Below are positions 1 to 64,000 of a DNA stretch of 64,000 bases, in pieces (position 1 is the stretch's first letter; every line of letters begins with the position of its first letter). The DNA is taken from positions 70,100,788 through 70,164,787 of the forward strand of contig CM120640.1 of NCBI GenBank assembly GCA_051362555.1, in the 5' to 3' direction. This stretch comes from Lingula anatina (taxonomy: Eukaryota > Animalia > Brachiopoda). Made by a program: the position numbers and the translations under genes. The notes below the pieces were generated by a model that was not told the origin of the DNA, did not search any database, and saw only the letters and a list, made by a program, of their open reading frames with translations.

Positions 1-81
1 CAAGCATGATTCAAAATTAAAGATGAACAGCCTGTAAAACATTAAATAACGTTAAATGTCAACTGCACCCCTCCCGTGTAT

Positions 82-107
82 GTCATGTGACTTTGAGAAA
101 CCTGCAC

Positions 108-113
<6 letters not shown>
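82..113. promoter_or_regulatory. Two M-box/CLEAR-like E-boxes (MITF/TFEB type) at the cathepsin 5' end
   Basis: GTCATGTGAC at 82-91 and GCACATGACT (reverse complement AGTCATGTGC) at 104-113, next to the start of a lysosomal protease gene. Confidence 0.45.
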
Positions 114-6252
<6,139 letters not shown>

Positions 6253-7285
6253 GCCATGTTACAGTTTGCCGTGGTGTTTCACTACCACTCGTGATAGTCC
6301 CTCGGACTGTGTTACAATATAGCTTTGTAATATCACCCTCCGATTTTTATCTTCATAATAATGAAATTAATCATTGAAAACTCATCAATAACATATGTAT
6401 ATTTGCATTCTGTAAAGAAATTGACTCATAAAAACCGGACATTTTGTAATTTTATCATCCTTTGTATTGTTATTTTTCTGAAAACTCAAATTTATATTTG
6501 CTTACTTTTGTTTTCAAGGTTTTGTTTTCTTGAAGATAAAAGCACTGTAGCTGCTCTGCTTGATATTTGTTTATCACATGTAAAATGAGAAAAGATGCTG
6601 GTATTAGACTTGTGAAGATTCTTTTGTCTTTAGCTACCTATATATGTCTGGTCTTACCAGCCAATGTTTCGTCTGCTTGCAGTCAGACTTGATCAGGGAA
6701 TGAGGTTGTGATAGATGTGACAATGTATCACCCTATCACCAGTCTATTACAATAACATAGCTAATGAAACTGCTCTACACTAAGACACAAGTATTGTTTT
6801 CACATGCTTTCATAACAAAGTGTAAAGTGTAACTTATAATTAATGTATCTAATTTAATAAATGTCTTTTAGACACATCTTTGTCAACATTTATGTTATTG
6901 GTGACATGGTGAATTGGTGTTGATATTTTTTTTAAATTATCTTTGACAAATTTTTCTCATTAAAATGTTTTATAAATTTTCTTATACAATAACCAGTTTA
7001 AATGGCTGTTTGTTTTATGATTTCGAAAAAATATTTTAAGTTTTCTCAAATCAAAAGAAAAGGCATAATATCAAAGATGATCAAATATTTATTCTCATTT
7101 TAGAAATATAATATTTCCCAAGATTCTTTACTGTAAGGAACCCTGTAAGGAACTTTTCTGCATCCACTTAACTTTATTGGATCACTTTAACTCGTGTTAA
7201 ATGTGGCAACTTGGGATATCCTCTTGGTTCACGAGGATGATTGCAACCTTGGTAACAACTCATAAAGTTGGAAAGCAAACTTAAC

Positions 7286-7425
7286 CAGGCCCGTAGCCAG
7301 CAATTTCAAAAGGGGGGTTCTTTTTCTGAAAAAGTGGACCTTTTCCCATAAAAACAGAGTGGACCTTTTTCCAGCAAAAGGGGCAGTTCTTTCGAACCCC
7401 CCGAACCCCCCTGGCTACGGGCCTG
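7286..7425. mobile_element. MITE family A, copy 1 (CAGG termini, 5-bp TSD)
   Basis: 15-bp perfect TIR CAGGCCCGTAGCCAG, TSD TTAAC; second copy at 14920-15072. Confidence 0.88.
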
Positions 7426-7781
7426 TTAACGATAATCCTTACATCAAACCATCTATCTCAAAACACATTTCTATCACATTCAGAGACCTCTTATACACAC
7501 AAAGCTCTAAAAATACTGAACTTTTGCTGCAAATACGCTTAAAATTAATACTGTCAACGATCAAGACAAAGAGCATGTCTGTCCCTCTTTAATATGATCG
7601 TCATACAATACTGCACAGTTCAGTCAGCAGTATATTCATGCCCTTCTGGCATAGTCTTAGCCACTTGGGCATGTATTCAATAAATAATTCAACAAATCCT
7701 CATCAGTGGTCAGTTACAGTTAATTTATAGTTGGCACATTAAACAGTTTTATTGCTTTTTCAGGCATCAAATCACACAGGT

Positions 7782-10700
7782 TCAGTTTGTCCTGTGACAT
7801 GTCAGTAAACTGCTATATTCATCTGGTTCATCTGGATTGCGCCTGAAAGCAAGAAAAATATGATGAATAAGTTTTGGAAATTAGAAAATACTGCAAATTA
7901 TTTCCATTAATGATTGCAAAAACAGAATGCTGTATACCTTAAATTATTAAAATACTTGGCACAATCTCAGAATATCACTGTATATTTAATACCAGGCTCA
8001 TGATTTTATATCAGAAGTTAATAAATGGACAAAATCAAAAAATAAATAAATAGAACATCCTGAAAAGGATCAGATGATGTGCAGGGCCACCATAAGAGGT
8101 TGAAAGGTGACAAAACATTCAGTCCCTTCTTGGTGGGGGAGGGGGGAGGTAGGGGGGAGGCTCCTCAACATTAAGGTCACATCAGTAAATTAAACAAGTA
8201 GAAATTCAACACCAGACTTGTTTTTCCTTAGCCACATTCTTGCTGCAGCCATGATAACCCAAAATCAGAACTGCAGATCCCTAGAACTAAGATTCCTACC
8301 TTCTACAGCAACATCTAAACAGCCGAGACAGATCACAGCCACCATTGTCTTCTAATCTGTAGTGAGGGGAGTTGTGATCCTCATCTGTCTCATTTATAAA
8401 CTTGGTAAGATCTGTCTCTGGAAAACCCCCATGACGGTAGTAATCCTGAAGTTAAAACAAGAAATCTAATGGAAAATATATAGATTGTACAAAAAGGCTA
8501 TACAAAAATTTACCATACCTGTTTGTGCTGATAAAATGATGCACAAAATGCTCAAACTGTAAGTATCTTGTGTGAATAAACATCTTGTGTATGTGTCGCA
8601 AGCCAAATTAAAATCCATTAAGCAAATGGGCCCACAAGTTTTTAACTTTTGATAAATGGAAATGCCATATACTGCCAACAGACAAATCACTTTCATTATG
8701 TAAAGGTAGTTATGAATTGTATTTTAAAACAAACTTTGGTGTTCAGCTCACTCTAAAGTATGAGAATGAGTGAAGGGCAATAAAAGCTTACCAACATTTA
8801 ATAGTAAAAAATTACCTTAATCATCCCTTGAAACTCATTCAATAAATCATAACAATGTCACACCCACTTCAAACAATTAAGATTATTTTCAGTATGTATC
8901 AAAAACAGCCATGGACTTTTATCTAGGATTTTGGCGAATTTAACCTAGGCCAAATTAAAATCTGAATGAATTCTGATTTTGTCTAGGCCTGTTTAAAATC
9001 TGGCTGGGTTTCAATCTGGTCTGCAGCATATATAACTAAAAACTCAAATGTGAACAAAATATGAGCCTCAACATTTTGTGTATGGAACACCAGCTTAATA
9101 AATACTTACCCTAACTACATCATAAACATTGGTAATGACAGCAATGAACAGACTGAGGATGATGTAGATGAAGAGACTGATAAAGATGTAGAGGAATGCA
9201 CGGCTGTAGTACCAGATGTAGACATTGTCATTACCAGTGATGACAGAGAAGGTGACAAACATGTCATCACCATTGACCAGGGAAAACAGACACTCTGAGG
9301 CTGCACTTATGGTACGAAACTGAAATTTTATCAAAAAGAAATAAATAAATTATAAAAGTGAAAAATAATATATATTTTTCAGTTGATTTTATCAACAAAA
9401 TTCCAGAGTTATTAAGTAGATTATTCATGTATAGGCAGATACATGTACATTCATTATAAAAATGAATTTAAGTTCATCATTGAACAGTATATCTACATAT
9501 CTCAAGTTAATAAGAAAGTATATCGCTTTTTCTCTGAGGCTTACTGCCTGCAGATGCTTACCTTAACATGATAAGGTCCCAGTACCACCCAGCCACAAAA
9601 TGTGAACCCAGCATAAAACATGAGAGCACATATCAGGTACCGCAGCACATCTGGGAAGGACCTCTTCATAGTTATGATCAGAATCTGACAAATGGAAAAA
9701 GAGAAATCTTACTTTCAAATTGATGGTCTTCTGTCTTACCAGTATAATTTGTATTCGTAACATTTTTTCAAATACACTTTGTCAATATGTTTGGTGACAT
9801 TTAGCATTGTAACTTACATTATATTTTTCAAAGAAATTGAGGTATCTGAGAACCCCAAACCAGACCAGGAGACTTCCTGTGCCCAGAGTGAGGCCACACA
9901 TTTCATACAGGTCCACAGTCTGAAACACAAGCACAAACACATAGGACAAATCTGAATGCTGATATCAGATCAGACAATTTTTGCACCAGGCAATCTGTAT
10001 GCACATGTAAAAAAATTAAAATTAAAAGGAGAAAACATAAAAATAAATTTTATTCAAAATGCGAATTGAAAGAAATTGTTGAGGAGAATGTATTGGAGGG
10101 GAATGCTTTCGATTAATGATGACGTGTAATAAAATACCTCATGTAACAATATGCAAGACCAATGTGTCAGTCCCTTTGAAAATGATGAAATAAATCAGTC
10201 TTACTGACTTTAATAAAGTTCTGAACACTTTCCAGAACATCACTCACACTTAATGACATCATTATCTTCAAAACAGACCCTATAACTGTAATGACATCAT
10301 TGACAATGATCATAATAAACCACAGGTTCAGAAACTGCATCCTGTCATCTAGAGTCATTTCTATGCCACGCTGCCTTTTGAAAAACTTCACAGTTTTCTG
10401 AAAGTAAATGGCATTAATTTCATTTGGATTTGGGATGTAAAAAAATCATACAAGGCATAAAAATTAAAATACATTTCAATGTTAGAACACGTAATGGCAA
10501 ATTGTAATAGAGTAAAAACCCATGAGGCAACAAATGATAGAATTCTGCCATTTTTTTTCAATTGCCTTGGATGGATGTTAAGGAAACTAACAAATTAAAC
10601 TATCAAATTATTAAATTTTGGTGCCAAAGGTAATCCACTATTATAGTTGTGAAATTTTGATGCAAAATAGGGGACTTTTGGAACTGGACTTTATAGATAC

Positions 10701-13700
10701 GGGATAATGCAAATATCTTCTACTGTAACAATCAAGAATTTTACTTATTAATACTTACTGAACGCAACCTTTGTGCCCTGTACAGTGACCGAGCACACAG
10801 TATTGTGGAGGTCACAGAGATAATAATGACTATTATGTCATACACAATAAATACCAAACTGATACCATCTTCTGAAAATTAAAAAATATAGTACAAATCA
10901 TTTCAATAATTCAACTTATGACAGCAGGAAATCTTTTTTACCATCCATTGTTAATCTAAATTAATTGATAATAATTTGTTTTGGTTGACAAAAAGCAAAA
11001 CATATAATAATGCTTATATTTCAATTATTTTATCTTTGTGAGATACTCACCTGTGTTTCCTGTCTTGTTATCATCAGTGCAGATAAATTGCTCTGCAGCA
11101 GCTTTAAGAGTGACAGGTATCTGACCACTGTAAGCACTGTTGTCTAGCAAAATCTACAGAAAAATTTCATGAAAATCCTCTAAGTTGGTCCAGTATCAAG
11201 GTAAACAAACCAGTCATTTAATTAATTGACTTAACAATCACAAAGTACACTTGATAAATGACCTGTGATAAAATCATCAATATATGTATAGCTTATTTAA
11301 AATATTAACCTAGATAAATGATTTGGATCAGATATTTTCAATACTTGCAAAATTGTTTACGTACGGTTACATTGACATCAAAGCACTCCACTTCATCTCT
11401 TCCAAGATCAAAATTTTTTACATGAACAGCTCTCAAAGAAAACTTGAATTCCACTTTGACCAATCTTAAATTCAAATAAAAGCATGGAATAAATGCACTT
11501 ATTCTTAAAGAATGTTTTCTTGATTAAAAATGCATTTTAACATAAATTGTATGAAAACACAAAATCAGGTTTAAAACATTCAGGTTTAAACATAGCAATG
11601 CTTCTACCTCATCATCATCACTATTAGCATTCACAGACTATTTTCTATTGAAGGCATTATTATATAAATGTAGCTTGTTTATGGCAAAATAACATTTAAT
11701 CCAGGACATCTTTTTAGTGAAATCCTGGACCCTTAGTGACAATTTATTTTGTTCACAGATTGAGATCCATACCAACCTATCAAATTCTATTGTCTTGTTT
11801 ATTTTTTGCAAGTACTCTTGAACATCATAGGAATATTCTGTGGTGTTGGTTGTGCTGTTCCAGAATTCACAGTCACTGTTTGTTAAAGCTATACATTCTA
11901 AAGAGAAATGACATACATCTTATCTGAATTATAAGTAAATGTGTTATGAACTGAGAGTAAACACATTTTCTGGAAAATCAAAAAGGAGAATCTCACTGTA
12001 ATGAATTTCATTTCAGGTTTATCTCAACTTTACTTCCTTGAATCCAACCCAAATTTGAATGAAGGAAATATGTACTGTATGCAGAGAAAAATAACTGTAT
12101 GACTTCTCTATAAGTACCCAAAATTTCACTAAGCAATTCCACCCAAGGATGTACTCCCCATTTTTCTGAGCCCACTCACCTTCTACTGGCTGCTTATGAA
12201 AGCTGTAGGATCCATTCCTAGGATTTACCCAGCCATCTCTAAAGAATGTCTTACACAGGTACATGGGAGGCAATGTGTGGTTCTTAGAATTGGGTGTGAA
12301 TGACCCGATGGAGTTTGGCCACACTTCATTATACTGAAATATGAAAGTGAAAGTATAAACTGACTTGCAATAATAAAATCTGAACAGCGGACAGCTGATT
12401 CGGAGTACAAGTGATAAAATTAAAAGTACAAATAATTGATGTCTTCTTTAAACATTTAATTTCTTATCCAAGTCCTGATCACTTTGACTAGAACATTTTG
12501 TCTTACCATTTTCCATGCATGATTTAGTTTCAGATAAAAGTCATCAATGGTGTAGACAGCAAAAATCCCCAGAGGAGCAGGATAGGGCAGAGTTTCATAG
12601 GCAGGATCCCAGCCTTGTAGAAACAGGTGCTTGAATGACACAGTTGACTTGATCAAGAAGTTAACATGGGAAGAGCGGTCATATCCAAACCACACCAACT
12701 GTAGTATAAAACAAAAATTCTAGTGGTTAATTCCTCAATTTCAATTTATTTCACCAATCTGAACAACATACCAGCTGGGTCAACCCAACTCTGCAGGGGA
12801 TTCTCACTTAATTGCATTCAGTGTTATCAGCTTAATTGTCTGACACACCTCCTTGATGGCTAGGGGGTAATTAACTTTTGTGTGCGTTCTGCTTTATTAC
12901 CCCAAGCAGCTCTAGGAGGCATGTCCGAAATTTAAGCTACTAACAGTGATTGCAGATAGGGAGAATCTCCTGCAGAGTTGGATCAATCCAGGTATTGGGA
13001 TTGGTTAATCTGAACCCTCCCTAAGTGCTTTCAAAATAAAGATTTTTTTTTGTCATTTCTATGCCAAATGTAATTTCATTAAAGAATATCAAATTTATGA
13101 AGGCAATGACTTTTTTTAAATTCTACAGTATCCTTTCAAAATTAAAACTGTTCAAAACTTGCCTCTCACTGGTTTTCTTGCTCCAGAAGGCATTATATAT
13201 CTGTTTATCACAAAAATGGAGCACAGCGAAGTCTTGCAGCAGCAGCAGCAATTTCAAGGAATATAAACAATAAGACCATTTTTAATTGTACAAGTTTCCA
13301 TTTGTACATGTTTTCATTAAACACCACATTCAAACTGTTATAAGAATATCTGCAATAAAAAATCCTCCAAATAACATACCTGTCCAGTGACTAGCACTAT
13401 TTTAAGGAGCTGTATAATCATTTTCCATGGAAACCTTCTCTTTGTGGTCCACTTCTGACATGGTGTCATAAAGTGGAATTTCAGTTTTCTTCTCAATGTG
13501 TCCTCCATGTGAGGGGTGTAAAAGGAAGCGACACGTTTGAATGGTCTTGGCCTCCCATGAGAGCGTCTCCATGATTCTCTGTTGGAAAGGTTTTCTTGAT
13601 TTTCATCTGATGGAGGTTCTGAAACTGATTCCAAAATTTATATATAAAAGTTGGAATTTTGTTTAGATGGCAAAATAAAATTTAAGAAACTATGCACAGT

Positions 13701-15235
13701 TGAATAAGGCATTTCAAACAGGTATCTAGACAACATCACTACTGTACAGGGGCGGATCCAGAGATATTTTCTGACAGTCTTTCAAATAATCTTTGTTAAT
13801 TCGTCCTCAATTTTTGACCGACTTCCGACAGAAAATATTAGATACCCGTAAATGTAAACTTAAAAATCTGACCGTCTTCCGGAAGACCCAGAAGACGGCC
13901 TAAATCCGCCCCTGACTGTAGGATTGAAAATATCATGGAATCTTTGGGGGGTGGGACTTTTGCTGCTTTAAAACATCAACTTTTCTCTATTATTGACTGT
14001 TCTTGTTTGTCTTAAAGGCATGTTACATTCTTTTTACCCAACAAAATTTACTTCCATGCATCTGACTCAATTAAGACAGTGACAGCTGACAAGAACTAGA
14101 ATTTACTTTTCCATTGCAACATAACTAGAAAAATCCTACAGATGGTACCTTTTAGAGAAAACTGTCATCATATAAACACTAAAGTCTTATAATCTTTGGT
14201 CCAAGAGCAATCCGTCTAAAATCTTTATCTTTACTTAAAAGGTCCAAATCTTTAAAGATAATTTATTGTGTAAATAAACAGGTATGTAATCTGCCTTCTC
14301 AAGTAGTATACTGTGTATTGACCTACATGCGTTTTAAAAGATTAAAGCACAGACTCAATTAATAAAAATATATATTTCCTTTTTGCATCTGAAACTGACA
14401 AACTGGAATTCCTTACTAAGATACCATCTAATTTGTGAAATGAATGCAAGCCTACAATAATGACTCGATTTATCAATGGGGAAAATTGTGAATTTTACAG
14501 ATCTATACTGTTTTTTTTTACGTCATAAATTCATAAAATTGGAACATTCCTACTGAGTGATAGAAAAAAGATACTGAAAAGCTGACTACTATACTTATAT
14601 ATATATATTTATATTCTATACACCTCAAGCACCATAAATGCTACAAAAAATATTTTTTAATGATTCTAAAATTATGCATCTAAAAGATCGATCTTTTTTT
14701 CTATTAGACCAAGTTGTTACCATACTACATATATGTCAGCCAGCACAGACTGATAACAGATTATAGGGGAGGTTTGTCAGTATTTCAAGCAGGAAATTAA
14801 GTTTGGCTTAAGTACATCAGGTGACTGACACTGCCTATATGACTTAGTGTGCTGTGGATACAAATTTTAATTAAAAATTATAATATTAAAATAACCAAAT
14901 TAAAGCATTTGTATCATCTCAGGCCCGTAGCCAGCAGTTTCAAAAGGGGGGTTCTTTTTCTGAAAAACTTCATGTACTTATAGATAAATTTTCACCCAGA
15001 GTGGACCTTTTCCCAGCAAAAGGGGGGGGGGGGTTCAAAAGAACCCCCCAAACCCCCCTGGCTACGGGCCTGCATCTTTAGCTCCCTTTTATCTTAAATG
15101 ATCTTAGCTGTTGTTCTATAATATATATTCATACCATCAAGAATATATACTAGTACCTTGTTGTTGACCTTGCCCAGTCTGGCGCTGTGATCTGTCAATT
15201 ACTGACATCTCCCTGGGTCGCCTCAGAGAATCCAT
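7782..15235 (-). CDS. MCOLN: Mucolipin (TRPML) cation channel, paralogue A
   Basis: Exons approximately 15157-15235 (first exon tentative), 13380-13624, 12506-12698, 12180-12334, 11776-11898, 11365-11464, 11050-11154, 10759-10871, 10248-10398, 9818-9920, 9563-9685, 9109-9319, 8300-8445, 7782-7842. Motifs LRRKLKFHFMTPCQKW..RRFPWK, pore SECLFSLVNGDDMF, C-terminal CCR and dileucine EYSSLL. Confidence 0.92.
12775..12991. mobile_element. Foldback/MITE-like long imperfect palindrome
   Basis: Arms CCAACTCTGCAGGGGATTCTC...GAGAATCTCCTGCAGAGTTGG pair over about 100 bp; related sequence at about 23376-23529 and 17074-17103. Confidence 0.7.
13747..13914. mobile_element. MITE family B, copy 1 (CAGGGG termini, 6-bp TSD)
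   Basis: TIR CAGGGGCGGAT...ATCCGCCCCTG, TSD ACTGTA; homologous over its full length to 53804-53972. Confidence 0.88.
14920..15072. mobile_element. MITE family A, copy 2
   Basis: TIR CAGGCCCGTAGCCAG, TSD CATCT; internal similarity to 7286-7425. Confidence 0.88.
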
Positions 15236-16653
15236 ACCAGAGCTGTTACAGTATCACAGCTTAGTTCCCGTTCCACCATGGTAAGTTCTGGATCACAATA
15301 TGCTTTCCCAGATAAGTAAAGTCTTCTGGTCTCATCAACAAGATAAAGAAAGTTTTCTAGATAAAAAATATTAAGACTAGTTTACCCTGCCTTTGCTTCA
15401 CACAGTGAGAGGATCACAAGCACAAGTTATCACTGAAAGTGTCAACAAAACTGACCCTCAGTATAGACCTGTTAAAGTTTCCTTAACTCAGACTTTCTTG
15501 ACCTTTGCCAGCACATGACATCTCATTGTGTATATGCGTTATCTGCTCTATAGAATTTGCAGTGAGGTAGAACTGTTTGACCTACTTATGAGTGGCATGT
15601 GTGATTATGAGAAACAAAATTACTTTAACAGGCAACTGGCGGTCATGAACTTTCACCCAAGATTTTGATTCAATTTCATATCTAAACATAGGAACTGAAT
15701 TCTAAATCTAAATGTATAAATTTAATTTAAAATTTAAACATAGAAATTTAAATTCAAATCTAAACAAAAAACTTTCTTTCAAAATATCTGTACAGAAAAT
15801 AAAATAATGAGTAAGAAAAAAAATCACAACTTTACATCAGGTTTTCTTTAATTTATTTTCTCATACTGACAATATGGTAAGACAATAGTGAATGACACAA
15901 CAAGCATATGGCTTTCCTTTGGCAATGGTCCCACACTGACTGATTTTTTTTTTTTTTTTACAAAAATACTGCTTTTGTTTCTTAAACAAAACTACGTTAT
16001 ACTGAAATACTTATTTTTAAGTTCTCATAATACAAGAAAGTTATAAATAATTGCTAAACAATGTGTTTTCAAATTGTACAAAAATGCTATATACATATGT
16101 ATATCTTAGTAAATTAAACTCAAACATTGTTCAACCTTCAGTTGTGAAGATATCACATACATATGTATAACATTTTCAGAACCTGAGAAATACTTATTTT
16201 ATGGGCATAAGTTTGCCAAAAATTTAATGAAAATAGGGGCTATGGTAAGGACTCCATCTTTTCAATGCAGAAAAATTATCAGTCTTTCAAAAACATAATT
16301 TTGGAATCATTAAAAAATTATCATATATTGTATTTTTGTTGCATTTACTGTATAGAATAATACAATAGGGTAGGCTGCTTTTCAATTCTGTTGCAATAGG
16401 AATGTTTTAATTTTAAGAATTATGACTGTAAAATATATAAAATCTGAAAATTAATTTTCCCCATTAAAAAGATCAAGTCCATTACCGTACTATTAAATGA
16501 AAAAGGAAATATGCTTGATAGTTTATTCATTTACATTGTAAACAGTATTGTACTTAGGCCTCATTGAGACCAGGTGCTACATATTAAGCACATTAATTAC
16601 TGTAAAACAAATTCGTCCATTAAGCTATGGGCTCATTCCCATTGAAATTATTG

Positions 16654-17064
16654 TTATCTCCGCCAAGGAGGTTATATTTTCACCCCTGTTTGATTGTTTG
16701 TTTGTTTGTTTGTCAGCAACATAACTCAAAAAGTTATGCATAAATTTCGATAGAATTTTCAGGGTTGGTCAGAAATGGGTTAACTTAGAAGTAATTAGTT
16801 TTTGGTGGTAATCCAGATCAATAATCAATCAATAAGCAATAATCAATAATCAAAAATAAAAAACTAAGTTATGGACCGATTTTGATGAAATTTTCAGGAA
16901 CTGTCAGAAGTGGGCCAAGGAACAAATGATTAGTTTTTGGTGGAGATCCAGATCAATAATCAATCAATAGTCAATAATCAAAAATATCGCAAATTTAGGG
17001 GTGAAACAGCATTGGATGGAGACTTTGCTGCCTTGGCGAAGGTCTGCACTCTCTGAGTGCTTTT
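16654..17064 (+). mobile_element. Non-autonomous Helentron/DINE-1-like (HINE) element
   Basis: Subterminal inverted repeat CTCCGCCAAGG...CCTTGGCGAAG, (TTTG)n tract, two internal repeats of about 135 bp, 3' hairpin GCACTC-TCT-GAGTGC followed by a T run. Confidence 0.7.
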
Positions 17065-17317
17065 CATTCTATGCAGATTGATCTAACTCCATGGAAACTC
17101 ACTAGTAAGTTGGAAACAAGAGGAGGCGTGTCATTCAGTTTATCTGTTTGCATTCAGTGAAAGTGCCCACAGAGTTTCTTTGTTTCTGCTGGATGGACCT
17201 TTTTGTGAATGACCAAGACAAAGAAATGTACGTCTGTCCATCTTTGGTTGACTAGCCAGACTAGCACAAGCAATACTGATTCAGGCAGCAACACATCTTT
17301 TCAGACCAAATACAAGT

Positions 17318-20300
17318 TCAATTTGTTGTGCGACTTTTCACTAAACTGCTATACTCATCTGGATCATCTGGATTTTGTCTGAAAGTAGAAAAATTGTGGT
17401 AAATATGTTGTGTAGAAATTTAATTATTTCCTGATGATTAATGGATATAAAATACATAATTTACTGTACTATGAAGTTCCAAGAGCCTTAAATACCTTTT
17501 ACAGCAATGATAATAACCCAATAGCTGTACTATGGTGTCCTAAGATCCCTACCTTCTACAACAACATTTAAACAGCCGAGACAGATCACAGCCACCATTG
17601 TCTTCTATTCTGAACTGAGGGGAGGTGTGATCCTCGTCTGTCTCATTTATAAACTTAGAAAGATCAGTCTCTGGAAAACCTCCATGCTGGTAGTAATGCT
17701 AAAGTAAGGCAAGAAACAAGATGGTTAATGTAGGTTTACAAAAAATTATTATATAATTAAGTTAAAAATTTTAATTACCATCCTGTGGGTACTATCTTAC
17801 AAAAAAACTCAAATTTTAAATGTTAGTATTTATCATGAGAAAATAAATATAATTTCAGTCTGAACATGATAGATACAAGATTGTGTAAAAATGACAAGAG
17901 ACACTATAAATACTTACTTTAACTATATCATAAACATTGGTGATGACAGCAATGAACAGACTGAGGATGATGTAGATGAAGACACTGATGAAGATGTAGA
18001 GGAATGCACGGCTGTAGTACCAGATGTAGACATTGTCATTACCAGTGATGACAGAGAAGGTGACAAACATGTCATCACCATTGACCAGGGAAAACAGACA
18101 CTCTGAAGCTGCACTTATGGTACGAAACTGAAATTTTATCAAAAAGAAATAAATAAATTATAAAAGTGAAAAATAATATATATTTTTCAGTTGATTTTAT
18201 CAACAAAATTCCAGGTATTCAAGAGTTATTATGTAGATTATTCATGTATAGGCAGATGCATGTACATCCATTATAAAAATGACTAAGTTCATCATTGAAC
18301 AATATCTACATATTTAAAGTTGGTAAAAAAATTATAACCGATTCTCTGAGGCTCATTGTCTGTAGGTGCTTACCTTGACGTGATAAGGTCCCAGTACCAC
18401 CCAACCACAAAATGTGAACCCAGCATAAATTATGAGAGCACATATCAGGTACCGCAGCACATCTGGGAAAGACCTCTTCATAGTTATGATCAGAATCTGA
18501 CAAATGAAAAAAGGGAAATCTTACTTGGCTGTCATTCTGTTATACTTGTTTAAATAAAGTTACACATGAAGCCAAATCATTGCCACTATACCCAACAAAA
18601 TGTCATAAGATATCAGTGATTTTAATAACTAATTATGTGACTACTAGCAAAAGAAATACCAATTAAAGAGCATTTTCTCATACTTCAGGAAAAACAACCG
18701 ATTAAGTGATTAATCAATGGTTTATCATTTGGCATGTAGATCGAACTCACCTCAGTTGAATCGTTTAAAAAACTAATTTTAAAAGTGGTTTGTAGGACAT
18801 TTGAGGACATTTTGATACATAACTTACATTATATTTTTCAAAGAAATTGAGGTATCTCAGAACCCCAAACCAGACCAGGAGACTTCCTGTGCCCAGAGTG
18901 AGGCCACACATTTCATACAGGTCCACAGTCTGAAACACAAGCACAAACACGTAAGACATATTTGAAAACTTTATTAACTGAGACATAGTATTCTTAGATT
19001 CTTTATACATGTACCTTGCAATTTGCTTTTAAATGAGAAATGACAGTTAACATAAAATTCACCAACTTACTGGTATGTTTTCCACCAATTATACATGTAA
19101 ATTGATATTCATCATTATTGTTTATATATCAAATTACATCAAATGATGACAAAATCAATAATATTAAGGAGAAGTTTTGTATTAACAAATATTAATTACG
19201 CATGCTCCAAGCAACAGGTAACTGATCAATGTTAGCATAAAGTGGAATAATATAAATATATGATCATCAAGTACAGACTGGAAATATGATTAAAAATCCA
19301 CTCTGGTAAGAAAACCCTTTGTCAAAGGGGATCCAAAGGAGATAAAAATTTGTGGCAAAAGTATGCAAGTTGCAGGAATTAAGAAAGAAGTTGTAGGAAT
19401 TGCAGAGGACATTCCTAGCAGTGTATGTTGGAGAGCATGAGAAAATATTTAACAATTTTATCACCAGAAAAGGAAAATATATGTACAGTATATGCACTGT
19501 ATCTGTATATATTTAATCCATATATAACTCTATTGCATTGTGTTATGGGAAAGAAGAAGCCATAAAGTAAATGAGATCTCTCCATGCTAGCATTATAAAA
19601 GCTAAATATTTTGAGCAGAAGACATTATTGGGTGAATTTGAATGAAAATAAGATATCCAAATGTCAAACTTACAGATGGTATGTAAATAAAGCTACCAGC
19701 CTTAAAATCAAAATACATGTTAAACATTTAAACAAAATGTTTTTAGTGTGAATTTAGAGAATGCAAAGAAATGATGCCAACAATTTTTAATATTGATATT
19801 GTGTAACTACAAGTACTACAACAACAGGCATGCCAAATGTGCCTTTTCCTTTGAAAATGAAGACATATTTACCAACAAAGATATACTTCTGAACACTTTA
19901 AGATCTGAAAAACTCACAATTAATGCCAGTACTATTTTGAAAATGGATCCTATAACTGTAATGATGTCATTGATGATGATCATTATAAACCACAGGTTCA
20001 GAAACTGCATCCTGTCATCTAGAGTCATTTCTATGCCACGCTGCTTTTTGAAAAACATGACAGTATCCTGAAAGCAATCAATTTTTTTCATTTGGAACTT
20101 GGGCTTTGTAATCTTAAAGATTAACAACTAAGTTTTAACAAAATTTAACAAACATATTATGATATATATTATGGTATGTCCCTGGCTCATACCAAATATG
20201 CCCTCTTATGGGAACATTTTCTGTAGATCAACAGATATTATGCATATTATTATTATGCATCAAGCACTCTACACCAAAGAGAATCTAAAATTTGAAGAAA

Positions 20301-23300
20301 GAGATTGAGAGAGAGAGAGAGAATCATACTTACTGAACGCAACCTTTGTGCCCTGTAGAGTGACCGAGAGCATAATATTGTGGAAGTCACAGAGAATATA
20401 ATGACTATAATGTCATACACAATGAATGTCAAACTAATATCATCCTCTGAAAAATAGTAAGATCACATACTATATGTATTCAATTTATTTAGTTTCACTT
20501 ATAACAGCAAGAAACTTTTGCCACTGTTAGTCTTATCTGATATTAATTGGTTTGTTTTGGTTACTTGAAAAAATCTTACTGGTGAACACTAAAGATTTCA
20601 ATCTCATTATTTTTATAATAACAACTTACCTATATTATCTTTTTCAACTTACCTGTATCGTCTATTTCATCTTCTTCATCACATGTAAATGGATTTGCAT
20701 CAGCATCCAGAGTGACAGGCATCTGTCCACTGTAGGCACTGTTGTCTAGCAAAATCTAAAGAAAAAATATATATATATTGGTGTATTATGCAGTCACCTA
20801 CTCAAAAACACTGGCATATCTTATAACTTACTGAATATAAATAGAGCCAGTCCTGAGTTTACATGCCAGTACTGTCATTTTGTGAATTTATGAAATTCTC
20901 ACGAATTCACTACATGTTGGCCAGCTTAGTTGCTTGTAGTTAATTGTCTTTATATTATCGGAGTACATGTAAATGTCACTGCAAGGCTACTGATTAATGA
21001 ATAGTTATAGTGAACAGCAGTAATTTAAGTCACATTGTAATTGACCAATCAGAGCCCTAGAATCCAACAAGAAGTACTGTATATAGTAATGCTTTTTTGA
21101 AAACTGGCATTGATTTAATTGAAGGCTGTATACATACAGTTATGTTGAAATCAAAGCACTCTGCTTCATTTCTTCCAAGATCAAAATTTTTCAGATGAAC
21201 ACTTCTCACAGAAAACTTGAACTCCATTTTGACCAAACTAAAAATCAAATTTAAGTGTTAAGAACTACAAAAAAATTTCAAAGAATGTTTTTTTTTTCCT
21301 TGAAATATCTTTAAGTTAATAGCATGTACAGTATCAATTGAATGGAAAAAAATTGAGTCAAAATTGTTACCATAATAATGGATATAAAACAGTAACTGAT
21401 TTCATGAAATAATAAACAGCAATGCAACTCTCTACCCCTCATGTACATGTACATAAGCATGCATAAACAACATTTTTTAATCAGAAAGTGTAATCATCAG
21501 GACATCTTTTCAGGGAAATCCTTCAGTATGAGTACAGTATGAGTACACATAAACAATGACAAATTTACAGGGTGGTCCATAAAAAACGACCTATTTAACT
21601 TTCCACCTCGATTTTGATATAATTAAGATATTTCCAACTTTCTTTCACCAAACTGTTCCATAAGGATGACCATTTTATCCTTGCAAATTCTGCAGCAATT
21701 GGAGACTTTTAAGGTAGTCAAATTTCAAACATCATCTCATGTCCATGTCTCAATTCCCCAGATTTCTTTCTTTGGGGTACCTTACACTTTGAAGACCAGC
21801 ATATGAAGAGAATTAAGTATTATGGAACAGTCCAGCTGACATGATTGCAAGAGTCACTGCCAATTTCAATGTTCGTGTGGGCACCGTTATTCAACAGCAA
21901 GGAATGAGGATAGAGCACATTGTCAATTATTGAAATATCACTACCTTAAAGGTTTCCAATTTCTACAGAATTTGCAAGGATAAAATGGTCATCCTTATTG
22001 AACAATTTGATGAAAGAAAGTTGGAAATACCACATGTATATCAAAATTGAGATGAAAAGTCAAACAGGTTGTTTTTTATGGACCACCCTGTATATATTGT
22101 CTTCGAATGAGATTCATACCAACCTATCGAAATCAATTGTCTTGTTTATTTTTTGCAAGTATACTTTTATATCATAGGAATATTCTGTGGAGTTGGTTGT
22201 GTTGTTCCAGAATTCACAGTCACTCTTTGTTAAAGCTATACATTCTGAAAAAAATTATGTTTAGATGTGTACATCTCACCACCTCAATGATCCATCCATG
22301 CAGTGAAAGTCACATTAGCTTATCAATAGCATAAGTTATGTTCAGACCAAACACAGAGAAAAAAAGTTTAAGATACCTGAGGAAATCTTTTCATGTTTCC
22401 ATCATAAAAAAACAGAAGTAGTCCCCATTTATCTGAGCCCACTCACCTTCTACTGGCTGCTTATGAAAGCTGTAGGATCCATTCCTAGGATTTACCCAGC
22501 CATCTCTAAAGAATGTCTTACACAAATACATGGGAGGAAATGTGTGGTTCTTAGCATTGGGTGTGAACGACCCTATGGAGTTTGGCCATACTTCATTATA
22601 CTGAAATATAAAAGTGAAAATGTAAACTGATTTGCAATAATAAAATCTGAAGAGCAGACAGGTGATTCAGACAGCAAGATACAAATTTAAAATTTCACAA
22701 ATAATATGGAAACCAGTCCAAAAGTTTAACTCTGTGCCATGTAAGAGAGCAATACAAAAATGAAATATGAAACATGGTGAATTTGAAGCATTGTGCCAAC
22801 TGACTAAAGTTGACAGAACTTAACCAGAATAATATCCCTGGATAAATTCTGTGAGCTTGTTATTCACTGCCACACTAACTTGCCAGTCTCCATTATTCCT
22901 GATCCCACTCTCCTCCAAATCTTCCAAAATCTCACTTTTATACTTAGTCGCAAGACTTTGGGTGATCTTCGATGATTCCCATTGCCGCTCTTTTTTTTTT
23001 TACAATTTCTTATCTATATAAGTCCTGAACACTTTGACCAGAATGTTGTTTTTTCTTACCATTTTCCATGCATGATTTAGTTTCAGATAAAAGTCATCAA
23101 TGGTGTAGACAGCAAAAATCCCCAGAGGAGCAGGATAGGGCAGAGTTTCATAAGCAGGATCCCAGCCTTGTAGAAACAGGTGCTTGAATGACACAGTTGA
23201 CTTGATCAAAAAGTTAACATGGGAAGAGCGGTCATACCCAAACCACACCAACTATAGTATAAAAGAACAAATGAAAACTACAATTAAACAGCAAATTCTA

Positions 23301-25207
23301 TTTTCTCTACCTAAAATTAAAATTGTTATTTATCAATTTAAGAGCTTTGAAACCAATGAAGCTTTTGGTCTACACAGATCAATCTAACTCCATAGGGATT
23401 CTTGCTTAATTGCACATTTACAACCCTCCTCTTGTTTCTAATGTACTTATATAATAAACAACTTTTCTTCTCAATGCCTGTTAAACTGATTGCATGCAGT
23501 GAGTGTCCCCATGGAGTTGGATCGATCTACATAGGCTGATAGCTTCAGTGGGAACAAGTCCTTAAAATTACATTTTCACTCTCAAAAAGAATAATTATTT
23601 GCAACAAAGTTTCAATGATAAAGTTAAAAAAAACAAAAAAACATGTAGGTGATGACCATTTAAAATGCTTAATTGGTCCATTTAATCTTTCTGAATCAAA
23701 AATTGTCATCTCACAGACTTTGTATGCTCTGAATGATATCTAGCATAGTTGCACACTAAAAAATTGCTGTAAAAAGTTGCAAACACATTTCCAAAGATTC
23801 AAACATATTTTATCATTTTTACTGTAAATTTTTCTATGAAACCCCACATAATATACCTGTCCAGTGACTAGTACTATTTTAAGAAGCTGTATAATCATTT
23901 TCCATGGAAACCTTCTCTTAGTGGTCCACTTTTGACATGGTGTCATAAAGTGAAATTTCAGTTTTCTTCTCAATGTGTCCTCCATGTGAGGGGTGTAAAA
24001 AGAAGATCCACGTACGAAGGACGGCCTTTGGCGCTCATAACTGTGTGTTGACCTTTGGCGCCCTTGGCTGTGTGTTGTCCTATGACTTCCATGGCTATGA
24101 CGTGATGATTCCCTGTTGCAAAGGTTTTCTAGGTTTTCATCAGATGGAGACTCTGAAACTGATTGCAAAACAAAACTTTAATAATTAATTATTTTATTTT
24201 CCTAAACTGGGAAGAGCAGCACATCTCTGTTCTACAGTTTATCTAACCTTGAATATTCAAAGACAATCTAAAAAAAGAGAATCTAATGAGACTTCTGTTG
24301 TCTGAACAACTCCACTTTCCTCTGTTTGTTTTTGTGTCCAAAATGAATGCATTATCCTAGCTATTATAGTAACAAAATCATCACAATTGTCCTACTCAAA
24401 GAACCTCATTTTAATGCACATTAGAATAATTTAAAGTGAAAAAGCAGAGATTATCAGAATCATATTTATACAGACATTACTTATGACCAATTTAATTAGG
24501 AAACTGTACATTTGTTTTCTATCTTAAATGCCCCCATACCACTGGTTACAAGACCACTTCTTCCTCTTTCCTTATAACCCTAAACCATGACTCAATATGT
24601 CCGCTTAAATTAATCATTGCTCCATAATCAGTATATCTGAACCCTTCACATGCATTACCAGACTCCCCAAAAAGCACAGAGAATTGACATACATGTACCA
24701 GTAGCTTAAAATAAAGATTAAAGCACAGATAATAAATATGGAAATTCATCTGGATTTACTTTTTTATAATTTAAACTTACCATCCACCAGCATACCAAAA
24801 CTGCTGATAAACTGGAGCTCCTTATTACCCGATCTATGAGACATTTTAGCTGTTTAGTAGCCAAAAAAATAAAACAACATTTAATGTGTGTCAGCACACA
24901 CTGTTAACAGATTAACTGAGAGCTGTTATCATTTCATGATGGAAAGTTTGGTTTTAATCCATCAGATGATCAAGACTAGTCCATGAAGGCAAAGCATTGT
25001 GATTAACTGTCAATTCATTTGTATTGATAACATCATATGCATTGCATGGGACCATTTGTATAGATAATTGATAGCACTTGCATCATGTATATACTGTTGT
25101 ATTATATGATCTAAGCCTGTTATATATCAGACATTTATACCATGTGTCTTTTGCACACAATAACTGACATCTCCCTGGGTCTCCTCAGAAAATCTGCAGT
25201 TCTTCAT
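17318..25207 (-). CDS. MCOLN: Mucolipin (TRPML) cation channel, paralogue B
   Basis: Same exon series as A: tentative first exon 25141-25207, then approximately 23857-24158, 23059-23251, 22447-22600, 22143-22243, 21137-21236, 20652-20754, 20333-20445, 19917-20067, 18827-18928, 18374-18496, 17918-18127, 17553-17698, 17318-17378. Pore SLVNGDDMF; C-terminus EYSSLV. Confidence 0.92.
21568..22090 (+). mobile_element. Internally deleted Tc1/mariner transposon
   Basis: TA TSD, long imperfect TIRs beginning CAGGGTGGTCCATAAAAAAC, internal transposase remnants PDFFLWG (about 21758) and MIARVTANFNVRVGTVIQQQGMRIEHIVNY* (21841-21933). Confidence 0.85.
23376..23529. mobile_element. Degenerate foldback/MITE related to 12775-12991
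   Basis: AGATCAATCTAACTCCATAGGG...CCCCATGGAGTTGGATCGATCT inverted ends. Confidence 0.6.
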
Positions 25208-27609
25208 CTGTCAGAAACAATAAAAGCCATGTAAGCAGGCCAATACAAATAATGGGGAAATTGACTTATTGAACTGTAAAAAAGGGATCCGATGCGTGTG
25301 TCTCAATATTGTAAAGCTGTATTGTATAGAGAGATTAATCCTGATCTTATAATCTCAGGCATTTCTGCTGACATGGACATCAAGGAGTTGAGAGAATTAT
25401 TGCAATTACAGGTTGTTATCACATGACCTGACAGTGGAGAAGGGACGCTGGTTCAGTGTCCCTTTAGAGGATCGGAAACGTATCTGTGGTACCTGTGACT
25501 TTTTTTTTCTTTTGTGGAGTCTGCCTAAAGCAGTATTTGCTTAACAAGTCTGACATTAACTTAATCATCCATGACAATGTTATTAGGTCAATTTTTCTAC
25601 CAAGTTCAGTATGTGTCTGCTAATTAATTGTTATGTTGTATATGTCCTTCCTGTGACTGGCTGGTGTATATCTCTGTATAGGGGTGGGTGGGGGGTCAGG
25701 AGGCATAAATACAATACCCAATATTCACACATGTGGAAAACTTTCAATGCTAGTTGTTACCAGCCTCCTACAAGTGAAAAGCAAACTGTAAGCAAACTGT
25801 AAGTGTGTCAATTGATAATACATGTACCAACATGTATCAGTATCTACTGTGAATGTCTCCATCAAAATGACAGGATTCACAAAATTCAAGTAATAATGTG
25901 AAAGTTCTTTTTTAAATATCCTAAAAGAATTACAAAAATAACAAAATTCCTTCCTACAAAAATGCAGCTTTATTTTCTAATTAATGCCACTGATATGATG
26001 TGGATGATTATGATCTAAGAAACATGGTTTTTATTTGGCAATGGTAAAGTACTACCTGGTTTTTAGTGAAAAAATAGGAAAAATGTTCCTTAAAATACAA
26101 TAATGAAACCTATGATGTGTCAAAACTAAACAAAGTCTTAACATTTTATTTCTGAGAAAAATGCCATTTGTGTCTGGATTGCAAATGTTATCAACTGCCA
26201 CCAAGTTTTAAACTTTCAGCTATGAATGTGCAATTAACTTAATTTACACCATATTCATTACCTGAGATATACCTCTATTTTTTGCACTGGTTAGCTAAAA
26301 TTTAATTAAAGATTGTCAAAGAGTTTAAAATGACTGAACAAAAGTGGGTGAATATTGCTGTAGAGACAGGTAATAAAAAGAAAACTTTATTCCCTATACA
26401 CATTTCTGAAATAGGGAAATTTATGTCCCACTACTCTCAATATCTATAGCTATGACAATGAATTCATCTTATGATAAAAGCAGAACTGGATTTTGTGAGC
26501 CTTTTGGAACCTCATGATTTGCTTACTTCACAAGACATTTACACTCTGAATGTCCGACTGCAGCCCTAAAAAAGTACCCTTCAAAGGAGAAAGTGATCTT
26601 TTCTAAACAACTGTACATGCAATGCTTGGCCTTATAAATTTAACATGTAATCACATTTATAAATATTACTCTGCTTTCACAATTACAGAGAAATGTCAAA
26701 CATCGGATGTGACCAATATAACATGATAAAACTCATATGCAGGAAGACAATAATGCAGGAAGACAATAAACAGAAAACATTATCAACATACTGTATGTAT
26801 ACTACCTCATCCATAACATCTGACAAATTATATGTTACCATCAACTTATTTTGCAGAACCATACTCTCACTAGTTTCCAATAGTCTTCACAAAATACTCA
26901 GGACTGCCAACACACATGCAGTGGGTGTTTATTGTATTATCAGTGACAAAAAAAACATCCAAAAAACATGGTAGTACACAGTTAACAACATGTAGATCAT
27001 ATATAAATGTGTAGAACTGGTCACCTTGACATGTTTATTTGGAAAAGAAAACCCCTTGAACAGTCTCATGCCTACCAATTCTTAATGGCAGGGCAAAATT
27101 TTAACGAGCTATTGACCACTTAACAATAGTGTGTGCTTAACAACATCTTTTATTTCCCTTTAGTTTTGATATTGGCCACAATGCCTGTTACAATGTAACA
27201 TTCCAATTGTATCTCGGCAACACTGGCCAATGGAAATGTAAGATGAAGTATTTGATTCAGAGAAACTTGAACTCATAAAATATGACTCTCAGGACACAAG
27301 TACCTTAGAGAACATTTTCCTTACCAAAATATCAGGCCTGCTACAAATTTGCAGTGAATTTGCAGCAAATTTGCTGGATTATTGCATTCTGGCTGCAAAT
27401 AAGCAGCAATAAATTTTTTCTTGATAACTCCTGCAAACTCGTTGTTGCAATATGGCTGCAAACTTTTCATACTGCTAAGGGAATTTGATACTAGGAATGA
27501 AATGAACAAAAATATGAAAAAAGTTTGCCTCCTGAAAATGCCCTTTACAATCTCAGTTACTATCACATGGTTCTGGTGACCTTCACTGCCCTGTAATGTC
27601 CTTTATTCT

Positions 27610-30600
27610 TCACGTTTCTACATTTCTGTTCAATAGGCTGGTCCTCTCATTTGGTTCATCGACATCATGCCTGAAATGAAAATGACACTTGATATTGATA
27701 TCTGAGAGTTAAATCAAACCCCAGGTATCAAACTAATAATATCATCAAAGGATAATCATGAAATTCTTACCAAGATTGACAGCTGTCAATCTTTTTGTAC
27801 CACACCCCATTTCATCCACACTTGACAGAAAGCACTGATTTTTATTAAATCACAACAAAAGCTGACAGGTACGAAAACTGTCTGAATTCTCAGAAAAAAA
27901 AGGGCAGACCTACCTCTTGCAGCAGGGGAGGCAATCAAATAGATTGCAGGCCCTCCTGTCGTCCTCTGCCCTGTAGTGTGGAGAGGTATGGTCCTCATCT
28001 GTCTCTGCTATAAACGACATCAAGTCGCCATGGGGCTGAAAACCACCTTCACTGTACGATTCCTGGAAGTATGGGTTACAAAACTTTCAATTGTGAACCA
28101 ATCAGAAAAATCGCATTCTAATGTTCAGGAAAATATTTCATATATTGTAAATAGGAAGTTGAGATGTCTGAACATTCATAAAAAGTTTGACGTCAAGTTA
28201 TATCATGATGAAATATATATATTCAGAGTAATCTTTTAGAATGATATATGCAAAATGTCACATTGCATAAAACAGACATAAGTTTAAACAAATTCGAAGC
28301 TTAAAGAATTATTACACATCACAACCATACAAACATAAAAGAATTATAATTTTCATGTGTCAATGATCAAAGTTTGCAGTATATGACTAAATATTATGAC
28401 TCTGTTATTAAATATTATGACTCAATCTGTTATCTGGTTATAAACATTGCTGCTATCAGAGCAAATTATAAAACCAAAGCACAACAATAAACAGTGCTTA
28501 TCATCAAATGGATGGGTGTTATCAAGTCACCAGAGTTAAATAAATGGCACATATTTGAATTAGATGTCATTTATTAAATTTTATCCTCCTATCCTGCTCT
28601 AACAGTGTGTAAAGGGTAAGCTCAGGTGCAGAAGTAGTAATTCATCGAAAAAAAAGAGCAATGGGCTTGCCTCATTACATAAACCTGTGTTATGAGATGG
28701 TGATCACATGATACCATTGTTGAATAAGTAAGCTATGTAAAGCCACTTGGGATTCTAACTCCAAAATTGATCAATTTCAATATCAAATATATATTTATAT
28801 ATATAATGATTACAAAGGTTATGATTCCATATTCATCAATATGATCTTTCTTTATTTCACTAAAAATTGGCCAACTGCATGAAATTACCACATCTGTAAA
28901 TCAATGTCTTTATAAATTCTAAACATGGTGTACAATGGATTTATATCATTCACCCCCAAATTATCCTCCACTTTGACCATGATCACTTGCACTGATTTTG
29001 TCAAATCAAAATGAATTTTAAGGACAGGACATTAATTTTGTTAACTCACCTGAGTGTGGCAGTTAACACAGATAGCTAATGATACATGCATACCTATCAG
29101 AATTCTAGGAAGGAACAACAAAGAATATGTCTTACTACTTATATCTATTGAATTTATGTTTTTTTTTATAAAGTATAGAGAATAATCAGTGAATGTTTTT
29201 AGTCACTCAGTTAAAATAAGAATGAGAAATATGTATAAATCAAATTCTGGAAGTGATATTAAGCAACTCCCTGATGCTGGGGTCTCAAAGTGATTACCAA
29301 GTGAAAGGTCGAGTTGAGACCGCAATGTTAGTAAGTTGCTAAATCCAGGTTGCAGAATTTGATTTACATGTATATATATATATATATTTCTCGTTATTGA
29401 GAATAAAATTGTATGAATGACAATATAGAAATACATAAACAATCTCAATCTCTGATGAAGAAGGTTAAATATAGTCCTTGCAACAGTGGAAAAAAGATAA
29501 CAGTAAAATACAAAAGAAAAAATATCATAAGAAATTACACAGCTGATGGAGTTTGTATTTGGCCAAGTAAACAATGAGGTAAAAAAAAAGATGTACTGTA
29601 AATACTTGATCTTTTGAATGGGGAAAATTGTGAGTTTTACAGATACTGTATTTTTTAAAGTAATAAACCTTAAAATTTTAACAAACTCTAGTTTTATTCT
29701 AATCAGTAAAAACATACAAAAATGCTACAGAGAAAAAAATTTTTAGTGATTCAAATATTATGTATCTGAAAGGTTGATAATTTTTCCCCACTGAAAAAAT
29801 CAAGTCATTACCGTATCTCAGTATGAAAATGGAATTCTTGTAAAAACACATTATCACCAGTTGCCCAGGGCACACCTACCTTTATACACTCATATGCATT
29901 TGTCAGTAATGCAATAAAAACATTTAGCACCACATAGATGAACAAGCTGTTGAAGACGTAGAGGTAGACACGGCTGAAGAACCAGATATTGCTGTTGACG
30001 AGCTTTGGATCAATGATGGCAAATGTTTCAAAGATGTCATCTCCATTCATCAGAGCAAACAAACACTCTGAGGCAGTGCTGACTGAACGGAACTGGAACA
30101 AATTGTGAAAAAAAATCAAATGAAGGACATTTCCAAAAATATAACTGCACAGTGCAGTTGTGATTTACTGTGCAGGTATGAACAAAATGTTCTTTAAGGT
30201 CAAGATTCACTAGTCTGCTTGCCATCTTTTACTTTGCAGATCGGTGTACCTTCTTCTTTTTTTTAAATTCTAAATATCATTAGCACATAAAACCAAGCCT
30301 GGTAATCAAACAGTCTAAATCTAAAACCAGTAGACAAACTTTACACATATATATCCAATAACTGTGTATGATAGCCCTCACCTTGACATGATAGGGACCT
30401 AGTACCACCCAACCACAGAACACAAACCCAAAGAAAAACATGAGAGCACAGATAAGATAACGGATCACTTCCGGAAAGGATTTCTTCATTGTCAGGATTA
30501 GGATCTGGAGGGAAAAAAAATGGGTATATTTTTAGTAAAAAGCTTAAATTATGTAATGAAGAGCCTTTAATATCAGCATATGATAATATCTTCACTGAGA

Positions 30601-33600
30601 TATAGTTTTTTCTTTAATTATACCTTTAGTTATGCAGCTTACGTGTTGTTCATTTTTCCAAAAACTTTTTATCCTTTAATGAATTTAAAATTACACAAAA
30701 TTCATTTTTACCCTTTTATGAATTTAACATTACACAAATTTCAATCTTTATTCACATGTTAATATTTTCTTTCCTGTTAACTAGAAAGGAGAACTTACAT
30801 TGTACTTCTCAAAGAAGCTGAGATACCTCAAGATACCAAACCATGCAAACAGACTCCCAGTGCCCAGAGTCAGCCCACAGATCTCATAGTAGTCTATGTT
30901 CTGGAAAAACATTCATAACATTCAATCCAAAAATGGTGGACGTAAAACAAAATACCCTAGTTAAATTAAACAACATATGCCCTCAATTGAGATTACTCAA
31001 CTAAAAAGACTGAGTGAAGCAAAATGTTGGCCTAATACATCAACTATGCCCATGTCTATCTGAAATCTGTCCCTTTATACAGTAATGTGACATGTGTTAA
31101 GAACAGCTACTGGTCACTTATGTGGGGCCAGTAGTCACTGGCATGAAGACTAACACCCCGTTCACACTACGCTCAGTTATCCGGATAAATTGCGAATTAG
31201 GTCACAATTCGAATAAATGCAGTAGTGTGAACGCAAGAGGATTTTTGTAATGCGCATTTTCAAAATCCTGCAAGCGTGGTAGATTTCTAAGCGCGATCCG
31301 GATAACTTACCGGAATCGACACCTGTACAGATCTTACTGCGCATGTGTGCAGATAAGTGCGGGTATCTATGAACGCTTGTTTATTACTTTAGCGATTGCA
31401 CCAAACGTATTTGGAGGTCACCACTTACTACAACATGAGGAAACAAACTTATTTTGCCATCTTATACTTCTCAAGAATGCTGGAATGTCTTTAGAGTTGC
31501 ATTTGTCGTCACAAATTTTTGTTGGTATTTTAAGATTTCCTGTGCGGCGCATGCGCGAGTGTTCAAAACAGGAAGTTAAACCTGAAATTTTCAATGTGTA
31601 ATTCGGTTTCGCTTAGCGTGTGTGAACACAATACCGAATCGAATTCCTCACGAAAAATTCGGATTATAGAAATGCGCATTTTTGCAACTGTAGTGTGAAT
31701 GGGGTATAATAGTATTTGGTCTAACTGTATTAACATGCTTATCACATGGATCAAAGTTGTAAAAATTGAAAAGGCTAAAAACAGCTTGCAATTTCAAGTC
31801 CTGTTTAGACTGAACAAAAAAGCTCAAAACAAAGACAGTAAATCCTGAAACCAGGCATAATCCTGAAAACATTCACTCGTCAGCAAGCTAGACAGGTGGA
31901 AAAATTGTCAAATTAAGCACTAAGTTTTAAGCAATTATTTCTGCAGATTGGGGTGTATTTTTCCATGCGAAACATAAGTATTAGGAATAGCAATATCTAT
32001 CTCAGGGTTGCTATCATTAATAAAGAATTTTTCTGATTTTTTTTAAATGAAACCTGTGGCTGTAGCTAAAAAGGATAAAACAAGCATGTTTGTAAGCTTA
32101 AGATAATAGAAAAAAAAAAAAACTTACAAAAATAGTAGTCGAGATTTGGACACCTGCACTCTGACTGTATCTCTATGCAACATATAACAAATTAACAAAC
32201 TCATAAGACAAAACAGCATATACCACAAAAACTATAATCCAGCATATTTGTCAAATAAAAGGGAAGTCTGGCAATAAAATAATGAGGTAACATCACAAAA
32301 ACAAACAGACATCAAACAAACTGTAAACACTACACTTAAATTGATAAAAGTGACAGATTTTAAGTGATTCATCCTTCAGTTCTCACCTCAGCTTCCACCA
32401 TAATTTTACAGCCTGACCCTATGATGGTGATGACATCATTCACTATAATCAGTAGGTACCAAAAGTTGAGAAATTCCAGATGGTCTTCCCATGTTAGGGT
32501 TACCTGTCTCTGTTTCTTGAAAAATACTGCAGTTATCTACATAAAAAAAAATCCACTCACTGGTAGCATAAGATGACTAAGGCCTCGTTCACATGAAAAA
32601 TCTATTTTCTAAAAATCTATTTTCTATACGCGGTATCTTGTGATCACAGTCTTTGCCCTGAATACCCCGCGGCGTAATTACTGGCAGTGCGTGCCAGTTA
32701 CTTCCAAAGCCATAATTAATTCTCGGCTGCGCTCGGAGTGATCACAAGATACCGCGTATAGAAAACAGATTTTTTAGAAAAAAGATTTTTCATGTGAACG
32801 GAGTCTAAGAGAACATGTCTGAAGAAATATATATGTACCCCAACAGGACAAAGGAAAGAATACACACTATATTAATATAGGGTTAATTTATCATATCAAT
32901 GTAGATAAACTGAGAAAAAACTTAAAGACTTTTTATCAAAGTTGGGAAAAGTTTATCAAGAAATGAGCAGAAATAACCACAAAGTTCTGGAGCTCACAAG
33001 GGCCATGATACAAATAATGATGATAGAGACTTAATATACAATTTTAATCCTCACATTTCAATTAAAACATGTAAGCTAAACTTGTATTAAACAATGGTGA
33101 AAATTTGTGAATATCCATGAATATGGCAACGGAAATCCAATATGAATGTAATTAATCACACTTTTCATTAATTCGAATAACCATTTATTTCAATATTATA
33201 CTTACTTTTCTTAGTTTCTGAGATCTGTAGAGGGAGCGGATACATAAGCACCCAGAAATTGTTGAAATTAGGATGACCAGGCCATCAAAGAAAATGATAA
33301 GATTCCTCACCACATGAGCTGAAAGGCATGTAGCAAAATGTTAGGAATACATGACTAGCTAGATATTAAGGAGAAGTTAAAGTTAACCTTTCCCTTTTAA
33401 ATCTGGTTGCTTTGTATTACAGTCAAAGATGCAAGTTCAATTAATCAATTACAAGACTCAATTCTTAAAATATCAAAATGTTTGAGAAATCAATATCTGG
33501 ACTTACAGACTTCTCCGTGATTATTAATCTTGCCACGGCAGGCAAATGTGTTTGGTGTAGACAACAACTTTACTGGTACTTGCCCATTGTAACCTGTGTT

Positions 33601-36600
33601 GTCAAACAGAATCTGAAATAAATACAAGAAACAATATAGGAAAAATTATTACTTTGGCTTTTACAATGAACAAATAACAAGAGTTATTAATTTAAATACT
33701 CACATCGATGTCAAACTGAAAACATTCTGCTTCATTCTTTCTTAGATCAAAGTTCTTCAGATGGATGGAGCGTAGAGAGAACTTGGCTTCTACTTTCATT
33801 AACCTGAAAAGTTAAAGTAGGAGCTCAAATACACTGTACAGTGTAACATACATTCAATCTTGACGATAGTTTGACATGATATCTAAAGAAAACCAAATGT
33901 ATATCATCTACAAGTCACTGCATGGCTTATACCATTACTGCAGAGAATTCTTTTAAAGTTACAGGTTCCCAAGAATCAGAAAATAAAATAGCCAACTCAC
34001 GTGTCAAAATTAATGCTTTCATTAATAGAGGCAAGGTACTTCTCAATATCATATGTGTATTCGGTTTTATTGGTAGTTGTGTTGAAATGTGTCATGGTTC
34101 TCTGCAGTTGAAAACAAGCTGAAAGTGTAGAAACTTCAAGACTTCATATGTTTAACGTTACAAATAAAATGGCTCCAATATCAAATTATGGTATTCCGAA
34201 AAGGAAAGGAAAGGAAAGGAGAGAGAGAGAGAGAGAAAGAGAAAGAGAGAGAGAACTTTATCATTGATTTAAAAAAAAACAAAAATTGGTGTTTTTACTA
34301 ACATGAGACTGGATCCAGATCAAAATTGTAACTTCCGCTGGCTGGATCAACATCACCAACTTCAAAATAGGTCTTGCACAGCACCATGGGTTCATCTACA
34401 GTACTGTTCACTCGGGGTGCGTCATACACACCAATAGCATCTGGCCACGCCTCATGGTACTGGAGGGAGGGAAGGAAAACTATATACATTGTGATTGGTG
34501 TTAACATGGAAATCTTTAAAAAGAGGAAATGTTAATATATAATACCCATCTTCCATGTCACAAGTCTTGTTACCACTCTTTGCTGAATTTTAAGTTCAAC
34601 CCAATTTATATCAGAAAATGCACCAAGGTCATAATTCAACATGAAGGAGATGAAATTGTTTTGAGAACTAGTTACCCAGATTTCTGAAACAAGTGCTCCA
34701 ATAAAATAAATTTACGTAGGATTTAATGTCAGCAGCACAACATATGACTACAATAAATAAATACTTGAGTTATTATAAACCTCTTTGAAAAGCATACACA
34801 GTTATACAGGTACAATATTTTTCGTAAATATCCTACACAAGAGCTTCATGATCAAAATTGTGCATTACCATTTTCCATGCAAAGTTTAGCTTTGCGTAGA
34901 AATCACTGTGCTTGTAAACAGCAAACTTTCCCAGGGGGGCAGGGTAGGGGACTGTCTCATAGGCTGGATCCCACCCCTGAAGGAACAGGTGCTTGAATGC
35001 TATGTCTGACTTCTCCAGGAATGTTACATGAGCACTGCGGTCAACTCCAAATAATACAAGCTGAAATTATAACAATCTGGTAGATGTATTTAAGCACAAC
35101 TTAAGTTTGCCTTCATATAATAACTCAGCAAAAAAATATAGGTAAGCCAAAGTGTCAGAATTAAACTAATAATATTTTGATACTGTTGTAATATATATAA
35201 TAGCTTGTGGGGCCATAAGTCAAAAATGAAGAATGCACATGTCCTACATGTCCGACATATTATGCTACAACATATGTACCCAGGTGGGAGATTACAATTT
35301 ACATTACCTGTACTGTCACCATAATAATCTTGAGCAATTGCACTATCATTTTCCATGGAAATCTTCTCTTGGCCGTCCATTTCTGGCAAGGGGTCATGAA
35401 GTGATACTTGAGGCGTCTTCTCAGGGTGTCTTCCATGTGTGGTGTGTAGAAGGTTCTCTTGCAGGTCTCGTCTGTCCCACCACAGTCAGGAGTCTCTTGG
35501 TTAGGAGGACAACCATCCGCTGGGCAGCCGGCATGGTCAGAGTCTTGGTAGAAACAGAACAAAGGTATACATGGCTAGGGTCAGGCAGGGAAATTCAACT
35601 TTTAGTCACAAGAAATGTAAATTGATATGGAACATATGCCAATTCATACAAAATGACACTGTGTGAAATTATTTAATAAAACAATATTTGGCTTTCAGTC
35701 AATATGTTGTTTTGCTAACTTTAGAAAAGTGATATTGACCAAGCCACAGCAAAACAGTAAAGCAACATATTGGACTCTGCCAATGTCAATAACTGTATGT
35801 TATGTCTGTAAACAGAGGCAAAGATCAATAACTTTCGAAGATCAACATCTATTTTATGGAGTATTTTGACCATTTATTTATTTAAACCTAATATCTTTAA
35901 TATTTCAACAATAAGTTTTTTAATGTAAATCTGCTCAGTTTCTTAAATGTTTTTCTTTGACTTTTGATTCACAGTAAGACTTCTTATTTCACTAAACTTC
36001 TCTGAGCCAAGTTCAATTATGTGAAGTGAAACTGAAAGTAATATATACATTGTATAACACTCCAGATCAATCCAGGAAGTCCACTGTTCATACACTACTG
36101 TATATAGCCAGTTAACTTTATCTTTTGAACAGTTTTTAACACTTTCCAATTTTCTATTAATTATACAGATATAACCTATTACAGATATTAATTATACAGA
36201 TACAACCTATTACATTAATTAACTAACTCCAAATACATTTTAATGCCAACAGAATGTTTACAATTAATAAAATGGAAAAGGGACACATATGGTAATAAGG
36301 ATGTTTTTTTTCAGAGCAAATCGAAAAAAAAGGTGGTCTCAAAATGCTTCTGTATTTGCAGTTAAGTGTTATTTGGATGTTCGTAAAATGGTTGCTATTA
36401 AATAAATAATATGGTAGGGCAATGTTACTGCAGGTGATATTAATTCGTTTTGCCAACTGTCAGCCGACAACGGTCCACCATCAACTATCAACGCGGAAGT
36501 CTAAAACCACTCAACGGGTTATAACACTATTAATGATGTAACTGTATTGAAATCTTACCATTTATAGCACCACTGAAGAACCAAGGAGGCCTGGGACCAT

Positions 36601-36637
36601 GAGAATGCTCAGATCCATCAGAAGCGAAGTCCGTCAT
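27610..36637 (-). CDS. MCOLN: Mucolipin (TRPML) cation channel, paralogue C (most divergent of the three)
   Basis: gccATG at 36637; exons 36559-36637, 35307-35543, then approximately 34868-35060, 34303-34458, 34001-34118, 33702-33803, 33506-33611, 33205-33318, 32406-32535, 30798-30900, 30381-30503, 29879-30091, 27913-28062, 27610-27670. Pore SECLFALMNGDDIF; dileucine ERTSLL. Confidence 0.93.
31154..31706. mobile_element. Non-autonomous PIF/Harbinger-like element
   Basis: TIR ACCCCGTTCACACTAC / GTAGTGTGAATGGGGT, TAA TSD, CpG-rich interior contrasting with the host intron. Confidence 0.8.
32581..32805. mobile_element. MITE, PIF/Harbinger-like
   Basis: About 68-bp imperfect TIRs (CGTTCACATGAAAAATCT...TATACGCGGTATCTTGTGATCAC), TAA TSD on both sides. 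Confidence 0.87.
34198..34254. repeat. (GAAAG)n/(GA)n purine microsatellite
   Basis: Directly visible. Confidence 0.9.
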
Positions 36638-36913
36638 GGCCCTCTCTCTCGCTTGCCTGTGCTCTCCTGTTTTGACCCAATTTGCCATTCGTGTGACCTT
36701 GACCTTTTAGCTAAGAGGGCAATCCATAGATTGTATCATATTTCAACAATACAAGTACCTTATAAAGACAATAAGAAGACAAATGCGCATTTATAATTAT
36801 TTAGAAATATTTATCATGCTCATCACATGCCGTGATTCATGTTTTTCTCTTCGCCAAAATACTTTTCAATTTACTGAAACTAAGCATATGTCAGTGGACA
36901 ACTTCAAGTCAAG
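36638..36913. promoter_or_regulatory. Putative bidirectional promoter between MCOLN-C and ECM29
   Basis: Divergent ATGs at 36637 (-) and 36914 (+), only 276 bp apart; locally more CpG than the gene bodies. Confidence 0.7.
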
Positions 36914-38340
36914 ATGGGCACTGAAGAAAAAGAAGAGCTCGGTAAGTTTTTCTCTAAATGTTTGAATTTCCGTGACTGAACTTCTTGTGAAATAAAACAA
37001 AAAGAAAAATCTGTGTGTATTTAGTTTCTTTTGATCTGGTTGTGTTTTGAGGATAAATATGGGTGTGCGCCACTTCAAAATATATTTGTCTTCAGGAACC
37101 GGCTACTGATTTGCACAGTCACTGCGACTGAAAGTTAAAGTACGTTGTGGATGGGATGCATTCGGATGTGAATGCTGTCGGCACATATACACTCTGAGAC
37201 ATTTTCACAATTTTATAAAAATATCCACACTTAAAATTAGACATTTTATTTTGAGACTTTGAGTAACGTTCGTTGAAAACCAAGTACTTGTTTTAGATAT
37301 CGTTTCATGAACTTCAGACTTAAATATTTCACCCTTAGGCTTTTGTGAAGTTTTCTGTGGCTAGTATGCAGTGACCAATGTTGTAAGAGCCATAGGGCAG
37401 TAGGTAGGCATTTTACAATATAATAGCATCTCATGTAACAAGTATAATTCTAATAATGCTAATGTTTCTACTTAAGCCCTTCTGGAGCGAGTATTTCTAC
37501 GTATTGGATCAGCAGAGACAGATGAACAACTAGAGAATGCCCTCAGCAAGTTCCTCACGCCTGTCCTGCTGAAGCTATCAAGCCAGGAAGGAGTCAGGAA
37601 AAAGGTCAGGAACTGTGCTCATAGTGGCTTTACAAGACCGTTTGGAAATTACTGCTTTAAGTCATCTGAAGACATTTTCTGAAATATCATATAGCAGCTG
37701 TGTTTAAATACCATTTAACTTTCATCAAGCCTGAGAAGTATAAGGTTCATTAGCAAGAACAAATGCCAAATGCAATATATGGGGTGTTTGACATCACTTA
37801 AAGCTGCTTTTATTTATACCAAATCCTACTGAGATTTAACAATTTTACTTGAACTAATTGTGGGAGTTTTGTGGGATTGCAAAAAAAAATTAAATGTATG
37901 AATGGGATAGTCTGTATGACAATTTAATGTTGGATTAATTCAAGTTTATGTCCGTGGTCAGTTTTTTACTTACAAAAAAAAATATATTAATTTAATTGAA
38001 AAATAAATGAAATTGCACACTTTCATATTTTGTCCCTGTTTTCATATGTTGAGACAAAAGTTTGTGTGTATATATAGGTAATGGAGTTGTTGGTCCATAT
38101 CAACAAAAGAACAAAGAGTAGACCCCAGGTACAGCTTCCTGTGCATGACTTGTTATTACAGTACCAGGACTCTGAGACCACACCCTTTGTTTTGGTGAGT
38201 CTATAGCAGGGTTTGATGTGTTTTAAGTAGCAGAATTAATACAGATACATATTCTCTTGTGAATACAATTATTTTCATAAGAAGAATAATTTCAATTCAG
38301 ACTACAATATAACACGGCTATTTGTACAATGCTGCTTGAT

Positions 38341-38395
<55 letters not shown>

Positions 38396-41300
38396 TTTCA
38401 GAACTTTACAATGATATACATCAAAATGGGTTTCCCTAGACTAGAGAAAACAAAGCAAGCAGAACTGATCCCAGTGTTGGTCAACTGTCTGCCAGGGAGA
38501 CCAGAAACTCATCAAGACAGGTAAAATTAATAAGATATTTTACTTGTGTTTTGATGAAAACAGCCAGTCACTTATTAACTGAGGTTATAGAAACCTCAAA
38601 AGGGTAACTTTTGATAAACAAATTAGCTCTTAAACAATACATATACTTTAGGACTCATTGTAACAATGTTAAAGGATGGTCAGTGCCTTCTGTTTTTATC
38701 TGTCATTTGTCATGTTATCTTTACAGTGGTGACATGTTATCGAATGGCCATTGTTTACGTTTATTATTGTCACTTGATTTTCATCTTCCCAGCCTGATGC
38801 AGCTGATGATGCCAGCCCTGGCTCACATAACTATGCCTTCTGACATGGAAGCAAGAAAGGAAAAGTTTGCATTGTCAGATAAACCAGAAGTCTACCAGAT
38901 CTTACTAGACTACATGTTGGATGTTTTGCTGCTGCCATACAAGTAAGTGAATAGTTCAAGTTATGTAGTGCATGTAGACATTGCACAACTTAACATGCAA
39001 TTTTCTTTATTTTTTGTTTTGTGACAACATACATTGCTCACTGTGATTTTACAAGACAGATAAAGAGGAAATAAACATTATATGATGTATAAGTAACTTA
39101 CCACTTATTTCAGCCTAGTCCCCCTCAGACCCAGCAGTGGTCAGTCTACCAGACCCCAGGGAGCCACCCAGAGTGACACACCAGCAGAGGGCAGCACTGG
39201 GCCACCACCAGGACTAAGTGAGCATGCTTACAAGAGAGCCATGGGGGAGCCACCGTATAAAGCAGAGGAACTGGAGAAGGTATGGCCAATCTTTTGCTTT
39301 CAAATAGGCAGCATTATCTATATTCTATTAAAATGAAACATATAAGCTAAATATTGAAAAAAATGATTGAAAATGTACAGGTTTCTCATGTTTTGATTGC
39401 AGATAAAATGTGGCATTATAAGTTTTCTGGGAGCTGACTTGTTACCAGAGGACAAAGTGGTTGTCCATTATGTAGTGGCATCCTCAGATACAAGGCACAG
39501 GTAAGTGGTTCACTTCTTATCCTGTGTACATACTTTTATTTATTTTTATTTATACTATAGTTTTCAGCCAATATGCACAAGCAGTTATATTTCAAATAAT
39601 ATATAGATATCTATCCGAGTTGAATCCTGGTGTTTCATGATAAATGTTTCCTTTTTTTATTTAGTGTTGCCACATCTGCTGATTTGGAACTGAAAAAAAT
39701 AACTGGGTAAGGTTTGTAATGTATTTCATAAGATAATTAAAGTGTTGTCAAGTAATTATAGTAAAGTTGTATTTTTTACCATTCAAAATTGTCAGAAATT
39801 ATTCGAGAAGAGCACAAACTTAAAAGTATTTACACCAAGGAAGAACCTCAGCAGAACATTTTTGCACTAGATACTTTTTTACATTGAATCTCATTATAAC
39901 ACTTCATCATAAAAACATTAGATATCCAGATTAAACCACCACAATTAGATAGTTTAGTAAGTAAAACCCTTGTTTTCATGACTTTCCTCTCCACATTTCA
40001 GGAGTATTGACTGGAACGACTCTGTCATTATCTCCAAACTGTATGATATATTCAGAGGGACGGTGGTCATGAAAGGGAAGGTAGTGTATCTAGTCAACTT
40101 CATAACTTGAAGGAGACTGCATAATTTGAAACATTTAAGCTCTTTATCCAAAGTGTGTCATAAACCATTATCATGCTACTGTTTATGTACCTTGCTGAAA
40201 TACTGATTTTTAAATACTCCTCTCACACATGGATTTCTCTCTCACAGGCTACAGTGAAACCAGAGCAGAGACGCCAGCCTGCCGCCACCAGAGTCAGAAT
40301 GAAAGTGTTTCCACTGCTGTTGAAATCAAGGGAGGCTGCTGACCAATTTCCAGCCTGTATTCAGGTACATCTCGATGAATGATGTGGTGTGTTCCACAAA
40401 AAATGCGCCTTCTCTGAATCATGGCAGTGACGTTAACATTCATCATATTATTTTTGTGTAATTCTGACTTGCCCTGTTATTTTTACTATTTTATACTATT
40501 GTAGTCATCTAATGTAGAGAGAAATCAACAGTAATTAAAAATTGATATAAAATAGTTATGCATATGTTTCACAAATGTTTGTGTCGCTCACATGGCCTAG
40601 AGAAATACTTATTTTTGGAATCGCCCATGCCTTGTGTGCCTTTTCTTATGCAGCTCTATGAAAACTTTGATCATGTATATGTAGTGAGCTGTGATTTATA
40701 TAAAAAATAGTGAAGGTATTTGTAAGCAGTGCGTCATTGTTAGTATTTCTTTTCAGGTTATATTTGCCTGTTTGTTTGGTTCCACAACTAATCAGAAACT
40801 CAAAGTCATGGCAGTGCAATTTGTTCACCATGTTTGTCTCAAGTAAGTTGTCTCTGAATGGTAGTTTTAAATGATACAACAAAGAAAATTATTATCTTGT
40901 CTTAATTAATATAACACATGTAAATATTTGTATATGTATTTTCCAAATATTACACTTAGTAAAATTTGCATATGTAATAAAAAAAAAGATGTAAAATGTT
41001 AGGTTACAACCCATAATCAGATAAAAACACAGTTATCAGATTGTTAACTTTAAAAAAAGATGTTTTGTTCATTAACTTTCAGTTGCTCTGATGCCAAGTT
41101 CAATCCCATTGGCTCTGTGATAATGTCAGGGATGGTAAAAGTTATAGATGAAACCAAAGAGGTAAGAATTATTATTATTATTTATTATTATTATCGTATT
41201 AATATCTAACCTTTTGTATTGTGACTTCTTTTATACAGGACTATTAGGCTGTATCAAAAACTGCATTTTATATCATAACCCATGGCTTTGACTTTGCTCA

Positions 41301-44300
41301 TGATGATTGTACATTTTAAAAAAATGTCCAAATTTGCTCAGTATATCTGTGTTGCTTCCTGTATCTGTATTACTGACTTGGAAGTCAACTCTAAGCTATA
41401 TTCACTGGTATTTCAATTAACCAGGATGCAAGTCTCCGTGGCCAGGCTTACCTTGCTATAGGAAAGATTGCCAGGAGACTTCCTCAGCTGGTCACCAAGG
41501 ACATCGCTCTGGTGCAGAAATTCTTTGATGCCATGTGTAAGGTAGGTTTATGTGAGGGGTAGTCAATGGCAGATCTAGAGTAGTGTAAAGGTGATTATTC
41601 ATAAAAGACGATTTAAATGTCACACTTCTCTTAATATGTCATGTTTGGTCATTATCTATATGGGATTGTTCACTGGAAACAGTTGGCTGTACAGGACAGG
41701 GGATTCTGCCATGATGACTGATGCATCCTGGGAGGTACCTGCAGTGACGTGTATTAATTTGATTGTGGGAGGACTAGGAAACTAAGCTGGGTATTCTCAG
41801 AGATATAAATTAATTGGATTTATATCTCTGAGAATACCCAGAGATATAAATTAATTGGATTTCAGGAGGACTCAGAAACTAAGCTAGCCATTCAGGCAAG
41901 CTTGTCCATGATGTCTGAGGCATTCAAAGGAATGGAAGGACCCAACTTGAAGATCATGGAAGCTCTCATCATGCAAAATGTGGAAAAGGTAAGAAAATGA
42001 ATGTCTGAAAAACTTATAGTTGTATCAGTGTACTGGATTCCTGTATGGAAGAACCACTTCATGTTATATCATTTGCTTGATAGTACATAATATGACATTG
42101 TGTATTTTAAAAGACATGATGTAAATGATATTTATCACTTTCTTATTCTATTTCTTCCTTTCTTTCTTTTTTTTTAATGTAGGATGAACACCAAGCAAGA
42201 ATGATGGCAGTGCAGTATGCTAAAACTGTCTACCCACCAGATCATATTCCTTCCAGATATGTCCTTCTGCTGGCCTGTGGGGATGTGTAGGTTTCATATT
42301 AAGCACCATTAATGATTTGTTTATAAACTTTTTAATCTGCATACCTGCAAGTTTATATCCCATTGAGATAGGTTGTAAATTGCCCTGTTGAGATGTGAAG
42401 AATGATATGTTGATTGATTAAAAAAATTTCATTTCTTTAAAGAACATTTTACATTGCTATTAGTGATCATTGTCTTTCCAAGAAATTTTGATAATGCTGT
42501 TATTCAGTTTATAGTTGTTTAATATTTCTAAATTCATAATACTGCTTTTTACATGACTCAATAAATACTTTACACAGATGTAGTTTTTGAAAAAAATGTT
42601 TGATTCCATGCAATGATTTTAGTAAAGAGGATATTTATGCTGAGGCGACCAAGGCACTTCGTAATGTGGCCAGCCCAGAGAAAAGACAGAAATTAGAAGC
42701 AGGGAAGGAGGACTTGCCTCTTATGCCAGACTTCTCTGAACTAGTGCTGTATATTTATGAAAAGGTAGGAAGAAAACGGTTGAGTCTTACATAAAAACTA
42801 TGATATGTCTAGTTTAATGTTGTTGTTTAAAGTAATATTATATAAGTACTTTATTTAGAAGAAAATAATTTATGTAGGTGGATGCTAGATTAACCTTAAA
42901 TGTATAAAATGATAGACAAGGTATAATAATAATTTCAGGGAAACCAAAGAATTAAAAGCTCCCAGAAATATGTGACTGGTAACAAAGTTCTTCCCTTCAA
43001 TCCAAGTGCATTTGGAGAGGTAAGATAGCAACACTGCATGTAACAAGTCTAAAACTAAGAATATCTTTTTTAATGCAATTATGATGGAGTTATTGAAATG
43101 GCAAAATGTTGAAAAAAATAATCATGGCATAAGGCAGTAATGCTTTAGTTACCTACTTTTTTATATTTTTATAGTGCATACAAGGTAACATAAAACATCT
43201 CCATATCTCTCTGCAATACTTAAATAGAAAAAAACCTCATTTGGCACACGATCTGTTTTGTTTCAGATTTTGCTCTACCTGCGTATGTGTCTTGCGTACA
43301 GTGCTGGGCTGGTACCAGACGTGGAGTCCACCGTTGCTATGCAGCGCCAGTCTCCTGCTATATCCAGGGTGGTCCACCAGCTACTGATAGACAAACCTGG
43401 AGACAATGGTCCTGTACACGTCTACATCAAGTTGATGAAACAGTTGTTATCAGCCATAGGAGGTAATCTAGTTGCTGCATGCTCAAAACTGAGAAAACAG
43501 TGAGTTATTCTTAACTGGGAGACTAAATACATTATGTTTGAATTTGCCAATCTGTGTACCTTAGTGCCTGAATACAACGGCAGGGAACTTTTTCATAGTA
43601 TGCTCAGAACTGTTGAAGGGAGTATAAGATAACCAAATTCCTAAGTTCTAAACGCTATGCTTTAAAACCTGTTTTACAAAAATTTGCTAAATAAAGCACT
43701 TTACATTTATTAAGGGTAGTTTTGTATTATTTCTATTATCTGTGTAAACTTAATGTACCTGTATCACGTGTTCAGGTCCTCCTGTGATGTACTGTCTCAC
43801 TGAGGTGGTGGCCGGGGCTCCCAACAAACTGGCCTCAGATTTCACTGACAACATGGCCTGGATCAAGGTGAGATACTAAACATGCTGGAAAACAAAATAT
43901 TGCTAGAAAATAGTAATTTTTACTTATTTTGAAAAAGTATGCCAAATAATGCAGAGCTTGTATCATCTTCTTTAAAGTTCGTTGTAACAATTGTTTTGAT
44001 ATTATTTCAGACTTTTCTGTATTCCACCAGAGAAGACATGAGGGAATTTGCTGCCCAGTTGTATGCTATTGTGGTGTCTTCAGCAGTTGAAGAAAGCAAA
44101 ATACCAGAAATCTTCAATGAGCTTTTACAAAACATGAAAACAAAGGTATAATACAAACCAAGCAGCCTTCTACTTTGCAACTTAAACTGTATGTTTTTAG
44201 GAAATCATTTCTTGAAATACCAACATTACTTATATTTAAAGGTAAGTTATTTGGTTATAAAATGCCTATTACCGTCTTCTCTTTCTGATAATGAGAAGGT

Positions 44301-47300
44301 GTGTCTAAAATATATGTGCACACACAGATAATCTCAGATAAAACATTCCTTATTATTGGTGTTTGTTGTAGGGGTTTGAATGCCAACATGGCTCCATGCT
44401 TGCTTTGGGCTTCCTGATTGGCCGCCAGATGTACAAGGCCAAGGGACACCATGGTGACATTGCTGTAGAAGATATGGAAGTGGACAATAAAGCAAATGGA
44501 ATTGAACTCTACAGAGAAGCTGTGGAACAAATAGGTACTCACAGTTTAATTTACTAAAAAATGGAATACTGTCATGTACCTGGGAGAAAAAACGATCCTT
44601 ACAGTGCACATTGGTAGGTAATTGCAATTTTTCTCTTTAAGCCAAGAATCTCGACTCAAGGGATGTTGCCATGGTGATGGGTGCTTGCACTGCTATTGGT
44701 GAAGTTGGCAGAAATGGCAGTCTCCCAGTGGCTGATGGTGAGGTGAAAGAGAAAGAGGAAGACTCGGCAGTCAAGGATGAAACTGTGACAAAGCTCTCCA
44801 TTATAGATTGTTTGATTTCCAAAGTGCAGGCCACAAAAGAACCAATGAAGGTGAGGAATATCCAATATAACACTACCATTATTGAATACATCTTAAAATT
44901 TGTGAATGATGATGATATGCAAATTAAATAAATAACTGATTTAGGAACATTATTCCTTTTCTTGGTTTAGAGTTGATAGCTTGTATTTAAATTTGGGACC
45001 AGTGAGTGCCTGGGCACCTTGTGTGTGATAACAATACAGTATGTTGTAATATTTAGGTAAGAGAGAAGGCAGCCTGGTGTCTGGGCACCGTGTGTGTGAT
45101 AATGATACAGTATGTTGTAATATTTAGGTAAGAGAGAAGGCAGCCTGGTGCCTGGGCACCTTGTGTGTGATAACAATACAGTATGTTGTAATATTTAGGT
45201 AAGAGAGAAGGTAGCCTGGTGCCTGTGTGTGATAATGATACAGAATATTGTTATATATTTAGGTAAGAGAGAAGGCAGCCTGGTGCCTGGGCACCTTGTG
45301 TGTGATAATGATACAGAATATTGTTATATATTTAGGTAAGAGAGAAGGCAGCCTGGTGCCTGGGCACCTTGTGTGTGATAATGATACAGAATGTTGTTAT
45401 ATTTAGGTAAGAGAGAAGGCAGCCTGTTGCCTGGGCACCGTGTGTGTAGGAGAGGCAATGTTTCCACACAGACAGAGAGTGATGAAGGGGATGCTGGACT
45501 GTGCCCAGGTAAAAGTAGACATATTCTCAAGTGCTGCTCAAGGTTTACAAATGTTCTGCTCTTTTACTGTAGAAATTGTACTCTGTACTTAGGAGTTTTG
45601 ATGAAGTTTAGCCTGAGATACAGGTGTTAAAACATTGGTAAACAAATGTTGTGTTCTTATACTAGTACAATATAATTCTATACAAAGTAATTTTGGTGAA
45701 CTAAAGGCTGAGGTGTTAACACACTGCATGTGGGTGTTAAGATGCTGTACTTGGCTGTGTATGTTTATATATCTTAGTTCTGATTAGTAAAATTGTGCAA
45801 TATTTCAGTTCAGTTGTGTTAACAGTACCATTGTGGTCTATTTCAGCCTAAGCAGATAGAGTTACACCTGACTGTGGGTGAAGCCTTGGTGTGTGCAGCT
45901 CTAGGAAGTCACTCCCCAGTAGCCAGGGATCCATGGACTGTACAGGAAGACGACTTCAAGGTGATAACCAGCAGACATATGGGATTCGCAACTGTAATAG
46001 TGAATTCTTCAAATTCATTTAATTTAATCAAACAAAACATATTATCCTCATTGTACTGTTTTTAGCATGGGCATTAGTTCTTACAATAGAAAGAAATGAA
46101 AACTTTTTGATTTTATTTTTAAGCACTCATGCATGTCTTGCAAATGAGATATCTCTGCTAAATAAGATTCATATATGTTTTGTTTGAAATATTTTGTAGC
46201 CTTTAACAGACGCAGGAAAGGATGAAGTTGAGTGGCTCTTGTCGGAACTACATACAAAATATGTAAGAAGTGATAACCCACATATCAGACAGGTAAGCAG
46301 AGGAAGGACCTTTTCCCCATTAATGCTGACTATGACACTCACTTAATTGTTTATTGTTGCTATATTTTTTCAAGTTGTAAAATGCAATGGGTTATGTGAT
46401 AAATGCTTAGGCCCCATTCAGAATAGGAGACTAACTAGTCGGAAGGTCAAATATGGCAACCCACTACAAAAAACTTGCTGTCTAATCCGCTAATAAAAAC
46501 TGAATAGATATCCCGTGGGGAAGTATTCAAGTGGGTTGGCCATATTTGACCCTCGGACTAGTTAGTCCCCTATTCTGAATGTGGCCTTAGATGTTCCCTA
46601 GTGTCAAAGTTATTGGTGTATGCTGTGTTGCAGGCTGCCTGTGTGTGGCTGCTGTCCCTGGTGAAGAGCTGCAGTGGTCACAAGGTGATACAGGAGAATA
46701 TGAAGACTATACAGGGAGCATTTATGAGCTTACTAGCAGAAAACAATGGTAAGATGGTGAAAAACACCACGGTATTGGATTTAAGAGAATGGGGAAATTT
46801 TAAGATCTTTGACATTTTCTGTAAGTGTCAAGATGTCAATTTTACACAATCTTACAAACATGACAAATAGATTTTAATGTTTAATTCAGCTTGTAGGTAA
46901 AGCCATTGAAGATATTATCACTTTGATAATATCAAATATTACTCACAGTGGGATTAAATATTTTTTCTTGTGCCTAGAAATCACCCAGGACATCGCCTCC
47001 AAGGGTCTCAGTATAGTCTATGAGAACTCCAGCAAAGAGAGGAAAGATGAACTAGTGGCAGACTTGGTGCAGACACTCATGACAGGAAAGAGGTAAGCCA
47101 CCAGGGAGGTTACATAACTAAAGCCAGAGAAGAATAATTTTGGTAATTGGCAAAACATTTCTATGCTAGGATGAGCCTAGATCATCATGTGTGTTTTTTA
47201 CATGCTATATCACCACAGGTGCTGCACAAAGAGACGTGGGTGTAGACATTCAGTTTTATAAGGTTAATGTTTTTTAATCTGAAATACAAATCTTTAGGTC

Positions 47301-50300
47301 AGTCAGTGGTTTAGCAGTTTTAAGTCAATTTTAATTAATTGTATTAAAATACACTAAATCTTATTGCTAGATGTGATTACCCTTTATGCATTAGATTTAT
47401 AATAAAGAGATATTGTCCCCTTTGATGTGGCATAATATCTGGTCTCCATGGTGACATATTGCCTGGTCTCCATGATGACATAATCTCTGGTCTCCACATC
47501 AACCTAGGCCCCAGCAGCAGGTGACCAGTGATACCCAGGTGTTTGAGGAGGGAGCCCTGGGGAAGACACCAGATGGGCAGAGTCTATCCACCTACAGGGA
47601 GCTCTGCTCTATTGCCAATGATCTTAACCAGCCAGACCTGATCTATAAGTTCTTACACCTGGCTAATCACAATGCCATGTGGAACTCTAAGAAGGTGAGA
47701 GCACCTGTCTGCCATTAGCTCATATTATGAATACTATTTAAAGATTTGGACATTTTTGGATATCAGGTGATTGTTATTATCAAATACATTAACCACTGTA
47801 GAGTTCTGTTTGCTTGGATAAAAACATCTTTATAAGTGATTTTTAATCAAAACATCAATATAAATGGAAAAGATTACCACTGTGATGGAGACATAAATGG
47901 ATTTATTCAAACAGTGTTTATATTTCTACCTTCCAGGGTGCAGCTTTTGGGTTCACCAGTATATTTTCTCAAGCTGGAGAACAGCTGGCGCCATACCTGC
48001 CAAAGATTGTCCCCAAGTTGTACAGATATCAATTTGATCCCAACCCTAAGATCCAGCTGGCAATGACTAGTATATGGCAGTCTCTGGTGTCTGATAATAA
48101 GAAGACGGTGAGTTTATATTGCTTACATTGTCATTGTGGCATGTGTGGTTTGGTATGAGAGTTTGATTTCAGTAGAGAAGTTCATTAAACCAGTAAGAGT
48201 AATTCACGTATTTGACAAGTAAGTCTGTTGTCTGAATTTAAATGGAATGATTCAACTAGAACGATAAAGTGATAAAGAACTTACAGACTTTTTGCTCTGA
48301 TGTTCAGGGTTGAACATGAAATGTTATGAAGTCATCTTTTTGAATACAGGTTGATATGTATGTCCAAGATATCCTTGAGGACCTAATCAAGAACTTGACC
48401 AGTGCCCAGTGGAGAGTGCGTGAGTCCAGTTGTATGGCCCTTAATGACCTGTTCAGGGGTAGACAAATAGACGACATGGTGGACAAACTCCCTGTACTGT
48501 GGGAGAACTGCCTCAGAGTGCTGGATGATATTAAGGTGAATATCTTTGCAAAGTTTGCTCTTCTTTGGTGTAATAATAGTACAACAGATGATTAATGCTC
48601 TTTATGAGCAAATTCATGATGAGATTCAAATTGGGTGATTTTTTCTGTCATTAAATCAAGCACAGTAAAGGATGTATTCCTGTGAGGGTAAAGGTTATAT
48701 CATCTGGAGAAATTGTAAAAACTCTATATAGAACTATTATTGCATTTTAGGAATCTGTACGAAATGCAGCTGCCATTGCATGCAGAACCTTAAGCAAGGT
48801 AAGAAATGCTGAACATGTCTACTATGGAATCTGCATCTGTCAATTTAGTTCTTACAGATGAATATATAGATTATATTTATCTAATTGACAATTTGAAAAA
48901 CGTATTATGTTCCATATGATGAATACACTTAGTCTGTTAAAATTTCAAACTTTCCTGTACTCTATTCCAGGCCTCTATCAAGATCTGTGACGTATCCCAA
49001 GGGAAGATAGGAGAGAAGGCCATTAGTCTGGTGCTGCCTTGTCTACTACAACATGGGCTGGGGAGCCAAGTCCAGGATGTCAGGGCAGTGGGGTGAGTGG
49101 GGGAGATATCAAGATATCAAGTAAATCTACAACATGGGCTGGGGAGCCAAGTCCAGGACATCAGGGCAGTGGGGTGAGTGGGGGAGATATCAAGATATCA
49201 AGTAAATCTACAACATGGGCTGGGGAGCCAAGTCCAGGATGTCAGGGCAGTGGGGTGAGTGGGGGAGATATCATGATATCAAGTAAATCTACAACATGGG
49301 CTGGGAAGCCAAGTCCAGGACATCAGGGCAGTGGGGTGAGTGGGGGAGATATCAAGATATCAAGTAAATCTACAACATGGGCTGGGGAGCCAAGTACAGG
49401 ATGTCAGGGCAGTGGGGTGAGTGGGGGGTGGGAGGTAGATATCAGTTTAACCTACAACATGGGCTGGGGAGCCAAGTCCAGGATGTCAGGGCAGTGGGGT
49501 GAGTGGGGGAGATATCAAGATATCAAGTAAATCTACAACATGGGCTGGGGAGCCAAGTCCAGGTTGTCAGGGCAGTGGGGTGAGTGGGGGAGATATCAAG
49601 ATATCAAGTAAATCTACAACATGGGCTGGGGAGCCAAGTCCAGGAAGTCAGGGCAGTGGGGTGAGTGGGGGGGAGGTGTAGAGGGAGGTATCAGGTTAAC
49701 CTACTGCATGGACTGGGGAGTGGGCAGACATGAGCTTTTTCCATGGAAATGTGGAATTCCGCATTGTTTAATTCCATTATGATGACTCCTTAGATTTGTC
49801 AAGAACTGCAATAAAATCTGGTTCAGAGGGTTTTTTTTAACCTGGGAAGGGAGAGTGTGGGGGAGAGAAGTTTTCCTACAGCATGGGCTGAAGAGCCAAA
49901 TACAGGACGTCAGGGAAGTGGGAGAAGGGGATTGGGAGTGGAGGAGGAGGAGGAAGGAGAGAGAGAGAGAGATCGGGTTAACCTGGGGGATTCATGTTTA
50001 ATATTGTAATTGATGTAATCATACAGGGGCGTAACCAGGCCTTTTAAAATTGTACGCACAGGTTTTGAAAATTCCCATGTACGATTATATTCCGTGAAAA
50101 AATACACTGATTTTATGGTTAAATATATCAAGGTTGGCTTAAAACATTGTACGCACAGTGCATATGTGCGTATGCCTGGTTACGCCCCTGTCATATCAAT
50201 CCTCTTACCATAAGTACATTTCATAAATACATTTCCAGTATCTCTACCATAGTGAAGATCAGTAAGAATGCAGGTGCCCTGCTGAAGCCTCACATTCCAC

Positions 50301-51111
50301 TCCTAGTGTACAACCTCCTGGAGTCTGTCAGTGGACTGGAGCCACAGGTTCTCAATTACCTCAGTCTCAGGATAGGAGCCAACCAGATGGCCCAGGAGAA
50401 GGTAAGGAAACTAATACTTAACTACCTCAGTCTGAGAATAGGAGCCAACCAGATGGCCCAGGAGAAGGTAATAAGGAAACTAGCAAAACATATGGCTCAA
50501 AGTGAAGTTTTTGATGAAGTAATGAATCATTATGTCAGTTTTCATCGAAATCTGTCAGTTTAATTATGTACAATCCAAAAATTCTGCTAGTATTTTAACG
50601 AGAACATCTCAATAAATATGATCCTCCTTACAGTCAGTTAAGATCTTGGCCTGTGTTTTCAGCTTGACAGTGCAAGAATAGCAGCCTCCAAGTCCTCCCC
50701 CATGATGGAAACAGTCAATATGGTATGTTTACTTAGAGAAGGCTGTTTACTGGTTTAAACAAATAGCTCTCTTACTATTACACACACACATACACACGCA
50801 TGCATGTACGTGCACTCACACACAAACACATTGAAATCCCTATAGTATGTGCTATCCAGATCATAGATTTATTTCACATATAATCGACAAATTTTATAAT
50901 GCAGTGAGAGATTTTTAAAAAGCTTTTACCCCTCAGCTGTTTCTTGTTTTGATTCCCAATTTTAATTTGATTGTATCTTTTATTTTAGACTTGTTAATTG
51001 AATTTATTTATTTATTTTTATTTATTTCACAGTTAAATTTTTATTTTTCACTGAAGGGATATGACAGAAACCAATATATTGATGTATATTTTATTTGCAT
51101 TCTCAGAATAA

Positions 51112-51164
<53 letters not shown>

Positions 51165-54100
51165 GCTAACCTTAGTGAATGTTAACATATACATTGTGTA
51201 TTTCAGTGTATACAGTATGTAGATGGCAGTGTACTCCCAGAACTGGTGCCTAAACTAACAGATCTGATCAGGAGTGGTGTAGGATTGGGGACAAAGGTAA
51301 CATATTTCAGTGTATACAGTATGTAGATGACAGTGTACTCCCAGAACTGGTACCTAAACTAACAGATCTGATCAGGAGTGGTGTAGGATTGGGGACAAAG
51401 GTAACATATTTCAGTGTATACAGTATGTAGATGACAGTGTACTCCCAGAACTGTTGCCTTAACTAACAGATCTGATCAGGAGTGGTGTAGGATTGGGGAC
51501 AAAGGTAACATATTTCAGTGTATACAGTATGTAGATGACAGTGTACTCCCAGAACTGGTGCCTAAACTAGCAGATCTGATCAGGAGTGGTGTAGGATTGG
51601 GGACAAAGGTAACATATTTCAGTGTATACAGTATGTAGATGACAGTGTACTCCCAGAACTGGTACCTAAACTAACAGATCTGATCAGGAGTGGTGTAGGA
51701 TTGGGGACAAAGGTAACATATTTCAGTGTATACAGTATGTAGATGACAGTGTACTCCCAGAACTGGTGCCTAAACTAACAGATCTGATCAGGAGTGGTGT
51801 AGGATTGGGGACAAAGGTAACTTATTTCAGTGTATACAGTATGTAGATGGCAGTGTACTCCCAGAACTGGTACCTAAACTAACAGATCTGATCAGGAGTG
51901 GTGTAGGATTGGGGACAAAGGTAACATATTTCAGTGTATACAGTATGTAGATGGCAGTGTACTCCCAGAACTGGTGCCTAAACTAACAGATCTGATCAGG
52001 AGTGGTGTAGGATTGGGGACAAAGGTAACATATTTCAGTGTATACAGTATGTAGATGACAGTGTACTCCCAGAACTGGTACCTAAACTAACAGATCTGAT
52101 CAGGAGTGGTGTAGGATTGGGGACAAAGGTAACATATTTCAGTGTATACAGTATGTAGATGGCAGTGTACTCCCAGAACTGGTACCTAAACTAACAGATC
52201 TGATCAGGAGTGGTGTAGGATTGGGGACAAAGGTAACATATTTCAGTGTATACAGTATGTAGATGGCAGTGTACTCCCAGAACTGGTGCCTAAACTAACA
52301 GATCTGATCAGGAGTGGTGTAGGATTGGGGACAAAGGTAACATATATCAGTGTATACAGTATGTAGATGGCAGTGTACTCCCAGAACTGGTACCTAAACT
52401 AACAGATCTGATCAGGAGTGGTGTAGGATTGGGGACAAAGGTAACTTATTTCAGTGTATACAGTATGTAGATGGCAGTGTACTCCCAGAACTGGTACCTA
52501 AACTAACAGATCTGATCAGGAGTGGTGTAGGATTGGGGACAAAGGTAACATATTTCAGTGTATACAGTATGTAGATGACAGTGTACTCCCAGAACTGGTA
52601 CCTAAACTAACAGATCTGATCAGGAGTGGTGTAGGATTGGGGACAAAGGTAACATATTTCAGTGTATACAGTATGTAGATGGCAGTGTACTCCCAGAACT
52701 GGTGCCTAAACTAACAGATCTGATCAGGAGTGGTGTAGGATTGGGGACAAAGGTAACATATTTCAGTGTATACAGTATGTAGATGGCAGTGTACTCCCAG
52801 AACTGGTGCCTAAACTAACAGATCTGATCAGGAGTGGTGTAGGATTGGGGACAAAGGTAACATATTTCAGTGTATACAGTATGTAGATGACAGTGTACTC
52901 CCAGAACTGGTACCTAAACTAACAGATCTGATCAGGAGTGGTGTAGGATTGGGGACAAAGGTAACATATTTCAGTGTATACAGTATGTAGATGGCAGTGT
53001 ACTCCCAGAACTGGTGCCTAAACTAACAGATCTGATCAGGAGTGGTGTAGGATTGGGGACAAAGGTAACATATTTCAGTGTATACAGTATGTAGATGACA
53101 GTGTACTCCCAGAACTGGTACCTAAACTAACAGATCTGATCAGGAGTGGTGTAGGATTGGGGACAAAGGTAACATATTTCAGTGTATACAGTATGTAGAT
53201 GACAGTGTACTCCCAGAACTGGTGCCTAAACTAACAGATCTGATCAGGAGTGGTGTAGGATTGGGGACAAAGGTAACATATTTCAGTGTATACAGTATGT
53301 AGATGACAGTGTACTCCCAGAACTGGTACCTAAACTAACAGATCTGATCAGGAGTGGTGTAGGATTGGGGACAAAGGTAACATATTTCAGTGTATACAGT
53401 ATGTAGATGACAGTGTACTCCCAGAACTGGTACCTAAATTAACAGATCTGATCAGGAGTGGTGTAGGATTGGGGACAAAGGTAACATATTTCAGTGTATA
53501 CAGTATGTAGATGACAGTGTACTCCCAGAACTGGTACCTAAACTAACAGATCTGATCAGGAGTGGTGTAGGATTGGGGACAAAGGTAACATATTTCAGTG
53601 TATACAGTATGTAGATGACAGTGTACTCCCAGAACTGGTACCTAAACTAACAGATCTGATCAGGAGTGGTGTAGGATTGGGGACAAAGGTAACATATTTC
53701 AGTGTATACAGTATGTAGATGACAGTGTACTCCCAGAACTGGTACCTAAACTAACAGATCTGATCAGGAGTGGTGTAGGATTGGGGACAAAGGTAACATA
53801 TTTCAGGGGCAGACCCAGAGATATTTTCTGACAGTCCTCCAAATTTTCTTTGTTGATCCATCCTCCATTTTTGACCGTCTTCCGACAGAAAATGTTAGAT
53901 GCCTGTTAATGTAAACTTTAAAATTCTGTCCATCTCTGTGACAACCCAGAAGACAGCCTCCATCTGCCCCTGATATTTGGCTACACGTAGTGTACTTTGT
54001 ATTAGGATGTGTCCCATTTAAATCTACCAGTCTCATACCATGTTTTAGTATTATCGAAATGAATTACACCATTTATGCTAAATGTGAATTTGTGCTCTTC

Positions 54101-57100
54101 TACAAGTTATGTATTTTAGTATGGTATGCTATAAACCTGACTCTGAGTGTAAATAAATCTATTGTGTACCAATTATTATTGATTGCAATTTAATGGTTTG
54201 GTACAGATGTGTACTAAATTTGTTTTTAAGGTTCAAATAAACAAGGTGAAATTTCAAGAAAATAAAAAAAGGCTGTAGCACTAAGAATAGCTTGGTGAGT
54301 TTTGTAGTTCTATATATTCAGTATTTATCTTTAGTTTGTACTAAATTTATTCAATATTGCACCAATCAAAATATTTCATAAACTTAATTTCCTCCCAGGC
54401 TGGCTGTGCTAACATTGTGATCTCCTTGACTTACCAGTGTCCTCAAGATCTGAAACAGTATGCAGGTAAGATGATCAAATAACATTGTGATCTCCCTGAC
54501 TTACCAGTGTCCTCAAGATCTGAAACAGTATGCAGGTAAGAGGATCAAATAACATTGTGATCTCCTTGACTTACCAGTGTCCTCAAGATCTGAAACAGTA
54601 TGCAGGTAAGATGATCAAATAACATTGTGATCTCCCTGACTTACCAGTGTCCTCAAGATCTGAAACAGTATGCAGGTAAGAGGATCAAATAACATTGTGA
54701 TCTCCCTGACTTAACAGTGTCCTCAAGATCTGAAACAGTATGCAGGTAAGAGGATCAAATTCATGATAAACAGTGAGATTTCTTTATCAATACAATTATA
54801 TTCTAGCCACCTTTTTCCAAGATTGTCATAAATGTTGTATGATTTGTTTACATGTTTTGTTTTTTCTAGGAAAATTGATGAGTTCATTGTTGAATGGTCT
54901 CCATGATAAAAGTGCTACTATAAGGAAGGTTTATGCCACTGCACTAGGTTATCTGGTAAAGGTAAGAGGGGAATCTAATTGATGGATATTTGCCAGCTTT
55001 TCCATGAATTTCTTATATAATATGTGGATATGCTTCAGAAATGATACTTAAATAAATAAGAAGAATTTACCAAGATGTTAACTTTTACATTTTGATATTT
55101 AATCATCAACAGGTTTGAAATTTTCTCATTTGCACGTAATCAGGAATCAATAATTACTGAAATTAACACCCTTTTAGGTTTCCAAAGACAGTAGTGTGGA
55201 GAAACTTATTCAGAAATTGAAAACATGGTACATGGACAAAGAAGGTAAGACCTATGGTTTTAGCATTATAATTTATAGGCTAATGTGTAGGGTTCTCTTT
55301 TCAGATGCTTTGATTTGTGTAGAAACATCAAAGAGCTCATTTATATCTTATCGTATTAGAATCATAAATATATGAAAGTAGTAAAAATCCAATATTAGAA
55401 TATATGAAAGCAGTATAAAACTGATCCACACGTTGTTAACTATGGTTATACTATATATCAGATGAGAGCACCAAGTCGTCCTGCGGCCTCACTCTCCAGG
55501 CTATTACCCATCATGCACCAGATGTTCTCAAGCGGCATGCAGCCGAGGCGTTACCCATGGCCTTCTTGGCTATGCATGACAAAAGGAAGAGGGGTGTGTA
55601 GAGACTGAGCTTTTGTTTTTACTTGAATAAAATGCTTATTTAGAAATTTAAGGGTGAATGTTTCAAGAGATGTTAATATCTAAGATGGAAATTTATTTAA
55701 AAATGTGTATTTCTTTTAAGAAAAATCTTTTCTAAACAGTTGATTTCTTCATTGTGTTTGAACCAATCTCTGTTTAACATATACCTATTATATTGTCTGC
55801 AAGTTGTAACAAGTTAAAATTATTAATAATTCTGGAATTACCTGTTTCACAGAAAACCAGCAAGAAGAACCAGAAAATGTGTGGGAGGAAGTTTGGACTG
55901 AAGGAACACCAGGTTAATATTTTAATAAAGCTTATAATTATGTAAAGCTAATAAAAATGAAATATATCATGATCAGTTTGTAAAATAAGACGTTTTAATG
56001 AAATATTTTTATTTTTATATATTTGAGTGAAATAATCACACTTGTATACGAAAGTGAGCACTGGTCATGTTTGCAATTTGCATGCCACACCAAGTATCAT
56101 GTATGACATGTTGCATGACACAATACAGAACAGTGTGTTTGTACAAATAGTCATACCATTTACACAATGACAGCAGACAACTCACAGCACACCCAACTCT
56201 CCCTCCAGGTACAGAGGCTGGGATCAGACTGTACCTGAAGGAGCTGGTGGCTCTCTGCCAGGTGTTCCTGCAATCTCAGTCCTGGCACAGGAAGGCGCAA
56301 GGTGCCCTAGCCATCAAGACTCTGGCCTCCAAGCTGGGCAGCACCCTGGGACCACCTCAGTTAGGGGAGGTGTTGAGGGCACTCCTCTCAGGACTGACTG
56401 GGAGGACATGGCCAGGGAAGGAAACTTTACTCACAGCAATCTCCGAAGTCTGTGTCTCATGCAGGTAAATTGTCTTGGTGTTCATGTCTCTAAAGATGAA
56501 TTGTCCCAGTGTACATTGTTTATGTAGATAAATTGCCCCGATGTTCATGTGTCATGCAGGCAAATTGTCCTGGTGTTTCGTGCGTAACGGGTTATATTTC
56601 CTGATTGTTATCTTTATCATTGTATTTAAATTATTGAGCAAATTGTTGTATCATTATTTGAAAAGGTAGCATTTTCTTTTTAAGAAAATCAATAGAAAAT
56701 CCCCCAGCAAATGGTGGATCAGAACAACAACCAACAATTGAACAGGTAATGATGTTCACCTTTAAAACCTCAAACACCTCTTTAGTTGCTAATATCGTAA
56801 GATTATTTTAGATAGGCATTTAGTGTGTTCATAAAACCTTTCTGTTTCAGTACAGAAAATAGTATTTTTAATATATTTGTGTTGTATATAATTTAGTTTC
56901 AAGTAGATATTTTTATATAAAAGCTAGTCTTTTGTTGCATATTGCAGATCTTAGACTTCGTGATGAAAGAATGCAAGAAAGAAAATCTTGCTTACAAAAT
57001 GGAGGCTGTGAAGGCTATGGGAATTGTACTAGAAACTTACCAGGCAGACCGTTTCCAAGAACTAGCTGACATACTGTACCCACATGTTGACAAGGTAGAC

Positions 57101-59593
57101 AGATTAAACTTTGATCATTTTCAAAGACTAGCTGAAATCTTGTACCCACATGTTGACAAGGTAGATAGATTAAACTTTGATCATTTTCAAAAACTAGCTG
57201 AAATCTTGTACCCACATGTTGACAAGGTAGACAGATTAAACTTTGATCATTTTTAAAAACTAGCTGAAATCTTGTACCCACATGTTGACAAGGTAGACAG
57301 ATTAAACTTTGATCATTTTCAAAGACTAGCTGAAATCTTGTACCCACATGTTGACAAGGTAGACAGATTTAACTTTGATCATTTTCAAAAACTAGCTGAA
57401 ATCTTGTACCCTCATGTTGACAAGGTAGACATATGTAACTTTGATCATTTCTACAGCACATGTATTAGGTTGAATACCTGTTTTGTTTATTTTATGATTT
57501 GGCACCAAATGAGGAAAGTGCTTTGTATTTCCATAGGCAAGTAGGAAAAAACATTTTTTGTGAACATGACTAAACAAAGTGTCAAATAAGTTACATTTTA
57601 TTATCTGTTTTCTGTACTATAGGATGCTAAATCAGGGGAGGAGGAAGAGGAGCTGGTTGGGGAATATAAAGATTTGGTGCTGAGCTTCAAAGAGGTGGCC
57701 TTTGAGGCACTGGGTCAAGCATGGCCGGAGGTCAAGGCCACTCAGGGTAGGTCAAGGCCACTTGGGGCATAGACTTCTATGATATTAAGTACGCAAAGAC
57801 ACTACTGAGATAAAAAAAACACTTATGTGTATATATACTTATACATTATTAATTATACAAAGACACTGCTTGCATATGAAAGACTTATGTGTATATATGT
57901 AGTATCAAGTATACAAAGACACTGCTTATATACACTGGTAGAAAGATATATACCAAGGATTTGACACAGAAGAGCTTTGTAAAGTACCTTTCACAGTGAT
58001 TTTTATATGTATAAAAGACAATTAGATTATAAAAATGTACATTTCTTTAAGCAAAGTTTTCAGTTATTTTCATTAAGTAAATGGAAAAAAAAGAAAAGCG
58101 AAAGTCTTCATTGTGTCCATATTTCAGATGTGCATGCAGGCAGGTTATGGGCAGTGCTGACGAAGGCATTATCTGATAGCTATTGGAAACAACAGGTGGC
58201 CGTTCTTCATACCATGACCAAAGTCCTAGACAGGTAGGAAGGATGCTATATACATACAGCAGGGTTTTTATTATCAGTCTACAACACCTATTGTATCTCG
58301 CTCTCATTGACCTTGTTGTCCTGTAAACTGCTTCATCTTAGCTCCTTCCATGTTTGTCTTACACAGTTTAAAAGGATCAAAAGATTTGATCCTAATTTTT
58401 TCTTCTGTTTAAGAAAATATTTGTGGAAAATTAAGTTCTTGATACAAGATGTACTTCTAGAATATATCTTGCTCAGTTACTTTATTATTGGTTTAGATTG
58501 CTGATCCTCCAAGAGCCTAGTTTGGTAGAGGAACACAGAGAAAGTCTTACCTTAATGGTGCAGCCCACGGTGGACCCCCTGGTGGACTGCTTAGGTGAGG
58601 AACTGCAGTGTTTTTTATCATCATATGAACTTATGAAAATTTGATTCAAAGAATGCATGTTAGTATAAGCTGTTATTGGAGTGGAATGAATTTTGCTCAT
58701 TACTTCCCAGTAATCATTCCATATGTATTTTGTATTTATATAGATGTTATAAAACCAAAAGTAGAGTAGAGAGCCTGTAAAATGTAACTTGTACACATTT
58801 AAGTCCTCAATAAAGAACATTATTATTACTAACAACACCTTTGAATCAGAATATAGATATTGAAACAGGACAAAGTATATTAAGAAAGAGAGTGCATAAG
58901 ATTTAAATACTGTGCCTTATTCCTGTGTTGTAGGAAACATGAAATATTCTACAGTGAGAACAGAAGCACTTGATGTCACAGAAAGGATAGTTAAGAAATT
59001 ACATGGTGGGTATAGTTCACTTGATAAAGTATTGAAGGCAGTGGAGGCTTTTTTCTTACCAATGCCTTTGGTTTGATATTTAATGTGTCACCACACACAT
59101 TTACTGTCACTGCATACAATATATTGGTAGTTTATTTCTTAAAAAGCCAACCCTAAACATGTGCCCAGTGCTACGTACATAAAAAACACTAAGAACAGAA
59201 TTTTAATGAAAAGTTAATGTCATAAAACTACTATTTTACATTAATGAAAATAGTTCATGAAAAAGGTCATACTCTTTTTCGAAAGTCTTTCAGCACTTGG
59301 CTTCTGTTTAAAGATCTTTACAATTTAATCAATAGATATGTGTTCACTGGAGAAACTTTTGTATGTAGTGCAGCAATCAAAACTGTCAGCTACATAACAG
59401 ATGAGTTCAGCTGTAGTACTTTTAAGTCCACTTTATTTTTGACATTTTTTTTTCAGTTGTTGGCCATTTATCTCTTCTAAGCACAGCCCACCAGGCCAAA
59501 CTAGTCCAGTGTCTGGATAAAATGGCACAAGATTCTAAACCAGAACTGAAAGACAAAGCATCAGACATCAGAAAATTCTTTGGAACTTCATAG
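36914..59593 (+). CDS. ECPAS: Proteasome adaptor and scaffold protein ECM29 (HEAT repeats), roughly 45 exons
   Basis: N-terminus [18 protein letters not shown]...[12 protein letters not shown]; [37 protein letters not shown]; WRVRESSC; GRTWPGKE. Checked exons include 36914-36941, 37477-37604, 41866-41988, 45407-45508, 48971-49092, 50239-50401, 51207-51296, 54399-54465, 56209-56464, 56948-57094, 57623-57746 and 59457-59593 (TAG). Confidence 0.94.
38339..38398. repeat. (ATTT)n microsatellite abutting an ECM29 acceptor
   Basis: About 15 units ending in tttcAG at 38401. Confidence 0.95.
41753..41885 (+). repeat. Duplicated acceptor junction with an embedded 24-bp-arm perfect hairpin
   Basis: 41753-41788 matches 41850-41885 at 30/36 positions; 41787-41810 is the exact reverse complement of 41818-41841. 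Confidence 0.85.
45006..45447 (+). repeat. About 71-bp tandem repeat x6 spanning an ECM29 acceptor
   Basis: tttAG|GTAAGAGAGAAG with AG ending at 45056, 45127, 45198, 45262, 45335 and 45406 (the real one). Confidence 0.95.
46410..46586. mobile_element. MITE, PIF/Harbinger-like
   Basis: About 55-bp imperfect TIRs GGCCCCATTCAGAATAGG.../...CCTATTCTGAATGTGGCC, TTA TSD. Confidence 0.85.
47431..47497. repeat. About 24-bp tandem repeat x3 just upstream of an ECM29 acceptor
   Basis: cataat-ctggtctccatg-tga unit, ending about 10 nt before the AG at 47507. Confidence 0.8.
49046..49925 (+). repeat. 81-bp G-rich tandem repeat x8 (plus 2 decayed copies) spanning an ECM29 donor
   Basis: Unit = last 47 nt of the exon + GTGAGTGGGGGAGATATCAAGATATCAAGTAAAT; decayed copies near 49701 and 49876. 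Confidence 0.95.
50024..50190. mobile_element. MITE family C (CAGGGG termini, 5-bp TSD)
   Basis: 17-bp perfect TIR CAGGGGCGTAACCAGGC, TSD TCATA. Confidence 0.88.
50351..50482 (+). repeat. 66-bp duplication spanning an ECM29 donor
   Basis: GAGAAG|GTAA at 50401 and 50467. Confidence 0.93.
51113..51161. repeat. (ATT)n microsatellite
   Basis: About 16 units, about 45 nt upstream of the exon array. Confidence 0.95.
51199..53806 (+). repeat. 104-bp tandem array x25: a whole 90-nt ECM29 exon plus a 14-nt GT..AG spacer
   Basis: First exon copy 51207-51296, last ends at 53792 (24 x 104 later). Exon encodes CIQYVD[G/D][23 protein letters not shown]; spacer GTAACATATTTCAG. Confidence 0.97.
53804..53972. 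mobile_element. MITE family B, copy 2
   Basis: TIR CAGGGGCAGA...TCTGCCCCTG, TSD ATATTT; homologous to 13747-13914. Confidence 0.88.
54410..54760 (+). repeat. 70-bp tandem repeat x5 spanning an ECM29 donor
   Basis: TGCAG|GTAAG with the exonic G at 54465, 54535, 54605, 54675 and 54745. Confidence 0.95.
56453..56579 (+). repeat. Decayed 32-bp repeat x4 spanning an ECM29 donor
   Basis: tgtctcatgcag|gtaaattgtcttggtgttca followed by three diverged copies. Confidence 0.7.
57052..57451 (+). repeat. 66-bp tandem repeat x6 spanning an ECM29 donor
   Basis: GACAAG|GTAGA with the exonic G at 57094, 57160, 57226, 57292, 57358 and 57424. Confidence 0.95.
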
Positions 59594-60874
59594 ATTCTAT
59601 GTCAAATGGAATCCTTTGTAATGCTGACCTGACAGGCTTTATGTGTAAAACAGATGCATTCATTGTTACAAGATCAGTGCTACAGGTAGAATGTCACTGC
59701 TAAAATGTACTGAAGGCTGTCGGAATAATTCCTTTTTTTCTTTCATTTGCATGAGACACATAATGTTAAAACAGCAGCTTAGGTTTTATGAGTAATATCA
59801 TACATTTTAATTGGGACTTGATGCTCGCATGCATGGCCACAAAATGCTAAATATTTCACTGTGAAGTTTGTGAAATATCTCGATTAGACAGACCTCCCCT
59901 TAGCTGGAGGTATTGGAGTTTCTTTCAAATTTATCCAGCTTAACTTACCCGAGCGTCTACCTGAACATCACTTGTTTTCACTGGAGATAATATGTTCTTT
60001 GTGACAACTAATGATAATAAATTATTTCTTTCTTTTTACAAAAAAAGTCCGATTTTCTTTTCTATAAATCTATTTCTGTGGATAGTGAGTTTTCCACAAA
60101 AGAAGTGGTCCGTTCATGATCTCATTTAAGTGTTCCCTCCCAGACAATATAAAACCAAACAAAAAATGAAAGATGTGGTAGATTTGATTTTGTATATCAT
60201 GTTAATTTTTTCAATTGAAGAAAAAGAGCATTTTGCAATATAAATCGAATGGAAGGTTATTTTCATTTTTTGTATTTTACAATAGATTTCTCTTGGTCCA
60301 CATATCAATTATTTTCAGTGTATGTGAAAATTGAAAAAAATCGGTCCCTCTCTCAGTATAGATCTAATTAGCAAATTTCGTGAAAGTTCATATTTGTTTA
60401 GCTTTTGAATCTAATATTTACTCTGTTTAAGGGACTGAAATGTGATTGCTTGTTATAAAGATCACAAACTATCTGGGGCGATGATTCTGCTGTGATAGAA
60501 AGGCACTACTTGGAAAATACGCATCACCTTACATTTCTGCTATTTTCTTCCAAAATGTATTCATCATACACTAAATAAATTGAAACACAAAAATCAAATT
60601 TATTAAATATTTATTTTTTTTAATTCAATGAAAAGATAAAAAGGTCAAAATCACTGTTAAAATTTAAAAGTTTGTCTAAAAATATTTTGAAAATCAATTC
60701 CAATCTTTAAAAGAGTCGAAAATTCAGTCAAATATAATATACCAAAATTATTTGAAACATTTTTGATGGTAAAACTGTTTTTTTAAATATATATTTTACA
60801 AAAGTGTCATATGCTTTCAAAACTCAATTTTTGAATTCCAATTAAAATATATCCAAGAAATGAGAAGTCCGTTT

Positions 60875-63091
60875 TCAGTCCATTCCCTCAAAGCTGCTGT
60901 ATTTCAACTGTCTTGATCTTGAGCTGGTGCGCATTCCATGTTTGTGGGAAGCTCTCTTTTTACAAGAATCTGATCTAAAGATAAGTTTGCAATTCCCAGA
61001 TCGCGTCACTCTCCACTTCACCCTCTCTGAGTCATACGGCTGGCTGATGGGTGTCACTACGATCTTACAGAATTTCAGCTTTAAATGTCCAGAGTTTTCT
61101 TCACTTTTCACAGACCACTGAAAGTTGTTTGTTGGGAGACTCACATGGCGTTTGGCTGTAAACATACTTTCCCGGAGTTCGTCAACAGCTTCTAGTGAAG
61201 CGATGTCATCAGACATCTGGGCGTCGGGGCTCGAATCAATCTGATCTGAAGGTAGAGAATCATCTGAAGAAAGAACGTTGTTGGTCGAATCCATTTTGAC
61301 TCCAGGCAGAGAACTATCAGAAGAGAGGGCCATCGACACCGAGTCCGCACCTCTATCGGCGACAGAGTCATTAAATACGTCGTCTTCTAAATCAACAAAA
61401 GAACAACCAGCCGGGGGCGACTGGTAAACATCGTTCCAATTTTTTTCGTCTATCACAGGTCCATTTTTATGGAAAATCAGTTTTGTTGAATTACGCCTAG
61501 AAATTTTCCACAAATTTGCCTCATCGGTCTCCGAATGAAATTCGTAAGGGTCAATGACATCTTGTTCAGGAGATGTGATGTGCGCTGATGGGAGTTGATC
61601 AATGGAGGAGTCTGAAAGCTTGGTGAGTTCCTCGCGGTGACTAGAACTGGTGAAGCCGATGTCGATCTCTCCCTCGCTGGTTTTTGATTTTATTTCAGTG
61701 GCACGCTGATGATTTTCTGGCAGGGGCACGGGGACATCAAATATTTTGTTAATGCAGTCTTTAACGTTTGTTGGCTGAATATCGTCATTTGCTGACAATG
61801 TTCCACCTCTGGGGCTGAAACATTTGTTCTCTACAGTCTGTACGTCATAAGTCCCACATTCATTTTCGTTAATTGATTTTGCAACGTCACACACTCTTTC
61901 TTCTGCTTGAGCAGCTACTGCCAGAACTTTTTGTTCCTGGATACCATCATTTAGTTCGACAGATTCCACAACACCATCATCAGTTTTAGACTGTGGTTCA
62001 GATAAAACGACATTGTTCTTTTCTGCTTGAATGACATTGAATGAAGTTGCATCGTTACTCGATTCGTCAACTAGCTTTTTAGCGGCTTCGCTATCGGCAC
62101 TGCTGTCTGGGTTTTCGGATTCCAAACAGACGGTCAGAAACTCGTCAAAAGATGGGAAACTATCAATGACATCGTCCAAGCGGTTATAGTTGTTGTTATT
62201 GTCTGCATATCGCCTGTGTCCTTCACTAACAAGGTGGTCGTCTAAACACCTGTACCAAACGTCACAACACTCGCAATATCCACGCTGTTTTCCAATCGAG
62301 GCTGCTTGTTTCACTGCGAGGGCACGACGCGGAGTGGTGATTGCTCGCGGTGTAGTACAAGTGCTTTTACTGTTCTGCACAGTCGCTGGTACTTTCGACA
62401 TAGATTGCTCATTCTTCCCAAAGACCACATCGTTCTCTAAATCAATGTAAGGGAAATCAGCAAATGTACTGTAGACAGGTCTAAGGTTCTCCTGAGTGTC
62501 CTCTATTTTTAAGAAGTCCCCTTTAAAATATGTGTAGTCATTTTCATCAATCCATTTAAAGCTGTCCTCTATGTTTTTAGATTTTGTATTTGTTGCTTTC
62601 TTGTTTTCGTCTTTAATTTTTTTCAATACTTCCTGTAAGGACAGTATTGGTACTCCCCACATCTTTGCATTGGTTAACACGTCATTACGACCTGCACTCG
62701 ACCGACGCGTAGAGGTCGACTTGAGAACCAGCGCCATACCTCGACTTATCACTGGGGCCTTGGAGCCATCAACGCTAGAAGGTGACGGCGTCTTTGTGGG
62801 TTCCACTGGAGATCCATTTACGCCACATTCTGTGGTTTTGTTGGTAACAACAAAGTTCACTTCACGACTCAGAAAGCGTTCAATTCTTCCACCCAGTCTC
62901 ACAACATCCTCCTCCAGTTTAGCCAGCTTAGAGTAGCCATCCAGGTCGAGGAAGAAAGATTTCCCATTGTACGGTTTAGATGTGAACAACAGCCGTCTCT
63001 TTGCAGTCCCCGGTGAAGAAAATCTAGTCCCAGCTGACTTGGTCATTTGTGTAGAGCTCCCCATTACTGCAGCCCGTCTTGCTCCACTCAT
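60875..63091 (-). CDS. DBF4: DBF4/ASK/Chiffon-like regulatory subunit of CDC7 kinase, single coding exon (about 738 aa)
   Basis: First ATG of the 776-aa ORF is at 63091. Motif N/BRCT (GKSFFLDL...RLGGRIERFLSREVNFVVT...AKMWGVPI), motif M (FLKIEDTQENLRPVY) and motif C zinc finger (GYCECCDVWY..LDDHLVSEGHRRYA). Confidence 0.92.
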   Translation of the reverse strand: MSGARRAAVMGSSTQMTKSAGTRFSSPGTAKRRLLFTSKPYNGKSFFLDLDGYSKLAKLEEDVVRLGGRIERFLSREVNFVVTNKTTECGVNGSPVEPTKTPSPSSVDGSKAPVISRGMALVLKSTSTRRSSAGRNDVLTNAKMWGVPILSLQEVLKKIKDENKKATNTKSKNIEDSFKWIDENDYTYFKGDFLKIEDTQENLRPVYSTFADFPYIDLENDVVFGKNEQSMSKVPATVQNSKSTCTTPRAITTPRRALAVKQAASIGKQRGYCECCDVWYRCLDDHLVSEGHRRYADNNNNYNRLDDVIDSFPSFDEFLTVCLESENPDSSADSEAAKKLVDESSNDATSFNVIQAEKNNVVLSEPQSKTDDGVVESVELNDGIQEQKVLAVAAQAEERVCDVAKSINENECGTYDVQTVENKCFSPRGGTLSANDDIQPTNVKDCINKIFDVPVPLPENHQRATEIKSKTSEGEIDIGFTSSSHREELTKLSDSSIDQLPSAHITSPEQDVIDPYEFHSETDEANLWKISRRNSTKLIFHKNGPVIDEKNWNDVYQSPPAGCSFVDLEDDVFNDSVADRGADSVSMALSSDSSLPGVKMDSTNNVLSSDDSLPSDQIDSSPDAQMSDDIASLEAVDELRESMFTAKRHVSLPTNNFQWSVKSEENSGHLKLKFCKIVVTPISQPYDSERVKWRVTRSGNCKLIFRSDSCKKRASHKHGMRTSSRSRQLKYSSFEGMD

Positions 63092-64000
63092 AGCAGCTGA
63101 ATGAATAGTATGAGCTGAACGACACCCGCCGGCTTCCCCCTGCGCGATGCCCCAGATAACGATATTACTGCCACGCAGGTGCCTCTGTCGCGGGCTCAGG
63201 TGCAATTACTTTACACTTTTATTGTTGTTGTAATGTGTTTTCTTTCCCCTTCTGTCATGGTAATAAAAATGTCACGTGGCAGAATTCAAATTGAAGGACT
63301 TCATCATTATTAAAAAAAAGACAAATTATTTTATAATTTTTAAGGATGGTTGGAATGAAAAAACCACATGACACTGTTGCACACTGTGAAAGAGGGTAAA
63401 CCATCCATTGTTCGTTTTCCCGGTCCAGCTTGGCTTCCGCGAGTAAAATATAGTGAGGGGCTGAATATAGAACGGGCTTTTAATCATATATCATTTTGAG
63501 CCAGTGAATTACCTGATTATAAAATATCATATTATCATATATTACAAAAAGTGATGAATTATTTGACTACTAAATAATTTAATTCGTTCATATAGGATTC
63601 TTTTACTGGCGGATACAGGATGTCATAATGGGGAGGGGGTCTGTCCTTTTGGCATGTGTATGGGTCAAATCGTCGTGTTTTTATTTTATTTTATTATACT
63701 ATTATTCTATTTATTTGGAAACAGGGCTTTCAGTATTTGATTATTAAAAGCAAATAAAAATGAACGACATAGTTTTTCTCCTACATTGATTGGCGATCCA
63801 GTCCGTATAAACATCTTATGAACAAAAAATATCTGCGCATCAGATTATAAGTTTTAAATCCACAAAGTCAGTCCAAAAATGCCAATGTTTAGACCGCTGA
63901 AAGGAGGGTTTGTCTGACCAAGCTGTTGGGTTGACAACCACTTCAGTTTGCTGACGTATTAACTGGGACGCTGTCAGTGATCAGTGTCACATCAGTTAGC

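What the first reader, a model, noticed from the sequence alone, without database searches (positions are those of the whole stretch)
51199..53806. 25 tandem copies of a complete, symmetric ECM29 exon separated by 14-nt GT..AG spacers
Seen: the copies retain cAG| and |GTAA around a phase 0-0, 90-nt exon. Variants GGC/GAC (Gly/Asp) and GTG/GTA recur in alternating patterns; copy 3 has a TAA (51460) and copy 4 an ACA>GCA change. Retaining a spacer shifts the frame to a nearby TAG. Established: 14 nt is far below the usual metazoan minimum intron size, so neighbouring copies should be sterically mutually exclusive. Inference: donor n to acceptor n+2 (118 nt) is feasible, so the locus could yield mutually exclusive Gly/Asp exons, multi-copy in-frame HEAT-segment expansions or circRNAs. 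Alternatively, 24 near-perfect exons are silenced. An ACTAAC branch-like motif lies inside each exon copy.
Basis: partly seen in the sequence, partly recalled or inferred. Interest (0 to 1): 0.85.

Follow-up and report, generated by a model that had tools for sequence, protein, structure and literature searches.

The report
Whole exon copied into a minisatellite
In a lamp-shell (Lingula) gene for a proteasome adaptor, one complete exon with both of its splice signals is copied 25 times in a row, yet the messenger RNA seen carries a single copy, likely the first, so this is most likely drifting repeat DNA of a kind known from lancelets and humans rather than a splicing switch.

Summary
Observation confirmed: 25 tandem 104-bp units, each a 90-nt phase 0-0 ECM29 exon plus a 14-nt GT..AG spacer. 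The gene matches Lingula anatina ECM29. The array is real: two RefSeq models break at its edges, and two DNA runs and two RNA runs hold its junction. The isoform reading is not supported. In six RNA runs, 54 reads join the exon to the next exon and no exon-to-exon or back-splice joint was listed. Gly/Asp splits by animal (42 of 44 Gly in two studies, 49 of 49 Asp in a third) instead of mixing like the array. Only copy 1 has a normal acceptor. Five more ECM29 exon edges and one cathepsin edge carry such arrays. This works like the lancelet "mirage" and human F7 splice-site minisatellites; the scan has noted donor-only arrays in at least 21 other genomes. The variant feature is a whole-exon unit, likely seeded by an 8-bp microhomology that an adjacent MITE completes. 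Not tested: which copy is used within one animal, rare isoforms below about 7-13%, and circRNA.

The parts
51199..53806 (+). 104-bp minisatellite, 25.1 units, each a whole ECM29 exon plus a 14-nt donor/acceptor spacer
   Evidence: junction seen in DNA runs X1, X3 and RNA runs X18, X19
51207..51296 (+). Copy 1: 90-nt phase 0-0 exon in the HEAT_ECM29 domain, Gly type; the likely functional copy
   Evidence: Pfam PF24492, E 3.2e-08; identical to P0001 1086-1115; only copy with a normal acceptor
51165..51206 (+). Authentic acceptor region of copy 1: AT-rich, CTAAC- and TTAAC-type branch-like motifs (branch use not tested), AG-free zone of 29 nt
   Evidence: sequence; score 6.7 bits, at the median of 46 ECM29 acceptors
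51297..53792 (+). Copies 2-25 with spacers: decoy exons whose acceptor overlaps the preceding donor and follows a G-rich exon end
   Evidence: usual score 2.1 bits, only 2 of 46 real acceptors lower; 13 G in -40..-15 against a maximum of 7 in real acceptors
51460..51462 (+). In-frame TAA in copy 3
   Evidence: not listed in any run laid, so a consensus error is not excluded
51199..51206 (+). Left 8-bp microhomology TATTTCAG (end of the upstream intron)
53799..53806 (+). Right 8-bp microhomology TATTTCAG; its last three bases are the first three bases of the MITE
53804..53972 (.). 169-bp high-copy MITE-like element, 10-bp terminal inverted repeats, flanked by a 6-bp direct repeat (53798-53803 and 53973-53978)
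   Evidence: 2340 contigs laid in X3 and loose ends pile at 53804
50663..50722 (+). Upstream ECM29 exon, spliced to the exon copy
   Evidence: loose-end consensus in 5, 6 and 8 reads of X13, X16, X19
54399..54465 (+). Downstream ECM29 exon
   Evidence: GT..AG joint in 13, 10, 4 reads; loose ends in 14, 5, 8 reads
54410..54760 (+). 70-bp x5 donor-side array on the downstream exon; first donor used
   Evidence: RNA depth 0 at 54472-54479 in 3 of 3 runs
50351..50471 (+). 66-bp x2 donor-side duplication at exon 50239-50401
49046..49671 (+). 81-bp x7.7 donor-side array (donor 49093)
45006..45447 (+). 71-bp x6.3 acceptor-side array (acceptor 45406)
57052..57450 (+). 66-bp x6 donor-side array (donor 57095)
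2905..3192 (+). 57-bp x5 acceptor-side array in the neighbouring cathepsin-L-like gene (last acceptor 3168)
   Evidence: P0039 uses one copy, P0038 reads through the array

Best explanation
This is a minisatellite whose 104-bp unit is one whole ECM29 exon with both splice sites; the mRNA seen carries one copy, likely the first, and the other 24 are likely silent, neutrally drifting decoys inside what is spliced out as one long intron. Origin (inferred): the same 8 bases flank the exon on both sides, so slippage or unequal exchange between them would duplicate the exon, and later unequal crossing-over and conversion would expand and shuffle the units. The right-hand 8-mer ends in the first three bases of a MITE, so the insertion likely lengthened a 5-bp match to 8 bp, or its repair triggered the duplication. 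Silencing (inferred): only copy 1 keeps a real intron end. Each inner acceptor lies within the 14 bases that begin with the preceding donor, has a G-rich run where pyrimidines should be, and would be blocked by U1 on that donor. The first donor then wins, as shown experimentally for human F7. Gly/Asp behaves as an allele difference between animals, not as an isoform.
For: Anatomy. RNA, six runs from three studies: 54 reads join the exon to the next exon (13, 10, 4; 14, 5, 8), 19 join the upstream exon, and no go-back-90 joint is listed. In the four stranded runs no go-back-104 joint is listed, and spacer depth is 0 in the two where the spacer could be seen apart from the MITE. Codon 7 is Gly in 10/12, 13/13, 11/11, 8/8 reads and Asp in 12/12, 37/37, while the arrays in DNA runs X1 and X3 are about 39% and 45% Gly. 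In RefSeq the first copy is Gly and the last Asp (P0036, P0037), as in the window. X13 has GTA in 11 of 12 reads and no Asp in 13, although 11 of the window's 15 GTA copies are Asp. Three of four singleton exon changes alter the protein, one to a stop, against 203 of 270 expected at random. The Gly/Asp position takes 8 different residues across 33 homologues. Five other ECM29 arrays each straddle a splice junction (joint P about 0.005, uniform null), as does the cathepsin array. Precedent: PMC1557585, PMC3087553, PMC3902484.
Against: No run pairs RNA with the same animal's array, so 'first copy' is inferred; any single copy of the right type would give the same reads. Two of 12 X12 reads are Asp. 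The GTG/GTA site is mixed unevenly (5/12, 1/12, 8/10 GTG), which fits pooled or heterozygous animals but also rare use of another copy. Depth is low: joints under 3 reads are not listed, and the 95% bound on exon-to-exon joins is only about 7% (13% if mates are halved). Only 6-26% of each run was read. X19 has 28 spacer-retaining junction reads against 8 spliced; this fits background times copy number (P of an empty flank 0.31-0.56), but the library is unstranded, so stalled splicing is not excluded. The splice score was trained on 45 introns of one gene. A 5-bp match alone would give the same unit, so the MITE's role is unproven.
Confidence: 0.8

Rival explanations
1. The array is a working cassette: the upstream exon is spliced to different copies, or donor n joins acceptor n+2, giving regulated Gly/Asp isoforms or in-frame multi-copy HEAT segments.
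For: All 25 copies keep AG and GT, phase is 0-0, 24 of 25 are open, and 118 nt exceeds the gene's shortest intron of 107 nt. Two Asp reads of 12 in X12. A 14-nt intron lies between mutually exclusive exons of C. elegans egl-15 (PMC4165533). Human CBS and 6-16 use two extra donors (PMC1557585 Introduction).
Against: No exon-to-exon joint listed in 6 of 6 RNA runs; 5 of 6 runs are pure Gly or pure Asp. Inner acceptors score near the bottom. Copies differ at one tolerant residue, one carries a stop, and none of 33 homologous proteins with a hit has a second copy. Copy number appears to differ between DNA runs (about 24 against about 7 by rough depth).
Confidence: 0.06
2. The array is non-adaptive but leaky: copy 1 dominates, while a few percent of transcripts use an inner copy, include two copies, circularise, or stall with the array unspliced and go to nonsense-mediated decay, so array length would tune ECM29 output.
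For: X12's two Asp reads and the uneven GTG/GTA ratios; abundant spacer-retaining reads in X19 (28) and X18 (4); the upper bound on rare joints is loose.
Against: No spacer-retaining joint listed in the four stranded runs. X18 and X19 are unstranded and their junction reads fit DNA or pre-mRNA background multiplied by copy number. Pooled animals explain the mixed sites.
Confidence: 0.12
3. The array is an assembly artefact of one exon or a small duplication.
For: Units are 98% alike and no record spanning the array was seen.
Against: Two RefSeq models from a haplotype with other amino-acid differences break at the two edges of the array. The 104-bp junction is in X1 and X3 contigs and X18 and X19 reads. 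In X1 the exon-to-flank word depth is about 24 and the Gly share 0.39, against 25 copies and 0.40 in the window (depth is a rough measure, and X1 may be the source sample).
Confidence: 0.02

Closest known systems
Amphioxus 'mirage' minisatellites (Adh3, troponin C, globins BflGb6 and BflGb9, PGBD5); PMC3087553 and PMC3902484, passages read
   Same: Tandem duplication of an exon-intron boundary, donor or acceptor side; units of 10-160 bp; variable copy number; splicing reported as normal; several cases per genome; confuses gene models.
   Different: In the passages read, each unit spans one boundary. Here the unit holds the whole exon and both sites, leaving 14-nt pseudo-introns. 25 copies; a brachiopod; a MITE at the array end.
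Human donor-spanning VNTRs: F7 IVS7 (37 bp x5-9), LMNB2 (100 bp x10-15), PDGF (81 bp x16-18), CBS IVS13, 6-16; PMC1557585, abstract and Introduction read
   Same: First unit spans the real donor; identical downstream donors; the most upstream donor is used (F7, LMNB2, PDGF); similar unit size and copy number.
   Different: Described as reiterating donors only; here each unit also carries an acceptor and an in-frame exon. CBS and 6-16 use two extra donors; no such use was listed here at low depth.
Sterically enforced mutually exclusive exons, e.g. C. elegans egl-15 5B/5A (14-nt intron) and let-2 9/10 (30 nt); Dscam clusters; PMC4165533, passages read
   Same: Adjacent exons separated by an unspliceable 14-nt intron; a cluster of homologous exons.
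   Different: Those clusters show alternate use in mRNA, and (recalled) their variants are diverged and conserved. Here copies are 98% identical, one carries a stop, and only one type is seen in 5 of 6 runs.

Membership tests
Splice-site minisatellite ('mirage' / F7-type VNTR) | Head-to-tail repeats whose unit spans an exon-intron boundary of the host gene | tested here: met
   the unit spans both boundaries
Splice-site minisatellite ('mirage' / F7-type VNTR) | Splice signals reiterated in the extra units | tested here: met
   25 of 25 units keep AG and GT
Splice-site minisatellite ('mirage' / F7-type VNTR) | Mature mRNA normal, extra sites largely unused | tested here: met
   54 exon-to-next-exon reads, no exon-to-exon joint listed in 6 RNA runs; low depth
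Splice-site minisatellite ('mirage' / F7-type VNTR) | Copy number varies between alleles or individuals | tested here: inconclusive
   Word-depth ratio about 24 in X1 and about 7 in X3; the tool warns that this depth is no copy number
Splice-site minisatellite ('mirage' / F7-type VNTR) | Somatic length instability (reported for Adh3) | not testable with these tools
   needs single-molecule typing of tissues
Mutually exclusive exon cluster from tandem exon duplication | Two or more copies each found spliced into mRNA of the same genotype | tested here: inconclusive
   5 of 6 runs pure at codon 7, X12 10 Gly and 2 Asp; no matched DNA; synonymous site mixed in some runs
Mutually exclusive exon cluster from tandem exon duplication | Each alternative exon has its own competent acceptor | tested here: not met
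   inner acceptors -1.7 to 3.4 bits against 6.7 for copy 1; usual inner copy has 7 pyrimidines against at least 8 in 46 real acceptors; by score only
Mutually exclusive exon cluster from tandem exon duplication | Duplicates kept under coding constraint and across species | tested here: not met
   3 of 4 singleton changes alter the protein, one stop; 0 of 33 homologous proteins with two copies; small numbers, genomes of relatives not examined
circRNA-producing exon | Back-splice junction reads, resistant to RNase R | tested here: inconclusive
   no go-back-90 joint listed, but the libraries are mostly poly(A)-selected

The most novel reading that the evidence does not exclude
A coding exon of a conserved single-copy gene is itself the first unit of a minisatellite that a transposon insertion set off, and it evolves in concert with its 24 decoys. 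Unequal exchange would keep swapping which unit sits first, so the Gly/Asp and synonymous alleles seen in mRNA are drawn from the array, and a stop-carrying unit could be drawn too. With six ECM29 exons and a neighbouring gene affected, Lingula would be a genome in which exon edges are systematic seeds of repeat growth that rewrites coding sequence.
Probability: 0.35. Interest if true: 0.55.

Novelty: new variant of a known kind. Interest (0 to 1): 0.33.

Why it matters
It is a natural test of exon definition: 24 near-perfect, mostly in-frame copies of an exon with intact AG and GT are ignored, which points to intron-side context and donor-acceptor spacing as what makes an exon. It extends splice-site minisatellites to brachiopods and to whole-exon units, and offers a concrete trigger (a MITE end that completes a microhomology). 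Practically, such arrays split or distort gene models (P0036/P0037, P0038). It does not appear to create new protein isoforms.

Tried and rejected
No whole genome is held for this window, so no genome-wide survey of exon-edge arrays was possible. The look-up of sequencing runs listed no indexed RNA holder; this is no evidence, and raw-read RNA runs were laid instead. 8 of the 21 listed runs were laid (X1, X3, X12, X13, X15, X16, X18, X19), each on a single-unit reference, so reads are not phased and inner copies cannot be told apart by position. Periodic or alternating variant pattern: rejected (runs tests). The Fisher table was mistyped; the corrected one is (P=0.12). In-exon ACTAAC as branch point for the next copy: judged unlikely from five intervening AGs, not tested. 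The first ECM29 intron call (GC donor, 37339) was dropped as uncertain before scoring (46 of 47 kept). The junction test left out four short-period repeats in the gene (periods 3, 4, 13, 24), so its threshold is post hoc, and selection against purely exonic duplications would also raise the overlap. The 135-bp two-copy repeat at 16731-16985 is 79% alike and was not tied to an exon. Literature: eight searches listed no paper describing a whole-exon minisatellite or such arrays in Lingula, judged from titles and abstract starts. Two Lingula genome papers had no main-text hit for 'satellite' or 'ECM29' (term counts and passages only). No supplements were opened, and the library lacks most subscription papers, so absence from print is not shown. 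Scan look-ups by place, by Lingula words, by whole-exon words and by sequence found no matching earlier finding.

Full report
What is there. Tandem Repeats Finder gives 51199-53806, period 104, 25.1 copies, 98% matches. Cut in register, the array is 25 copies of a 90-nt exon (first at 51207-51296), each followed by a 14-nt spacer that starts with GT and ends with AG. The exon hits Pfam HEAT_ECM29. The exon at 50246-50401 is 100% identical to Lingula anatina ECM29, P0001. A spliced alignment of P0036 and P0001 to the window gives 47 introns, the first uncertain, and both introns around the array exon are phase 0. The two common variants are each in 10 of 25 copies and occur in all four combinations, without significant alternation.

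Is it real? Yes. RefSeq model P0036 ends by reading from a Gly copy through the spacer into the next copy, and P0037 begins in a preceding copy, crosses a spacer, and runs through an Asp copy into the next exon. Those models differ from the window at several residues, so they reflect another haplotype. The 104-bp junction is in contigs of DNA runs X3 and X1 and in reads of X18 and X19. In X1 the two variant branches sum to about 24 times the flank depth with a Gly share of 0.39; the window has 25 copies and 0.40. In X3 the ratio is about 7. The tool warns that this depth is not a copy number, and X1 may be the source sample, so these figures are only suggestive of length variation.

What the RNA does. 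Six raw RNA runs from three studies were laid on single-unit references, three on 53689-54479 and three on 51165-51310. The exon is joined to the next exon in 13, 10, 4, 14, 5 and 8 reads, and to the upstream exon in 5, 6 and 8 reads of the second set. No joint from exon end back to exon start was listed in any run; the listing threshold is 3 reads from 2 starts. With 42 such reads in the four stranded runs, the 95% bound is about 7%, or 13% if mates are halved. Codon 7 is Gly in 42 of 44 reads of studies P5 and P6 and Asp in 49 of 49 reads of P7, whereas the arrays seen in DNA are mixed. X13 has GTA in 11 of 12 reads and no Asp, although most GTA copies in the window are Asp. Against a clean reading: X12 has 2 Asp reads of 12, the synonymous site is unevenly mixed in X12, X13 and X16, and X19 has 28 spacer-retaining reads against 8 spliced. 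The last fits background multiplied by 24 junctions, but the library is unstranded. None of the RNA runs has matched DNA, so use of the first copy is an inference.

Why one copy wins (inferred). Scored with a matrix from the gene's own introns, copy 1's acceptor gets 6.7 bits (22 of 46 real acceptors lower) and the usual inner acceptor 2.1 (2 of 46 lower). The usual inner acceptor has 7 pyrimidines in -23..-4 (real minimum 8), 13 G in -40..-15 (real maximum 7) and an AG-free zone of 12 nt against 29. Its last 14 bases begin with the preceding donor, so U1 and the acceptor factors would compete for the same bases (established footprints, recalled). All donors are equal (5.7-5.8 bits). Experiments on human F7 show that the most upstream of identical donors is chosen (PMC1557585 abstract). 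The neighbouring 70-bp array behaves the same way: RNA depth falls to 0 just after its first donor in 3 of 3 runs. The 14-nt spacer is far below the gene's shortest intron of 107 nt; in C. elegans a 14-nt intron between egl-15 exons is never excised (PMC4165533).

How it arose (inferred). TATTTCAG ends the upstream intron and recurs 6 bases into the downstream intron. Of the 44 other exons checked, none has more than a 6-base match of this kind. The last three bases of the right copy are the first three of a 169-bp element with 10-bp terminal inverted repeats and a 6-bp flanking direct repeat; two similar elements lie at 13747 and 50024, and the family is high-copy. The array ends exactly there, which is unlikely by chance with about 6 such ends in 64 kb (post hoc). 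I put a causal role of the MITE at about 65%, since a 5-bp match alone would give the same unit. All four variant combinations point to exchange among units. Three of four singleton exon changes alter the protein, near the random share of 203 in 270, and the Gly/Asp site takes 8 residues among 33 homologues, so there is no sign of selection on the inner copies.

It is not alone. Five more ECM29 exon edges carry arrays (71, 81, 66, 70 and 66 bp), and each straddles a splice junction; the joint chance under uniform placement is about 0.005 (caveats under Tried and rejected). The 57-bp array in the neighbouring cathepsin gene straddles an acceptor: P0039 uses one copy and P0038 reads through it. 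The whole-exon array is therefore best seen as the case in which the duplicated piece happened to cover both edges; about 3% of 104-bp windows in this gene do.

Comparison with what is known. It works like, and meets the tested features of, the lancelet 'mirages' (PMC3087553 and PMC3902484, passages) and the human F7, LMNB2, PDGF, CBS and 6-16 minisatellites (PMC1557585, abstract and Introduction). I took these leads from earlier scan notes, which list 53 findings of this kind in at least 21 genomes, and read the papers myself. It fails two tests for a mutually exclusive exon cluster and leaves a third open. My searches listed no whole-exon case, which does not show that none is in print.

Verdict. 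A real, striking but most likely non-functional structure: a new variant of a known kind. The open points worth a follow-up are concerted evolution of a coding exon with its own satellite, the MITE trigger, and how common this is in Lingula. Interest 0.33.

Noticed in passing
window 45407-45508: The functional last copy of the acceptor-side array reads AACCLGTV where both RefSeq models read AAWCLGTL. All five upstream decoys keep W and three keep the L codon, one has V. Repeat turnover or plain polymorphism has changed the coding copy; the positions vary among homologues.
   Followed up: partly
window 2905-3192: Acceptor-side 57-bp x5 array in a cathepsin-L-like gene; the unit is a multiple of 3 and open, so read-through would add 19-residue repeats, as in model P0038. 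RNA not checked.
   Followed up: partly
window about 8200-35600, minus strand: Tandem cluster of at least three, possibly four, mucolipin-like genes; two of them are 70-97% alike in matching blocks. Only 1 of 10 pieces hit Pfam MCLN_ECD, below its cut-off; the name otherwise rests on recalled motifs.
   Followed up: partly
window 60875-63205, minus strand: Single 776-codon open frame with a DBF zinc finger and a weak BRCT hit: a DBF4-like gene, apparently without introns in this part.
   Followed up: no
window 13747-13914, 50024-50190, 53804-53972: Three 167-169 bp elements that begin CAGGGGC with terminal inverted repeats; two have a 6-bp flanking direct repeat and one a 5-bp one. Family not identified. 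The family is abundant in the RNA runs.
   Followed up: partly
RNA runs X18 and X19 on window 51207-51296 / 53703-53792: These runs carry exon variants absent from the window's 25 copies (exon positions 27, 53, 72) and are all Asp in both spliced and array reads, suggesting a diverged population whose array has homogenised with its exon. The position-72 variant (7 of 9, 5 of 39) may mark the spliced copy; unphased.
   Followed up: partly
window 49700-49930: Diverged remnants of the 81-bp donor unit lie downstream of that array (a match at 49876-49923, 81% at protein level), suggesting an older round of the same duplication.
   Followed up: no
window 47427-47496: 24-bp x2.9 repeat that ends 11 bases upstream of the acceptor at 47507 without including it.
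   Followed up: no
window 16731-16985: 135-bp two-copy repeat, 79% alike, between mucolipin-like genes, apparently inside a dispersed element.
   Followed up: partly
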